DNA of 32,000 nucleotides from Candidatus Thorarchaeota archaeon. Lineage in GTDB: Archaea; Asgardarchaeota; Heimdallarchaeia; Hodarchaeales; Hodarchaeaceae. This document shows, piece after piece, positions 1 to 32,000 of this stretch; within the stretch, counting starts at the first letter, position 1; every line of letters starts with the position of its first letter. The stretch spans positions 197,204 to 229,203 of the forward strand of contig JBHLRO010000005.1 of the NCBI GenBank assembly GCA_048882505.1, given 5' to 3'. The notes under the pieces are model-generated. The model was not told the DNA's origin, ran no database searches, and worked only from the letters and a program-made list of their open reading frames with translations. The position numbers and the translations under genes were made by a program.

Positions 1-270
1 TGCGCTAAACGCTTCTTCAGCAGTAGAATAACATTGATATTCCAAGAAAGCTGACTGAGATATCATAACCAGTTTCCTATGTTCTTTGTTGCTATATTTA
101 CGTAAATGCTGTGCAATGCGTTTTTGGAGATTTGAGGATGCTCCAGTATATAAAATTTGATTATAGTCGGATAGAAAACGGTAAACACCGGGCTTGGATG
201 GAATGTTTCTGTAACAATGGGGTTGTATGACGAGACGGGTGTAACCAGATGACATAGGAGGGAAACTCAT
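1..270 (-). CDS. GIY-YIG nuclease domain protein (UvrC N-terminal-like), 3' end runs off the window
   Basis: Not in ORF track. Hand translation from ATG at 270: MSFPPMSSGYTRLVIQPHCYRNIPSKPGVYRFLSDYNQILYTGASSNLQKRIAQHLRKYSNKEHRKLVMISQSAFLEYQCYSTAEEAFSA; P-x-x-P-GVY...LYTG...NL-x-x-R-I matches the GIY-YIG core; open to position 1, in-frame TAA at 285-283 upstream. Confidence 0.85.
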   Translation of the reverse strand, partial: MSFPPMSSGYTRLVIQPHCYRNIPSKPGVYRFLSDYNQILYTGASSNLQKRIAQHLRKYSNKEHRKLVMISQSAFLEYQCYSTAEEAFSA

Positions 271-449
271 TTTGGGAGGCCATTAGATTTTCCGATTAAA
301 AACGAAAATTCGCAATGTTTATTTACTCGAGCTAAGGAGGGAAATAAGAAAGGTTTAATAACGATTCCTATGGTAATGAAAACAGGGAAGAAAAACGAAT
401 TACCTAAAAATGTCCCAAGAATTCAAAAGAAGCTATAAGAGGAACAGAA

Positions 450-593
450 ATGTCTGAAGATGAGAAACAAAAGATACCTGATGATCTAAAGAAAGAACTC
501 TTGAAAAAAACCGGAGAAGATGGCTATCACTCAATTGAAGACGCCAAGGCAAAACTCGAGGGAAAAATCCCGACGAAAAAGAAGGACGAATAA
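450..593 (+). CDS. Small highly charged hypothetical protein (47 aa)
   Basis: Hand translation MSEDEKQKIPDDLKKELLKKTGEDGYHSIEDAKAKLEGKIPTKKKDE*; GAGGA SD-like motif just upstream; followed by a terminator-like hairpin; below ORF-track cutoff. Confidence 0.55.
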   Translation: MSEDEKQKIPDDLKKELLKKTGEDGYHSIEDAKAKLEGKIPTKKKDE

Positions 594-644
594 TCCTTCG
601 TGAATATCCAGGATCGCTGTTTTACACAATCACAGATCTCTTTT

Positions 645-686
645 TGAGGGGAGAGGCCCTGGTTTTTTTTGGGTCTCCCGTCCTCA
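645..686. terminator. GC-rich hairpin between convergent genes (possible bidirectional terminator)
   Basis: TGAGG/CCTCA, GGAGA/TCTCC and CCC/GGG arms around a T-rich loop, flanked by T-tracts; lies between the stops of the 450-593 ORF and the KaiC-like gene. Confidence 0.45.
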
Positions 687-1403
687 TGAGGGTAATTCGA
701 CATTTGGGGAGATTACAATTCCTTTTCCGGTAATCGAGAACGGGAATATCCCTCGTTTGTGGTTCATTCCTCGCATTTTCACCACTTCAATTCCTCGTTG
801 TCTTTTTGCTCCTTCACGTTCATTATACAAGCGGATGATACCAGAGGCCAAGAATTCTTCAACAGTATAGTTGGCTGTACCTGGACGTTCAGCGATAGCC
901 AAGGTAGTCACGCCAAATTTGCCAATAACTTCGAATAATCGAAGAATATTATATCTGATTTCACGAATGTTTTCAAATAGTAATGAAATAATCGTCAAGG
1001 GATCAATTACCATTCTTTGTGCGTCAATTGACTTAATCGGCTCTCGTATCTTTAAAATCAATTCAGGGAGATCTATTGTACCCGTAGAAGGGGGAAGTTC
1101 CAATTTTCCTTGACCAAGTGCATGGCTGTAGCTGAAATCAAGGAATCGGAAATTCCCATCATCTTCATATTTCTGTAGGTCGTAACCGAACGCTTTCTGT
1201 GTTAAATACAATTCCTTCTTTGATTCATTGAATGATACGTATATCCCGTTTTCTCCTTTTTGGATTCCCTTGACAAGGAACCCTACTGAAAGACAGGTTT
1301 TCCCAGCCCCTGGCTCACCTGAAAGAATTATAATCCAGCCCTTCGGAATTCCGCCCATAAGGAGTTTATCTAGACCTTCTAATCCAGTTTTGATAACTTC
1401 CAT
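684..1403 (-). CDS. KaiC/RAD55-like single-domain RecA-superfamily ATPase
   Basis: TGLEGLDKLL-GG start, Walker A GEPGAGKT, Walker B VIDP, EEFLASGIIRL, RGIEVVKMRG-x-x-H; 239 aa single domain typical of archaeal KaiC-like proteins. Confidence 0.92.
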   Translation of the reverse strand: MEVIKTGLEGLDKLLMGGIPKGWIIILSGEPGAGKTCLSVGFLVKGIQKGENGIYVSFNESKKELYLTQKAFGYDLQKYEDDGNFRFLDFSYSHALGQGKLELPPSTGTIDLPELILKIREPIKSIDAQRMVIDPLTIISLLFENIREIRYNILRLFEVIGKFGVTTLAIAERPGTANYTVEEFLASGIIRLYNEREGAKRQRGIEVVKMRGMNHKRGIFPFSITGKGIVISPNVELPS

Positions 1404-1529
1404 TGCTTATACCTCGAAATTTCAAGGGCCGAAGTTATGTGTCTTGATATCATGTATTTGGATATACTGTTGCAACATGATTACACAGGTAGCTTAAAAA
1501 CCCTCCCAAATTAATCAAAATTACCCTGT

Positions 1530-2933
1530 TTACTCAATCAAGGCTATCTGAATATCCATTGTATTGGTTCCAGTCGGGCCAGTTTGTATTAGACATCCAC
1601 CGATCCTTTGGAATAATGTTGTTGTATCATTTTGCGCTTGATAGCGAGAAATATTAATTCCTCTTTTAATACACGTTTTCATGCTAGATTGATCTAGAAT
1701 GACGCCCGAAAACTTTGAATTCCCATCGATTCCGTCAGTTGCGCAAGATAAAAATGTAAAATTCAGATTTTTCGATAGAATTTCGTCCAAAAAAGATGCT
1801 GCAAGCTCCTGATTCCTTCCTCCTATCCCTTTCCCTTTAACCGTGACTGTAGATTCGCCTCCGGAAACCGCAAGTATAGGTGGAGACGATGAACCAGCTA
1901 TACCTTGATAAATCCGTGCTAAAAGTTTTCCGAGGTAACGAGCGTCGCCTTCAAGCTGATTGGTAAGAAAAATTGAATTGAATCCCAATTCAACCCCTTT
2001 TTCTTTCACAGCGTGACAAGCAATGTTACCCGATCCCAACAAGTAGTGTCGTGGACTTTTTCTGATCGTTGATCTCGATTCTGAATTATAACGAGGCTTG
2101 GAATCAGGAGATTCCTTCAAAACAGTTCTCACACTAGGGGGGAGGATTGTAGGATGTTCCCAAAAACCGTATCGATGAAGAATTTCAATGGCGTCCTTAG
2201 AGGAAGATACTGTTTTGAAAAAAGGTCCAGAAGCAATGGTTCCGAAGTCATCTCCAATAACGTCCGAAATTACAAGAATTATAGTGGTTGCTTTTGTCAT
2301 CTCGGCCATTTTTCCGCCTTTTACGAGTGAAACCTCTTTTCTAATTGTGTTCATTTCATGAATGGACATTCCAGATTCGACTAAAATCGAATAAAGCTCT
2401 CTTAGGTCACCGATAGAAATCGGAGGTTTAGGAAGAACCAACATAGATGAGCCTCCTCCGGATATAAGCGATAAGATAACGTCCGAGTCAGGAACCGCCT
2501 CTAAAAGGTTTAATAGCTTCTTTGTAGCTCTCAAATTGGTTTCGGATGGTAAAGGGTGTGTAGTTGGGATACACTCGATCCCAGGCAAATTAAGGCGAGT
2601 TTCCAGTCCAAATGGAACCAAGACAATTCCTTCCATTGTTGATTCACCAAATATAGCTTCCAATCCCTCCGCCATCTTGCCTGATGCTTTTCCAAAACCT
2701 AAAACCCAAATCCGCCTATCCTTGAGAGGAATTACATCATCGTGAATTTTTAATTCAGACCGGGAATTGTTTATTGAAACTGAACTTTTTACGAGATAAA
2801 AGGGATCAATTGAATTCAAAGCTAATTCAAATAAACCCAGAATCGTCTCACGTCGCTTTTGATGCGAAATATTGTGAACATATTTAATTAGAGAAGTTTT
2901 ATTCATTATTTGGGGGGCCATAGCCGCCTCCAC
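1530..2933 (-). CDS. Glycerate 2-kinase (MOFRL/GLYCTK family)
   Basis: GFGKAS-x-x-M, LISGGGSSML, RK...VKGG, ISDVIGDD-x-x-TIASGP, GGESTVTV-x-G-x-GIGGRNQE, ATDGIDG, TGPTGTN-x-x-D. True start may be at 2921 or 2906. Confidence 0.92.
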   Translation of the reverse strand: MEAAMAPQIMNKTSLIKYVHNISHQKRRETILGLFELALNSIDPFYLVKSSVSINNSRSELKIHDDVIPLKDRRIWVLGFGKASGKMAEGLEAIFGESTMEGIVLVPFGLETRLNLPGIECIPTTHPLPSETNLRATKKLLNLLEAVPDSDVILSLISGGGSSMLVLPKPPISIGDLRELYSILVESGMSIHEMNTIRKEVSLVKGGKMAEMTKATTIILVISDVIGDDFGTIASGPFFKTVSSSKDAIEILHRYGFWEHPTILPPSVRTVLKESPDSKPRYNSESRSTIRKSPRHYLLGSGNIACHAVKEKGVELGFNSIFLTNQLEGDARYLGKLLARIYQGIAGSSSPPILAVSGGESTVTVKGKGIGGRNQELAASFLDEILSKNLNFTFLSCATDGIDGNSKFSGVILDQSSMKTCIKRGINISRYQAQNDTTTLFQRIGGCLIQTGPTGTNTMDIQIALIE

Positions 2934-4491
2934 CGGGGGTTTTGATGATTAAGGTTTCACCAGCATTGAAATTGAGTGTTGCTCGACCAGGAAGAACAAT
3001 TTCCTGCCCATCGATAGTTCGTTTAATATTTACTCCATTTTTTCCCCGTTCTCCCCCGTGTAGCCCATATGGAGCGAACTTACGGCGCTCTGTTTGAAGT
3101 GAGACAATACAATCTGTTAAACAGAGGATCTCTCGGATGATTCCCATCCCCCCGCACGTTTTTCCCGCTCCGCCCGATCCGTCTCTGAATCCATAGGATA
3201 AAACGCGGAGGGGGAAAATCATTTCTAATGACTCGATAGGAGTATTCCGCGTATTTGTCATATGCGAATGAATTCCTGATTCCCCCGAGACAAGAGATGC
3301 CGCACCCGTACCCCCACCCAGAGTTTCGTAATAAGCGAAGGGGGAACCGTCAGGTCGTTTTCCACCTATACTTATATTGTTCATGGTACCTTGGGACGCC
3401 GCAGGAATTTTACCTTGAATTTTTGCAAGGGCTCCTAACAGGACATCCACTACTCTTTGTGAGGTTTCCACATTTCCCGATGATACCGCAGCTGGAAACT
3501 TCGGATCTAACAAAGAGCCACTAGGAATTTGAATTACTAAATTCCGAAAAAACCCAGCATTTGTCATAATACTGGGATCCGTAAGACTCCGAAAGACATA
3601 GAAGACACAGGAATAGGTAACACTCTTTGGAGCATTGACATTCCCCTCCTGCTGGGCGTCTGTTCCCTGGAAGGATACGTACAGTTTTTCGCCACTCTTT
3701 GAAATCGAGACTCGGATCCTAATCGGTGTTTCTGTAATGCCGTTTGAATCCAAAAAATCCTCAAATGAAATTGGCTCGTTACCTATCTGAATCTTGGCGA
3801 TCTGCTCATTAAATGCTTTTTCTGATAGATTTAACAATTCTTCACAGGCAGCATTTAGAGATTTCCATCCATATAAAGTTGTGAGTTCTTCTAATCGGTT
3901 TTTACCGCGTAAAAGTGCCGCCCTCTGCGCTCGGAAATCCCCTATTCTTTCATTTGGAACTCTTACATTTCCCAATATAAGTTTGAAAACTGATTCATTT
4001 TCCTTGCCCCTCTCATATAGCTTCAATGGTGGGATTATTAAGCCCTCCTCGAACAATTCGTGCGACACTCCAGGCATGGAACCAGGTGTCGCTCCGCCAA
4101 TATCTGCATGGTGAGCACGGTTTGCAACAAAGAAGATTATCCTATCTTTAAAGTAAACAGGCATAAAAAAGGTTACATCAGGTAGATGAGTACCACCGCG
4201 ATATGGTGAATTGTATATGATAATATCTCCACGTTGAAATTCTTCAATGGAAAACTCCTCTAAGATTTCATGGGCGGCAGAAAACATTGCTCCTAAATGG
4301 ACCGGAATATGTTCTGCTTGGGCAATCATTTCACCTGTAGATAGGTAAATGCAACAAGAAAAATCCAGACGTTCTTTACAATTGGCACTAAAGGATGAAC
4401 GTTGCAATACAATTCCCATTTCCTCAGCAATGTTTTCTAGCGCCTTTTGGATTATGCTAAGAGAAACTGGATCAATATTCATACAGCTCAA
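2899..4491 (-). CDS. hyuB: Hydantoinase B / 5-oxoprolinase beta-type subunit
   Basis: EEMG-x-x-L-x-RSSFS-x-N-x-KERLDFSC, HIPVHLG, NSPY-x-GGTHLPD, HHADIGG-x-x-PGSM, GNVETSQR, YYETLGGG-x-GA, HSHMTNT, TPGGGGYG. Substrate not determinable. Confidence 0.93.
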   Translation of the reverse strand: MSCMNIDPVSLSIIQKALENIAEEMGIVLQRSSFSANCKERLDFSCCIYLSTGEMIAQAEHIPVHLGAMFSAAHEILEEFSIEEFQRGDIIIYNSPYRGGTHLPDVTFFMPVYFKDRIIFFVANRAHHADIGGATPGSMPGVSHELFEEGLIIPPLKLYERGKENESVFKLILGNVRVPNERIGDFRAQRAALLRGKNRLEELTTLYGWKSLNAACEELLNLSEKAFNEQIAKIQIGNEPISFEDFLDSNGITETPIRIRVSISKSGEKLYVSFQGTDAQQEGNVNAPKSVTYSCVFYVFRSLTDPSIMTNAGFFRNLVIQIPSGSLLDPKFPAAVSSGNVETSQRVVDVLLGALAKIQGKIPAASQGTMNNISIGGKRPDGSPFAYYETLGGGTGAASLVSGESGIHSHMTNTRNTPIESLEMIFPLRVLSYGFRDGSGGAGKTCGGMGIIREILCLTDCIVSLQTERRKFAPYGLHGGERGKNGVNIKRTIDGQEIVLPGRATLNFNAGETLIIKTPGGGGYGPPNNE

Positions 4492-6497
4492 TTCCTTTTT
4501 AAGCGAGTTAGCACCATGTGGCCATCAGATTTCACAATAGCCTGCCATCCTAAATTAATTAGTATTGTCGTATCATCTTGTTCTATAATACAGGGTCCCT
4601 TCAAAATATTATTAGCCTTTAACCGTGATTTTTGATGTACATAGGAACTTTGCCATCTATTGTCCAAATAGACTGATCTTGAAAGAGGTTGGGTTTCTAG
4701 AGTCTGAGCATTACCAGATTCCAACCTTGGCATCCGAAACCTTGGCAAGGGAACCATTGCTGAAATTCTTAGGTTTACGATCTCTTTTGGATCATCAGGA
4801 GTAGCGTAACCATATGTTTTTTCATGGATCTTATCGAAAGCATCTGAAATTACCTCTATATGCCCATAATACGGAACAGACAATTCATAGGACTGACCAA
4901 CTAACCTAATTTCAAGATTTCGCGCAATAAGGACGTCTTTTTCCTCAAATCCGTCTTCGATACATAATTGAACACCCTGTTTTGCCAAGTCCGCAAAGGT
5001 GGCCTCAAGCTGCGAGGCCTTTAATTCACCAAGCAGTTTCAGATAGGATCTAGTCAAGTCATGCCTAATATCAGCTGTTAAAAGTCCGTAAGCAGACCAA
5101 ACCCCTGGAAATGGAGGAATAACAATTGATTTCATTGATAACCGCTCAGCCAAAGCGCAGGCAGCGAGGGGTCCTGCGCCTCCGAAGGCTATCAAATCGA
5201 AGTTTCTACAATCAAGTCCCCGTTCTGTGGATACCTTTCTTAGAGCTAACTCGACGTTATTCTCAAATATCCTTATGATTGCACTAGCGCACTCCTCCAT
5301 TGTAATATCCATCTCTACTGCAAGTTCTGTTATTGCTTTTCTGGCTAACTCTGGATAAATCCTAATTTTTCCCCCGCAGAATGACTCTTCATTTATTAAA
5401 CCAAGAACAACGTACGCATCTGTTACCGTCGGATGAATTCCACCTTTATTATAGCAAACTGGCCCTGGGTCCGCGCCAGCACTTTCAGGACCCACGTTCA
5501 AGAGACCAAATCGGTATTTCGCAATGGAACCCCCGCCTGCTCCGATGGTTTGCACGTCAATGGTTGGAATCTTTAACGGAAATCCTTCAATTTCAGCTTC
5601 GGTCGTTATCGTCATTTTACCTTCGACAATGCTTGCAACATCAGTGCTCGTGCCCCCAATATCTAACGATAAAGCATGAGTTAGGTCGAGTTCTGTGCAC
5701 GAAAATAAACCACCCAAAGCTCCTGCAGCTAAACCAGAAAGCACTGTATCAATTGAACGATCACTTGCGTTTTCTATTTTTGTAACACCTCCAGTAGAGA
5801 GAAGTACCAGGGGAGATATTTTAGAGGTATACTTTCTGACCTCTGTTAAAAAGGCAGAAAAGTATTTTTTCATTAGAGGCGCCACGTATGCATCTATCAC
5901 CGTTGCAGCCGTTCTGGCATACTCTCTGAATACTGGTAGTACGTGGCTGGATAAGGACACATTTATTGATGGGAAATTTCGATTCAATGATTTGGCAAGT
6001 TCTTTTTCATGAATTGGGTTAAAAAACGAGAATAATAGAACGATTGCTATGCTTTCTATCTCATACCTTTCCAGGAGACCCATAAGGTCATTAATGGTAT
6101 TTGTGGAAAGCGGTCGTAGCACTTGACCATCAGGCCCAATGCGCTCATCTACTTCAAATCGAAGTTCTCTAGTAACTAGAGCTGGTGTTCGGGTCGGAAA
6201 AAGGGAATATATCTCTAATCTATTCTGTCTCCCAATTTCCAAAACATCTTTAAATCCCTTGGTAGTTATCAGGCAAGTTTTTGCCCCTTTTTGTTCAATT
6301 ATTGCGTTGTTCGCCAGAGTAGTTCCATGGACTAGTAAATCAAGGCCCTCGGTTCCCAACTGAGAAAGTCCATTTCCTATGGCATTAGAATGATCTTTGG
6401 GCGTTGTAGAGATTTTTATAACTTTAACGTTGGATTCTGTGTCAACTAATATTAGGTCAGTGAACGTTCCACCAATATCAATCCCAAGACACTTCAT
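4488..6497 (-). CDS. hyuA: Hydantoinase A / 5-oxoprolinase ATP-binding subunit
   Basis: GIDIGGTFTD, HGTT-x-x-x-NA, DIGGTSTD, TIGAGGGSIA, GP-x-SAGADPGP-x-CY, AFGGAGPL; 4-bp overlap with hyuB indicates coupling. Confidence 0.93.
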   Translation of the reverse strand: MKCLGIDIGGTFTDLILVDTESNVKVIKISTTPKDHSNAIGNGLSQLGTEGLDLLVHGTTLANNAIIEQKGAKTCLITTKGFKDVLEIGRQNRLEIYSLFPTRTPALVTRELRFEVDERIGPDGQVLRPLSTNTINDLMGLLERYEIESIAIVLLFSFFNPIHEKELAKSLNRNFPSINVSLSSHVLPVFREYARTAATVIDAYVAPLMKKYFSAFLTEVRKYTSKISPLVLLSTGGVTKIENASDRSIDTVLSGLAAGALGGLFSCTELDLTHALSLDIGGTSTDVASIVEGKMTITTEAEIEGFPLKIPTIDVQTIGAGGGSIAKYRFGLLNVGPESAGADPGPVCYNKGGIHPTVTDAYVVLGLINEESFCGGKIRIYPELARKAITELAVEMDITMEECASAIIRIFENNVELALRKVSTERGLDCRNFDLIAFGGAGPLAACALAERLSMKSIVIPPFPGVWSAYGLLTADIRHDLTRSYLKLLGELKASQLEATFADLAKQGVQLCIEDGFEEKDVLIARNLEIRLVGQSYELSVPYYGHIEVISDAFDKIHEKTYGYATPDDPKEIVNLRISAMVPLPRFRMPRLESGNAQTLETQPLSRSVYLDNRWQSSYVHQKSRLKANNILKGPCIIEQDDTTILINLGWQAIVKSDGHMVLTRLKRN

Positions 6498-6551
6498 TCC
6501 GATCCGGAACCTTTAATATTTCTTTTTTCATTATTATATTCGCTAAACGCC

Positions 6552-6569
6552 ATATGCATCGATGCGTAT
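6552..6569. promoter_or_regulatory. Near-perfect 18-bp palindrome, candidate operator of the hyuAB-glycerate kinase operon
   Basis: ATATGCATCGATGCGTAT (16/18 symmetric) lies just downstream of a minus-strand TTATAAA box (6584-6578) and 55 bp upstream of the hyuA start. Confidence 0.4.
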
Positions 6570-7054
6570 CATGTTTTTTTATAATGATTCACACCGCTTT
6601 ACTTGGATCAAGTTTGGAAGTCAAACTACTCATATATCTTGGAGAGAGTGATTCAAAATACATCTGCAATTTGACCCGTATCTAGCCTAAAATCGGTTCT
6701 GCCTTATCGAGACCAAAACCCATTTCAAATATGTACACTTCTACCCTCTGCAATTACAGGCACTGTTTCGGGCTCTTCTGGGATGTTTTTCCTGGTTTGA
6801 GATATAAACAATTTATATGCGAATTAGAATCGCAAGAGAACAACAATCAGTCCTGGCGTTGCTGAAAACGTAATACTTCCCATGCTAGAGGTTAATATAT
6901 CTTGGAAAAGGAACTCCTTTTGCTTTTCAGTTAATATCGAATATTTCTAATGCTGAACGCGATGAATTTGTGAAAAACAAGCCTAAGGGTTTAAAAACCA
7001 AATATATCGATAACGAATCTAATATCGCTGTTTGTTTACAGGCGGTGACAAAGG

Positions 7055-7255
7055 CTGGCAAAAACTAGCGTTATCAGCATTCGTATATCAGACAAAACAA
7101 AGAAGATGCTTGAAAAATACGCCCAAATCCTACAGCTGAAGGTATCTGTGCTTGCAGCAAAGATTTTAGAGGAAAAAACTGAGGATTGGAGTAAGGAGTA
7201 CGCAGAGCGGATTTATTCAGAGCTGGGTTTATCAAAAGAATCGAATTCGACTTAA
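7055..7255 (+). CDS. Ribbon-helix-helix (CopG/Arc-like) DNA-binding protein, probable CTG start
   Basis: Not in ORF track. (M)AKTSVISIRISDKTKKMLEKYAQILQLKVSVLAAKILEEKTEDWSKEYAERIYSELGLSKESNST*; beta-strand SVISIRI followed by two helices is the RHH pattern; SD GGCGGTGA at 7041-7048, 6 nt before CTG; in-frame TGA at 7046 excludes an upstream ATG. Confidence 0.72.
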   Translation: MAKTSVISIRISDKTKKMLEKYAQILQLKVSVLAAKILEEKTEDWSKEYAERIYSELGLSKESNST

Positions 7256-7271
7256 CTTAGGTGATCGGGCC

Positions 7272-8051
7272 ATGGGATTCTATGAATTTCTAATCATCTC
7301 GTTCCCCCTTCTAGTCCTCACAGGACTAGCATCGCTCAATTGGTATTTTTTTCTCAAAAACTATCTGCGTGAAGGAGAAGAAACTTTACTACATTCTGCC
7401 TTGGTTTTTATCCTTGTAACCGCGGCCTTCCTGATAATCGCCATTGCAGGCTTTTTGACCCCAACGGAGCCTATAATCTGGTTTATGGTGGCGCATTTTA
7501 TTTCATGGTTAATCTTTCTAGAAATCGCCAATGCATACTTTTCTACGTTTATAAATCGTTCTAGATCCGTAGAAAGGTACGTGTTACCAGTCCTTGGAGC
7601 GGGAGCAGGTTTGGCTCTTTTTGGCGTATTTAATCCAGATTTTTATGTATTAGCGGGAGGAATAACAGCGATCGATACCATTGTATATGCAGTTGGAATA
7701 TTCTCCCTTCTTTTTGTCCTTTTAAATGCCTATAACCGGATAAGTTCCGCGCTTGGGCAGTATGAAGCGGATGAAGAACTTCTTCTGGTCTCTACTACAA
7801 GGGAACTGCTGTACGGCGCCATAGCATTAACATATACATTCATATCCGTGGGGTCCTGGCTAATCTTTAAAACGCCTTCTCAAATCTCGTTAATTGTTTC
7901 AACCTGGGACCTTTATGATTGGTTCGTTTATCTAAATATCCCTATCTATTTTATCGTGTTCATCGGAGCATTAGTAAAGTTTTCCAAACTAAAATTCGAG
8001 AATATCAATATTGCTGACCTATTCAACATCCTAGATTCTCCACAGGATTAA
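7272..8051 (+). CDS. Multi-pass (about 7 TM) membrane protein of unknown function
   Basis: Seven hydrophobic segments by eye, long charged loop between TM5 and TM6, short C-tail; AGGTGA SD upstream; no mid-TM7 retinal Lys. Confidence 0.75.
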   Translation: MGFYEFLIISFPLLVLTGLASLNWYFFLKNYLREGEETLLHSALVFILVTAAFLIIAIAGFLTPTEPIIWFMVAHFISWLIFLEIANAYFSTFINRSRSVERYVLPVLGAGAGLALFGVFNPDFYVLAGGITAIDTIVYAVGIFSLLFVLLNAYNRISSALGQYEADEELLLVSTTRELLYGAIALTYTFISVGSWLIFKTPSQISLIVSTWDLYDWFVYLNIPIYFIVFIGALVKFSKLKFENINIADLFNILDSPQD

Positions 8052-8072
8052 TAATTTCTTTGAAACGGCAGA

Positions 8073-8708
8073 ATGAATTTGTTAATGGATTTCCAGATAC
8101 TCTGCATTGGTGATTCCCATACAGCTGGATTTCCAGAATATGATCCGTCCCATGGCGGCAATCCGGAGAGTACATATGAGTTCTGGCTCCATAATAGTCT
8201 GATCGTGAGATTTCCTGCACTCAGATTCAGTATTGAGAACCGGGGAATATGCGGCCTCCTTGCGTACCAGGTTTATCCTGTTTTAAAAGCCAGGTTAAAG
8301 CGAAATCGTCCAGATTTGGTGATCTTATGGGCAGGAGCCAATGATCTGGCCAGCATGATCGATACCAGGTCAATTTGGAACAGTCTCTGGGAAATCTTCG
8401 AGCTTTCGAAAGCGAATCAAGTCCCGTTTTGCATGGTTACTATACCACCTATGGCTTTCAAGGATCTTGTATCTCCCATAAAGCGGTTGAACCAGAAGAT
8501 TATAGAAAATGCTGATGGGAATTACCTCTGTGCCGATATTTATTATCCTTTGGCAAGTAATGATCGACTGGATCATAAGTTTACCATAGGAGATGGTGTA
8601 CATCTTTCTATCCAAGGTTATAGGTTGGTGGGTGGCATCATCTATAATGTCATAGAACAAAAAGTCTCAATGCTTGTAGGGGATGATGACTGGGCCTTTT
8701 CACCATAG
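8073..8708 (+). CDS. SGNH/GDSL hydrolase (lipase/esterase)
   Basis: Blocks GDSHTAG, NRGICG, WAGAND, DGVHL. Confidence 0.92.
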   Translation: MNLLMDFQILCIGDSHTAGFPEYDPSHGGNPESTYEFWLHNSLIVRFPALRFSIENRGICGLLAYQVYPVLKARLKRNRPDLVILWAGANDLASMIDTRSIWNSLWEIFELSKANQVPFCMVTIPPMAFKDLVSPIKRLNQKIIENADGNYLCADIYYPLASNDRLDHKFTIGDGVHLSIQGYRLVGGIIYNVIEQKVSMLVGDDDWAFSP

Positions 8709-8778
8709 AGGAGCATGACTCAAAGGGATACAACAGAAATTCGATAATATCAGAATTATGATTCTACGGGTATAACAC

Positions 8779-9573
8779 CTACAATCGTTGAATGGTATTC
8801 CCCGAAATGAAAATTTTTCCTTTTTCGGCTTCTCCCTTTATAACGTCTTCAACAAGTCCAAAATCCAGTCCCTTATTCTGAGCGAGCTTTTTTAGTTTAT
8901 TAAGAGTTATTGGCGAACTTCCAATTGAATTTAAAAACTCTTGGGCACTTGTTTTACCGTCAAATACTGATTTCAGGGTGGATTCGATTTCTTTTATCTG
9001 ATCATCCGTGAGAATGGCTTTCTTCCTTGCTCCGTCCGCCATCTGCTTAAAATCCTCCACTGGATCTTCTGAGCTTGTTCGAAAGAAACAGTCCGTGTGA
9101 TAAAGGTTCTTTCCTAAAATCTGTCGGCCGTCAGGTAACTGCACCTCTCCTTCTCGTCGTACAACACGTATTATTCCCTTTTCTATCTTGGATCTACATT
9201 CATGGCATTTTCCTCTTCCACTTTTGGATATCTCAAAATAGGGTGGACGAGGTTTTAACTGTCCCTGATCCTGATAAGTTGAAATATCTTCAAGGTCTAC
9301 TAGGGCTTGCTTTTTATCTGCAGCACTTAACATTGACAAGGGGATTATTTGAGTTCTAAGTTCATCTAAGTATTTTCTCATTTGATCAGGTAAAAGACAC
9401 CTTGGATGATAATATTGATAAGTTTGTATTTCCTGGCCGTTTCCTCTAGAGAAAGTTGATGGAATTCCAATCCTTACTGCCCCTTTTTCTATTTTCTCTC
9501 TGCATCCTCTGCATCCCGCCCGACCAGATTTTGAATATTCAACTAATGGAGAGCGTCCCGTTTCATCAGGCAT
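8779..9573 (-). CDS. Protein with two PARP-type (zf-PARP) zinc fingers and a C-terminal winged-helix-like domain
   Basis: EYSKSGRAGCRGCREKIEKGAVRIG...YYHPRC and EISKSGRGKCHECRSKIEKGIIRV...LYHTDC, both C-x2-C...H-x2-C, each followed by an L-x-x-x-D helix. Start taken as the ATG at 9573 (ORF track extends to 9612). Confidence 0.88.
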   Translation of the reverse strand: MPDETGRSPLVEYSKSGRAGCRGCREKIEKGAVRIGIPSTFSRGNGQEIQTYQYYHPRCLLPDQMRKYLDELRTQIIPLSMLSAADKKQALVDLEDISTYQDQGQLKPRPPYFEISKSGRGKCHECRSKIEKGIIRVVRREGEVQLPDGRQILGKNLYHTDCFFRTSSEDPVEDFKQMADGARKKAILTDDQIKEIESTLKSVFDGKTSAQEFLNSIGSSPITLNKLKKLAQNKGLDFGLVEDVIKGEAEKGKIFISGNTIQRL

Positions 9574-9670
9574 ATCAATCCCCCTTCTCTTCTCAAATAT
9601 AAGGATTTTCAAGGAGCTAAAAAGAAAAATTTATTGAATCATGAGTTCGGGACTGAGCGATTTTTTTGTT

Positions 9671-10621
9671 TTAGGAAAGCAGAATTATTCGGGAGGTTTC
9701 GAGGTTGTTTTCTGTGTCTTCTGGCTTTTTAGGGAATAGTTGGATTGAGGAAATGAACTTTTCTAGGTTATTCGAGATAAATGTCAGCATTTCGGACTTC
9801 AGCGTATCAAAAGTATGCATCTCTGGAATTTTATATGTAAAGAAGACAAAAATCTTATCAAAACATTTAAAATGCCATATTACGCTAGAAGATAGCTGTT
9901 TGGATCCAATTAGGGTTTCAGATTTAAACTTCGAGCCTACATACTGTCTTTTTATATAATGAGATATAGCGGTTAAAAGCGGATCAGCTATATCAACTTC
10001 TGGCTTTTTTGAAGTTGAAAAAAGGAATTTACCTTCATCATTGTAAACCAAAATGAACGATACGACATCAGTAAGATCCCTCTTGATTCGATCCAAAACT
10101 CGCCAATAGATCGCTACATCTTCGCTTAAAGGTGCTACGACGGTTTTCTCAAAATTAACCTCCAAATTACCGAAGAGAAGCTCTCGTACGTCGTCTTTTA
10201 GGGGAGAAATCTGCTTTAAGAGCGAAATCGGTAGCTGTTGAAAATCTGGGGAAGTTGAGAGGCTGATTAGCGATATTCCCTGTTTTGTCTTCGCATAATC
10301 CAGGTACAAAGGTTCTTTATCCCTTTTATCACCCGCAACCTTAATGATTATGGGACTTACAATTTCCTTTAGCTGCATAATGGCTTCAATCAATCCCGAC
10401 ATCAGGAGGATGTTTTCATTGGATGATGAGATTTCTAAATCCAAATCCTCGATTCTACCATTCCACTCATTTATGTGAATACCTCGAGTAAATATTGGCA
10501 AGCCGCCCTCGTCGGAAAGAATGACCAAGATACTGTTTCCTCTTAAAGATGAGGAGGCACGAAGGATTTCCGCTTTTTCCTCGTGGAACCATTCTCCAAT
10601 GGAAATAATCCTGTCTTCCAA
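9671..10621 (-). CDS. Tandem longin/roadblock-like domain protein
   Basis: Two units with longin-like pattern: ILVILSDEGGLPIFTR...LLMSGLIEAIMQL and FILVYNDEGKFLFST...DPLLTAISHY. Confidence 0.6.
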   Translation of the reverse strand: MEDRIISIGEWFHEEKAEILRASSSLRGNSILVILSDEGGLPIFTRGIHINEWNGRIEDLDLEISSSNENILLMSGLIEAIMQLKEIVSPIIIKVAGDKRDKEPLYLDYAKTKQGISLISLSTSPDFQQLPISLLKQISPLKDDVRELLFGNLEVNFEKTVVAPLSEDVAIYWRVLDRIKRDLTDVVSFILVYNDEGKFLFSTSKKPEVDIADPLLTAISHYIKRQYVGSKFKSETLIGSKQLSSSVIWHFKCFDKIFVFFTYKIPEMHTFDTLKSEMLTFISNNLEKFISSIQLFPKKPEDTENNLETSRIILLS

Positions 10622-10780
10622 TTACCCTTCAACCTCCTTTCCATTTCGAGGCATTGTAAGGAGACTTAAGCTCTAATATTTTAAAAAATCTTCTAGAAAA
10701 AACGTTCTTGCTTCACTTAACACAGAAGTTCTCAGCGTCCGCAGCCTTGATCTTCCCAGAGCATTAGTTTTGCTCTTCTA

Positions 10781-11815
10781 TTACATAAATCCTCTTTCTA
10801 AGAGCTGATTCCATGTGATTTGGCCGAAGAGATATAAAAATTCTTGAAATGTGATCAGCGGACGGTTATATCTAATGATGTCATCCAAAGCTATACGGGG
10901 ACAAGCTGTGTTTACCCAGGCATCAATCCATGTGAAATTAGCCAGATACGAAGGCGTTATTGTTTTTCCCACTAGTTCAACAAACGTAAATTTTGTTTCA
11001 CTTAGTATCCTGGAGGCACGCTTATGGGGATTTGGTTGCCATTGTCCATGCTTAAGGCTGCTTACTATTCCCCAGGTTGTCGCCTTTCGTGCCTTCTCAA
11101 TTACCGCAAACCGCTTTTTGATCAGTGCATTCCTTTCTGAGATTGTGTACAATGATAGATCACCAGTGAAGGGATCAATCTGAAGGATCGGCCAAGAAGT
11201 TAAGAAAAGCAAGGCTCTTGTATGGAAATTTCCTGGGTGAAGACTAACGATACCGTCAATATCGTTGGCTCCGAATTCGGTCTTTGATTTGCCAATGTAA
11301 CAACCCAAAATTTGCCCACCTTGCTGAGAAATGGTAGATTCGATTTGATGTGCTTCGAACTGATGTTTTATGTTGTGTAAATACATCATATGCTGAGCGG
11401 TGGCAGTTAATCCCACTTTTTTCCAATTTAGCTCTCTAATCTTGTTAATTATTTTTGGGAAGTCAATTCGATAATTCTCAATGCGAGCAGGAACCAATAC
11501 CACATCTATCATATTTTCAGCACTGTGTACCCGCTGTTCAAAACCAAAGGAAGTGTGACCATAATGGATTAAGGCATCTACCTCCAGTTCAATCGCTGTA
11601 TCAACCGCAAGATCACAAACTCCATAAGATGGCTCACCTTCCACAAATACGGTAATATTCAGTGCCTTTAATGCCGAGAGAACTTCTTGGAGAGGATGAT
11701 TCAACATCCCCTCTGGCATCTGGACAAGGACTCTATTCCATCCCTTATTTTGAATAGTCTTCGTTAATGAAGGAATGTCGAGGTCATAATCGATTTTCAC
11801 GCTGTTTTCATCCAC
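10781..11815 (-). CDS. dph2: Diphthamide biosynthesis enzyme Dph2 (2-(3-amino-3-carboxypropyl)histidine synthase)
   Basis: YDLD...RVLVQMPEG, PSYGVCD, HYGH, GQILGC, WVNTACPRIA-x-DD: all three [4Fe-4S] Cys present. Homology begins near GTG 11815; the track's 69-aa N-extension looks non-coding. Confidence 0.92.
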   Translation of the reverse strand: MDENSVKIDYDLDIPSLTKTIQNKGWNRVLVQMPEGMLNHPLQEVLSALKALNITVFVEGEPSYGVCDLAVDTAIELEVDALIHYGHTSFGFEQRVHSAENMIDVVLVPARIENYRIDFPKIINKIRELNWKKVGLTATAQHMMYLHNIKHQFEAHQIESTISQQGGQILGCYIGKSKTEFGANDIDGIVSLHPGNFHTRALLFLTSWPILQIDPFTGDLSLYTISERNALIKKRFAVIEKARKATTWGIVSSLKHGQWQPNPHKRASRILSETKFTFVELVGKTITPSYLANFTWIDAWVNTACPRIALDDIIRYNRPLITFQEFLYLFGQITWNQLLERGFM

Positions 11816-11849
11816 TATTCCGTCTAAATACAACCGAGGGGGAAAAAAA

Positions 11850-11855
11850 TTATAA
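11850..11855. promoter_or_regulatory. Probable shared bidirectional TATA box (TTATAA)
   Basis: Self-complementary TTATAA preceded by a purine-rich BRE-like GGAAAAAAA; 26 bp from GTG 11881 (+) and 35 bp from GTG 11815 (-). Confidence 0.4.
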
Positions 11856-11880
11856 GAGTGATTTAGTGAAACCGGAAATC

Positions 11881-12807
11881 GTGTTGGATACCTTACTTGA
11901 ATCAGCTGGAATTGTCTCAGAAGGTCAACGGATAAAACTGCTTTGTGCCCCAGACTACATTTTTTTTCGAACACATAGTCATATGCTCTATCGAGAGTTT
12001 CGTGGTATCCCCAAGTACTCAATTATTACCCGAAAAATTACGGAAAAAAGCTACAATTGGAAAACAACACCGAAAGAATGCTCTTTAAAGTCTCTCTATA
12101 TCATTGACGGTTCCACAGGTCTTAAGACAGCCCCTTTTTTCTTTCAATTGGCAAGCCATTTAAGAATTTCTATTGTTGGATCAAACATCAACTTTTTTGT
12201 CCTTCCCCGGCTAAGATTCGAAAGTGCTTCAAATCCTAAACTGGTCTTCAAACCTTATCATCCATATTATCTCATTAGCAGTCATCTTCATAGGCATAAG
12301 CCGGTAGATGATAGGGGATTGGAAACAAAGGCAGTCATACTTCCACCCTCCTCTCAGCTGTTCCTAGAAGAAGAGAACTCGGTTCCGCCCAAAAACGCGA
12401 TAGCTATCGGGGCTACTGGTGACGTGAGCGACTTCTTTCCAACCTCATTTGATATTTTGAGAGTAAATTTAGGTGATCTGATCGAATACGATCAACACCT
12501 CGATTTAGGTGCGAATCTAAGGGAACAGATATTAAATAAGCTCGAGCTCCTAATCTCGGCCTTTAATATTCCCTGCGTGCTTGTTTCAGTTTATAAAATT
12601 GCAAAGTTCCTGAACTCCCTGGGCGGTAAAAGCTCAGTTGCTTCGCAGATGGCTAGGGTTCAAGAAATATGCAATTCATGGAGATTTTCAGAAGTTCTTC
12701 TCGTAAATAATGAGAAACGAAGGATTTGGGATTTGATTTCTCTACATACGCTCCCTGAGGTATATGACAAGTACGCTTACCTAGTTTTCTTCAATCCCTC
12801 GAAATGA
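11881..12807 (+). CDS. Hypothetical protein (about 308 aa), divergent from dph2
   Basis: Only long ORF in the interval; no family recognised; start placed at GTG 11881 from TATA spacing (track start 11767 overlaps dph2). Confidence 0.55.
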   Translation: MLDTLLESAGIVSEGQRIKLLCAPDYIFFRTHSHMLYREFRGIPKYSIITRKITEKSYNWKTTPKECSLKSLYIIDGSTGLKTAPFFFQLASHLRISIVGSNINFFVLPRLRFESASNPKLVFKPYHPYYLISSHLHRHKPVDDRGLETKAVILPPSSQLFLEEENSVPPKNAIAIGATGDVSDFFPTSFDILRVNLGDLIEYDQHLDLGANLREQILNKLELLISAFNIPCVLVSVYKIAKFLNSLGGKSSVASQMARVQEICNSWRFSEVLLVNNEKRRIWDLISLHTLPEVYDKYAYLVFFNPSK

Positions 12808-12920
12808 GAGATCCATTTTCAGAACCTAGGTTTTAGAATCGATTTTTGAAAACTCTGAAAACCGCATAATCTGCACGACTAAACCCCATGCTCGTCTCCG
12901 ACAATAATACCTAAGCACAG

Positions 12921-12938
12921 TACCTTTTTAAAAAGGTA
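12921..12938. promoter_or_regulatory. Perfect 18-bp palindrome TACCTTTTTAAAAAGGTA
   Basis: Perfectly self-complementary; intergenic, about 30 bp upstream of a TATA-like AGTATAAA (12967-12974). Confidence 0.4.
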
Positions 12939-13097
12939 TGAAAAAGTAAAGAGAGAATAAACAACAAGTATAAATGAAGCGACAGATGTAGCGAAAGCAG
13001 GAGGTGACGTAGGATACGTTTTCGACAGCAATGTCCTACGTTAGGCTTGAATTAAATCGATTCGACGGATTTACCATCGAAGGAAGGTTGTTTATAA

Positions 13098-13634
13098 ATG
13101 AGCGATGAACCCCTGGAAATAGATGAGATTATTCCTACAATTGAGAGAGTTAAATCTACTCTCATGCTACAAAACGAGAAACTTCTAAATATGAGAAAGG
13201 AACTAGAAGCGAAAGAAACAGAAATTGAGATTAAAGAAAAGGAAATCGCAGCACGGGAAAAGGCGCTTGAGGAAGCTCATTTACGTCGCCAACAGCTCGA
13301 ATTTGACTATATGAATCTAGAGAACGAGCTCAAAAAGATCTCCGAACTGTATCAAGAAATGACTGGTAGAGAGGAGGCATCATTAGATGTCAAACAGTTA
13401 CTCGGGATCTACATTGCCCTCTTAGAAAAGGTTTTCGCGGGTCAGCCCCATGCGAAGATCCTCTACCTACTTCACGGCGATAAATCAGAAATGACGCGTG
13501 AAGAGCTTACCAAGGCGAGTGGAGTTTCCGCAGCTATAGTACTTCACTCGATCCATGAACTTCATCGGGCGGAGCTTGTAACGTGGGATGAAGAAGCTGG
13601 GCTTGTGCAGTTAACAAATCGTATTTTTGAATAG
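13098..13634 (+). CDS. Coiled-coil plus C-terminal winged helix-turn-helix protein
   Basis: Residues ~15-90 are E/K-rich heptads; C-terminus HAKILYLL...MTREELTKASGVSAAIVLHSIHELHRAELVTW fits a wHTH. Confidence 0.78.
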   Translation: MSDEPLEIDEIIPTIERVKSTLMLQNEKLLNMRKELEAKETEIEIKEKEIAAREKALEEAHLRRQQLEFDYMNLENELKKISELYQEMTGREEASLDVKQLLGIYIALLEKVFAGQPHAKILYLLHGDKSEMTREELTKASGVSAAIVLHSIHELHRAELVTWDEEAGLVQLTNRIFE

Positions 13635-13745
13635 CTCTTCTGGTCGGAGACCTATTCGGTTATAGAGACTCCCGGTGCTATGTCGATATTATCCCATGAT
13701 TTATCTTGTTCAAACTTCAATATACCTGATATGCTGGCTGGTAAC

Positions 13746-14921
13746 ATGCAGATTAACTTTATAGAGGAGTTTTTGCTTTTCCTGGAGGTAGAGAAGAACT
13801 ATTCGGCAAAAACAATTAAGGAATATTCGTATGATCTGGAATTATTCAAACAATCCTTATCGTCTGAAGGGTTGGACAAGAAGATCGAGAAGGCAACTAC
13901 GACAGATGTTCGCCGTTTCCTCCTTTTTCTAAAACGGGATAAAGATTACGCTCCACGAAGTCTGCATAGGAAAATATGCGCTCTAAAATCGTTTTATAAG
14001 TACCTAAGAAAAGCAGGTTATATTACTACTAATCCAGTAGAACAGATAGAATCTCCAAAAATACCCAAATCCTTGCCAAAGACGGTTACAGTTGATGAAG
14101 TCTTTCGACTCCTATCGTCTCCAGGAGGAGAACGTGATGCCTCAATCCTGTATTTACTTAGAAACGAAATTAATCTACCCCAAAGTAACATGGGTGCCAA
14201 TTTTCAGTTCAATCTTGCGACGGACACAATCCTTATTGAAAATAACAACGGGTATGCCAACAGTTTAATTCCCATTCCTGAGCTGATACTCTCAGTTTTA
14301 CAAACTAGGCAAAAGACTGAACCAATGGAAAAAAACAATACAATATCGCTTTTCGAGATGTTAACCAAGCTCTCCAGCCCTATAAATCTCAGAGACAAGA
14401 CTATCTTGTACCTGCTTTACGGTACAGGATTACGGGTGTCAGAACTTAGTAATTTGAACACGGAACATATTGATATCCCTAATAGAGTCATCCGTGTTGA
14501 AGGCGGGAAAGGCAACAAAGATCGGATTATTCCGTTACCAGACCTGCTTGTGCCTATTCTTACAGAATACATATCTTCTTACTTCAGTAAATTCAATCGT
14601 AAGGATTCAGCATTGATATTAAACCAGAGGGGAACTCGCTTAACTCCACGCTCCATTCAACGCATTGTCAAAAAGCATAGGAAGCTAGCTGGATTAAACG
14701 ACAAGAGACTTACTCCTCATACCTTACGGCACGCATTTGCAACTCATCTTCTCTCCAACTCGGTTGACATTCGAGTAATACAAGAATTATTGGGTCATGC
14801 CTCACTGTCCACAACACAACTATACACTCATGTATCTCTATCTCATCTAAGAAAATCCTACGATTCCGGACATCCCTTATCAACTGTTAATAGAGACAAA
14901 AAGTTCGCATTCGATGGTTAG
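13746..14921 (+). CDS. xerA: XerA/XerC-D family tyrosine recombinase with an 86-aa internal degenerate duplication
   Basis: SAM-like N-domain (EKNYSAKTIKEY...RKICALKSFYKYL); catalytic set intact: GLRVSEL (R), GKGNKDR (K), HTLRH, LLGH, TQLYTH. Start probably ATG 13746 (track 13680). Confidence 0.92.
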   Translation: MQINFIEEFLLFLEVEKNYSAKTIKEYSYDLELFKQSLSSEGLDKKIEKATTTDVRRFLLFLKRDKDYAPRSLHRKICALKSFYKYLRKAGYITTNPVEQIESPKIPKSLPKTVTVDEVFRLLSSPGGERDASILYLLRNEINLPQSNMGANFQFNLATDTILIENNNGYANSLIPIPELILSVLQTRQKTEPMEKNNTISLFEMLTKLSSPINLRDKTILYLLYGTGLRVSELSNLNTEHIDIPNRVIRVEGGKGNKDRIIPLPDLLVPILTEYISSYFSKFNRKDSALILNQRGTRLTPRSIQRIVKKHRKLAGLNDKRLTPHTLRHAFATHLLSNSVDIRVIQELLGHASLSTTQLYTHVSLSHLRKSYDSGHPLSTVNRDKKFAFDG

Positions 14922-15036
14922 TGACTTTTCAATCAATTCTACCTACAAAGTCGGGAGGTATCAACAAATCTATATAATTTTCATGAGGGCAGCTGAGGAC
15001 CGATTAACAATAGATCCCAATTATGGGTCCAAATTT

Positions 15037-15462
15037 TCAGCCAAATTGAAGTGAATCTTCAGGATTTAACCGAAACCAGCTGGAAATCCTTTTTCGGGTT
15101 TTCGCAATAAACAGGTAAAAAGGATATCCAAGGAAACCAAAAAACCCGTTCGCGAATGCCCGACCTACTACCCCCCAAAAGCCAGGTAAGACCGCCATAG
15201 CCTCAAAAAAGGCGCGCGCGTGAGTGAATCTTACCCCTTTATTTGAAATGAAATATAGAGTGTCGTAATCTCGGTTTGTAGAAGATCCACTAATTGGAAG
15301 CTTTGTTTCCTGTAATTTCTTGAATCTTATTAAAGAGAATTTGTCCTTCTTATTCAGTATACCCTTGGCTAGATTACAGAATCCACAATTTCCGTCCCAT
15401 AGGAGCAAGCTTCTTTGGTCAGAGTTGGTCGGATCTATTTCATTGTTTAAGTTAGAATGCAT
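15037..15462 (-). CDS. DCC1-like thiol-disulfide oxidoreductase (DUF393 family)
   Basis: LLWDGNCGFCN (D-x-x-C-x-x-C), followed by the typical A-x-F...L segment and Y-x-FIA-x-x-R. Confidence 0.85.
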   Translation of the reverse strand: MHSNLNNEIDPTNSDQRSLLLWDGNCGFCNLAKGILNKKDKFSLIRFKKLQETKLPISGSSTNRDYDTLYFISNKGVRFTHARAFFEAMAVLPGFWGVVGRAFANGFFGFLGYPFYLFIAKTRKRISSWFRLNPEDSLQFG

Positions 15463-15752
15463 AACCTTACCTTAATTCGATTTAAACATATCTTCGATTG
15501 ACAACAAATCAGATTTGGCTTTAAATGAGACGATTCCATTTTCGAAATTGCTCAATGAATCGAGAATAGATTTTTCGATAAATAGTTTGACTCCAGATCG
15601 GTTCTAAGTTTGCCCCTAGGTTTCTATATCAATATTCGTTTGGAAATGAATGTAGTTGATTACGATGATATTTTGAATATCTTCTAATACATAAAATCCG
15701 CATTTCCAAGAGTATGAACAAATCACTCGCGGAAAGCATGGCACGCTAGGAA

Positions 15753-17141
15753 ATGGAAAGCACTATGCAGGAAACGGTAGAGGTCGATACTGATTACTTG
15801 ATAATCGGCGCAGGGCCGGGAGGTACGGCACTAGCTGAAAGGCTATCCCTCCTGGGAGCCGATGATGTAACAATTGTTGAAAAAGGACTAATAGGTGGCA
15901 TTTGTGTAAACCAAGGATGTATCCCAATTCACTTTGCCCTAAAAACCCTTCTTTTGAAACATCAGATATCAGAGGGAATTCTCCGGAATAAACTGTTTAA
16001 TCAAGTTCCTGAGATTGTGATACCTCAACTAAGGTCTACTATGGAAGGAATACAGCGAAAAATCCGATTTGGGATTAAAAAGAATCTGGAGGATCGTGGT
16101 ATAAAATTCATAGAGGGAACAGCCAATGTCTTGACGAGAAACAAAGTAGAAATTACCAAAAACAAAAGAGTAATTTCCAAATTGTTCGTAAGGGACATTA
16201 TTGTCGCAGCAGGAGCTGGATATACCCCTATATCCGTACCTGGCGTAGAAGAGGTAGAAAAATCCATTGTTCCTGCAGAGCAAGTGATGACAATGAATTT
16301 TGATGAAGTTCCAAGTGAGGTAGTTGTATACGGAGTTGATAGTCCGTGTATCGAAATAGCGGTCTTTTTTCATTTGCTTGGTTCCGAAGTGACCATAACA
16401 AGTCCAAAAAATAATATCGTCTCCTATGGAAGCAAACAACTTAGACAGAGTGTTGAAGATTTGATGGAGGTTGAGGGAATTATGATTTATAAAAATACCA
16501 AGATAAAGCGATTTTCTATGCATAACACTGGGCTTAAGGTCGATATTCTATATCAGGATGATAAAAGAAGGCAATTGTCATCTGGTATGTTCATCAATGC
16601 CTTTCAAAAGCGACCTAATCTTGAATGGAGAGAGGAAAGTAATTTCAGAAATCCACCCGATAATATTTACCTTATAGGAGACCAAAAGAGAAATAATGGG
16701 CTCCCTTTCCGTTCGTTCCTCTCCGCATACGAAGGTAGAATTCTCGCAGACCATATCATGGAAAGAGACAACAAAATTCATCTGGATCCCGACCTTGTTT
16801 TATGTGGATTAACGGCCTTAGATATCCAGGCCGCAAAGATTGGATTAACCCAAGAGGAAGCCGCAGCTAGAGGGATTAAGGTTAAAATTCTAGAAATACC
16901 TAATGGACAGAATGCTTATGCTCAAATTTCAGGACAAATCGATGGATATACGATGCTAATTGTGGAAGATTCTACGGAAAGAATCATTGGCGGAGAAATT
17001 GTTGGGATCGATGCACTAAATCTGATTACTGTTATCGGAACAGCTATTGCCTGTAATGGAACCTTGAAGGAGCTAAGAAAGTTTCCCGCCTTCCATCCAA
17101 GTTTGGCCGAGGGGATATTTGATTGTGCTTGGATAAAATAG
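15753..17141 (+). CDS. Class I pyridine nucleotide-disulfide oxidoreductase (dihydrolipoamide dehydrogenase-like), divergent NAD(P)-binding site
   Basis: FAD motif IIGAGPGG, redox disulfide GGICVNQGCIP, IYLIGD, C-terminal HPSLAE; second Rossmann motif degenerate (YGVDSPCIE). Confidence 0.85.
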   Translation: MESTMQETVEVDTDYLIIGAGPGGTALAERLSLLGADDVTIVEKGLIGGICVNQGCIPIHFALKTLLLKHQISEGILRNKLFNQVPEIVIPQLRSTMEGIQRKIRFGIKKNLEDRGIKFIEGTANVLTRNKVEITKNKRVISKLFVRDIIVAAGAGYTPISVPGVEEVEKSIVPAEQVMTMNFDEVPSEVVVYGVDSPCIEIAVFFHLLGSEVTITSPKNNIVSYGSKQLRQSVEDLMEVEGIMIYKNTKIKRFSMHNTGLKVDILYQDDKRRQLSSGMFINAFQKRPNLEWREESNFRNPPDNIYLIGDQKRNNGLPFRSFLSAYEGRILADHIMERDNKIHLDPDLVLCGLTALDIQAAKIGLTQEEAAARGIKVKILEIPNGQNAYAQISGQIDGYTMLIVEDSTERIIGGEIVGIDALNLITVIGTAIACNGTLKELRKFPAFHPSLAEGIFDCAWIK

Positions 17142-17148
17142 AAATGTA

Positions 17149-17277
17149 TCAAGTTTCATCCAAATTCTCTATATTCTGAAGCCTTACCCGTTTCTGTTTT
17201 TTCCCCTGTTTTACTTTTTCTCGTAACCTTCGTTCTTCTCGTATAATTCGTTTTACTCCCTTTCCTTTTCTGGGCAT
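17149..17277 (-). CDS. Small very basic hypothetical protein (42 aa)
   Basis: Not in ORF track. MPRKGKGVKRIIREERRLREKVKQGKKQKRVRLQNIENLDET*; 16 K/R in the first 32 residues; fills an otherwise empty gap and converges on the oxidoreductase stop. Confidence 0.6.
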   Translation of the reverse strand: MPRKGKGVKRIIREERRLREKVKQGKKQKRVRLQNIENLDET

Positions 17278-17638
17278 ATCCAGTTCGCCGTTTTCTTGGT
17301 TTCGTCAGCTTACACTAACATAGAAATACTTCATTCGATGATTTGAAAGCACTCTTGACTTTCAGATAACAAAAAATGGGGGTAATGTTCCAGAGCTGCA
17401 ATTCTTGGTACCTGCGACCAGGTATGACGTCAATACTAACAAACGTTGGGCTTTATGATATCCTGAAAAGATCCAATTTAACTGATTAGAATGTATTAAG
17501 GTTATATAAAATATGATTGGAATACTAGGAAATTTCTAATTCTTCCAATAAGGTTTACATCGCGTATTGTGGATCTTTCACGAGGTGTGGTTTTCCTTAG
17601 AAAAAATTAATGATGGTAGGTCCTACCTTGTAGGTCGC

Positions 17639-17878
17639 CTACTTGTTTGCGAAAAAGTTTGCATTCTTTTCAGTAAAAGAGTGCCACTTTTCGGGAAGTT
17701 CATCTTCATGGAAGATGGCTTCGACTGGACATGCCTCAACACATGCTTCACAGTCTATACATTCTTCAGGGTCAATGTAGTACTGATCGGCGCCTTCTTC
17801 GATACAGTCGACTGGGCAGACTTCAAGGCAATCGGCAGCTTTTTCGTCGATACAAGGTTCGGCTATCACATGAGTCAT
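17639..17878 (-). CDS. fdxA: 7Fe ([3Fe-4S]+[4Fe-4S]) ferredoxin, FdxA type
   Basis: MTHVIAEPCID...C-x-x-x-CPVDCI...YIDPEECIDCEACVEACPVEAIF...W...NANFF. Confidence 0.92.
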   Translation of the reverse strand: MTHVIAEPCIDEKAADCLEVCPVDCIEEGADQYYIDPEECIDCEACVEACPVEAIFHEDELPEKWHSFTEKNANFFANK

Positions 17879-18184
17879 TATTCTTCAACACCTATACTAA
17901 ATCCATTTTTATTGGTTTTTCAATGTGTTTTTTATCGGTTTTGTCTGATGGACGGTTGTGAACTGGCTATTTTAAATATATTCTGCGAAGAATATTAAAA
18001 AAACGATAAAAGATTGAGATTGCTCTCCCCAAATCAAGTCAAAAAGCGAGGAGGACACCAGGTTGGGGAGGGTATTAACTGGGCTTTTAGTGATTTCAAT
18101 TTCAAATGTATTCATGCAATTTTATGGGGAGAGGGGATTTGGTACAAGCCTTACCGCTTGCGGCTCACTCGAATGACAACTATC

Positions 18185-19078
18185 TTAGTAAAATTGCTTC
18201 AAGATCTCTTTTTGATTCCTCAAATTCCTCTTTTGAGATACAAGTGGGCCCCGACGTAAAGTTGGCTCGAAATCCTCGTAAAGCGGACGATCCTCCTGAT
18301 AAAATAATCCGATGGCAATTCTTTCCTCCCACGGCTCTCTTGCATGTGCCATGGCGGCTCCGAAGTCATTTGTATCGTACTCGTTATCCTCGATTTTAAA
18401 GACCCGTTCTTTGAAGAAATCGTATGTCGCCATCTTTTGAAAAGTTACACAAGGAGAGATTACATCGATGTATGAGAATCCTCGATGTTTAATCCCCTCT
18501 GCAACTAGGTTGGCCAGATGCGTTCTTTCACCAGAAAAGCCTCGTGCAACAAAACTGGCCCCCGCCGCGAGGGCTACCGCAATGGGATTTAATGGGAGTT
18601 CATGGAGTGAATAATTTCCTGGAGTTGATTTGGTAACCAATCCCTCTCTTGAAGTGGGAGAAGCTTGTCCCGTGGTCAACCCATAGATTTCATTATTCAT
18701 TACGATATAAGTTATATTAACGTTTCTTCTGCATGCATGAACAAAATGTCCCGCTCCTATACCGTAACCATCCCCATCTCCTCCAGCTACAATTGTTGTA
18801 AGTTCGTGATTTGCTAATTGGATTCCCATGCCCACGGGAAGTGCACGACCATGAAGTGCGTGTACCCCGTAGCTCGAGAGAAAATGGGGAAAATTTGAAC
18901 TACATCCTATACCTGATACCACAACAATATTACGTGGGGGAATTTGGAGCTCCCTCATGGCTTCAAGTGTCCCTCTTAAAACACCAAAATCACCACAACC
19001 AGGACACCAAGTGGGTTTAACATCCGATTGAAAGTCCTTTAAATCGAGATGGCTTTCTACTACTTCTACACTCATCAT
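18185..19078 (-). CDS. korB: 2-oxoacid:ferredoxin oxidoreductase beta subunit
   Basis: WCPGCGDFG, SGIGCSS, HGRALP, GDGDG, NNEIYGLTTGQASPT, SPCVTF. Substrate specificity not determinable. Confidence 0.95.
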   Translation of the reverse strand: MMSVEVVESHLDLKDFQSDVKPTWCPGCGDFGVLRGTLEAMRELQIPPRNIVVVSGIGCSSNFPHFLSSYGVHALHGRALPVGMGIQLANHELTTIVAGGDGDGYGIGAGHFVHACRRNVNITYIVMNNEIYGLTTGQASPTSREGLVTKSTPGNYSLHELPLNPIAVALAAGASFVARGFSGERTHLANLVAEGIKHRGFSYIDVISPCVTFQKMATYDFFKERVFKIEDNEYDTNDFGAAMAHAREPWEERIAIGLFYQEDRPLYEDFEPTLRRGPLVSQKRNLRNQKEILKQFY

Positions 19079-20826
19079 TATTCGAGAACCTCCTGCTTAA
19101 CAAAATCAACTATCTCTTTTGGTGACAAATAATCTCCATCATACTTATTGTAACTGTAGTCAATTTTAATACTTGTTTCAGCTGAGATATGCCGCTTCAT
19201 CTGTCCACTATAATTTCCCTCAACTATAACAATTTTTTTAGCATTTTGAAGAAAATTGGCGAGCTTATCTTTGTTAAAAGGAACGATGCTTCTTATATGT
19301 AGGCTATTTACTCTGACGCCATTGGAATTTAGAATGTCGACTGCCTCTTGAATCGCTCCTGTAGATGAACCCCAACCGATGATCGTGATTTCCGAGTTCG
19401 GAGGGCCATAGGTCTCTGGGGGTCGCAATTCTCTACCGAGGAATTCCAGTTTTCTGCCCCGTTTCTCCATCATTTGTTTTCTGATGATGAATTGTTCCGG
19501 AAGACCAGCTCTAACATCGGAAATAAGGTCCCCTTTTTCATCATGCTCGTCGGATCCTGCGATAAATTCATATCCAGATTCTCCAGGGATTGATCTCGGT
19601 GAGACACCGTTTTCCGTGTCTGATTTATAACGAAGATAATCATTTTGCCCGTTTGGTGCCAAACGTTCATAAACTTCAGGTTCTAGATTCACTTCTTCAA
19701 TGGTTTCATAGTGTTCTGATAAATAGAGATCTGACATTACAATGATAGGTATTTGATACCTTTCTGCAAGATTTAATGCTTCGACAATTGTATCATAGGC
19801 ATCCGCAACATTTAATGGCGCGAAAATCGCCTTTGGGAAATCACCTTGAGATGCACCGAATACCTGATTTAGGTCCCCTTGTTCTGTCTTGGTTGGAAGT
19901 CCCGTTGAAGGGCCACCCCTCATACTGGTAACAACAACCAGCGGAGTTTCAATCATCCCGGCAAAACCGATGGCCTCTGTCATAAGAGCAAAACCTCCTC
20001 CTGAAGTTCCACACATTGCTTTAACACCCGCAAAAGACGCGCCTATTGTAGAATTAACTACTCCCAATTCGTCTTCCACTTGCTTTACCACCATTCTATA
20101 TTCGTTTGCGTGTGCTGCCAGAAAATGTAAGATCGAAGTTGCAGGCGTCATTGGGTAAGCAGCATAATATTGTAATCCTGCTGCCATTGCTCCAAGCCCG
20201 ATTGCTTGATTTCCTGAAATGAACATGCGCGGAGATCCCCCAAATTGTACTGAGTGTTGAAACAATGGCAGTCCAGAACCTAATTGATAACCACGTTCAG
20301 CTGCGCCCAGGTTTATCTTGATAATCTCTTCCCCCTTTTTTTGGAATTGTTCCCTTAACATTTCGTTAAAATATCCTGATTCGATATTAAGTACCTTTAA
20401 TACAGCACCAATTGCCACAGTATTCTGTAAAATGGTCATTCTCCGACCAAATTCCTTGGCCGTTTCAATCAAGGGTAATGGACATAGATTGATATCCTTG
20501 GGGAGATCTTCTGCATTAGGTTTAACTTTTTTCTCATCATAAATCAATAAACCTCCTGGCTGCAATTCACGTCCATAGGTATTGGCCGCCAAGGTCGTTA
20601 GAGCTATTAAAAAATCAATGCCTTGACCTTGGCTTTTGATAGGTCGGTTAGAAGCCCTTATATTCCATCCGACAAGACCACCTCGGATCACTGATTGGTA
20701 GAAGTTTAGTCCGTGGACATAAAGGCCCAGTCTAGAACAGATTTTCCCAAAAGTTTCTCCTGCTGATGCCACTCCGTCTCCAGCAGCTCCACCAATTCGA
20801 ATGATGAATTCATTTTTACCTGACAT
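19078..20826 (-). CDS. korA: 2-oxoacid:ferredoxin oxidoreductase alpha subunit (gamma-alpha fusion)
   Basis: GGAAGDGV, YPMTPAT, QVEDE, TSGGGFALM, RGGPSTGLPTKTEQGD; stop overlaps the korB start. Confidence 0.95.
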   Translation of the reverse strand: MSGKNEFIIRIGGAAGDGVASAGETFGKICSRLGLYVHGLNFYQSVIRGGLVGWNIRASNRPIKSQGQGIDFLIALTTLAANTYGRELQPGGLLIYDEKKVKPNAEDLPKDINLCPLPLIETAKEFGRRMTILQNTVAIGAVLKVLNIESGYFNEMLREQFQKKGEEIIKINLGAAERGYQLGSGLPLFQHSVQFGGSPRMFISGNQAIGLGAMAAGLQYYAAYPMTPATSILHFLAAHANEYRMVVKQVEDELGVVNSTIGASFAGVKAMCGTSGGGFALMTEAIGFAGMIETPLVVVTSMRGGPSTGLPTKTEQGDLNQVFGASQGDFPKAIFAPLNVADAYDTIVEALNLAERYQIPIIVMSDLYLSEHYETIEEVNLEPEVYERLAPNGQNDYLRYKSDTENGVSPRSIPGESGYEFIAGSDEHDEKGDLISDVRAGLPEQFIIRKQMMEKRGRKLEFLGRELRPPETYGPPNSEITIIGWGSSTGAIQEAVDILNSNGVRVNSLHIRSIVPFNKDKLANFLQNAKKIVIVEGNYSGQMKRHISAETSIKIDYSYNKYDGDYLSPKEIVDFVKQEVLE

Positions 20827-20916
20827 TATTTCAACCCTATAATATTTGAATGTTATTTCTTCGTTTTGCTAGTAATTGTCCATATGCCCATTTTTGAGGC
20901 GGCCGCGATCATTTTT

Positions 20917-21285
20917 TTATGATTTCGAGATCCATTCGGCTTCTGGCGTGATATTCCGTTCTGGAGTTTTTCCTGGGCCGTCCCAACCTTTCTCGCTTAC
21001 AAAGTATTTAGGACTGACTTCCATATCCTGCTCACACAAAATCTGACATGACAGCCTGACCTGGCCTTTAAGTCCACGATCCTCTAGTCTCTCAAGTTCA
21101 GCCTTTGTCATTTTCCCTGGCTCGCCAGAATGAATTTCTACCCGGCAAGTGGTGCAACGAGCGAATCCACCACACCTATGTCCTATATCGATACCTGCAC
21201 GTTCAACTGCCAAAACCAATCTTTCATTTGGCGCTGCTTCTATCCTTTTTTTCGTTCCGTGCTTAAAGATAGTTATTGTGGGCAT
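20917..21285 (-). CDS. [2Fe-2S] ferredoxin
   Basis: HRCGGFARCTTCRV...RLSCQ (C-x5-C-x2-C...C). Confidence 0.9.
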   Translation of the reverse strand: MPTITIFKHGTKKRIEAAPNERLVLAVERAGIDIGHRCGGFARCTTCRVEIHSGEPGKMTKAELERLEDRGLKGQVRLSCQILCEQDMEVSPKYFVSEKGWDGPGKTPERNITPEAEWISKS

Positions 21286-21357
21286 TTTATTTCATGAAAT
21301 GGTGAATAGTCCGATAATAAGTAGATGTTTCTCTGAAAATAGTATCGAATAACAAGA

Positions 21358-21828
21358 TCAACTCGGTGCCCTAAAAGAAACTGTTTCCGTTACTTTGCCA
21401 TAAATTCCTACAGTTGTGAATTTTGATGGAGTAATCTCGATTAAAACAGATTCTTTGATCTCATCCCGTACAAGACGGCGAATTAACCTTCTAGAGAACC
21501 AGCTGTGAAGTGAAGCAAATTCATTAACCTTTTCCACGCTTAAAGTACAAATCTTTGCCGTTCCTTTTATATAAATGACATGGGGAATCCTAAAGAGACC
21601 TGTTTTATCTGCTATCAGCCAGACGTTGGGATTGTTTTGGATATTTTGTACCTTTTTCCTTTTTTTATGCGATATAATTAATATTTTCCAATCTTCTGTT
21701 ATCCTCGGTAGAACAATGGTTGTTTGAGGTATATCTTTCCAGCTCGTGGTCAAAGAATAGAAATAAACGGACTTCAATATCTTTTTGATCCGATCCTTTT
21801 GCTTGGGTGACATTTCTTGCACAAACAA
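21358..21828 (-). CDS. Pyridoxamine 5'-phosphate oxidase-like (FMN/F420-binding split barrel) protein
   Basis: K-V-x-N-I-x-x-NP-x-V motif, KG-x-A, C-terminal VLIEITP-x-K. Confidence 0.7.
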   Translation of the reverse strand: MFVQEMSPKQKDRIKKILKSVYFYSLTTSWKDIPQTTIVLPRITEDWKILIISHKKRKKVQNIQNNPNVWLIADKTGLFRIPHVIYIKGTAKICTLSVEKVNEFASLHSWFSRRLIRRLVRDEIKESVLIEITPSKFTTVGIYGKVTETVSFRAPS

Positions 21829-22129
21829 CCACCTACTTTTGCTATTCAGAAAATGACTAGATTCTTATCCTTTTTACCTTTTTTTCATATTTGGATTATG
21901 CAACATTTACACGTGTGGATAGGCCTCAGTTCGCATCGAATTCCCGTTTATCATAGAAAGATTAAGATTATTCAATCTAGAAGGTTTTTCACTTTGATAC
22001 CCGGAAAAGGATGGAGGCCTGACATGTTCGGAAAAATCCCAATGGATTAAGCTTATCCTTTTAAGTAATGATTTTCGATCGTATTGGAACAAAAAGATAT
22101 CTTCTGTGAAATATGGAATCTGATTACCG

Positions 22130-22753
22130 ATGTCCATTTGGTTTTGGTTTAGTGTGATTGGCGAAATTGCCATTCTTCCGCTCTACGTTCTATCTTTGGA
22201 ACACCAAAAGCTTTCGGACAAGTTTGGAGATACTAAAGGTAAAATCCTAGGGGATATATTGGGTATAGTTTCAGGATGGGGTTTTTTCGTTTTTTTGATT
22301 GGGATCTGGGTCACTCCCCAGCCAAGGTTTACAATACCGTTCCCCCTCGAATTTTCATTCACCATCCCAGTTATTGAACTGGAAATCCCCCTTATCCACA
22401 TGGCAACATCCTTACCGTTAATTCTAGTGGTTTTGTTGATTGCCTTAACAGGGGTCTCTGAAATGGGTTTGAAGGTAGCAGAAACTCATAGAGCCGCAGA
22501 AATCATAGATTCGGGTATATATTCTCATATTAGGCATCCTCAATATGTTGGGGCATTCCTTGCTCATTTAGCCCTGTCAATTTTGTTTTCTTCATTTTAT
22601 TCACTACTCATAACCCCTTTCATAGGTGGGTACCTCTATTTTCTCGTTTGGAAAGAAGAGAAGGAATTATTGAAGGAATTCGGCAGTACTTATGAGGCCT
22701 ACCAATCTAGGGTTCCCAAATTTTTCCCAATAACAAGAAAGAGGAAGATTTGA
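22130..22753 (+). CDS. ICMT/PEMT-family membrane methyltransferase
   Basis: SGIYSHIRHPQY and EE-x-x-L-x-x-x-FG-x-x-Y-x-x-Y-x-x-RVPKFFP; several TM helices. Confidence 0.87.
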   Translation: MSIWFWFSVIGEIAILPLYVLSLEHQKLSDKFGDTKGKILGDILGIVSGWGFFVFLIGIWVTPQPRFTIPFPLEFSFTIPVIELEIPLIHMATSLPLILVVLLIALTGVSEMGLKVAETHRAAEIIDSGIYSHIRHPQYVGAFLAHLALSILFSSFYSLLITPFIGGYLYFLVWKEEKELLKEFGSTYEAYQSRVPKFFPITRKRKI

Positions 22754-22882
22754 GATTATTGAACATTTAGAATGATCCAATAAGGGATTCATTACATTAA
22801 CATCTGTGAAAAACGAGGATTGTGATCACATTACGTTCATATTGGAATGTTTCGTTTTTTTGGAATAATCCACACGGAATAG

Positions 22883-22916
22883 ACTCCCTTTACTTTTTTC
22901 GGAGAGAAGGGGGAGT
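22883..22916 (+). terminator. Stem-loop downstream of the methyltransferase gene
   Basis: ACTCCCT/GGGGAGT outer stem and CTTTTTT/AGAGAAG inner stem, with T-rich sequence shortly after. Confidence 0.3.
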
Positions 22917-23056
22917 TAAATTGAACATATGAGACAGTTTTTTTTTCAATAACCTGTGAAAATCGTAAAATCACTAATTCTTTTCTATTGTTTATTTAAC
23001 AATTTAAAATAGGGTAAATGTTTATTAGTTGAAATAATAATGCTAATTCAAACTAA

Positions 23057-23695
23057 ATGAGGTTAGTTAAATTGCGAAAAAGGTATAATATCTTAACTAT
23101 GGGTATATTTCTATTCTTAATTACTTTAATCGTTTTTTCGCCGTTCACAATTGTTGGTGTGAACGAGAATACCTCCATACAAATTCGTACCTTACCTGAA
23201 AATCAGTTCAGTGTTACCCAATTAAGCTTACTCCCTGATACTACATATACTATCTATTTTTGGAACCCCGTTGAAAATCACTTTCATAACCTGATAATAG
23301 CCACTGACGGAAGAACGATTACCCCCGAAATCGCTGTTCTAGGTCCCATCGGTACTGATCTTGTCATTGGTAAAACTGATTTATCGATCGTAACCGACGA
23401 GGACTTTGGAGGGCCAGATAAGGGTATTGTCGGCTCTGTAACATGGACTACGCCCAAAGACAGCATGTACGTGAGTTTCTTCTGCTCCTGTCCCGGACAC
23501 TTCGGGGCCGGAATGAAAGGTTATTTTACAGTTGGCAATCCAGTCGGCCCCCCTCCCTTTAAAGAGACGGCGACCGTAAGTGAACTTATTTTCGCCTTAA
23601 CTTCCGTTCTGGTAGCCGTTTTGGCTTTACCAGTGATTGCATTAGCTATTGCTCTTCCACTGGATCGTAAATTCAAGCCTATTACGCCAGCGTAA
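23057..23695 (+). CDS. Membrane-anchored cupredoxin (type-1 blue copper; plastocyanin/auracyanin-like)
   Basis: HNL...FFCSCPGHFGAGMKG gives the H...C-x4-H-x4-M ligand set; N-terminal signal/TM and C-terminal TM helix. Confidence 0.88.
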   Translation: MRLVKLRKRYNILTMGIFLFLITLIVFSPFTIVGVNENTSIQIRTLPENQFSVTQLSLLPDTTYTIYFWNPVENHFHNLIIATDGRTITPEIAVLGPIGTDLVIGKTDLSIVTDEDFGGPDKGIVGSVTWTTPKDSMYVSFFCSCPGHFGAGMKGYFTVGNPVGPPPFKETATVSELIFALTSVLVAVLALPVIALAIALPLDRKFKPITPA

Positions 23696-23830
23696 TAGGT
23701 TAATTTCCTCCTTATCAAATTTTACGATAATTTGAATTCAGCTCCCCCAAATTATACGTATTAAAACGTGTTATTTGGGATGATGGGGAAGCCATTGATC
23801 TCGAACTTGAAAGTGTTTTATCTGATCCTG

Positions 23831-24154
23831 TTAATCAACCATTTCACCTTCGAGATCATACCCTGCTTTTTGCCACGCCTCCAAACCTCCCGCAAATCGA
23901 CGTAAATTTTTGAATCCTGCTTTTTCCAATGAGATGTATGCCACTTGACTTGCCGAACACTCTGGGTTTGAACAATAAACCACGATTTCGTCATCTTTGC
24001 TAAGATATTGGGGAGCCTCTTCTGGATTGTGCACGGAAATAGAACCAGGGATGTGCATTGCTCTAAAATACCAATCTCCCAGAGTAAAAACTAGTTTAAA
24101 ACTATCTCCGTTATCCAATTTTTCCTTTAGTTCATTAGTAGAAATCGTTTTCAT
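23831..24154 (-). CDS. Single-domain rhodanese-like sulfurtransferase
   Basis: HIPGS, IVVYCSNPECSAS, L-x-x-AGF-x-N...GGLEAW; no signal peptide. Confidence 0.92.
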   Translation of the reverse strand: MKTISTNELKEKLDNGDSFKLVFTLGDWYFRAMHIPGSISVHNPEEAPQYLSKDDEIVVYCSNPECSASQVAYISLEKAGFKNLRRFAGGLEAWQKAGYDLEGEMVD

Positions 24155-24307
24155 GTTTATTTCCTCTTCTTAACAGTATCACAAGATTCCCCTTTAAGTT
24201 TGGGCAGTTTTAACTAACTTTTTCTATCTAACTATGGATTCCCGCCATACGTGAGAGGAATTCTGGACGAAGGTAGGCTTCTATGTACCTTAAAAATCTG
24301 ACTTTAT

Positions 24308-24478
24308 CTATTCTCGTAGTTCGGTTACAGAGTACCAATAGGGGACAGGGCCACGACCTGAATTCCAAAAGAATTGCTTTTTTGGCTCCCAACAAGCAAT
24401 GTATGTTTCTTGGGGGTTTATAGATTCAGGCATTGAGAAAGAGTATTCTTCTAGCGCTTTTATTAGCTGATAAGCCAT
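24308..24478 (-). CDS. Possible small protein or gene remnant (56 aa)
   Basis: MAYQLIKALEEYSFSMPESINPQETYIACWEPKKQFFWNSGRGPVPYWYSVTELRE*; the same frame stays open for about 43 codons upstream beyond one TAA. Confidence 0.25.
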   Translation of the reverse strand: MAYQLIKALEEYSFSMPESINPQETYIACWEPKKQFFWNSGRGPVPYWYSVTELRE

Positions 24479-24744
24479 CTTTTAGATTGTGGAATGTTTC
24501 CTGCTAATGTTGAAATCGAACGTTTTTTCACATTCTTCCATATCATCACTGAAGATCAAGCAATAAGCCTCCCGCGTTGTATTACGAAAGTCAATTCGTA
24601 CAACTGTGAATACTTAATATATAAACCATTGTGAATGCGTAAAACGTAACTTTCCAAGGAAACTCTTATAAAAATCCAGAGAATACCGAATTTTAGTTAT
24701 TACAATGAAAACACTGTATTCCTCTGTAAGCTGGTTTAAAGTTC

Positions 24745-26460
24745 ATGCGTCAACCTAATTTACAACTTAAACGGAAAAGTAACTTTTTCCTGTTTTTTAT
24801 TTTTTTACTTTTAATAGTTGGAAAACCCGATTCTGCGGTACTAGCATATCCTAACCATGGTTTTCCTCCTTTATCAGGGTATGTTTCAGTTCCATACGTT
24901 GCTTCAAGCGAGGTTGTAATTGATGGAACTGTTATGAGCAACGAATACCCAGTACGACTTGAGGATTCGCACGAGCTTACAGGAATTGTTGTTTCTCTTA
25001 GTCACAACGGCTCAGATTTATTTGTTGCTTTGGAAAGCCCATCAAAAGGATGGGTCGGCATAGGATTTGGGCCCAAGGGGGTTCCGATGGACGGATCCAA
25101 CATCATCATGGGATACGTAGCAGATAATGGAACATTTGTTATCGAGGATCATTACGGGCTGGGCATACAGCACTTTTCTGATATTGATGCTGGAGGAACC
25201 GATAACATTGGGGCAGCGGCAGGCACGGAGAATGAGACGTTTACCGTTATCGAATTCATCTTTCCCATCTCATCAGGGGATAGTTATGATCATTCTTGGG
25301 TTTTGGGTCAGGAAAACGGTTTTTTCCTCGCAAACCATCCAACAGCTGACAATATGGCCAGCTATCATCCAGAACATTCCAATCTCATTACGATTAAACT
25401 TGAAACTACTTCTGTTATTATGCCATTGGTCACCAATCCGATTGTTTCTGTTGATGGCTTGATCGGCCAAAATGAATACGAATCATCTGTTTTGGATCCG
25501 TTAACTGAGATTACTGTCTACTTAGAACACAATAACACTGATATGTTTATTGGGCTGATTTCACCTCCAGGCCATAGTGGTTGGCTAGGTATTGGTTTCG
25601 GACCCCAGAATGCTCATAAAAATGGATCTAATATAATTATTGGTTTTGTCAACGCTTCAGGGGTTCATGTAAGTGACGATTACGGAGAACCAGGTGATCA
25701 TCATCCTGATACGTCTGCCAATGGAACCTTTGATATAAAGGCTAGTGCCGGAACCGAGAATTCAAGTCATACCATAATCGAATTTATTTTTCCATTAAAT
25801 TCCTCAGATATCCCATTGGACCATGCCTATGCCGTCAATTCAACGTATGGGTTTTTCGTTTCTCACAACCGAACGGCCGATGACTTTGTCAGCATGCACC
25901 CAGAACATTCTATTACATACGACCTTTATGTATCTCCGTTTGAAACTTTAGAAATAAGCACAATGGTTTCAGCCGCAGATACGGACGGAACTCCGATCAC
26001 AACTGGAGGGGAGCTTCCTCAAGGAACTAGAATTATCCTTACTGCGAATTTCAATGTTCTAGAGGGTGGTGATCCGGATCTCATGGATGGGAGACGTGTC
26101 AATCTATACCTGAACTTTTCTTTCGGAAGAATGTTATTAGCATCAAACATTACCAATACAGACAGTAAGGCCATATTTGTTTATGATTTAGAAAGAGTAG
26201 CAGGTCTTATCAATTTCATAGTAGAATTTCCAGGAGCCACGGTTGGAACCAAAATACTTGCGCAAGACGAAGGATACTTCACCATTAATTTGATTCCTGA
26301 AGAACATATCGAGGAGTTTATTTGGTTTGATGATCCAAATATTTTTGGTGCTGTATCGGCTGGCGCATTGTTTCTTGTTGTTTGTGTTTTTTGCATTTAT
26401 GGATATGTGGTCTATAACGCAGTACGAATAAGATCTGATAAAAAGGCATACGAAACATAA
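24745..26460 (+). CDS. Secreted, C-terminally membrane-anchored protein with two DOMON domains plus an Ig-like stalk
   Basis: Signal peptide; two repeats offset by 177 aa: GWVGIGFGP-x4-MDGSNIIMG...YHPEH and GWLGIGFGP-x4-KNGSNIIIG...MHPEH; 13 N-x-S/T sequons; TM at about aa 534-558. Confidence 0.87.
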   Translation: MRQPNLQLKRKSNFFLFFIFLLLIVGKPDSAVLAYPNHGFPPLSGYVSVPYVASSEVVIDGTVMSNEYPVRLEDSHELTGIVVSLSHNGSDLFVALESPSKGWVGIGFGPKGVPMDGSNIIMGYVADNGTFVIEDHYGLGIQHFSDIDAGGTDNIGAAAGTENETFTVIEFIFPISSGDSYDHSWVLGQENGFFLANHPTADNMASYHPEHSNLITIKLETTSVIMPLVTNPIVSVDGLIGQNEYESSVLDPLTEITVYLEHNNTDMFIGLISPPGHSGWLGIGFGPQNAHKNGSNIIIGFVNASGVHVSDDYGEPGDHHPDTSANGTFDIKASAGTENSSHTIIEFIFPLNSSDIPLDHAYAVNSTYGFFVSHNRTADDFVSMHPEHSITYDLYVSPFETLEISTMVSAADTDGTPITTGGELPQGTRIILTANFNVLEGGDPDLMDGRRVNLYLNFSFGRMLLASNITNTDSKAIFVYDLERVAGLINFIVEFPGATVGTKILAQDEGYFTINLIPEEHIEEFIWFDDPNIFGAVSAGALFLVVCVFCIYGYVVYNAVRIRSDKKAYET

Positions 26461-26487
26461 TAGGATATATTGGAGGAAATAGGATTC

Positions 26488-27336
26488 ATGCCAACGTCAC
26501 GAAGAAATTTCTTGAAACTATTAGGCGCAATAGGAGCAGTAGGAGGAACCCTTGCAATTACATCCAAATTAAATTTCAATCAACAATCCCTAGGACGTCA
26601 AAACTCTGCCACAGAAGAGGAATTTCCTCCCCAGTGGGTTATGATGATTGATTTGGAAAAATGTGACGGGTGTCAAGATAAGGATATTAGCTCTTGCTTG
26701 GAAGCTTGCGCAATTATGCATTATGTTCCTAAACGATTTAAGGAATCAGGCGAACCAACTGAACCATCGGAGCCGCAGGCTTGGATTGAATTATATGAAA
26801 AAGAAGACAACAGTTTGGCAGGGAAATACTTCTTACCACGGCCTTGTATGCATTGTGAAAGCCCCCCTTGCCTGTGGGTTTGCCCAACAGGTGCAACTTT
26901 CAGGAACGATGAAGGATTAGTATTAATAGATCACCGCATATGTATTGGTTGCCGAATGTGCATCGCGGCCTGTCCCTATAATGCACGCTACTTTAATTGG
27001 GGCGAACCTGAACCGTGGTTCGGCACTAGGGAGGAGGAAATTGAATATGCGAAGCAATTAGGGGCATATTCCGCAGAATATCCCCTGCCTCACCAAAGAG
27101 GAGTTGTTGAGAAGTGTGATTTTTGTTCCCATTCTGCCAAAAATGGCCAGCTCCCAGCTTGTGTGGGAGCATGCCCAGGCGGAGCGCTATATTTCGGGAA
27201 TCTAAACCATGACTTAGTGACAAATGGAACCTTCCAAACAGTTCCTCTTTCAGATACTGTCAAAGAAAGAATGGGGTATCGCCTACAAGAGGAATTGGGT
27301 ACAAAACCTCGAATATTTTACTTACCTAAGCGCTGA
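26488..27336 (+). CDS. Tat-exported 4x[4Fe-4S] electron-transfer subunit (NrfC/DsrO/QrcC/ActB2-like)
   Basis: SRRNFLK twin-arginine signal from ATG 26488; 16 Cys in four groups (CDGC..C..C, CMHC..C..CP, CIGCRMC..CPY, CDFC..C..CP). Confidence 0.93.
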   Translation: MPTSRRNFLKLLGAIGAVGGTLAITSKLNFNQQSLGRQNSATEEEFPPQWVMMIDLEKCDGCQDKDISSCLEACAIMHYVPKRFKESGEPTEPSEPQAWIELYEKEDNSLAGKYFLPRPCMHCESPPCLWVCPTGATFRNDEGLVLIDHRICIGCRMCIAACPYNARYFNWGEPEPWFGTREEEIEYAKQLGAYSAEYPLPHQRGVVEKCDFCSHSAKNGQLPACVGACPGGALYFGNLNHDLVTNGTFQTVPLSDTVKERMGYRLQEELGTKPRIFYLPKR

Positions 27337-27351
27337 AAGAGGGAACTGTAT

Positions 27352-28842
27352 ATGCAATCAGAAAGTTCAAACGCATTTCTTGAGGAACACAAGAGCGCAC
27401 AAATCTTATTACACCCCGTAATGAAAACGGGAAAAACCTACTTCGTTGCTCTCCTGTTAATGGTTCTTGTGTTAATGTTCGCTGCTTATGCTTATCTAAA
27501 TCAGTTTGTCAACGGTTTGATCGTAACTGGTTTGCGAGACAAGGTTTCGTGGGGAGTTTACATAACCAATTTCGTTTTCTTTATTGGGATCTCGCATGCA
27601 GGAACATTCATATCAGCTGTTCTTCGTGTAACTGATGCTCAGTGGAGACATCCGATAACCCGAATTGGCGAACTATTGACAGCATTTGGGCTGTTCATTG
27701 GTGCAGCCATGGTTTTGATTGATATAGGGCGTATTGACAGAATCTTATATGTTCTTACGATTGGCAAGTTCAATTCACCTATTCTCTGGGACTTTTTAGC
27801 CCTCTCAATGTATATAGTTGGTAGCCTGGTTTACCTTTACATAGCACTTATTCCTGATTTTGCCTTGATGCGAGATCATCTCAGCACAGATGCTTTCTGG
27901 CTCAAACGATGGATGTGGAGATTCCTGGCCGTTGGTTGGCAAGGTACAGAGGCTCAACATAAGCGGTTAAATCGAGGAATCGGATTCATGGCATGGATTC
28001 TCATTCCAGTAATGATAACAGTTCATACCGTTGTTTCTTACACCGTTGGAGGAGTTATGCTACGTCCAGGTTGGCGTAGTACAATCTTTGGACCTTATTT
28101 CGTTATTGGGGCATTATATTCTGGAACTGCAGCTTTGATCACGGCGATGTTCGTCATAAGGGTTATCTACCCCGAATACAAGAAGATATTGACAGAACGA
28201 CACTTCCGAAATATGGGCGTAATAATGGTTGTTTTAAGCCTTGGATATGCCTATTTCACGTTTTCTGAGTACATTGGCGCTCTCTATTCAACGCCAACTG
28301 AAGAAGCAGAGCTCCTTAACGCTCTCTTCTATGGCGACTATGCGTTATTATTCTGGTTCTCGATCGTGGGCGGAATAGTAATCCCAGGAAACATTTTCTT
28401 CTTTACGAGGGCCCGTAGCATTACCGGAATTTTCATTGCCTCGATCCTTGTCAATATAGGGATGTGGATAAAGCGGTTCGTGATTATCGTTCCAGCTATG
28501 GCGCGACCTTGGATAGCAGGACCTTGGGGGACTTATATCCCCACTTGGGTTGAGGCTGCCATCACTTTAGGTGCATTTACCGCATTGGTATTTGGAATTG
28601 CAATTGCCCTGAAGTTCTTTCCCATTGCGCCATTATGGGAGATTCTCGAAGATGAGAAAAATCGTAAATTGTGGAAAGAGGCAGATCTGAAGTATCCCAC
28701 ATCATTTGCTGATCAAACTTTTCCTCTTTCAGAGGTTCAGAAACAAGAAGAAGAAAATATTGCCAGTGAACTGATTCTAGGCAAGAAAGAAAAAATAAAG
28801 GACGAAAGGCCGCCAGAATTCAGTTTCGAGGACCGTGACTAA
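27352..28842 (+). CDS. NrfD/PsrC-family quinone-interacting membrane subunit, ActC/QrcD-like (10 TM)
   Basis: WGVYITNFVFFIGISHAGTFISA, WR-x-PI-x-R, DIGR, SPILWD, TVHTVVS, GW-x-STIFGPYFV-x-GA-x-YSG, KRFVIIVP. Confidence 0.92.
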   Translation: MQSESSNAFLEEHKSAQILLHPVMKTGKTYFVALLLMVLVLMFAAYAYLNQFVNGLIVTGLRDKVSWGVYITNFVFFIGISHAGTFISAVLRVTDAQWRHPITRIGELLTAFGLFIGAAMVLIDIGRIDRILYVLTIGKFNSPILWDFLALSMYIVGSLVYLYIALIPDFALMRDHLSTDAFWLKRWMWRFLAVGWQGTEAQHKRLNRGIGFMAWILIPVMITVHTVVSYTVGGVMLRPGWRSTIFGPYFVIGALYSGTAALITAMFVIRVIYPEYKKILTERHFRNMGVIMVVLSLGYAYFTFSEYIGALYSTPTEEAELLNALFYGDYALLFWFSIVGGIVIPGNIFFFTRARSITGIFIASILVNIGMWIKRFVIIVPAMARPWIAGPWGTYIPTWVEAAITLGAFTALVFGIAIALKFFPIAPLWEILEDEKNRKLWKEADLKYPTSFADQTFPLSEVQKQEEENIASELILGKKEKIKDERPPEFSFEDRD

Positions 28843-28904
28843 ATAACTGGTTTACCAAAAGTTCCCAGACTTTTTCAAATCTCATCTTGAATTTAGGTAC
28901 ATAA

Positions 28905-30602
28905 ATGAAAAACAGATATACCAAGTTTTTTGGTGTAACTTTCTCTGTCCTGATCGCCAGTACTTCAATGGCCATGCAATTAAGGGTGTCCACCAATGTT
29001 CCCCACTATATTGTGAATATAGCCCCACAGGAACTTGAACAGATAGCTAATGAAATAGCTAATGGAATACTTAGGGAAGCCATTGAGGATGACAATTTTG
29101 CGAAATGGCCCAGAATCACTGATGGCCCTCCGCCAGGATGGCTGGGATCTTGGAATAATTTCTATTATGGATACTGGTGGGGTACCGCAGGAGTAGCAGA
29201 CACCCTGATCACTCTATTTGATGCGACACAGAATCAGACCTATCTCAATTATGCTGAAAAGGCCGGTAACTACCTTATGCAAAATGCTCAGGACCACCCT
29301 GATGGTGGAATTTACTGGTATGGTGCTGAGGATTATAATACAACATATATAGGGATGAAATACGGAAATGCGGGGATTGCTCTTTTCTTCCTAGACCTTT
29401 TAAAATCTACAAACAATCAAACTTATTACGAACCATTGGAAAACTCTCTTTTAACGCTAGAGGCAGTAGCACACAATTCCTCGGAAAATGATACCTTCTG
29501 GAGTTATACCCTTGGTGGTTCCGAAGGCGTTACTGATATTACATATGGAGTAGCAGGAATAGCCAACGTATTCCTAGAGGCCGGCGTCTCTCTAAATAAC
29601 ACTCATTGGATAGATATCGCAATTAGTTCAGGGGAATGGTTAACGAAGCTTGCCAGCAAAATCCACACTGACGGACAACAAGAATGGAGCATACCATGGT
29701 CAGATTTCGCTCCATTTAACACCTCCTTTTTCACGGGGTACGGAGGAGGAAACGCAGGTATTGGTTCGTTCCTATTATCTCTTTATAGTTCAACAAATGA
29801 TTCGCAGTGGCTAGATGCAGCGATCTTCATTGGAAATTGGTTACTTTCAAAACGAACTAACGGAACCTGGCTGAATGGTGGACCAACCTATATTACGGAG
29901 TTAGATCCCAATTCAACCAGACATCATACAATTGCTGGTATAGATAGTGGAGTTGCAGGAATAGGTCAATTTTTATTGGATTTATATCTCAACACAGCTA
30001 ATATGAGGTATGCAGAAGGTGTATTTGACGCAGCAAGTTGGTTAATAGGCCATGCCAACAAATCGGATCAAGGTTTGAAATGGGCGAAAACTACAGCTGA
30101 ACCAGATTCCAATGCCTATTTCACGGGATATTCCTCGGGCGCTGCTGGAATTGGAAGCTTTTTTGCCGAGATTTATTCCGCGTTCGGATGTGAGAAGTTC
30201 AAAACCGCCATGCTTGGCGCAGCAGAATGGTTGGCTTCGCTGCGAAAAGATGCTTACCTATTTCCAGCTGCAACGGGGACGACTCGTCACCCATTTCATC
30301 TTAAGCAATACGGACATCACCTTGGGTACCATAGCGGAGCGGCAGGTGTGGCCTTATATTTCTTGAAGGCGGCCGAGGGCCTACAATCAACTCCAAAATA
30401 TCCCGAAGTCATAAATTGTTCTTCTCTTCCCGAGTTTGGAGGATTACTACCCCAAACATATATTAATAATCAAAGTTCAGAAACAACAGTAAACGGGCAG
30501 ATTAATGACATTGAGCAGCTAATCGTCTCCTTACTTGGATTAGTTACGGTATCGATGGTATTGCTAATCCCAGTACTGGCATTACGAAGGAAAGACGCAT
30601 GA
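28905..30602 (+). CDS. Secreted, membrane-anchored LanC-like (alpha/alpha barrel) protein lacking Zn-binding and catalytic residues
   Basis: Seven G-x-AG repeats (GTAG, GNAG, GVAG, GNAG, GVAG, GAAG, GAAG); no GxAHG, WCxG or CHG; signal peptide, many sequons, C-terminal TM. Confidence 0.8.
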   Translation: MKNRYTKFFGVTFSVLIASTSMAMQLRVSTNVPHYIVNIAPQELEQIANEIANGILREAIEDDNFAKWPRITDGPPPGWLGSWNNFYYGYWWGTAGVADTLITLFDATQNQTYLNYAEKAGNYLMQNAQDHPDGGIYWYGAEDYNTTYIGMKYGNAGIALFFLDLLKSTNNQTYYEPLENSLLTLEAVAHNSSENDTFWSYTLGGSEGVTDITYGVAGIANVFLEAGVSLNNTHWIDIAISSGEWLTKLASKIHTDGQQEWSIPWSDFAPFNTSFFTGYGGGNAGIGSFLLSLYSSTNDSQWLDAAIFIGNWLLSKRTNGTWLNGGPTYITELDPNSTRHHTIAGIDSGVAGIGQFLLDLYLNTANMRYAEGVFDAASWLIGHANKSDQGLKWAKTTAEPDSNAYFTGYSSGAAGIGSFFAEIYSAFGCEKFKTAMLGAAEWLASLRKDAYLFPAATGTTRHPFHLKQYGHHLGYHSGAAGVALYFLKAAEGLQSTPKYPEVINCSSLPEFGGLLPQTYINNQSSETTVNGQINDIEQLIVSLLGLVTVSMVLLIPVLALRRKDA

Positions 30603-31381
30603 AAATACCAAAAAAAGTAAGAAAAAACCTATTTCCTCTTATTCTAGTTGTCCACATTTTGTTAGGATCGAAAATCCTTCTGAAATCTCTGAGCTCCGAT
30701 GTTCCAGTGATTGACGGAATATTCACAGAGGAAGAATGGGAAGGTGGCGATCGGAGGATTTTACAAATGGCAGATGGAACGACAATCGACGTGACGATTA
30801 AATTCAATCTAAGCCATATTTTTATTCTGATTCAGGTCAAGGATGATGATCCAAGGTTATTTGGAGAGAGCGGGGGACACGATTTCTTTGGAGTGGAATT
30901 TGATAATAATGGCGATAAGGTTCCAATGGGCCTTTCTTTTTCCCCCGACGATGCTCTATTTGTGTCTTATAATCAACCTGGAGGCCAAGATTTCTTTCTT
31001 CAAGGAATGGGAAATCCTGCCGTCCCGGATATCCTCGAAAATGGCACTAATGACGGAACAGGCAACATAGGACTTAGTTCCAATGGTGATGGGTTAATCA
31101 TGGAGAGTAGCAAACCTCTTGATTCAAACGATTCTCCCGGATATGATGCTTCCTTAAACCCAGGGGATAAATTTAATTTGATGTTTGCTTACTGGGATAA
31201 CCACTTTGGTCCGTTAATCCAGAGTACTTCTCATAGTGATTGGACTACTTACGAGGTGCCTGGCCAGCCTCAGCTGAATATATGGGAATCCGAATTGATA
31301 TTTGAAATCGTATCTGGCATTGGTATTCTTCTCCTAATGTTTTTAGCTAGATATGGATTAAAAAGACCTAAATCCATGTAG
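30599..31381 (+). CDS. Membrane-anchored DOMON-like (ethylbenzene dehydrogenase gamma / CBM9-like) protein
   Basis: PVIDG-x4-EW, GVEFDNNGD-x-VPM, E-x-x-KPL-x-x-x-D-x-x-x-x-D, AYWD...H; parallels the DOMON repeats of the 24745 gene; ATGA overlap with the LanC-like gene. Confidence 0.7.
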   Translation: MKIPKKVRKNLFPLILVVHILLGSKILLKSLSSDVPVIDGIFTEEEWEGGDRRILQMADGTTIDVTIKFNLSHIFILIQVKDDDPRLFGESGGHDFFGVEFDNNGDKVPMGLSFSPDDALFVSYNQPGGQDFFLQGMGNPAVPDILENGTNDGTGNIGLSSNGDGLIMESSKPLDSNDSPGYDASLNPGDKFNLMFAYWDNHFGPLIQSTSHSDWTTYEVPGQPQLNIWESELIFEIVSGIGILLLMFLARYGLKRPKSM

Positions 31382-31393
31382 GGAATGGAGTGG

Positions 31394-32000
31394 TTATGTG
31401 GTAGAATTAGAATTGGAACTTTGAATCCTAGCTAGTTCAAAAACAATCATAAGTCGTAATAGCACAATATATGGAAAAAAAACTTCCAATCCGCAAATCA
31501 TTAATCCTGTCAGACCAACTGAACGGTCAATTTTATGCTTGCTGTACAATGAAACCAAACCAGTAATCCCCAGGAATATTGCTCCTAGAATAAGCGTTAA
31601 AAAGAATGATTGAACAGATTGGGAAATTCCAGGAATTTCTCTAAATATGGTTAGGCGAAGGGTCTGGGTTAGAGAAGAGGTGAGGATTTGAACCGTTAAT
31701 TGCCGAGAAGACAGCAAAATACTAACCATAAAGCTCACAAGGAGCGGGATTGTGAAAGCCAAGGCTGTTTTATAGCCCTTTCTTTGATTCCGATAATATG
31801 GTGTCACAATCGCGGTGGAAGAAAAAACAAGAATAGCGAAGAGAGCGAATAAGGTTCCCAAGAATTGAAAATAGAAAATAAACTGACCTAAATAAAGAAC
31901 TTCAAGTAATCCAGTCATTACGAAACTAATCAAAGCTAGATTTGCAGTAAACATAATTAGTCTTAGATTCGCAAACTCCAAAGATTCCAATAGTTTTGAT
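31394..32000 (-). CDS. Multi-pass membrane protein, probably 5'-truncated by the window edge
   Basis: About five to six hydrophobic segments; frame remains open from the track start TTG 31990 to the window end. Confidence 0.6.
   Translation of the reverse strand, partial: SKLLESLEFANLRLIMFTANLALISFVMTGLLEVLYLGQFIFYFQFLGTLFALFAILVFSSTAIVTPYYRNQRKGYKTALAFTIPLLVSFMVSILLSSRQLTVQILTSSLTQTLRLTIFREIPGISQSVQSFFLTLILGAIFLGITGLVSLYSKHKIDRSVGLTGLMICGLEVFFPYIVLLRLMIVFELARIQSSNSNSTT

What the first reader, a model, noticed from the sequence alone, without database searches (positions are those of the whole stretch)
8779..9573. Stand-alone archaeal protein with two PARP1-like zinc fingers and a winged helix
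Seen: two complete CCHC zf-PARP motifs (C34/C37/H69/C72 and C136/C139/H172/C175, track numbering) with the KSGR-x-x-C and KIEKG-x-x-R signatures, then a wHTH-like tail; no catalytic PARP or ligase domain. Known: tandem zf-PARP fingers are DNA-break sensors of eukaryotic PARP1 (one copy in ligase III) and are rare in prokaryotes. Inference: a nick/break sensor and a candidate eukaryotic-signature protein relevant to the origin of the PARP1 sensing module.
Basis: partly seen in the sequence, partly recalled or inferred. Interest (0 to 1): 0.72.

Follow-up and report, generated by a model that had tools for sequence, protein, structure and literature searches.

The report
Archaeal PARP-type fingers with MCM-like tail
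A Heimdall-group (Asgard) archaeon encodes a small, enzyme-free protein that joins two genuine PARP1-type DNA-break-sensing zinc fingers to a winged-helix tail of the kind that ends its replicative helicase MCM; it probably ties DNA nicks or gaps to the replication machinery, but its function has not been tested.

Summary
Window 8779-9573 (-) encodes a 264-aa protein with two complete CCHC zf-PARP fingers (Pfam PF00645, 91 bits) and a C-terminal winged helix, with no catalytic domain. The fold model matches PARP1 Zn1/Zn2. The DNA-gripping arginine is invariant in both fingers, and dN/dS is 0.14.

The tail is not a generic wHTH. Its family profile finds only the last 45 residues of the genome's own MCM among 25,796 ORFs (E 2e-5). 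It also finds the Sulfolobus MCM winged helix as best PDB sequence match, and hhalign gives 96%.

The gene is present in 19 of 21 genomes of its genus. Other Heimdall families and a second Asgard group (probably Thorarchaeia) carry the finger in other architectures.

No macrodomain or WGR domain was found in the genome. None of the searches for a PARP catalytic domain found one, but its control was silent. ADP-ribosylation coupling is therefore unlikely.

The finger tree places these fingers neither inside a bacterial clade nor as sister to PARP1. Orthology of the tandem with Zn1-Zn2 is not supported and not rejected.

The presence of zf-PARP in Heimdall- and Thorarchaeia is already published (Eme et al. 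2023, supplement). I did not find the finger-plus-MCM-type-tail architecture described in the papers searched.

This scan reached the same reading earlier on two other Hodarchaeales genomes (e1-5444095, e1-5454594).

The parts
8779..9573 (-). Whole gene, 264 codons plus stop: zf-PARP finger A, linker, zf-PARP finger B, helical spacer, winged helix
   Evidence: ORF and translation. Pfam PF00645 at 91.4 bits, two stretches. dN/dS 0.14 against the 87%-identical orthologue. Present in 19 of 21 genomes of the genus.
9289..9552 (-). Finger A (residues 8-95): zinc ligands C21, C24, H56, C59; backbone-grip R18 and R34; followed by the helix 62-95
   Evidence: Pfam stretch 12-88. VIA-align Z 9.1-9.4, rmsd 2.6-3.1 A over 85-87 residues, to PARP1 Zn1/Zn2. 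R18, C21, C24, R34, H56 and C59 are invariant or nearly so in the family. Net charge +5.
9250..9288 (-). Flexible linker between the fingers (residues 96-108)
   Evidence: pLDDT drops to about 60, and below 50 at residues 101-103. Length is variable across orthologues. In genome G015 an Ssb-like OB fold (PF21473, E 2e-13) is inserted here.
9070..9249 (-). Finger B (residues 109-168): zinc ligands C123, C126, H159, C162; R120 and R136; invariant L146 and R150 in the loop
   Evidence: Second PF00645 stretch, 35-36 bits on its own. Invariant columns. Forms its own clade at 100/99 in the finger tree. Net charge +5.
8962..9069 (-). Helical spacer (residues 169-204), two to three helices leading into the winged helix
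   Evidence: Helices 171-184 and 190-216 at pLDDT about 90. The tail profile aligns from this region onward with the C-terminal fragment of Sulfolobus MCM, 2m45 residues 12-86.
8782..8961 (-). MCM-type winged helix (residues 205-264) at the extreme C-terminus
   Evidence: Helix-helix-helix-strand-strand topology. Z 8.4 to P. abyssi Rpa2 WH, 7.9 to SsoMCM WH, 7.6 to MthMCM WH. The family profile's only non-self hit in the own genome is the last 45 aa of MCM, E 2.3e-5. hhalign against the genus's MCM tails: 96.4%, E 1e-9. PDB profile search: best hit 2m45 MCM WH, E 1.2e-4.
9574..9670 (-). 97-nt upstream spacer with an A+T-rich stretch and a GGGGG run 8 nt before the ATG; possible own promoter and ribosome-binding site
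   Evidence: Read directly from the sequence. This is inference only and was not tested.

Best explanation
This is an enzyme-free adaptor protein.

The two basic PARP1-type zinc fingers most likely bind DNA strand discontinuities (nicks, gaps, ends or ss/ds junctions) without sequence specificity. They would do so through the same arginine 'phosphate backbone grip' and loop that PARP1 Zn1/Zn2 use.

The near-neutral C-terminal winged helix is homologous to the winged helix that ends archaeal MCM. It most likely acts as a protein-contact module, not a DNA reader. It would bring to the lesion, or sequester there, a factor that normally recognises the MCM tail. In Sulfolobus that factor is the initiator Orc1-1.

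The net effect would be to couple DNA damage to replication, either by restart/loading or by a brake on initiation.

Shown: domain identities, conservation, purifying selection, and the specific MCM-type nature of the tail.
Inferred: break binding.
Speculative: the partner and the direction of the effect.
For: Fingers:
- Pfam 91 bits.
- Best PDB sequence matches are PARP1 F1F2/Zn2 and the ligase III finger.
- Foldseek top hits are PARP1 F1F2 on nicked DNA: 2n8a E 7e-10 and 9mi8.
- VIA Z 9.1-9.4.
- R18 and R120 align with PARP1 R18/R122, named as the backbone grip in PMC8150716, and are invariant.
- Both fingers carry +5 net charge.

Related variant: an orthologue in genome G015 has an Ssb-like ssDNA-binding OB fold inserted between the fingers. 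This fits recognition of gaps or junctions.

Tail:
- Its only non-self match in the genome is the MCM C-terminus, E 2.3e-5, with the next hit near E 1.
- hhalign 96.4%.
- Best PDB profile hit is the SsoMCM WH, 2m45, E 1.2e-4, followed by RPA32 and MCM8 WHs.
- The fold is a winged helix.
- The WH is near-neutral and the MCM WHs are acidic, unlike a typical DNA-reading helix.
- The archaeal MCM wH contacts ORB-bound Orc1-1 (PMC12141716).

Selection: dN/dS is 0.11, 0.09 and 0.18 for finger A, finger B and tail. The gene is kept in 19 of 21 genomes of the genus.

Independence from ADP-ribosylation: no macrodomain or WGR domain was found in the 94.6%-complete genome, and no PARP catalytic domain was found.

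Precedent: fission-yeast Hpz1 is an enzyme-free zf-PARP protein that delays S-phase entry.
Against: - There is no experiment and no expression data.
- The target's own tail has lost the G-x-[IL]-[FY]-E-P-x-P-G end motif shared by most orthologues and by MCM; it reads KIFISGNT instead. Pairwise BLAST of the target against its own MCM is not significant. The MCM link therefore rests on family profiles.
- By structure alone the tail ties with many generic wHTH domains, and its top hit is Rpa2, not MCM.
- The exact equivalent of PARP1's base-stacking residues could not be fixed in the loops.
- Gene neighbours (Dph2, a 316-aa unknown protein, a GDSL hydrolase) give no replication or repair link, and their order is conserved only within the genus.
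- The protein evolves fast, at 31-37% identity across a genus in which MCM is 67-78% and Orc1 79-84% identical. That is unusual for a core replication factor.
- PARP1 fingers also bind undamaged DNA.
Confidence: 0.55

Rival explanations
1. It is a general DNA-binding or chromatin protein, or a transcription regulator. In this reading the winged helix reads DNA as an ordinary wHTH. The fingers only add non-specific DNA affinity, and there is no link to breaks or to replication.
For: By structure the tail matches many transcription-factor wHTH domains (MarR, PadR, HxlR, IclR) at Z 7.0-8.0, within one unit of the MCM and Rpa2 hits. The target's tail carries +2 net charge. PARP1 is also a chromatin architectural protein that binds intact DNA (abstract of PMC6135609).
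Against: Sequence profiles single out MCM's tail and no transcription-factor family, and Pfam finds no HTH family. The presumed recognition helix is acidic in the target (-3), and the family mean for the WH is -1.2. The OB-fold insertion in one orthologue points to ssDNA-containing structures.
Confidence: 0.17
2. The tail is an RPA32-type winged helix, not an MCM-type one. The protein would then recruit the partners of archaeal Rpa2 (PolD, primase) or repair enzymes to ssDNA gaps. This would be a gap-filling or repair adaptor, not an initiation-linked one.
For: The best structural match of the tail is the P. abyssi Rpa2 WH (9f27: Z 8.4, rmsd 1.5 A, 58 residues, 21% identity) and its complex with PolD (9f2a, Z 8.3). 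RPA32 WH is the third family in the PDB profile search, E 0.19. An Ssb/RPA-like OB fold sits between the fingers in one orthologue.
Against: The sequence evidence for MCM is about a thousand-fold stronger: 1.2e-4 against 0.19. In the own genome no RPA ORF is hit, only MCM. The Z scores differ by less than 1 and are therefore tied.
Confidence: 0.13
3. It is a remnant or a recently transferred bacterial two-finger protein with no archaeal-specific role.
For: Bacterial stand-alone two-finger proteins of 170-220 aa are collinear with both fingers at 31-37% identity. In the tree bacterial finger A groups with Asgard family f5 at 99/90.
Against: The f1 fingers do not nest in any bacterial clade. The gene is syntenic and under purifying selection across the genus. 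The bacterial proteins lack the MCM-type tail (their matches end near residue 170).
Confidence: 0.05

Closest known systems
Human PARP1 N-terminal DNA-break sensor, Zn1-Zn2 / F1-F2 (PDB 2n8a, 4av1, 3od8, 3odc, 9mi8)
   Same: Both have two tandem CCHC zf-PARP fingers joined by a flexible linker. They share the fold (Z 9.1-9.4) and the conserved backbone-grip arginine in each finger. The best sequence and structure matches are to this module.
   Different: There is no Zn3/PADR1, BRCT, WGR or catalytic domain, and no macrodomain or WGR domain was found in the genome. The output is therefore not ADP-ribosylation. The ML tree does not pair fingers A and B with Zn1 and Zn2. The base-stacking residues were not matched with confidence.
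C-terminal winged helix of archaeal MCM (S. solfataricus 2m45, M. thermautotrophicus 2ma3), the module that contacts Orc1-1
   Same: Both show the same fold at the extreme C-terminus. Profile homology is significant: E 1.2e-4 to 2m45, E 2.3e-5 to the genome's own MCM, hhalign 96%. Most family members share the G-x-[IL]-[FY]-E-P-x-P-G end motif.
   Different: The tail is attached to zinc fingers, not to an AAA+ helicase. The target itself has lost the E-P-x-P-G motif. Binding to Orc1/Cdc6 is not shown.
Schizosaccharomyces pombe Hpz1 (PMC3435320)
   Same: It is a small (246 aa) enzyme-free protein built on a PARP-type zinc finger. It is linked to replication control: its loss advances S-phase entry and causes UV and HU sensitivity.
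   Different: It has one finger and an acidic tail, not two fingers and a winged helix. It is eukaryotic. No orthology was tested.
Bacterial stand-alone two-finger zf-PARP proteins (Myxococcota, Planctomycetota and others)
   Same: Two collinear fingers and no enzyme domain, at 31-37% identity over residues 9-143.
   Different: They are only about 170-220 aa and have no MCM-type tail. Their finger B forms a separate long-branch clade.
Plant ZDP (polynucleotide 3'-phosphatase with several zf-PARP fingers) and DNA ligase III
   Same: They use the same finger for strand-break recognition. Plant multi-finger proteins are the highest-scoring non-family hits. The ligase III finger scores E 5.8e-8.
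   Different: Their fingers are fused to a repair enzyme. Here there is no enzyme.

Membership tests
zf-PARP zinc finger (Pfam PF00645) | Profile score above the curated cut-off | tested here: met
   91.4 bits against a cut-off of 39.3, with two stretches. Finger A alone scores 59.5 bits. Finger B alone scores 35-36 bits, just under the cut-off.
zf-PARP zinc finger (Pfam PF00645) | C-x2-C-x(about 30)-H-x2-C zinc ligands in each finger | tested here: met
   C21-x2-C24-x31-H56-x2-C59 and C123-x2-C126-x32-H159-x2-C162. All eight ligands are invariant or nearly so in 26 family members.
zf-PARP zinc finger (Pfam PF00645) | Fold of PARP1 Zn1/Zn2 | tested here: met
   Model pLDDT 85. Z 9.1-9.4, rmsd 2.6-3.1 A over 85-87 residues, to 4opx, 4av1, 3od8 and 3odc. 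Foldseek E 7e-10 to 2n8a.
zf-PARP zinc finger (Pfam PF00645) | Phosphate-backbone-grip arginine (PARP1 R18 / R122) | tested here: met
   R18 and R120 align with PARP1 R18/R122 and are invariant. Their role is taken from PMC8150716.
zf-PARP zinc finger (Pfam PF00645) | Hydrophobic base-stacking loop residue(s) | tested here: inconclusive
   The loops are retained, with near-invariant F41 and invariant G46 in finger A and invariant L146 in finger B. The loop alignment to PARP1 has gaps, and I had no model coordinates to check the equivalence.
zf-PARP zinc finger (Pfam PF00645) | Zinc binding and preference for DNA strand breaks | not testable with these tools
   Needs purified protein.
PARP1-type poly(ADP-ribose) polymerase | PARP catalytic domain, with WGR and a regulatory domain | tested here: not met
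   None is present in the protein. The whole-genome search found no PF00644, but its control was silent, so genome-wide absence is not shown. No WGR was found, and that control rang. The protein is not a PARP.
Archaeal MCM C-terminal winged helix | Sequence-profile homology to MCM WH domains | tested here: met
   The family profile against the own genome has one non-self hit, the MCM tail, at E 2.3e-5. hhalign 96.4%, E 1e-9. PDB 2m45 at E 1.2e-4. Pairwise BLAST of the target alone is not significant.
Archaeal MCM C-terminal winged helix | Winged-helix fold at the extreme C-terminus | tested here: met
   Helix-helix-helix-strand-strand over residues 205-264. Z 7.9 to 2m45 and 7.6 to 2ma3, tied with Rpa2 WH at 8.4 and with generic wHTH domains.
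Archaeal MCM C-terminal winged helix | Terminal G-x-[IL]-[FY]-E-P-x-P-G motif shared by the genus's MCMs | tested here: not met
   The motif is present in most orthologues (for example ...GIYFEPSPG...) but is replaced by KGKIFISGNT in the target and its closest relatives.
Archaeal MCM C-terminal winged helix | Binding to Orc1/Cdc6 | not testable with these tools
   The one co-folding job gave no verdict (see Tried and rejected). A pull-down or two-hybrid assay is needed.
MCM helicase | AAA+ MCM P-loop domain, OB domain and N-terminal domain | tested here: not met
   No PF00493, PF17207 or PF14551 in the protein. The genome's MCM is a separate gene on contig C2.
RPA32 / Rpa2 C-terminal winged helix | Profile or fold similarity specific to RPA32 WH | tested here: inconclusive
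   This is the top structural hit (9f27, Z 8.4), but sequence E is only 0.19. No RPA ORF of the own genome was hit.

The most novel reading that the evidence does not exclude
The protein is a damage-to-replication switch in the archaeal lineage closest to eukaryotes. When its PARP-type fingers clamp a nick or gap, the MCM-mimicking winged helix engages the initiator Orc1/Cdc6 or another reader of the MCM tail. This would either load MCM away from origins (replication restart) or compete with MCM and hold back initiation, a checkpoint-like brake as seen for fission-yeast Hpz1. That would make it a pre-eukaryotic strand-break signalling device that works without ADP-ribose.
Probability: 0.12. 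Interest if true: 0.8.

Novelty: new variant of a known kind. Interest (0 to 1): 0.5.

Why it matters
PARP-type fingers are the first responders to DNA strand breaks in eukaryotes, and their origin is unclear. Their presence in Heimdall- and Thorarchaeia has been noted in print only in one supplementary paragraph, without architecture or function.

This report shows three things for the Hodarchaeales-type lineage. The fingers come as a conserved tandem. They are uncoupled from any detectable ADP-ribosylation machinery. They are fused to an MCM-type winged helix.

That gives a concrete, cheap hypothesis to test: nick binding plus recruitment of a replication factor. It also gives a defined pair of domains for biochemistry.

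The work tempers the evolutionary claim as well. With 78 alignable columns the data do not show that this tandem is the ancestor of PARP1 Zn1-Zn2.

Tried and rejected
- Pairwise BLASTP of the target against its own MCM found nothing significant. The link appears only with family profiles.
- Single-sequence AlphaFold gave a poor model for the fingers (pLDDT 44). It was replaced by the alignment-based model.
The single-protein scan found one close relative and four bacterial loci.
- The search for homologous proteins found only two close relatives. The exhaustive representative search was needed.
- Complex prediction of the probable initiator Orc1/Cdc6 (alignment A5) with the tail (alignment A4) returned no answer. 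The score was 0.05 against a mark of 0.32, and controls were not run. This is neither support nor evidence against binding. Only one of at least four Orc1/Cdc6 paralogues was tried.
- The look-up of sequencing runs listed no RNA holder. Four sediment or metagenome DNA runs hold the stretch, one of them probably the source.
- Synteny: Dph2, the 316-aa protein and the finger gene run in that order on one strand, facing a GDSL-hydrolase gene and a membrane-protein gene on the other. This order is conserved across the genus but not beside the finger genes of other families, so it carries no functional signal.
- The PF00644 genome search found nothing, but none of its 14 control genomes rang, so it cannot show absence.
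- The AU test of 'finger A + PARP1 Zn1 form one clade' gave p 0.255 and is not rejected. The phylogeny stays unresolved.
- The OB insert of the G015 orthologue against the middle domain of the f5 proteins gave BLAST E 0.19-0.54, so no link is shown.
- The gene context of bacterial relatives (L064-L066) was abandoned. ORF calling in these high-GC loci was too noisy without a gene caller.
- Langelier 2011 (PMC3060520) is not held. Residue roles were taken from the review PMC8150716. Its Zn2 loop numbering (L161/I164) does not fit the chain numbering seen, so I did not rely on it.
Full report
**Observation**

On the minus strand of the window, an ATG at 9573 opens a 264-codon frame that stops at 8779-8781. 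The ATG lies 8 nt after a GGGGG run. Subtracting 13 gives C21/C24/H56/C59 and C123/C126/H159/C162, with KSGRxxC and KIEKGxxR in both halves, exactly as described.

Pfam scores zf-PARP (PF00645) at E 6.4e-26, 91.4 bits against a cut-off of 39.3, in two stretches. It finds nothing else credible, and NCBIfam finds nothing. The best PDB sequence matches are PARP1 F1F2 and Zn2 (2n8a, E 4e-13) and the DNA ligase III finger.

**Organism and conservation**

- The window is contig C5:197204-229203 of a 4.3-Mb, 94.6%-complete genome.
- Its nearest relative is 87% identical in this protein. That record is titled 'Candidatus Heimdallarchaeota archaeon'.
- Earlier notes of this scan call the genome Hodarchaeales-type. 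I did not verify the order. A Dph2 gene sits two genes upstream. Eme et al. write that Hodarchaeales keep a canonical diphthamide-bearing EF-2, which is consistent.
- The gene is the only zf-PARP gene in the genome.
- It is present, full length, in 19 of 21 other genomes of the genus. The two without it are 71% and 83% complete.
- Identity across the genus is only 31-37%, while MCM is 67-78% and Orc1/Cdc6 79-84% identical in the same genomes. The protein therefore evolves fast.
- It is nevertheless under purifying selection. dN/dS against the 87% orthologue is 0.14 overall, and 0.11, 0.09 and 0.18 for finger A, finger B and tail.

**Structure**

A 26-sequence alignment gave an AlphaFold model with mean pLDDT 85.

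- Foldseek's best hits are PARP1 F1F2 on a DNA nick (2n8a, E 7e-10) and PARP1 N-terminal domains on nicked DNA (9mi8).
- VIA-align gives Z 9.1-9.4, rmsd 2.6-3.1 A over 85-87 residues, to DNA-bound Zn1 and Zn2.
- R18 and R120 align with PARP1 R18/R122, the 'phosphate backbone grip' (PMC8150716). R34 and R136 align with R34/R138. All four are invariant.
- Each finger carries a net charge of +5.
- The base-stacking loops are retained. They have a near-invariant F41 and invariant G46 in finger A, and an invariant L146 in finger B. I could not establish residue-by-residue equivalence to PARP1.

**The tail**

Residues 205-264 fold as helix-helix-helix-strand-strand, a winged helix. By structure alone the tail ties with many winged helices. 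Its top hit is P. abyssi Rpa2 WH at Z 8.4, followed by SsoMCM WH at 7.9, MthMCM WH at 7.6 and MarR/PadR-type regulators at 7-8.

Sequence profiles discriminate between these candidates.

- An HMM of the family's winged helix was searched against all 25,796 six-frame ORFs of the genome. It hits only itself and the last 45 residues of the genome's MCM (E 2.3e-5), aligned end to end. The next hit is at E about 1.
- hhalign of the tail family against the genus's MCM tails gives 96.4% probability, E 1e-9.
- Against all PDB sequences the tail profile's best hit is the C-terminal winged-helix fragment of Sulfolobus MCM (2m45, E 1.2e-4). Full-length SsoMCM follows at 0.011, then RPA32 WH at 0.19 and MCM8 WH at 0.3.
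- Most orthologues end in ...G-x-[IL]-[FY]-F-E-P-S-P-G-x-I-Q-K-L, against ...G-x-L-F-E-P-x-x-G-x-V-K-R-P in the MCMs.

There are two caveats. The target and its closest relatives have lost the E-P-x-P-G part and read KIFISGNT. Pairwise BLAST of the target with its own MCM is also not significant.

The score against Sulfolobus MCM equals that against the genome's own MCM. The tail is therefore 'MCM-type', not demonstrably a recent copy of this lineage's MCM tail.

The winged helix is near-neutral (family mean -1.2) and the MCM tails are acidic at -2 to -6. This fits a protein-contact module better than a DNA-reading helix. In Sulfolobus the MCM wH contacts ORB-bound Orc1-1 (PMC12141716).

**Distribution and variants**

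PF00645 is found in 101 of 400 Asgard genomes searched.

- It is present in almost all of family f1, and in families f3, f5 and f7 of the same class.
- It is present in about half of a second group, f31.
- It is essentially absent from the rest, for example 1 weak broken match in 135 genomes of f20.

[quoted passage not shown] 2023, Nature, supplement 4.1.3). On that basis f31 is probably Thorarchaeia, which is an inference.

Architectures differ between groups.

- Family f1 has finger-finger-MCM-type WH, about 264 aa.
- One f1 genome (G015) has an Ssb-like OB fold (PF21473, E 2e-13) between the fingers.
- Family f5 has finger, an unassigned middle domain, finger and a helical tail, about 316 aa.
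- Families f3 and f31 have an unassigned N-terminal domain of about 150 aa followed by one finger.

Among 1.84 billion representative proteins only 292 match at E <= 1e-3. About a dozen 50%-identity clusters share the full finger-finger-tail architecture.

**No ADP-ribosylation partner**

Whole-genome searches found no Macro domain and no WGR domain. Their controls rang in 8 and 2 of the 14 control genomes. No PARP catalytic domain was found either, but that control was silent and the search is uninformative. The fingers are therefore very unlikely to feed a PARP-like enzyme here.

**Phylogeny of the fingers**

A 78-row, 78-column IQ-TREE analysis gave the following.

- f1 finger B forms a clade (100/99).
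- f1 finger A is a loose group next to the long-branch bacterial finger B clade.
- Bacterial finger A is sister to f5 finger A (99/90), inside the f31 fingers.
- PARP1 Zn1 and Zn2 group with each other (94/85) and with plant ZDP fingers (95/48).

They are also not sister to eukaryotic fingers. The ML tree favours independent tandem duplications in f1 and in PARP1. An AU test cannot reject finger A + Zn1 as a clade (p 0.255). With so few columns the question stays open.

**Context**

Dph2, a 316-aa protein with no Pfam match and the finger gene lie in that order on one strand. A GDSL-hydrolase gene and a membrane-protein gene lie on the other strand, converging on the finger gene. This order is conserved across the genus but not beside finger genes of other families. 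It reflects shared ancestry, not a functional operon signal.

**Mechanism**

I commit to an enzyme-free adaptor (confidence about 0.55).

- The fingers bind strand discontinuities. This is inferred from conserved contact residues, fold, charge, and the OB-bearing variant.
- The MCM-type winged helix contacts a replication protein. This is inferred from homology and charge.
- The partner is unknown. Orc1/Cdc6 is the best guess from Sulfolobus.

A single co-folding job with the probable initiator Orc1/Cdc6 gave no verdict and counts neither way. No RNA data were found.

The rivals are a plain DNA-binding or regulatory wHTH protein (0.17), an RPA32-type recruitment module (0.13), and a recent bacterial import (0.05).

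**Comparison with what is known, and novelty**

The fingers are bona fide members of PF00645. The protein is not a PARP, a ligase or an MCM.

The closest functional analogue in print is fission-yeast Hpz1. It is an enzyme-free single-finger protein whose loss advances S-phase entry (PMC3435320).

The domain's presence in these archaea is published. I did not find the tandem-finger plus MCM-type-tail architecture in the papers searched.

This scan has already reported the same architecture and the same reading on two other Hodarchaeales genomes (e1-5444095, e1-5454594). I re-derived it independently here.

Verdict: a real, conserved gene that is a new variant of a known kind. Interest is moderate (0.5).

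Noticed in passing
window 9671-10621 (-): A 316-aa protein with no Pfam match lies directly upstream on the same strand, 97 nt away. It is about 52% identical across the genus, better conserved than the finger protein. By eye it has two similar halves, and another first-reader note (e1-5416265) calls it a tandem longin.
   Followed up: partly
L047-L055, L057, L059-L062 (MCM loci of genomes of the same genus): In many genomes of the genus the MCM match is split in two (for example residues 1-422 and 419-693) inside open frames of 830-1756 aa. This suggests one or more inteins in MCM. The window's own genome has an uninterrupted MCM (741-aa frame).
   Followed up: no
L037 (G015:C1:650602-651684): One orthologue of the same genus (368-372 aa, also P0010) carries an Ssb-like OB fold (PF21473, E 2e-13) inserted between the two PARP-type fingers and keeps the MCM-type tail.
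   Followed up: partly
L011, L013, L083 (family f5); L003-L009, L012, L068-L089 (families f3, f31): Other Asgard groups use the finger in other architectures. Family f5 has finger, an unassigned middle domain of about 130 aa (OB-like by eye, not shown), finger and a helical tail. Families f3 and f31 have a conserved, unassigned N-terminal domain of about 150 aa followed by a single finger.
   Followed up: partly
P0004 (1376 aa), P0009, P0019, P0020: The top non-family hits are proteins with 3 to 11 tandem zf-PARP fingers. At least P0020 and P0004 end in a polynucleotide 3'-phosphatase-like (ZDP-type) region, which I read as plant ZDP. Eleven fingers in one protein is striking.
   Followed up: no
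window 13680-14921 (+): A tyrosine recombinase (Phage_integrase plus an N-terminal SAM-like domain, E 4e-47) lies about 4 kb from the finger gene. It is preceded by a 178-aa protein with a weak ArsR-type HTH hit. This may be XerA/XerC-like or may mark an integrated element.
   Followed up: no
L090 (G000:C24:8386-11658): The best-scoring Orc1/Cdc6 gene of the genome lies head to head with a gene that, by its metallophosphoesterase motifs, looks like the PolD small subunit. That arrangement is typical of archaeal replication origins. The genome has at least four Orc1/Cdc6 paralogues, one of them about 3 kb upstream of MCM.
   Followed up: no
window 11767-12807 (+): A 346-aa ORF with no Pfam match overlaps the 5' end of the Dph2 gene on the opposite strand. 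It is probably not a gene.
   Followed up: no

Follow-up and report, generated by a model that had tools for sequence, protein, structure and literature searches.

What does an NrfC/NrfD pair work with, and where do its electrons go, when it stands among DOMON-type proteins in an archaeon? This question was raised by positions 24745-31381 of a 32,000-nucleotide stretch (the window) of a Hodarchaeales (Heimdallarchaeia) genome, where the ORF check placed five genes, all on the plus strand. The answer we consider reasonably probable is that these genes specify a minimal quinol:haem-b oxidoreductase of ACIII-like type, which would probably feed the CuA oxidase, with direction of flow and acceptor both putative.

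Cluster layout and the NrfC/NrfD core

The cluster and its upstream region contain the following features:

24155..24744, plus strand: upstream intergenic region, presumed promoter of the cluster, 590 bp with A/T-rich TATA-like boxes read from the sequence
24745..26460, plus strand: P0001, third subunit, 571 aa, signal peptide, two DOMON domains, Ig-like stalk and C-terminal TM anchor
26470..27336, plus strand: P0002, Tat-exported NrfC/ActB2-type protein with four [4Fe-4S] motifs, 288/282 aa
27352..28842, plus strand: P0003, 10-TM NrfD of the ActC/DsrP group, quinol/quinone-interacting membrane subunit, 496 aa
28905..30602, plus strand: P0004, doubly anchored extracytoplasmic LanC-fold (alpha/alpha toroid) accessory protein, 565 aa
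30599..31381, plus strand: P0005, signal peptide, DOMON/EbdC/CBM9-fold domain and C-terminal TM, 260 aa

The preliminary description had given five co-directional genes with gaps of 27, 15, 62 and -4 bp, and this spacing holds with ATG 26488 as the start of P0002, while the first gap is 9 bp if the upstream TTG is taken. ATG 26488 is the likely start rather than 26470, as GGAGG lies 8 nt upstream of it and a 91%-identical orthologue starts there. The 590-bp upstream region is the sole long gap in the cluster (sigma-70 promoter scans do not apply to archaea). The five-gene order was also found in a second species of the genus, as well as in metagenomic contigs of Hodarchaeales that are 70% identical, so the arrangement is not due to chance. 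A motif check of the five proteins confirmed that CxxCH is absent from all of them, and by prediction every component except NrfD is located at the outer face of the membrane.

P0002 matched Fer4_11, related families and TAT_signal in Pfam, with the twin-arginine motif SRRNFLK at 26497-26517, and its Cys residues number exactly 16, fall in four cluster motifs and are all kept in 15 homologues, which agrees with its earlier description as a Tat protein with four [4Fe-4S] clusters. Its PDB matches were PsrB (2vpw_B, 1.5e-28), the C-terminal part of ActB (6f0k_B, 1.1e-21) and EbdB (2.5e-19), and NCBIfam DsrO scored 186 bits, under the cut-off of 200. P0003 matched Pfam NrfD (115 bits) and has an acidic C-terminal tail (aa ~440-496) and 10 hydrophobic segments, as expected of the 10-TM NrfD that had been proposed. 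Its closest solved relatives were four ActC chains, matched over full length at 3.4e-65 to 4.8e-51 (6f0k_C at 3.4e-65, 6lod_C, 8k9e_C and 6btm_C), and no PsrC match was found in the PDB at E<=1e-3. The motifs GISHAGTFISA and GPYFVIGA, previously called ActC-like, indeed line up with GIGHAGTLISA and PPYFVAGA in Rhodothermus ActC. At the quinol site, His139, Ser164 and Asp169 of ActC correspond to Asp124, Ser142 and Asp147 of P0003, and conservation does not extend to ActC Asp253, where P0003 has Thr231. QrcD and DsrP also carry Asp at the ActC-His139 position, and the best partial NCBIfam matches of the module were DsrO/DsrP and QrcC/QrcD, all far under the family cut-offs. The ActC/DsrP group is a recognised branch among NrfD-like subunits (PMC8076601), and the suggested ACIII-like nature of the pair was upheld, with both proteins in the ActC/ActB2 (ACIII) lineage.

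The double-DOMON subunit and its conserved linkage

P0001 is divided as follows:

24877..25407, plus strand: DOMON domain 1, aa ~45-221, candidate haem-b ligands Met115 and His208
25420..25932, plus strand: DOMON domain 2, aa ~226-396, 47% identical to domain 1
25942..26301, plus strand: Ig-like (Big_1/invasin-type) stalk domain, aa ~400-519, from structural alignment (VIA-align)
26335..26424, plus strand: C-terminal TM anchor (hydropathy 2.66 at aa 533-551), then a basic tail

Pfam DOMON matched P0001 in two stretches at 79 bits (cut-off 32.7), with an additional CDH-cyt match, and orthologues were 44-81% identical. The protein has hydrophobic segments at aa 8-26 and 533-551, a helix predicted at 531-570 and 13 N-glycosylation sequons, and its stalk aligned with Ig, fn3 and invasin domains at Z about 10 (VIA-align). 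The best structural match of domain 1 was EbdC (2ivf_C, Z 14.3, rmsd 3.0, 167 aligned), followed by NxrC (Z 13.5), CBM9 (Z 12.8) and CDH/PDH cytochrome domains at Z 12 (CDH 1d7c, Z 12.2); EbdC (2ivf) and NxrC (7b04) are haem-b subunits that dock on NrfC-like four-cluster proteins. Met115 and His208 were invariant across 8 P0001 orthologues, and their equivalents were present in 21 of the 23 NrfCD-linked DOMON domains. In domain 2, the Met position is occupied by Lys292 (with His291 adjoining) in the genus and by Met in more distant orthologues, and His385 and His388 were invariant in the orthologue alignment. From these residues we infer that the DOMON domains of P0001 bind haem b.

Conservation of DOMON-NrfC-NrfD synteny, which the preliminary description had named as a check, was found, but the conserved unit consists of three genes, not five. 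It occurs in further Hodarchaeales contigs (L011, L012, L030), in other Heimdallarchaeia (L013 with several paralogous sets, L028, L029), and in Bathyarchaeia (L066), Thermoplasmata (L056), Thermofilaceae (L042) and an unclassified archaeon (L057); among the loci examined, the LanC-fold and third DOMON-like genes were confined to Hodarchaeales-type loci. An HMM of the stalk plus TM found the gene adjoining NrfCD in Thermoplasmata, Nitrososphaerota, Bacteroidota and Chloroflexota loci. The unit in archaea and bacteria is NrfC, NrfD and a subunit in which a redox head sits on an Ig-like stalk that ends in a TM anchor at the C-terminus. The head is a monohaem cytochrome c (CBB3 type) with Big_1 in Chloroflexota (L017, L034, L036), a weak cupredoxin-like match in Nitrososphaerota (with Big_1 in L032, without it in L033), and the Bacteroidota partner is Big_1 alone. 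Since the Ig-stalk/TM subunit of the bacterial sister modules bears a monohaem cytochrome c and linked Met/His DOMONs are found here, the comparison shows the pattern proposed earlier, DOMON b-haems in place of the cytochrome c wire. Compared with bacterial alternative complex III, the core is related, but the archaeal module apparently uses a surface-anchored haem-b DOMON protein where bacteria use cytochrome c. In the NrfD tree, the "mini" modules fell outside the 53-row multihaem clade (SH-aLRT 100). We found no published description of the DOMON variant of the module.

Complex prediction of NrfC and NrfD with P0001 residues 232-571 gave a score of 0.39 (best control 0.01), where 58 of 80 solved complexes reach the mark, as do 2 of 110 mismatched pairs; those that do so at 0.60 or under are only 7 of the 80 solved complexes and both mismatches. 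The runs had contact agreement of at least 92% and partner pLDDT of at least 72, and the models weakly suggest that P0001 is in complex with NrfC and NrfD.

DOMON and CBM9 folds bind sugars too (the CBM9 match above and in Foldseek), and the sequons point to heavily glycosylated surface proteins, so the DOMON proteins might be haem-free sugar-binding or S-layer-associated glycoproteins and NrfCD an orphan module whose true partner is a different one or lost. This we regard as very improbable, because the linkage is kept in at least four archaeal classes, Met/His is so widely retained, DOMON sits where the bacterial Ig+TM subunit has its cytochrome c domain, and the spacing is tight (27 bp, or 9 from TTG, then 15 and -4 bp).

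Respiratory context and proposed electron path

The genome is 94.5% complete and has a single NrfD, and PF00384 had no match in the whole genome, so the lack of a second NrfD and of a molybdopterin subunit, noticed earlier within the cluster, extends to the genome. Neither PF00033 cytochrome b (bc1 type) nor cytochrome bd was found in it. NuoH is present, as is one A-type cox operon whose COX2 bears the CuA motif, and EB_dh-type proteins adjoin cox, matching the DOMON proteins reported beside cox in Hodarchaeales (bioRxiv 10.1101/2024.07.04.601786). The search for quinone biosynthesis genes in the genome gave no MqnA/D match and a MenA-like match under cut-off. The module NrfD was present in 10 of 83 Heimdallarchaeia genomes, and COX1 in all 10 of these against 24 of 83 overall, a co-occurrence that represents about two lineages and few independent events. 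In seven further genomes of the genus, COX1 is present without module NrfD or cytochrome b, which means that the oxidase can be fed otherwise and the module is accessory; it was found in 2 of the 22 species of the genus.

The preliminary description had also proposed an extracellular electron partner, which was not supported. Based on the 10/10 co-occurrence with haem-copper oxidase, the CuA motif of the genome's own oxidase and the bc1 complex not being found, an internal role resembling that of complex III is no less likely. Electrons would then pass through the four NrfC clusters to the stalk-proximal DOMON-2 haem, whose ligands in the genus would be Lys/His or His/His and whose potential would therefore probably be lower. 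From there they would move to the distal DOMON-1 haem, with its Met/His pair, and then to an acceptor on the outer face. This acceptor would most likely belong to the aerobic chain, namely a nearby cupredoxin and/or the EB_dh-type proteins by cox, leading to CuA of the A-type oxidase:

23057..23695, plus strand: P0153, membrane-anchored type-1 cupredoxin with C-x-x-P-G-H-x4-M, weak Pfam Copper-bind match

P0153 sits 1 kb upstream of the cluster with a minus-strand rhodanese gene between; this neighbour is kept in G016 (89% identical), absent beside the cluster in L011 and conserved within the genus only, and it is a candidate acceptor whose membership in the module is uncertain. The module would substitute for the complex III not found in the genome, and NrfD may couple electron transfer to proton translocation, as ActC does. 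It may fill the missing "complex III" step in these archaea, which are close relatives of eukaryotes.

Sequence cannot tell the direction, and we infer outward flow. NrfD-type modules run both ways, as Qrc reduces menaquinone and ACIII oxidises quinol (PMC8076601), and Asp124 and the DsrO/DsrP and QrcC/QrcD partial matches would fit a reverse, Qrc-like module in which the DOMON haems take electrons from an outer-face donor while NrfCD reduces quinone and adds proton motive force. We think this improbable, and the same applies, taken jointly, to the donors proposed for it (reduced humics, Fe(II), or the product of a periplasmic-type hydrogenase or formate dehydrogenase). The NCBIfam scores are all far under cut-offs, the cluster has no donor enzyme and the genome no molybdoenzyme, the oxidases that accompany the module need a quinol-oxidising step, and a haem order of Lys/His or His/His followed by Met/His would favour outward flow.

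Accessory proteins and the hexahaem cytochrome

P0004 and P0005 would be lineage-specific outer-face accessories of the oxidoreductase. P0004 matched Pfam LANC_like (85 bits), with weak GH88/GH127 matches, and has hydrophobic segments at aa 8-26 and 539-557; it contains only 2 Cys and no C-H dipeptide, lacks the Zn-ligand/cyclase residues, and is kept 3' of NrfD in L011, L012 and L030. P0005, whose start overlaps the P0004 stop by 4 bp, gave zero matches in the Pfam search and belongs to a family of 11 members, the named ones from Hodarchaeales/Heimdallarchaeota. Its earlier designation as a third DOMON-like protein nevertheless proved sound by profile and fold: hhalign to the P0001 family gave 96% probability with Met110 aligned to Met115, and its AF2 model (pLDDT 73.5) matched CBM9 (7nwo, 4.9e-6, best), EbdC (2ivf_C, 8.2e-6) and NxrC (7b04_C, 1.2e-4) in Foldseek. 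P0005 possibly holds a third haem-b site, with Met110 and His212 as ligands, or else binds carbohydrate/Ca, and it could be a CBM9-like carbohydrate-binding module and not a haem protein.

These accessories bear on extracellular electron transfer, in which the complex would again oxidise quinol and the DOMON haems, glycosylated and mounted on their stalk, would deliver electrons to Fe(III)/Mn(IV) minerals, humics, a syntrophic partner or an outer-face enzyme. We rate this as unlikely, though worth serious attention, and jointly with it the example of an oxidative polysaccharide-processing pair of the P0004 toroid and P0005, like fungal CDH cytochrome domains feeding LPMOs. The accessory proteins are all outer-face, membrane-anchored and rich in N-glycosylation sequons, the best Foldseek match of P0005 is CBM9, P0004 has its weak GH88/GH127 matches, and the source metagenomes are sediments. 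Eukaryotic DOMON-cytochrome proteins are ferric reductases or LPMO donors, and the CDH/PDH fold match at Z 12 is in line with such roles. However, two haems on a stalk of ~120 residues make a short wire beside the known multihaem conduits, haem-copper oxidases always accompany the module, the bacterial sister head is an ordinary monohaem cytochrome c, as is typical for periplasmic carriers that serve oxidases, and no LPMO or metal-reductase gene was seen within the window.

The genome has a single membrane-anchored hexahaem cytochrome, which lies on contig C4, away from the contig of the module, matches Cytochrom_C552 and Paired_CXXCH, and has CcmF/CcmE-like genes adjoining. It might be thought that NrfCD is the quinol dehydrogenase of this c552/NrfA-like cytochrome in a classical Nrf wiring, with the DOMON protein only an NrfB-like intermediate, and in Thermoplasmata L015 NrfCD has a similar pentahaem gene at a distance of 2 kb. 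There is little chance that this is so, since 16 of the 21 other genomes in the genus contain the hexahaem gene, the majority of them without module NrfD, and it was found in 0 of 12 f5 genomes, 8 of which have DOMON-NrfCD. The cytochrome thus does not co-vary with the module, and in relatives its gene instead has one of cytochrome b561 type a few kb away.

Composition of the gene cluster

The five open reading frames of the cluster were borne out at 24745-31381 on the forward strand, and the intergenic gaps of 27, 15, 62 and −4 bp given in the preliminary description are correct when NrfC starts at ATG 26488, which has GGAGG upstream and is the same start as in a 91%-identical sister-species orthologue (the alternative NrfC start is TTG 26470). 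A motif check of all five proteins found no CxxCH in any of them, as had been described. The assembly has 4.32 Mb in 83 contigs and is 94.5% complete, and the source names of the nearest homologues put the organism in Hodarchaeales of the class Heimdallarchaeia.

Features of the cluster and its upstream region
18185-21828, minus strand: two-subunit 2-oxoacid:ferredoxin oxidoreductase, 2Fe-2S ferredoxin and PNPOx-like flavoprotein, 3-6 kb upstream of the cluster
23057-23695: membrane-anchored type-1 cupredoxin P0153 (Cys-x-x-Pro-Gly-His-x4-Met), 1 kb upstream of the cluster
23831-24154, minus strand: rhodanese gene adjoining the cupredoxin
5' of the first gene of the cluster: A/T-rich intergenic region, 590 bp
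24745-26460, plus strand: P0001, double-DOMON third subunit
26488-27336, plus strand: P0002, NrfC
27352-28842, plus strand: P0003, NrfD
28905-30602, plus strand: P0004, LanC-fold protein
30599-31381, plus strand: P0005, protein with DOMON-like fold

P0001 (571 aa) consists of a signal-like N-terminus, two DOMON domains with 47% mutual identity, an Ig-like domain (aa ~400-519), a C-terminal TM helix and a basic tail, and it carries 13 N-x-S/T sequons. Its Pfam DOMON match of 79 bits (cut-off 32.7) comprised two domains, and a CDH-cyt match was found too. A PDB sequence search gave no usable match for P0001 or P0005, and Foldseek against pdb with the full 571-residue AF2 model of P0001 (whole-protein pLDDT 68.8) returned generic multi-Ig matches alone. 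The domains were instead separated by a wide search, in which the closest structures to modelled domain 1 were EbdC (Z 14.3, rmsd 3.0, 167 residues) and NxrC (Z 13.5), followed at Z 12-13 by CBM9, by the DOMON of dopamine beta-hydroxylase and by the cellobiose and pyranose dehydrogenase cytochrome domains. EbdC and NxrC are the haem-b subunits of ethylbenzene dehydrogenase and nitrite oxidoreductase, where they are seated on NrfC-like Fe-S subunits.

Met115 and His208 of P0001 are invariant among the eight double-DOMON orthologues, and Met/His equivalents were present in 21 of the 23 NrfCD-linked DOMON domains, which were taken from all lineages. Judged from sequence, these conserved columns would be the crystallographic haem ligand positions, and the P0001 DOMONs are predicted to bind haem b. 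An alternative is that P0001 is a haem-free surface protein. Two domains depart from the Met/His pattern. Domain 2 in the own genus has Lys292 (with His291 beside it) at the position that is Met in more distant orthologues, and the DOMON of a Thermoplasmata locus (L056) is divergent and poorly aligned. An axial ligand in EbdC is a Lys.

P0002 (282-288 aa) has the twin-arginine motif SRRNFLK with a Pfam TAT_signal match, and the rest of its Pfam matches are Fe-S domains alone. Its 16 Cys fall into four cluster motifs and are invariant or nearly so among 15 homologues. Structure-sequence matches were to PsrB, the C-terminal four-cluster part of ActB, EbdB (2.5e-19) and NxrB (2.7e-11).

For the NrfD/PsrC family we used a Pfam NrfD match above the gathering score together with 8-10 TM helices, and P0003 has both (PF03916, 115 bits against a cut-off of 25.8; ten hydrophobic segments). 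Among all solved structures, the only matches of P0003 at E<=1e-3 were four ActC chains, full length and with E values from 3.4e-65 to 4.8e-51, and PsrC was not matched at this threshold. The ActC-like character proposed for this protein, which shares the HAGT and PYFV motifs with ActC, was thus upheld. In NCBIfam, P0003 matched only DsrP and QrcD, both below threshold; for the NrfC-NrfD pair together, the sub-cut-off scores were 186 vs 200 bits for DsrO, 104.5 vs 350 for DsrP, 136.8 vs 400 for QrcC and 40.6 vs 570 for QrcD. A published NrfD survey places ActC/ActF, DsrP and haloarchaeal DmsC in one group (PMC8076601). The proposed P-side quinone-site residues are compatible in P0003 at three of the four ActC positions, and an Asp at the position of ActC His139 is usual in DsrP and QrcD.

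Quinone-site residues of P0003 in the alignment to Rhodothermus ActC
ActC His139: P0003 Asp124
ActC Ser164: P0003 Ser142
ActC Asp169: P0003 Asp147
ActC Asp253: P0003 Thr231

The preliminary description had suggested structure prediction as a check of the complex. A three-chain prediction with NrfC 50-288, NrfD 25-436 and P0001 232-571 scored 0.39 (best control 0.01), with at least 92% contact agreement between runs and partner pLDDT of at least 72. Of 80 solved complexes 58 attain the mark reached here, as do 2 of 110 mismatches; at scores <=0.60 it is attained by only 7 of those 80 and by both mismatches, so the prediction argues weakly that NrfC, NrfD and P0001 form a complex.

The remaining two proteins are less easily assigned. 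P0004 (565 aa) has a Pfam LANC_like match of 85 bits (cut-off 23.2), with hydrophobic anchors at its N- and C-terminus, and is predicted to be extracytoplasmic. It contains two Cys only and no Cys-His pair, so it does not have the Zn site of lanthionine cyclases; an atlas search with it gave scores <=0.79, which are leads only. P0005, described as a third DOMON-like protein, had no match in Pfam or NCBIfam, but its modelled fold is in keeping with that description. Its AF2 model (pLDDT 73.5) matched CBM9 (7nwo, 4.9e-6), EbdC (2ivf_C, 8.2e-6) and NxrC (7b04_C, 1.2e-4) in Foldseek, and by hhalign its family aligned with the P0001 DOMON family at 96% probability (E 3e-9). The nearly invariant Met110 of P0005 aligns with P0001 Met115. 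This family has 11 members, and the named ones are from Hodarchaeales or Heimdallarchaeota.

Conservation of the DOMON-NrfC-NrfD unit and its exchangeable head

The conserved unit is three genes, not five. The full five-gene order was found also in a same-genus genome (81-93% identity, with the cupredoxin retained upstream) and in Hodarchaeales metagenome contigs of 70% identity; of these relatives, only the sister species has the cupredoxin next to the cluster. DOMON, NrfC and NrfD genes, in either order, were found in further Heimdallarchaeia (loci L013, L028 and L029), as a second set in the Hodarchaeales locus L011, and in Bathyarchaeia, Thermoplasmata, Thermofilaceae and an unclassified archaeon. 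The synteny put forward as a check thus recurs across several archaeal classes, but for the first three genes and not for the whole cluster.

A species-representative genome scan gave 80 loci with an NrfD 40-50% identical, which were annotated and checked with Pfam, and three layouts were seen. In a large bacterial clade, NrfC and NrfD are preceded by a pentahaem gene and a ~2.5-kb gene and followed by a tetrahaem gene; in Chloroflexota, NrfC-NrfD is followed by a protein with monohaem cytochrome c (CBB3 type), Big_1 Ig-like domain and TM helix; the third layout is the archaeal DOMON form. An HMM of the Ig and TM part of P0001 matched the gene adjoining NrfCD in Thermoplasmata, Nitrososphaerota, Bacteroidota and Chloroflexota loci, and therefore the third subunit is homologous throughout and the redox head alone varies. 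The third-subunit head of Nitrososphaerota gave weak cupredoxin-like matches.

In an unrooted maximum-likelihood tree of 99 NrfDs, P0003 belonged to a four-member Hodarchaeales-type DOMON clade (SH-aLRT 100). This clade lay inside a set of 46 sequences that was set apart from a multihaem clade of 53 (SH-aLRT 100).

Two groups of loci show further variation of the unit. One Heimdallarchaeota MAG contig (L013, 1-17437) carries at least three paralogous DOMON-NrfC-NrfD sets directly past narH/narJ/narI-like genes, together with an EB_dh protein. One of its NrfCs has Thr for the second Cys of the third cluster motif (CIGTRQC), so a [3Fe-4S] cluster is suggested there, and in the second type of paralogue NrfC is extended at its C-terminus by ~100 residues. 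In Nitrososphaerota/Nitrosopumilales MAGs (L032/L033), NrfC-NrfD is followed by the third subunit with the weak cupredoxin-like head, with a Big_1 stalk and TM helix in L032, and organisms related to ammonia oxidisers may thus have a form of the complex with copper in place of haem.

Candidate partners and respiratory context

Several partners were considered for the module and rejected. A molybdoenzyme was ruled out, since the 94.5%-complete genome has no PF00384 match, and a second NrfD, and with it a full alternative complex III (ACIII), was ruled out by the single NrfD match in the genome; the preliminary description had found neither within the cluster. It had also named a multihaem cytochrome encoded elsewhere and consistently co-occurring as evidence against its proposal. 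The one multihaem cytochrome that a motif scan of the whole genome turned up was a hexahaem c552/NrfA-like protein, anchored in the membrane at its C-terminus (contig C4, 144488-150524; locus L112:3488-9525), in a row with CcmF-like and CcmE-like genes and a gene for a 788-aa GlcNAc-2-epimerase/GH76/GH88-like six-hairpin protein. Of the 21 other genomes of the genus, 16 have the hexahaem gene, and NrfCD is lacking from most of these. The gene was found in none of the 12 genomes of family f5, and relatives have a cytochrome b561-type gene a few kb away from it. Because its distribution differs from that of NrfCD, and b561 is nearby in relatives, the hexahaem cytochrome is not a consistent partner of the module, and as an obligatory partner it was ruled out. 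The 788-aa protein has weak similarity to P0004 (E 6e-5), and an alpha/alpha-toroid protein is thus present in both outer-face redox clusters of this genome.

The genome encodes an A-type oxidase, and the genes of interest are as follows.

Oxidase genes and candidate haem-b carriers on contig C17
L022:9548-18623: COX2 (CuA motif C-x-E-x-C-x3-H-x2-M kept), COX1, COX3 and COX4, then two C-terminally anchored EB_dh-type proteins, 2-8 kb from the cox genes
L022:14800-15702, minus strand: EB_dh-type protein, candidate haem-b carrier to the oxidase
L022:17685-18623, minus strand: EB_dh-type protein, candidate haem-b carrier to the oxidase

NuoH was present, and the genome had no match for PF00033 cytochrome b or cytochrome bd; the only Rieske protein has 117 aa. 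MqnA/D were not found in the genome, and a MenA-like match was below the cut-off. The 2-oxoacid:ferredoxin oxidoreductase group upstream of the cluster is a plausible low-potential electron source for the respiratory chain.

Among 83 Heimdallarchaeia species genomes, the NrfD clade (E<=1e-40) was found in 10, namely 2 of the 22 of the genus and 8 of the 12 of family f5. COX1 was present in all 10 of these genomes vs 24 of 83 overall, a pattern that goes back to few independent events. A further seven genomes of the genus carry COX1 and neither the NrfD clade nor cytochrome b, so the module is accessory and not the sole route to the oxidase. In a genome of the same order (G023, L031:3332-5961), a distant NrfC-NrfD pair with 27% identity to P0003 lies divergently next to a COX2-like gene, with a 1078-aa ORF after the pair; this is another physical link between NrfCD and oxidase genes.

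The reading of the module with the best support is a minimal complex of the ACIII kind. In it, NrfD would take electrons from quinol, the four clusters of NrfC would carry them to the haems in the DOMONs of the stalked third subunit, and these haems would reduce an outer-face acceptor, probably the aerobic chain through the cupredoxin and/or EB_dh-type proteins and then CuA. This direction of electron flow is a proposal, and proton coupling may accompany it. Extracellular electron transfer, or electron supply to an outer-face enzyme, is a less likely alternative that would retain the extracellular partner of the original proposal. The aerobic chain is favoured as acceptor because of the CuA oxidase, the failure to find bc1, the co-occurrence in 10 of 10 genomes and the cytochrome c head in bacterial sisters.

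Recent genome surveys have credited Hodarchaeales and other Heimdallarchaeia with aerobic respiration, and many such genomes have an oxidase without recognisable complex III. This genome fits that pattern, with a CuA oxidase and no cytochrome b found, and the NrfCD module with its own predicted haem-b carrier is a concrete and testable candidate for the missing complex III step.

Relation to known systems

The module was compared with ACIII (6f0k, 6btm, 6lod, 8k9e), and the likenesses are that its NrfD is nearest to ActC, has the HAGT and PYFV motifs in common with it and aligns with it across the proposed quinol site; that NrfC matches the C-terminal four-cluster half of ActB; that the Fe-S subunit is Tat-exported to the P side; and that the probable role is quinol oxidation feeding a CuA oxidase. 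Unlike ACIII, it lacks the pentahaem ActA, the monohaem ActE and any CxxCH, as well as the molybdopterin-like half ActB1 and ActF, the second NrfD; its third subunit has two haem-b-type DOMONs on an Ig-like stalk, and His139 and Asp253 of ActC are Asp and Thr in P0003. Because four defining features of ACIII are absent, we class the module with the NrfCD-type quinone modules of the ActC lineage and not as a member of ACIII.

NrfC/NrfD architecture and an Asp at the protonatable quinone-site position are shared with QrcABCD and with the DsrOP part of DsrMKJOP. Operation in reverse, as in Qrc, is a less likely alternative to quinol oxidation. All NCBIfam scores were below the equivalog cut-offs, the cluster has no QrcA/QrcB, and sulfate reduction is not indicated by the content of the window.

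Type II DMSO-reductase-family enzymes (ethylbenzene dehydrogenase 2ivf and Nxr 7b04, also Ser/Clr/Ddh) likewise combine a DOMON-superfamily haem-b-type domain with an NrfC-like four-cluster protein, but they have a Mo-bisPGD catalytic subunit and no NrfD, whereas the module has no Mo subunit and its Fe-S protein goes with an NrfD of the quinone-reactive kind. In Sulfolobus SoxLN-CbsAB, CbsA (cytochrome b558/566) is a glycosylated, membrane-anchored mono-haem-b protein of the outer face with a proposed cytochrome c1-like role. This too is an archaeal respiratory complex with an outer-face haem-b protein, but the partner of CbsA is a Rieske/cytochrome b (bc-type) quinol oxidase, in contrast to NrfCD in the module. 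The Sulfolobus acidocaldarius control genome was matched by PF09459 EB_dh.

We found no description of a DOMON-NrfCD module in the literature. The NrfD review has none among the complexes it lists (PMC8076601), and one Thermoplasmata preprint noted nrfD-dmsB pairs, unexplained. The comparison outlines a family of predicted three-subunit complexes in archaea and bacteria in which the outward redox head alone is exchanged, a clear case of modular evolution in bioenergetics. Where MAG annotations show 'nrfD/dmsB' pairs standing alone, these are accordingly not to be taken for polysulfide, DMSO or nitrite reductases.

A wider reading, which we consider possible but rather unlikely, is that DOMON haem-b proteins are general outer-face replacements of cytochrome c in Heimdallarchaeia and several other archaeal classes, with NrfCD-DOMON as a complex III equivalent that links the quinone pool to the CuA oxidase and possibly pumps protons. 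If true, a family of respiratory complexes with interchangeable DOMON, cytochrome c or cupredoxin heads would have gone unrecognised until now, and it would become possible to test whether the eukaryotic DOMON/cytochrome redox module is of archaeal origin; the closest relatives that eukaryotes are known to have belong to the class Heimdallarchaeia.

The cytochrome domains of CDH/PDH and the CYBDOM/AIR12 proteins share the DOMON fold of P0001 (Z 12 to 1d7c and 6jt6) as well as a ligand pattern of the Met/His type, and the eukaryotic and fungal DOMON cytochromes are likewise extracytoplasmic one-electron carriers. They are fused to flavin/PQQ dehydrogenases or cytochrome b561, whereas the DOMONs here attach to an Fe-S/NrfD quinol module. 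At C4:3-4218 (locus L023) of the same genome, an ORF of at least 657 aa that runs off the contig end encodes a DOMON followed by fibronectin-III repeats, and a cytochrome b561 gene of the prokaryotic type (PF01292; b561 is found in 15 of 22 genus genomes) lies 1.4 kb away. This pair is possibly a second quinol-to-DOMON route, which recalls eukaryotic CYBDOM proteins.

Follow-up and report, generated by a model that had tools for sequence, protein, structure and literature searches.

The window analyzed here, the whole 32,000-nucleotide stretch of a contig from a "Candidatus Thorarchaeota archaeon" genome of the Heimdallarchaeia, carries a same-strand operon in which a gene for a LanC-fold protein is found among genes for surface and respiratory redox proteins:

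24745..26460, + strand: P0002, the first gene of the operon, whose product is predicted to be exported and anchored and contains two DOMON domains (two stretches match Pfam DOMON, E = 3.9e-22)
26470..27336, + strand: P0003, an NrfC/DsrO-like Fe-S protein that has four clusters and a twin-arginine signal (Fer4_11, E = 1.3e-25)
27352..28842, + strand: P0004, an NrfD-family integral membrane quinone-interacting subunit (Pfam NrfD, E = 6.8e-33; nine hydrophobic segments)
28905..30602, + strand: P0001, the LanC-fold gene (open reading frame of 565 aa), whose product is predicted to be exported, membrane anchored, and zinc-less
30599..31381, + strand: P0005, a predicted EB_dh-gamma/DOMON-superfamily beta-sandwich protein of 260 aa with a C-terminal anchor, downstream of P0001 and translationally coupled to it

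The intergenic gaps from P0002 through P0001 are 9, 15, and 62 nt, the last of these separating the NrfD gene from P0001, and the P0001 stop codon overlaps the P0005 start by ATGA. This arrangement bears out an earlier, sequence-only reading of this DNA that placed the barrel protein in a redox operon, and P0001 is probably co-transcribed with the NrfC-like and NrfD-like genes. An orthologous locus with identical gene order and 85% identity is present in genome G061, the sole match in a scan of genome contigs for this locus.

The double-DOMON protein P0002 also has a CDH-cyt match in Pfam (E = 3.9e-5), 13 sequons, and a hydrophobic segment at both ends. The twin-arginine signal of P0003 (TAT_signal, 19.7 bits) is visible in its translation as SRRNFLK, and this protein matches the DsrO model with an E-value of 5.7e-55 that falls under that model's cut-off. 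P0005 has no Pfam match; its similarity to an EB_dh protein of the paralogous locus was detected by BLASTP (E = 6e-4), and its structural model (pLDDT of 74) has the gamma subunit of ethylbenzene dehydrogenase (2ivf_C, E = 5e-6) as the top match, followed by Nxr gamma, CBM9 (E = 2e-5), and the DOMON domain of DBH. The fold of P0005-type partners also includes sugar-binding CBM9 modules. A sequence search of the PDB with an EB_dh neighbor gave no match, and a Pfam search of the operon detected no molybdoenzyme-type catalytic subunit. Judging from family membership and fold, the DOMON and EB_dh-type partners would carry haem. Four contig sizes are common to the homologs of P0005 and those of the LanC-like protein.

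The P0001 protein itself is predicted to consist of a toroid held between two membrane-associated ends:

28905..28979, + strand: N-terminal signal peptide or signal anchor, aa 1-25 (hydrophobic; model helix at aa 2-25)
29016..30392, + strand: (alpha/alpha)7 toroid of seven hairpins, aa ~38-496, containing seven G-x-A-G motifs
30507..30590, + strand: C-terminal transmembrane anchor at aa 535-562, with a basic tail behind it (hydropathy; model helix at 534-564)

Assignment to the LanC/LanCL family comes from several lines of evidence. The Pfam LANC_like profile (PF05147) matches P0001 with an E-value of 4.9e-24 and 85 bits against a cut-off of 23.2, and profile matches include LanCL2, LanCL1, GCR2, and NisC. 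The seven G-x-A-G motifs (aa 93-96, 154-157, 215-218, 282-285, 349-352, 412-415, and 478-481) are spaced by 61-67 aa, a regularity far above chance, and the 14 helices of the predicted model form the 7 pairs of a seven-hairpin (alpha/alpha)7 toroid. Structural alignments run end to end, from residues 32-495 of the model onto LanCL1 14-392 and from 45-493 onto NisC 7-396, and the VIA alignments cover model residues 32-496. The repeat-to-repeat mapping used below was taken from the end-to-end structural alignments; sequence-only alignments with LanCL1 and ThurKC were shifted by two repeats and were left out of the residue mapping. In the protein atlas, P0001 matched generic LanC-family clusters only, with all scores <0.8. 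The protein is predicted to be extracellular rather than cytoplasmic, based on its N-terminal signal, 13 sequons (5.6 are expected from the composition), and a C-terminal transmembrane helix followed by the tail RRKDA. A hydrophobic N-terminal segment is found in nearly all of the 32 family members examined, and the C-terminal transmembrane design is seen again across the family. The seven barrel repeats, the signal peptide, the sequons, and the C-terminal anchor had all been described in the sequence-only reading; motif spacing and the Pfam match agree with the first of these, and model helices, hydropathy, and the sequon count with the others.

The positions that carry the catalytic residues of LanC cyclases are occupied in P0001 by the following residues:

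29745..29747, + strand: G281 in repeat 4 (motif GYGGGNAG), where LanC enzymes have their acid/base His (NisC H212)
29943..29945, + strand: D347 in repeat 5 (motif GIDSGVAG), at the position of the zinc ligand NisC C284
30132..30137, + strand: S410-S411 in repeat 6 (motif GYSSGAAG), at the positions of the zinc ligands NisC C330/H331

In NisC, zinc is bound by C284, C330, and H331, and H212 and D141 are used as well (PMC10604976). P0001 has D347, S410, and S411 in place of the Cys-Cys-His set and G281 in place of the His of the GxAHG motif, so that the corresponding segments read GIDSG (aa 345-349), GYSSG (408-412), and GYGGG (278-282). Its only two Cys residues (C429 and C505) are both outside the repeat motifs. 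The residues at positions -2/-1 of the seven GxxG motifs are, in order, WW, KY, TY, GG, DS, SS, and HS, so a Cys-Cys-His site of the NisC type is impossible under any rotation of the repeat register. In P0001, both the zinc site and the acid/base residue known from the lanthionine cyclases have therefore been lost. The earlier description of a repurposed surface LanC-fold barrel devoid of cyclase residues, lacking the His in GYGGG and the zinc ligands in GIDSG and GYSSG, holds at the motif positions and in the structural mapping. The claim that zinc-less LanC folds are unknown is too strong, as the class III LanKC cyclase domains (ThurKC) are metal independent (PMC10604976).

Lanthipeptide clusters of classes I-IV encode a dehydratase (LanB, the N-domain of LanM, or a lyase plus kinase) and a Cys/Ser/Thr-rich precursor near the cyclase. 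No Cys/Ser/Thr-rich small ORF was found in the intergenic gaps near the operon, and Pfam searches of P0001 and the operon revealed no dehydratase, lyase, or kinase domain. The 94.6%-complete genome was searched for Lant_dehydr_N (PF04738) and the LanM domain DUF4135 (PF13575) without a match; the control genomes gave none either, which makes the missing dehydratase weak evidence. The lack of a dehydratase and precursor that was noted in the window thus extends to the genome search and the small-ORF check, with this reservation for the dehydratase. Nor are the neighbors at the 36 related loci lanthipeptide genes, so the prospect, raised with the sequence-only reading, that homologs might occur mostly in lanthipeptide clusters did not materialize. 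With no dehydratase or precursor found in these searches and a predicted location outside the cytoplasm, a true lanthipeptide cyclase was rejected.

Could P0001 nevertheless be a metal-independent thioether cyclase, forming lanthionine- or labionin-type rings in a secreted peptide or in surface proteins after the manner of LanKC? ThurKC cyclizes its substrate in the absence of zinc ligands (PMC10604976), and P0001 shares with the class III enzymes a zinc-less fold. However, it is a stand-alone protein of 565 aa without the lyase/kinase fusion; the searches gave it neither a kinase, lyase, or dehydratase, whether as a domain or as a separate gene, nor a precursor-like ORF, and in most of the redox proteins encoded next to it, regions beyond the membrane segments are free of Cys. 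Lanthipeptide dehydration requires ATP/GTP or glutamyl-tRNA inside the cell, whereas P0001 is predicted to face outward. Such a cyclase activity is highly improbable.

The genomic surroundings of P0001 relatives were surveyed in 83 Heimdallarchaeia genomes, which yielded 36 LanC-like loci, each inspected over an ~10-kb neighborhood. A Pfam-supported DOMON or EB_dh match lies within ~10 kb of 15 of these loci, and one more was recognized by synteny; the chance expectation is ~0.9 loci, against 15-16 observed among the 36. In clade A, to which P0001 belongs in the tree, 10 of 13 loci adjoin DOMON/EB_dh genes, and the three negatives are a 2.6-kb contig, a 4.6-kb contig, and a contig end. A DOMON neighbor is missing at about half of the LanC-like loci in the class, chiefly in branches other than clade A and subclade B2, and also beside more distant LanC-like genes (~750-aa forms and those in three genomes of other Asgard classes). 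The DOMON/EB_dh association is therefore clade specific and not family-wide. The NrfCD genes, by contrast, adjoin the barrel gene in two lineages only: at the P0001 locus with its G061 ortholog and at G042:C47, where, in another family, EB_dh, DOMON, NrfC, NrfD, and CcsA-like genes recur in a different gene order. Other barrel copies are adjacent to coxABC, a multicopper/cupredoxin protein, a CcsA-like haem handler, or giant DOMON-fn3 proteins; partners differ between paralogs even within one genus, where the copy at G000:C17 is flanked by two EB_dh genes and adjoins coxABC, and that at G061:C89 neighbors a 1486-aa protein with DOMON and 11 fn3 domains. The conserved partner is a DOMON/EB_dh-type protein, and the third partner is variable. 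Of the proposed co-occurrence with a DOMON-NrfCD module, the DOMON part, extended to EB_dh, recurs in this census, and the NrfCD part is restricted to the two lineages. P0001 probably serves respiration because its closest relatives almost always adjoin genes for surface haem-type DOMON/EB_dh proteins.

This evidence comes from GTDB genomes; scans of metagenome contigs with alignment A2 and with the distant homolog P0036 returned no loci. In the longer relatives (990-2825 aa), several toroids are arrayed in tandem, and none of these proteins is a fusion of the barrel to a DOMON, EB_dh, or haem domain. The gene context of P0001 is a new result. The literature search found no paper joining LanC-like proteins with DOMON, NrfD, or Asgard archaea.

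Some features of the locus would also suit an envelope or surface protein that binds or processes glycans, has no functional redox link, and merely shares a "surface glycoprotein" island with its neighbors, some of the EB_dh-like ones being CBM9-like sugar binders. LANC_like belongs to the six-hairpin glycosidase clan of Pfam, there are sub-threshold matches to GH88, GH76, and GH127, CBM9 modules are among the matches of the P0005 model, aromatic residues abound in the cavity, and many family members are found outside DOMON contexts. Yet the P0001 model matches LanC-family structures clearly better than the glycosidase and epimerase barrels of the six-hairpin class (the families considered being GH76, GH88, GH127, GH47, AGE-type epimerases, and cellobiose 2-epimerase), and no carbohydrate-active genes were seen at the loci viewed (G000:C17, G061:C89, and G042:C47 among them). 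The translational coupling of P0001 within the NrfC/NrfD operon, the reappearance of the same component set at G042:C47, and the placement of a barrel copy beside coxABC likewise argue against this explanation, which we regard as quite unlikely.

Residues conserved in the barrel family, or in the close subfamily of P0001, include the following elements:

29358..29363, + strand: K152-Y153, positions -2/-1 of repeat 2, a basic-aromatic dyad and the best-kept non-glycine feature of the family
29544..29546, + strand: Y214 at position -1 of repeat 3, where 30 of the 32 family proteins have Tyr or Phe
30288..30332, + strand: His-rich loop ahead of repeat 7, aa 462-476, with five His residues in the translation

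KY or RY occupies the -2/-1 positions of repeat 2 in 30 of the 32 Heimdallarchaeia LanC-like proteins and, by analogy with the LanC architecture, would sit in the mouth of the toroid. Across the whole family, only the glycines, the aromatic residues, and this K/R-Y dyad are kept; the family alignments contain no conserved acid/base or metal-ligand set. The close subfamily additionally keeps the polar residues D99, E142, K152, N155, N283, D347, and H472, which could form an active or metal site. D347 is an invariant Asp in the close subfamily (alignment A2), and QYGHHL is kept in 7 of 9 close homologs, with H472 in all 9; the conservation of the His-rich loop and H472 is limited to this subfamily and absent in the f6 members.

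These polar residues are compatible with P0001 being a terminal catalytic or substrate-binding subunit that accommodates an extracellular substrate in its central cavity and exchanges electrons through its DOMON/EB_dh partner, much as DOMON domains are paired with catalytic modules in cellobiose dehydrogenase/LPMO, dopamine beta-hydroxylase, or CYBDOM proteins. The constancy of the DOMON/EB_dh adjacency while the membrane partner changes, and the presence of a separate DOMON partner for each paralog, would fit such a function. On the other hand, P0001 has no recognizable redox cofactor site or metal-ligand set, all its glycosidase matches in Pfam are under the cut-off, and the polar candidates are not conserved past the close subfamily: within the clade, the f6 proteins carry Y, F, L, or W in place of D347. 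A terminal subunit is accordingly a doubtful assignment, albeit one that should be kept in view. It is close to the idea, voiced in the sequence-only reading, that the barrel defines the substrate.

Another possibility is that P0001 handles extracytoplasmic haem b and inserts it into the DOMON/EB_dh domains, for which haem has to be obtained on the outer side of the membrane, receiving haem from a CcsA/CcmF-like exporter and holding the porphyrin by the aromatic cavity and conserved Tyr residues and a propionate by Lys/Arg. The conserved K/R-Y and Y/F residues are at presumed cavity-lining positions, and a Cytochrom_C_asm (CcsA/CcmF-like) gene adjoins the barrel/DOMON cluster in three lineages, namely at G061:C16, at G042:C47 (together with a gene for a thioredoxin-like protein), and at G037:C399, where it is directly upstream of two barrel genes. 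The CcsA-like copy in G061 is only 36% identical to the CcsA-like gene found elsewhere in the genome of the window, which suggests that it is a second, specialized paralog. Still, several paralogs per genome, each beside its own client, would be unusual for a maturation factor, and a LanC-type fold is not known from any haem chaperone. Among 21 other genomes of the same genus, DOMON proteins are encoded in 14 and the barrel in two (one of them a 1013-aa form of a different type), so that DOMON proteins do not generally need the barrel. The genome also encodes at least one candidate six-CXXCH cytochrome c, which gives the CcsA-like genes ordinary clients. A haem insertion factor is therefore unlikely.

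A separate barrel for each DOMON/EB_dh locus is easier to reconcile with a stoichiometric partner than with an enzyme or maturation factor of general use. The most likely role of P0001, to which we assign a probability of only about 40%, is to dock or bind DOMON and EB_dh-gamma-like haem-b carriers at the surface without catalyzing a reaction. Counting against this role are the roughly half of LanC-like loci that have no DOMON neighbor, the DOMON-encoding genomes of the genus that do without the barrel, the lack of barrel fusions to DOMON, EB_dh, or haem domains among the longer relatives, and the polar residues kept in the close subfamily. An N-glycosylated, exported, C-terminally tethered toroid would act outside the cell, pairing with the translationally coupled P0005 and perhaps also with the double-DOMON protein P0002, and would hold these carriers at the membrane surface beside NrfD with its quinol site and the Tat-exported NrfC-like Fe-S protein. 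Electrons would flow from quinol through NrfD/NrfC to the DOMON/EB_dh haems and on to an acceptor outside the cell or in the membrane, perhaps a cupredoxin or the oxidase, or else the opposite way. Contacts or ligand binding would most likely involve the toroid mouth, with its basic-aromatic cluster of K/R152-Y153 and Y/F214. A broader and more tentative possibility is that the toroid is an obligate and hitherto unrecognized part of an extracytoplasmic electron-transfer system that operates in Heimdallarchaeia with b haems only, and in which DOMON/EB_dh proteins would replace c-type cytochromes between the NrfCD quinol module, cupredoxins, and the haem-copper oxidase, and the toroid would be either a docking subunit or a loader of haem supplied by a dedicated CcsA-like exporter.

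LanC-fold proteins are known as intracellular thioether-forming enzymes, the lantibiotic cyclases and the eukaryotic LanCL glutathione transferases. The present data describe an exported LanC-fold clade without this chemistry, genomically tied to surface DOMON/EB_dh and respiratory genes in Heimdallarchaeia, to which eukaryotes are closer than to any other archaeal group. If P0001 is indeed a subunit or an assembly factor, it would supply a missing part for the aerobic and quinone-linked electron transport chains proposed for these organisms, which are so far drawn in outline only, offer a testable handle on the organization or maturation of b-haem proteins outside an archaeal cell, and mean that the "lantibiotic cyclase" fold was co-opted for respiration in those archaea that are most closely related to eukaryotes. 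DOMON genes beside coxABC have been described by Appler et al. 2024 (bioRxiv 10.1101/2024.07.04.601786), with no mention of a LanC-fold partner. Genes of the P0001 type are labeled in databases as "lanthionine synthetase" or "lantibiotic modifying enzyme," and if the barrel has such a role, these names should be treated with caution.

Among known members of the fold, LanCL1, LanCL2, and plant GCR2 are cytosolic or membrane-associated zinc proteins with a Cys-Cys-His site that add glutathione to dehydroamino acids. Compared with their structures (PDB 3e6u, 8czk, 6wq1, and 3t33), P0001 has no Cys or His at the zinc positions and is predicted to be exported, glycosylated, and anchored by a transmembrane helix. 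The cyclases NisC and MadC (PDB 2g0d/2g02 and 8byk) are encoded with LanB and a precursor, whereas P0001 is encoded with DOMON/EB_dh and NrfCD proteins. ThurKC (PDB 8sam/8sao/8sap) forms the C-terminal part of a cytoplasmic lyase-kinase-cyclase that acts on a leader-bearing peptide and has S726/F770/D771 at the zinc positions; P0001, with D/S/S there, stands alone, presumably outside the cell, without a lyase, kinase, or precursor. On the redox side, P0005 and the EB_dh neighbors resemble the gamma subunits of the type II DMSO-reductase family (EbdC, 2ivf_C; Nxr gamma, 7b04_C), and P0003/P0004 resemble DsrO/NrfC and NrfD/DsrP of the NrfCD-type modules (Dsr, Qrc, and alternative complex III). 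The known complexes are built with a molybdoenzyme or with c-type cytochromes and lack a LanC-fold subunit; the P0001 operon encodes a LanC-fold barrel and, by the Pfam search, no such catalytic subunit. In the eukaryotic DOMON pairs (the cytochrome domain of cellobiose dehydrogenase with LPMO, dopamine beta-hydroxylase, and CYBDOM), DOMON is combined with a cytochrome b561 or with an enzyme that uses copper or flavin, and the literature searched describes no LanC-fold partner. The likeness to these pairs lies in a b-haem DOMON domain serving a dedicated extracytoplasmic neighbor module, and it is reflected in the DOMON and CDH-cyt matches of P0002 and in the DBH and CDH fold matches of P0005.

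Contig C5 in the 4.3-Mb MAG of a Heimdall-group (Hodarchaeales-like) Asgard archaeon ends with the window (32 kb). The LanC-like protein P0001 is encoded there by the fourth of five same-strand genes:

24745-26460, + strand: double-DOMON protein (P0002), operon gene 1
26470-27336, + strand: NrfC/DsrO-like Fe-S protein with a twin-arginine signal (P0003), operon gene 2
27352-28842, + strand: NrfD-family membrane protein (P0004), operon gene 3
28905-30602, + strand: LANC_like barrel protein, 565 aa (P0001), operon gene 4
30599-31381, + strand: 260-aa EB_dh-gamma-like protein (P0005), operon gene 5

The first four genes are separated by gaps of 9, 15, and 62 nt, and the barrel and P0005 genes share an ATGA overlap. 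P0005 has no Pfam match but resembles an EB_dh protein of the paralogous locus (E = 6e-4), and its structural model (pLDDT 74) finds as its top match the haem-b-binding gamma subunit of ethylbenzene dehydrogenase (2ivf_C, E = 5e-6), followed by Nxr gamma, CBM9, and the DBH DOMON domain. With the double-DOMON gene upstream, the barrel gene is thus flanked on both sides by DOMON-superfamily genes. The identical five-gene order, at 85% identity, is found in another Heimdallarchaeia genome, G061. The operon is surrounded by the following genes:

22130-22753, + strand: ICMT/PEMT-like membrane methyltransferase, just upstream of the operon
23057-23695, + strand: 212-aa exported protein, ∼1 kb upstream of the operon
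23831-24154, - strand: rhodanese-domain protein, just upstream of the operon
31394-31999, - strand: 325-aa protein, running past the contig end

The 212-aa protein, which is retained in G061 (locus region L035:15816-16454), shows a weak, below-cut-off match to plastocyanin/azurin-type copper-binding domains (E = 1.7e-3) and could exchange electrons with the DOMON module. The 325-aa protein (orthologue at L035:7138-8115) has an N-terminal hydrophobic segment and belongs to no Pfam family; in the window's genome and in G061 alike, its gene and the operon are convergent.

P0001 matches the Pfam LANC_like family with an E-value of 4.9e-24 (85 bits; cut-off, 23.2) and carries seven G-x-A-G motifs at 61- to 67-aa intervals. 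Its AlphaFold2 model (31 homologues; mean pLDDT 89.2) contains 14 barrel helices arranged as seven hairpins, preceded by a hydrophobic helix at the N terminus (aa 2-25) and followed by another helix at the C terminus (aa 534-564). The LanC fold proposed in the sequence-only reading is therefore correct, and the structural comparison that it called for favors LanC over the carbohydrate-active barrels. All glycosidase Pfam families scored below their cut-offs. A glycan or envelope role unrelated to the neighboring genes is quite unlikely. The protein has an N-terminal signal, 13 sequons (5.6 expected), and a C-terminal transmembrane helix followed by a basic tail; almost every relative examined shares this signal-plus-anchor layout. 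These features predict an outward-facing barrel tethered by its C terminus. Public databases also contain giant relatives of 1100 to 1900 aa (P0029, P0030, P0031, P0034, P0040, and P0049), in each of which four to five Pfam stretches mark several LanC-like toroids in tandem and no other domain is recognizable.

In NisC, zinc is bound by C284, C330, and H331, with H212 and D141 as the acid/base residues (PMC10604976). Full-length structural alignments (model residues 45-493 with NisC 7-396 and 32-495 with LanCL1 14-392) map the repeats one to one and place G281, D347, and S410/S411 of P0001 at the acid/base and zinc positions, bearing out the earlier claim that the cyclase residues are absent. 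As alignments by sequence alone slip by two repeats, P0001 was examined in every register, and none contains a Cys2His site: the residues at -2/-1 of the seven GxxG motifs are WW, KY, TY, GG, DS, SS, and HS, and the only two cysteines (429 and 505) lie outside the motifs. None of the 32 Heimdallarchaeia relatives has Cys at the -2/-1 positions, and 20 are entirely Cys-free.

Across 301 sampled genomes of the phylum, the family is nearly restricted to Heimdallarchaeia, where 36 LanC-like loci were found across 83 genomes; scans of metagenome contigs, with an alignment of close homologues and with one distant homologue, detected no barrel loci. A Pfam DOMON or EB_dh match lies within ∼10 kb of 15 of the 36 loci (one more by synteny), compared with ∼0.9 adjacencies expected by chance from DOMON/EB_dh match numbers and genome sizes, a figure that gives a scale rather than a P-value because related genomes are not independent. 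On a quick maximum-likelihood tree, the adjacency is clustered. Clade A (SH-aLRT 100), which unites P0001 and its paralogues with proteins from families f2, f6, and f11, is positive at 10 of 13 loci, and its three negative loci lie on contigs of 2.6 and 4.6 kb or at a contig end. A second subclade (6 of 8 loci positive) features a cassette, seen in families f5 and f6, of a ∼900-aa DOMON-fn3 giant, an exported 310-aa protein without a Pfam match, a 193-aa membrane protein (weakly DUF2231-like; E = 6e-4, below cut-off), and the barrel:

L061:5937-14701: second-subclade cassette
L060:2451-11463: second-subclade cassette
L059:3-5531: second-subclade cassette
L055:1-3818: second-subclade cassette

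No such association was seen for the remaining branches, the ∼750-aa forms, or the three matches in other Asgard classes. A paralogue in the same genome (46% identity) sits between two EB_dh genes directly downstream of coxB-coxA-coxC (L032:3508-12583, equivalent to contig C17:43547-52622), and G061 has the same arrangement (C94, L033). A third G061 copy is convergent with the gene for a 1486-aa protein combining DOMON with 11 fn3 domains. The orthologue of this giant (85% identity; C4:3-1973, - strand) is truncated where contig C4 begins in the window's genome, so a third barrel copy may be unassembled there.

DOMON/EB_dh is the constant neighbor, joined in every case by a gene for respiration or haem handling as the third party. 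Genome G042 (contig C47, family f6) carries the window's component set in a different order: two EB_dh genes, barrel, thioredoxin-like, CcsA-like (Cytochrom_C_asm), response regulator, DOMON, Tat Fe-S, and NrfD. G037 (C399) has, in this order, EB_dh, CcsA-like, and two barrel genes, G046 (C2) has EB_dh and barrel 27 nt apart followed by a multicopper-oxidase-like gene, and the G061 operon has a CcmF/CcsA-like gene and two EB_dh genes immediately outside it. The Cytochrom_C_asm gene thus adjoins barrel/DOMON clusters in three lineages:

L035:4969-6990, - strand: CcsA/CcmF-like gene, G061
L037:10974-12896, - strand: CcsA/CcmF-like gene, G042
L037:10268-10894: thioredoxin-like gene accompanying it in G042
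L049:3420-5393, + strand: CcsA/CcmF-like gene, G037

The G061 copy shares just 36% identity with the CcsA-like gene of contig C4 in the window's genome, which suggests a specialized paralogue. The barrel might accordingly serve, together with this recurrent gene, as a haem-b loading factor, an unlikely reading: a 446-aa ORF on the same contig C4 (∼95199, - strand), which combines six CXXCH motifs with a hydrophobic segment at the N terminus, is a candidate multihaem c-type cytochrome, so that the genome would not be free of such cytochromes and CcsA would have ordinary clients.

No set of polar residues is conserved throughout the family. Apart from glycines and structural aromatics, just two features are kept, each in 30 of 32 relatives: the K/R-Y dyad of repeat 2 and a Tyr or Phe in repeat 3, at positions that probably line the cavity in LanC proteins. 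This paucity, the translational coupling, and the occurrence of one barrel per DOMON/EB_dh locus favor, with a probability of about 0.4, a stoichiometric, noncatalytic binding or docking partner of surface haem-type carriers, the DOMON/EB_dh proteins being likely haem binders by family and fold. That the barrel binds or converts a substrate, fed by its DOMON partner, is rather doubtful; the close subfamily of P0001 nevertheless keeps D99, E142, N155, N283, D347, and H472. This and the haem-loading reading are close rivals of the docking one. The loop ahead of repeat 7 of P0001 (aa 462-476, window 30288-30332) is rich in His, with five among its 15 residues, and in it H472 (within QYGHHL) is kept in 9 of 9 close homologues and not in f6 members; it could provide a subfamily-specific metal or haem contact.

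The searched literature held no paper that connects LanC-like proteins to DOMON, NrfD, or Asgard archaea; Appler et al. (2024; bioRxiv 10.1101/2024.07.04.601786) described DOMON genes adjoining coxABC in Hodarchaeales and made no mention of a LanC-like partner. The window's genome gave no match to LanB- or LanM-type dehydratases (the control genomes were equally silent), and the vicinity of the operon lacks any small ORF resembling a precursor. Zinc-dependent cyclases and LanCL proteins are defined by their ligands, acid/base His, location, and gene cluster, in all of which P0001 differs. A zinc-less LanC fold has a precedent in the metal-independent class III LanKC cyclase domains (PMC10604976); these, however, are cytoplasmic and fused to the lyase and kinase domains that define class III synthetases, and Pfam recognizes neither in P0001. 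True thioether cyclization is very improbable. By sequence and fold, P0001 belongs to the LanC-like superfamily, and the labels “lanthionine synthetase LanC family protein” and “lantibiotic modifying enzyme,” under which databases currently list the barrel genes, are misleading.
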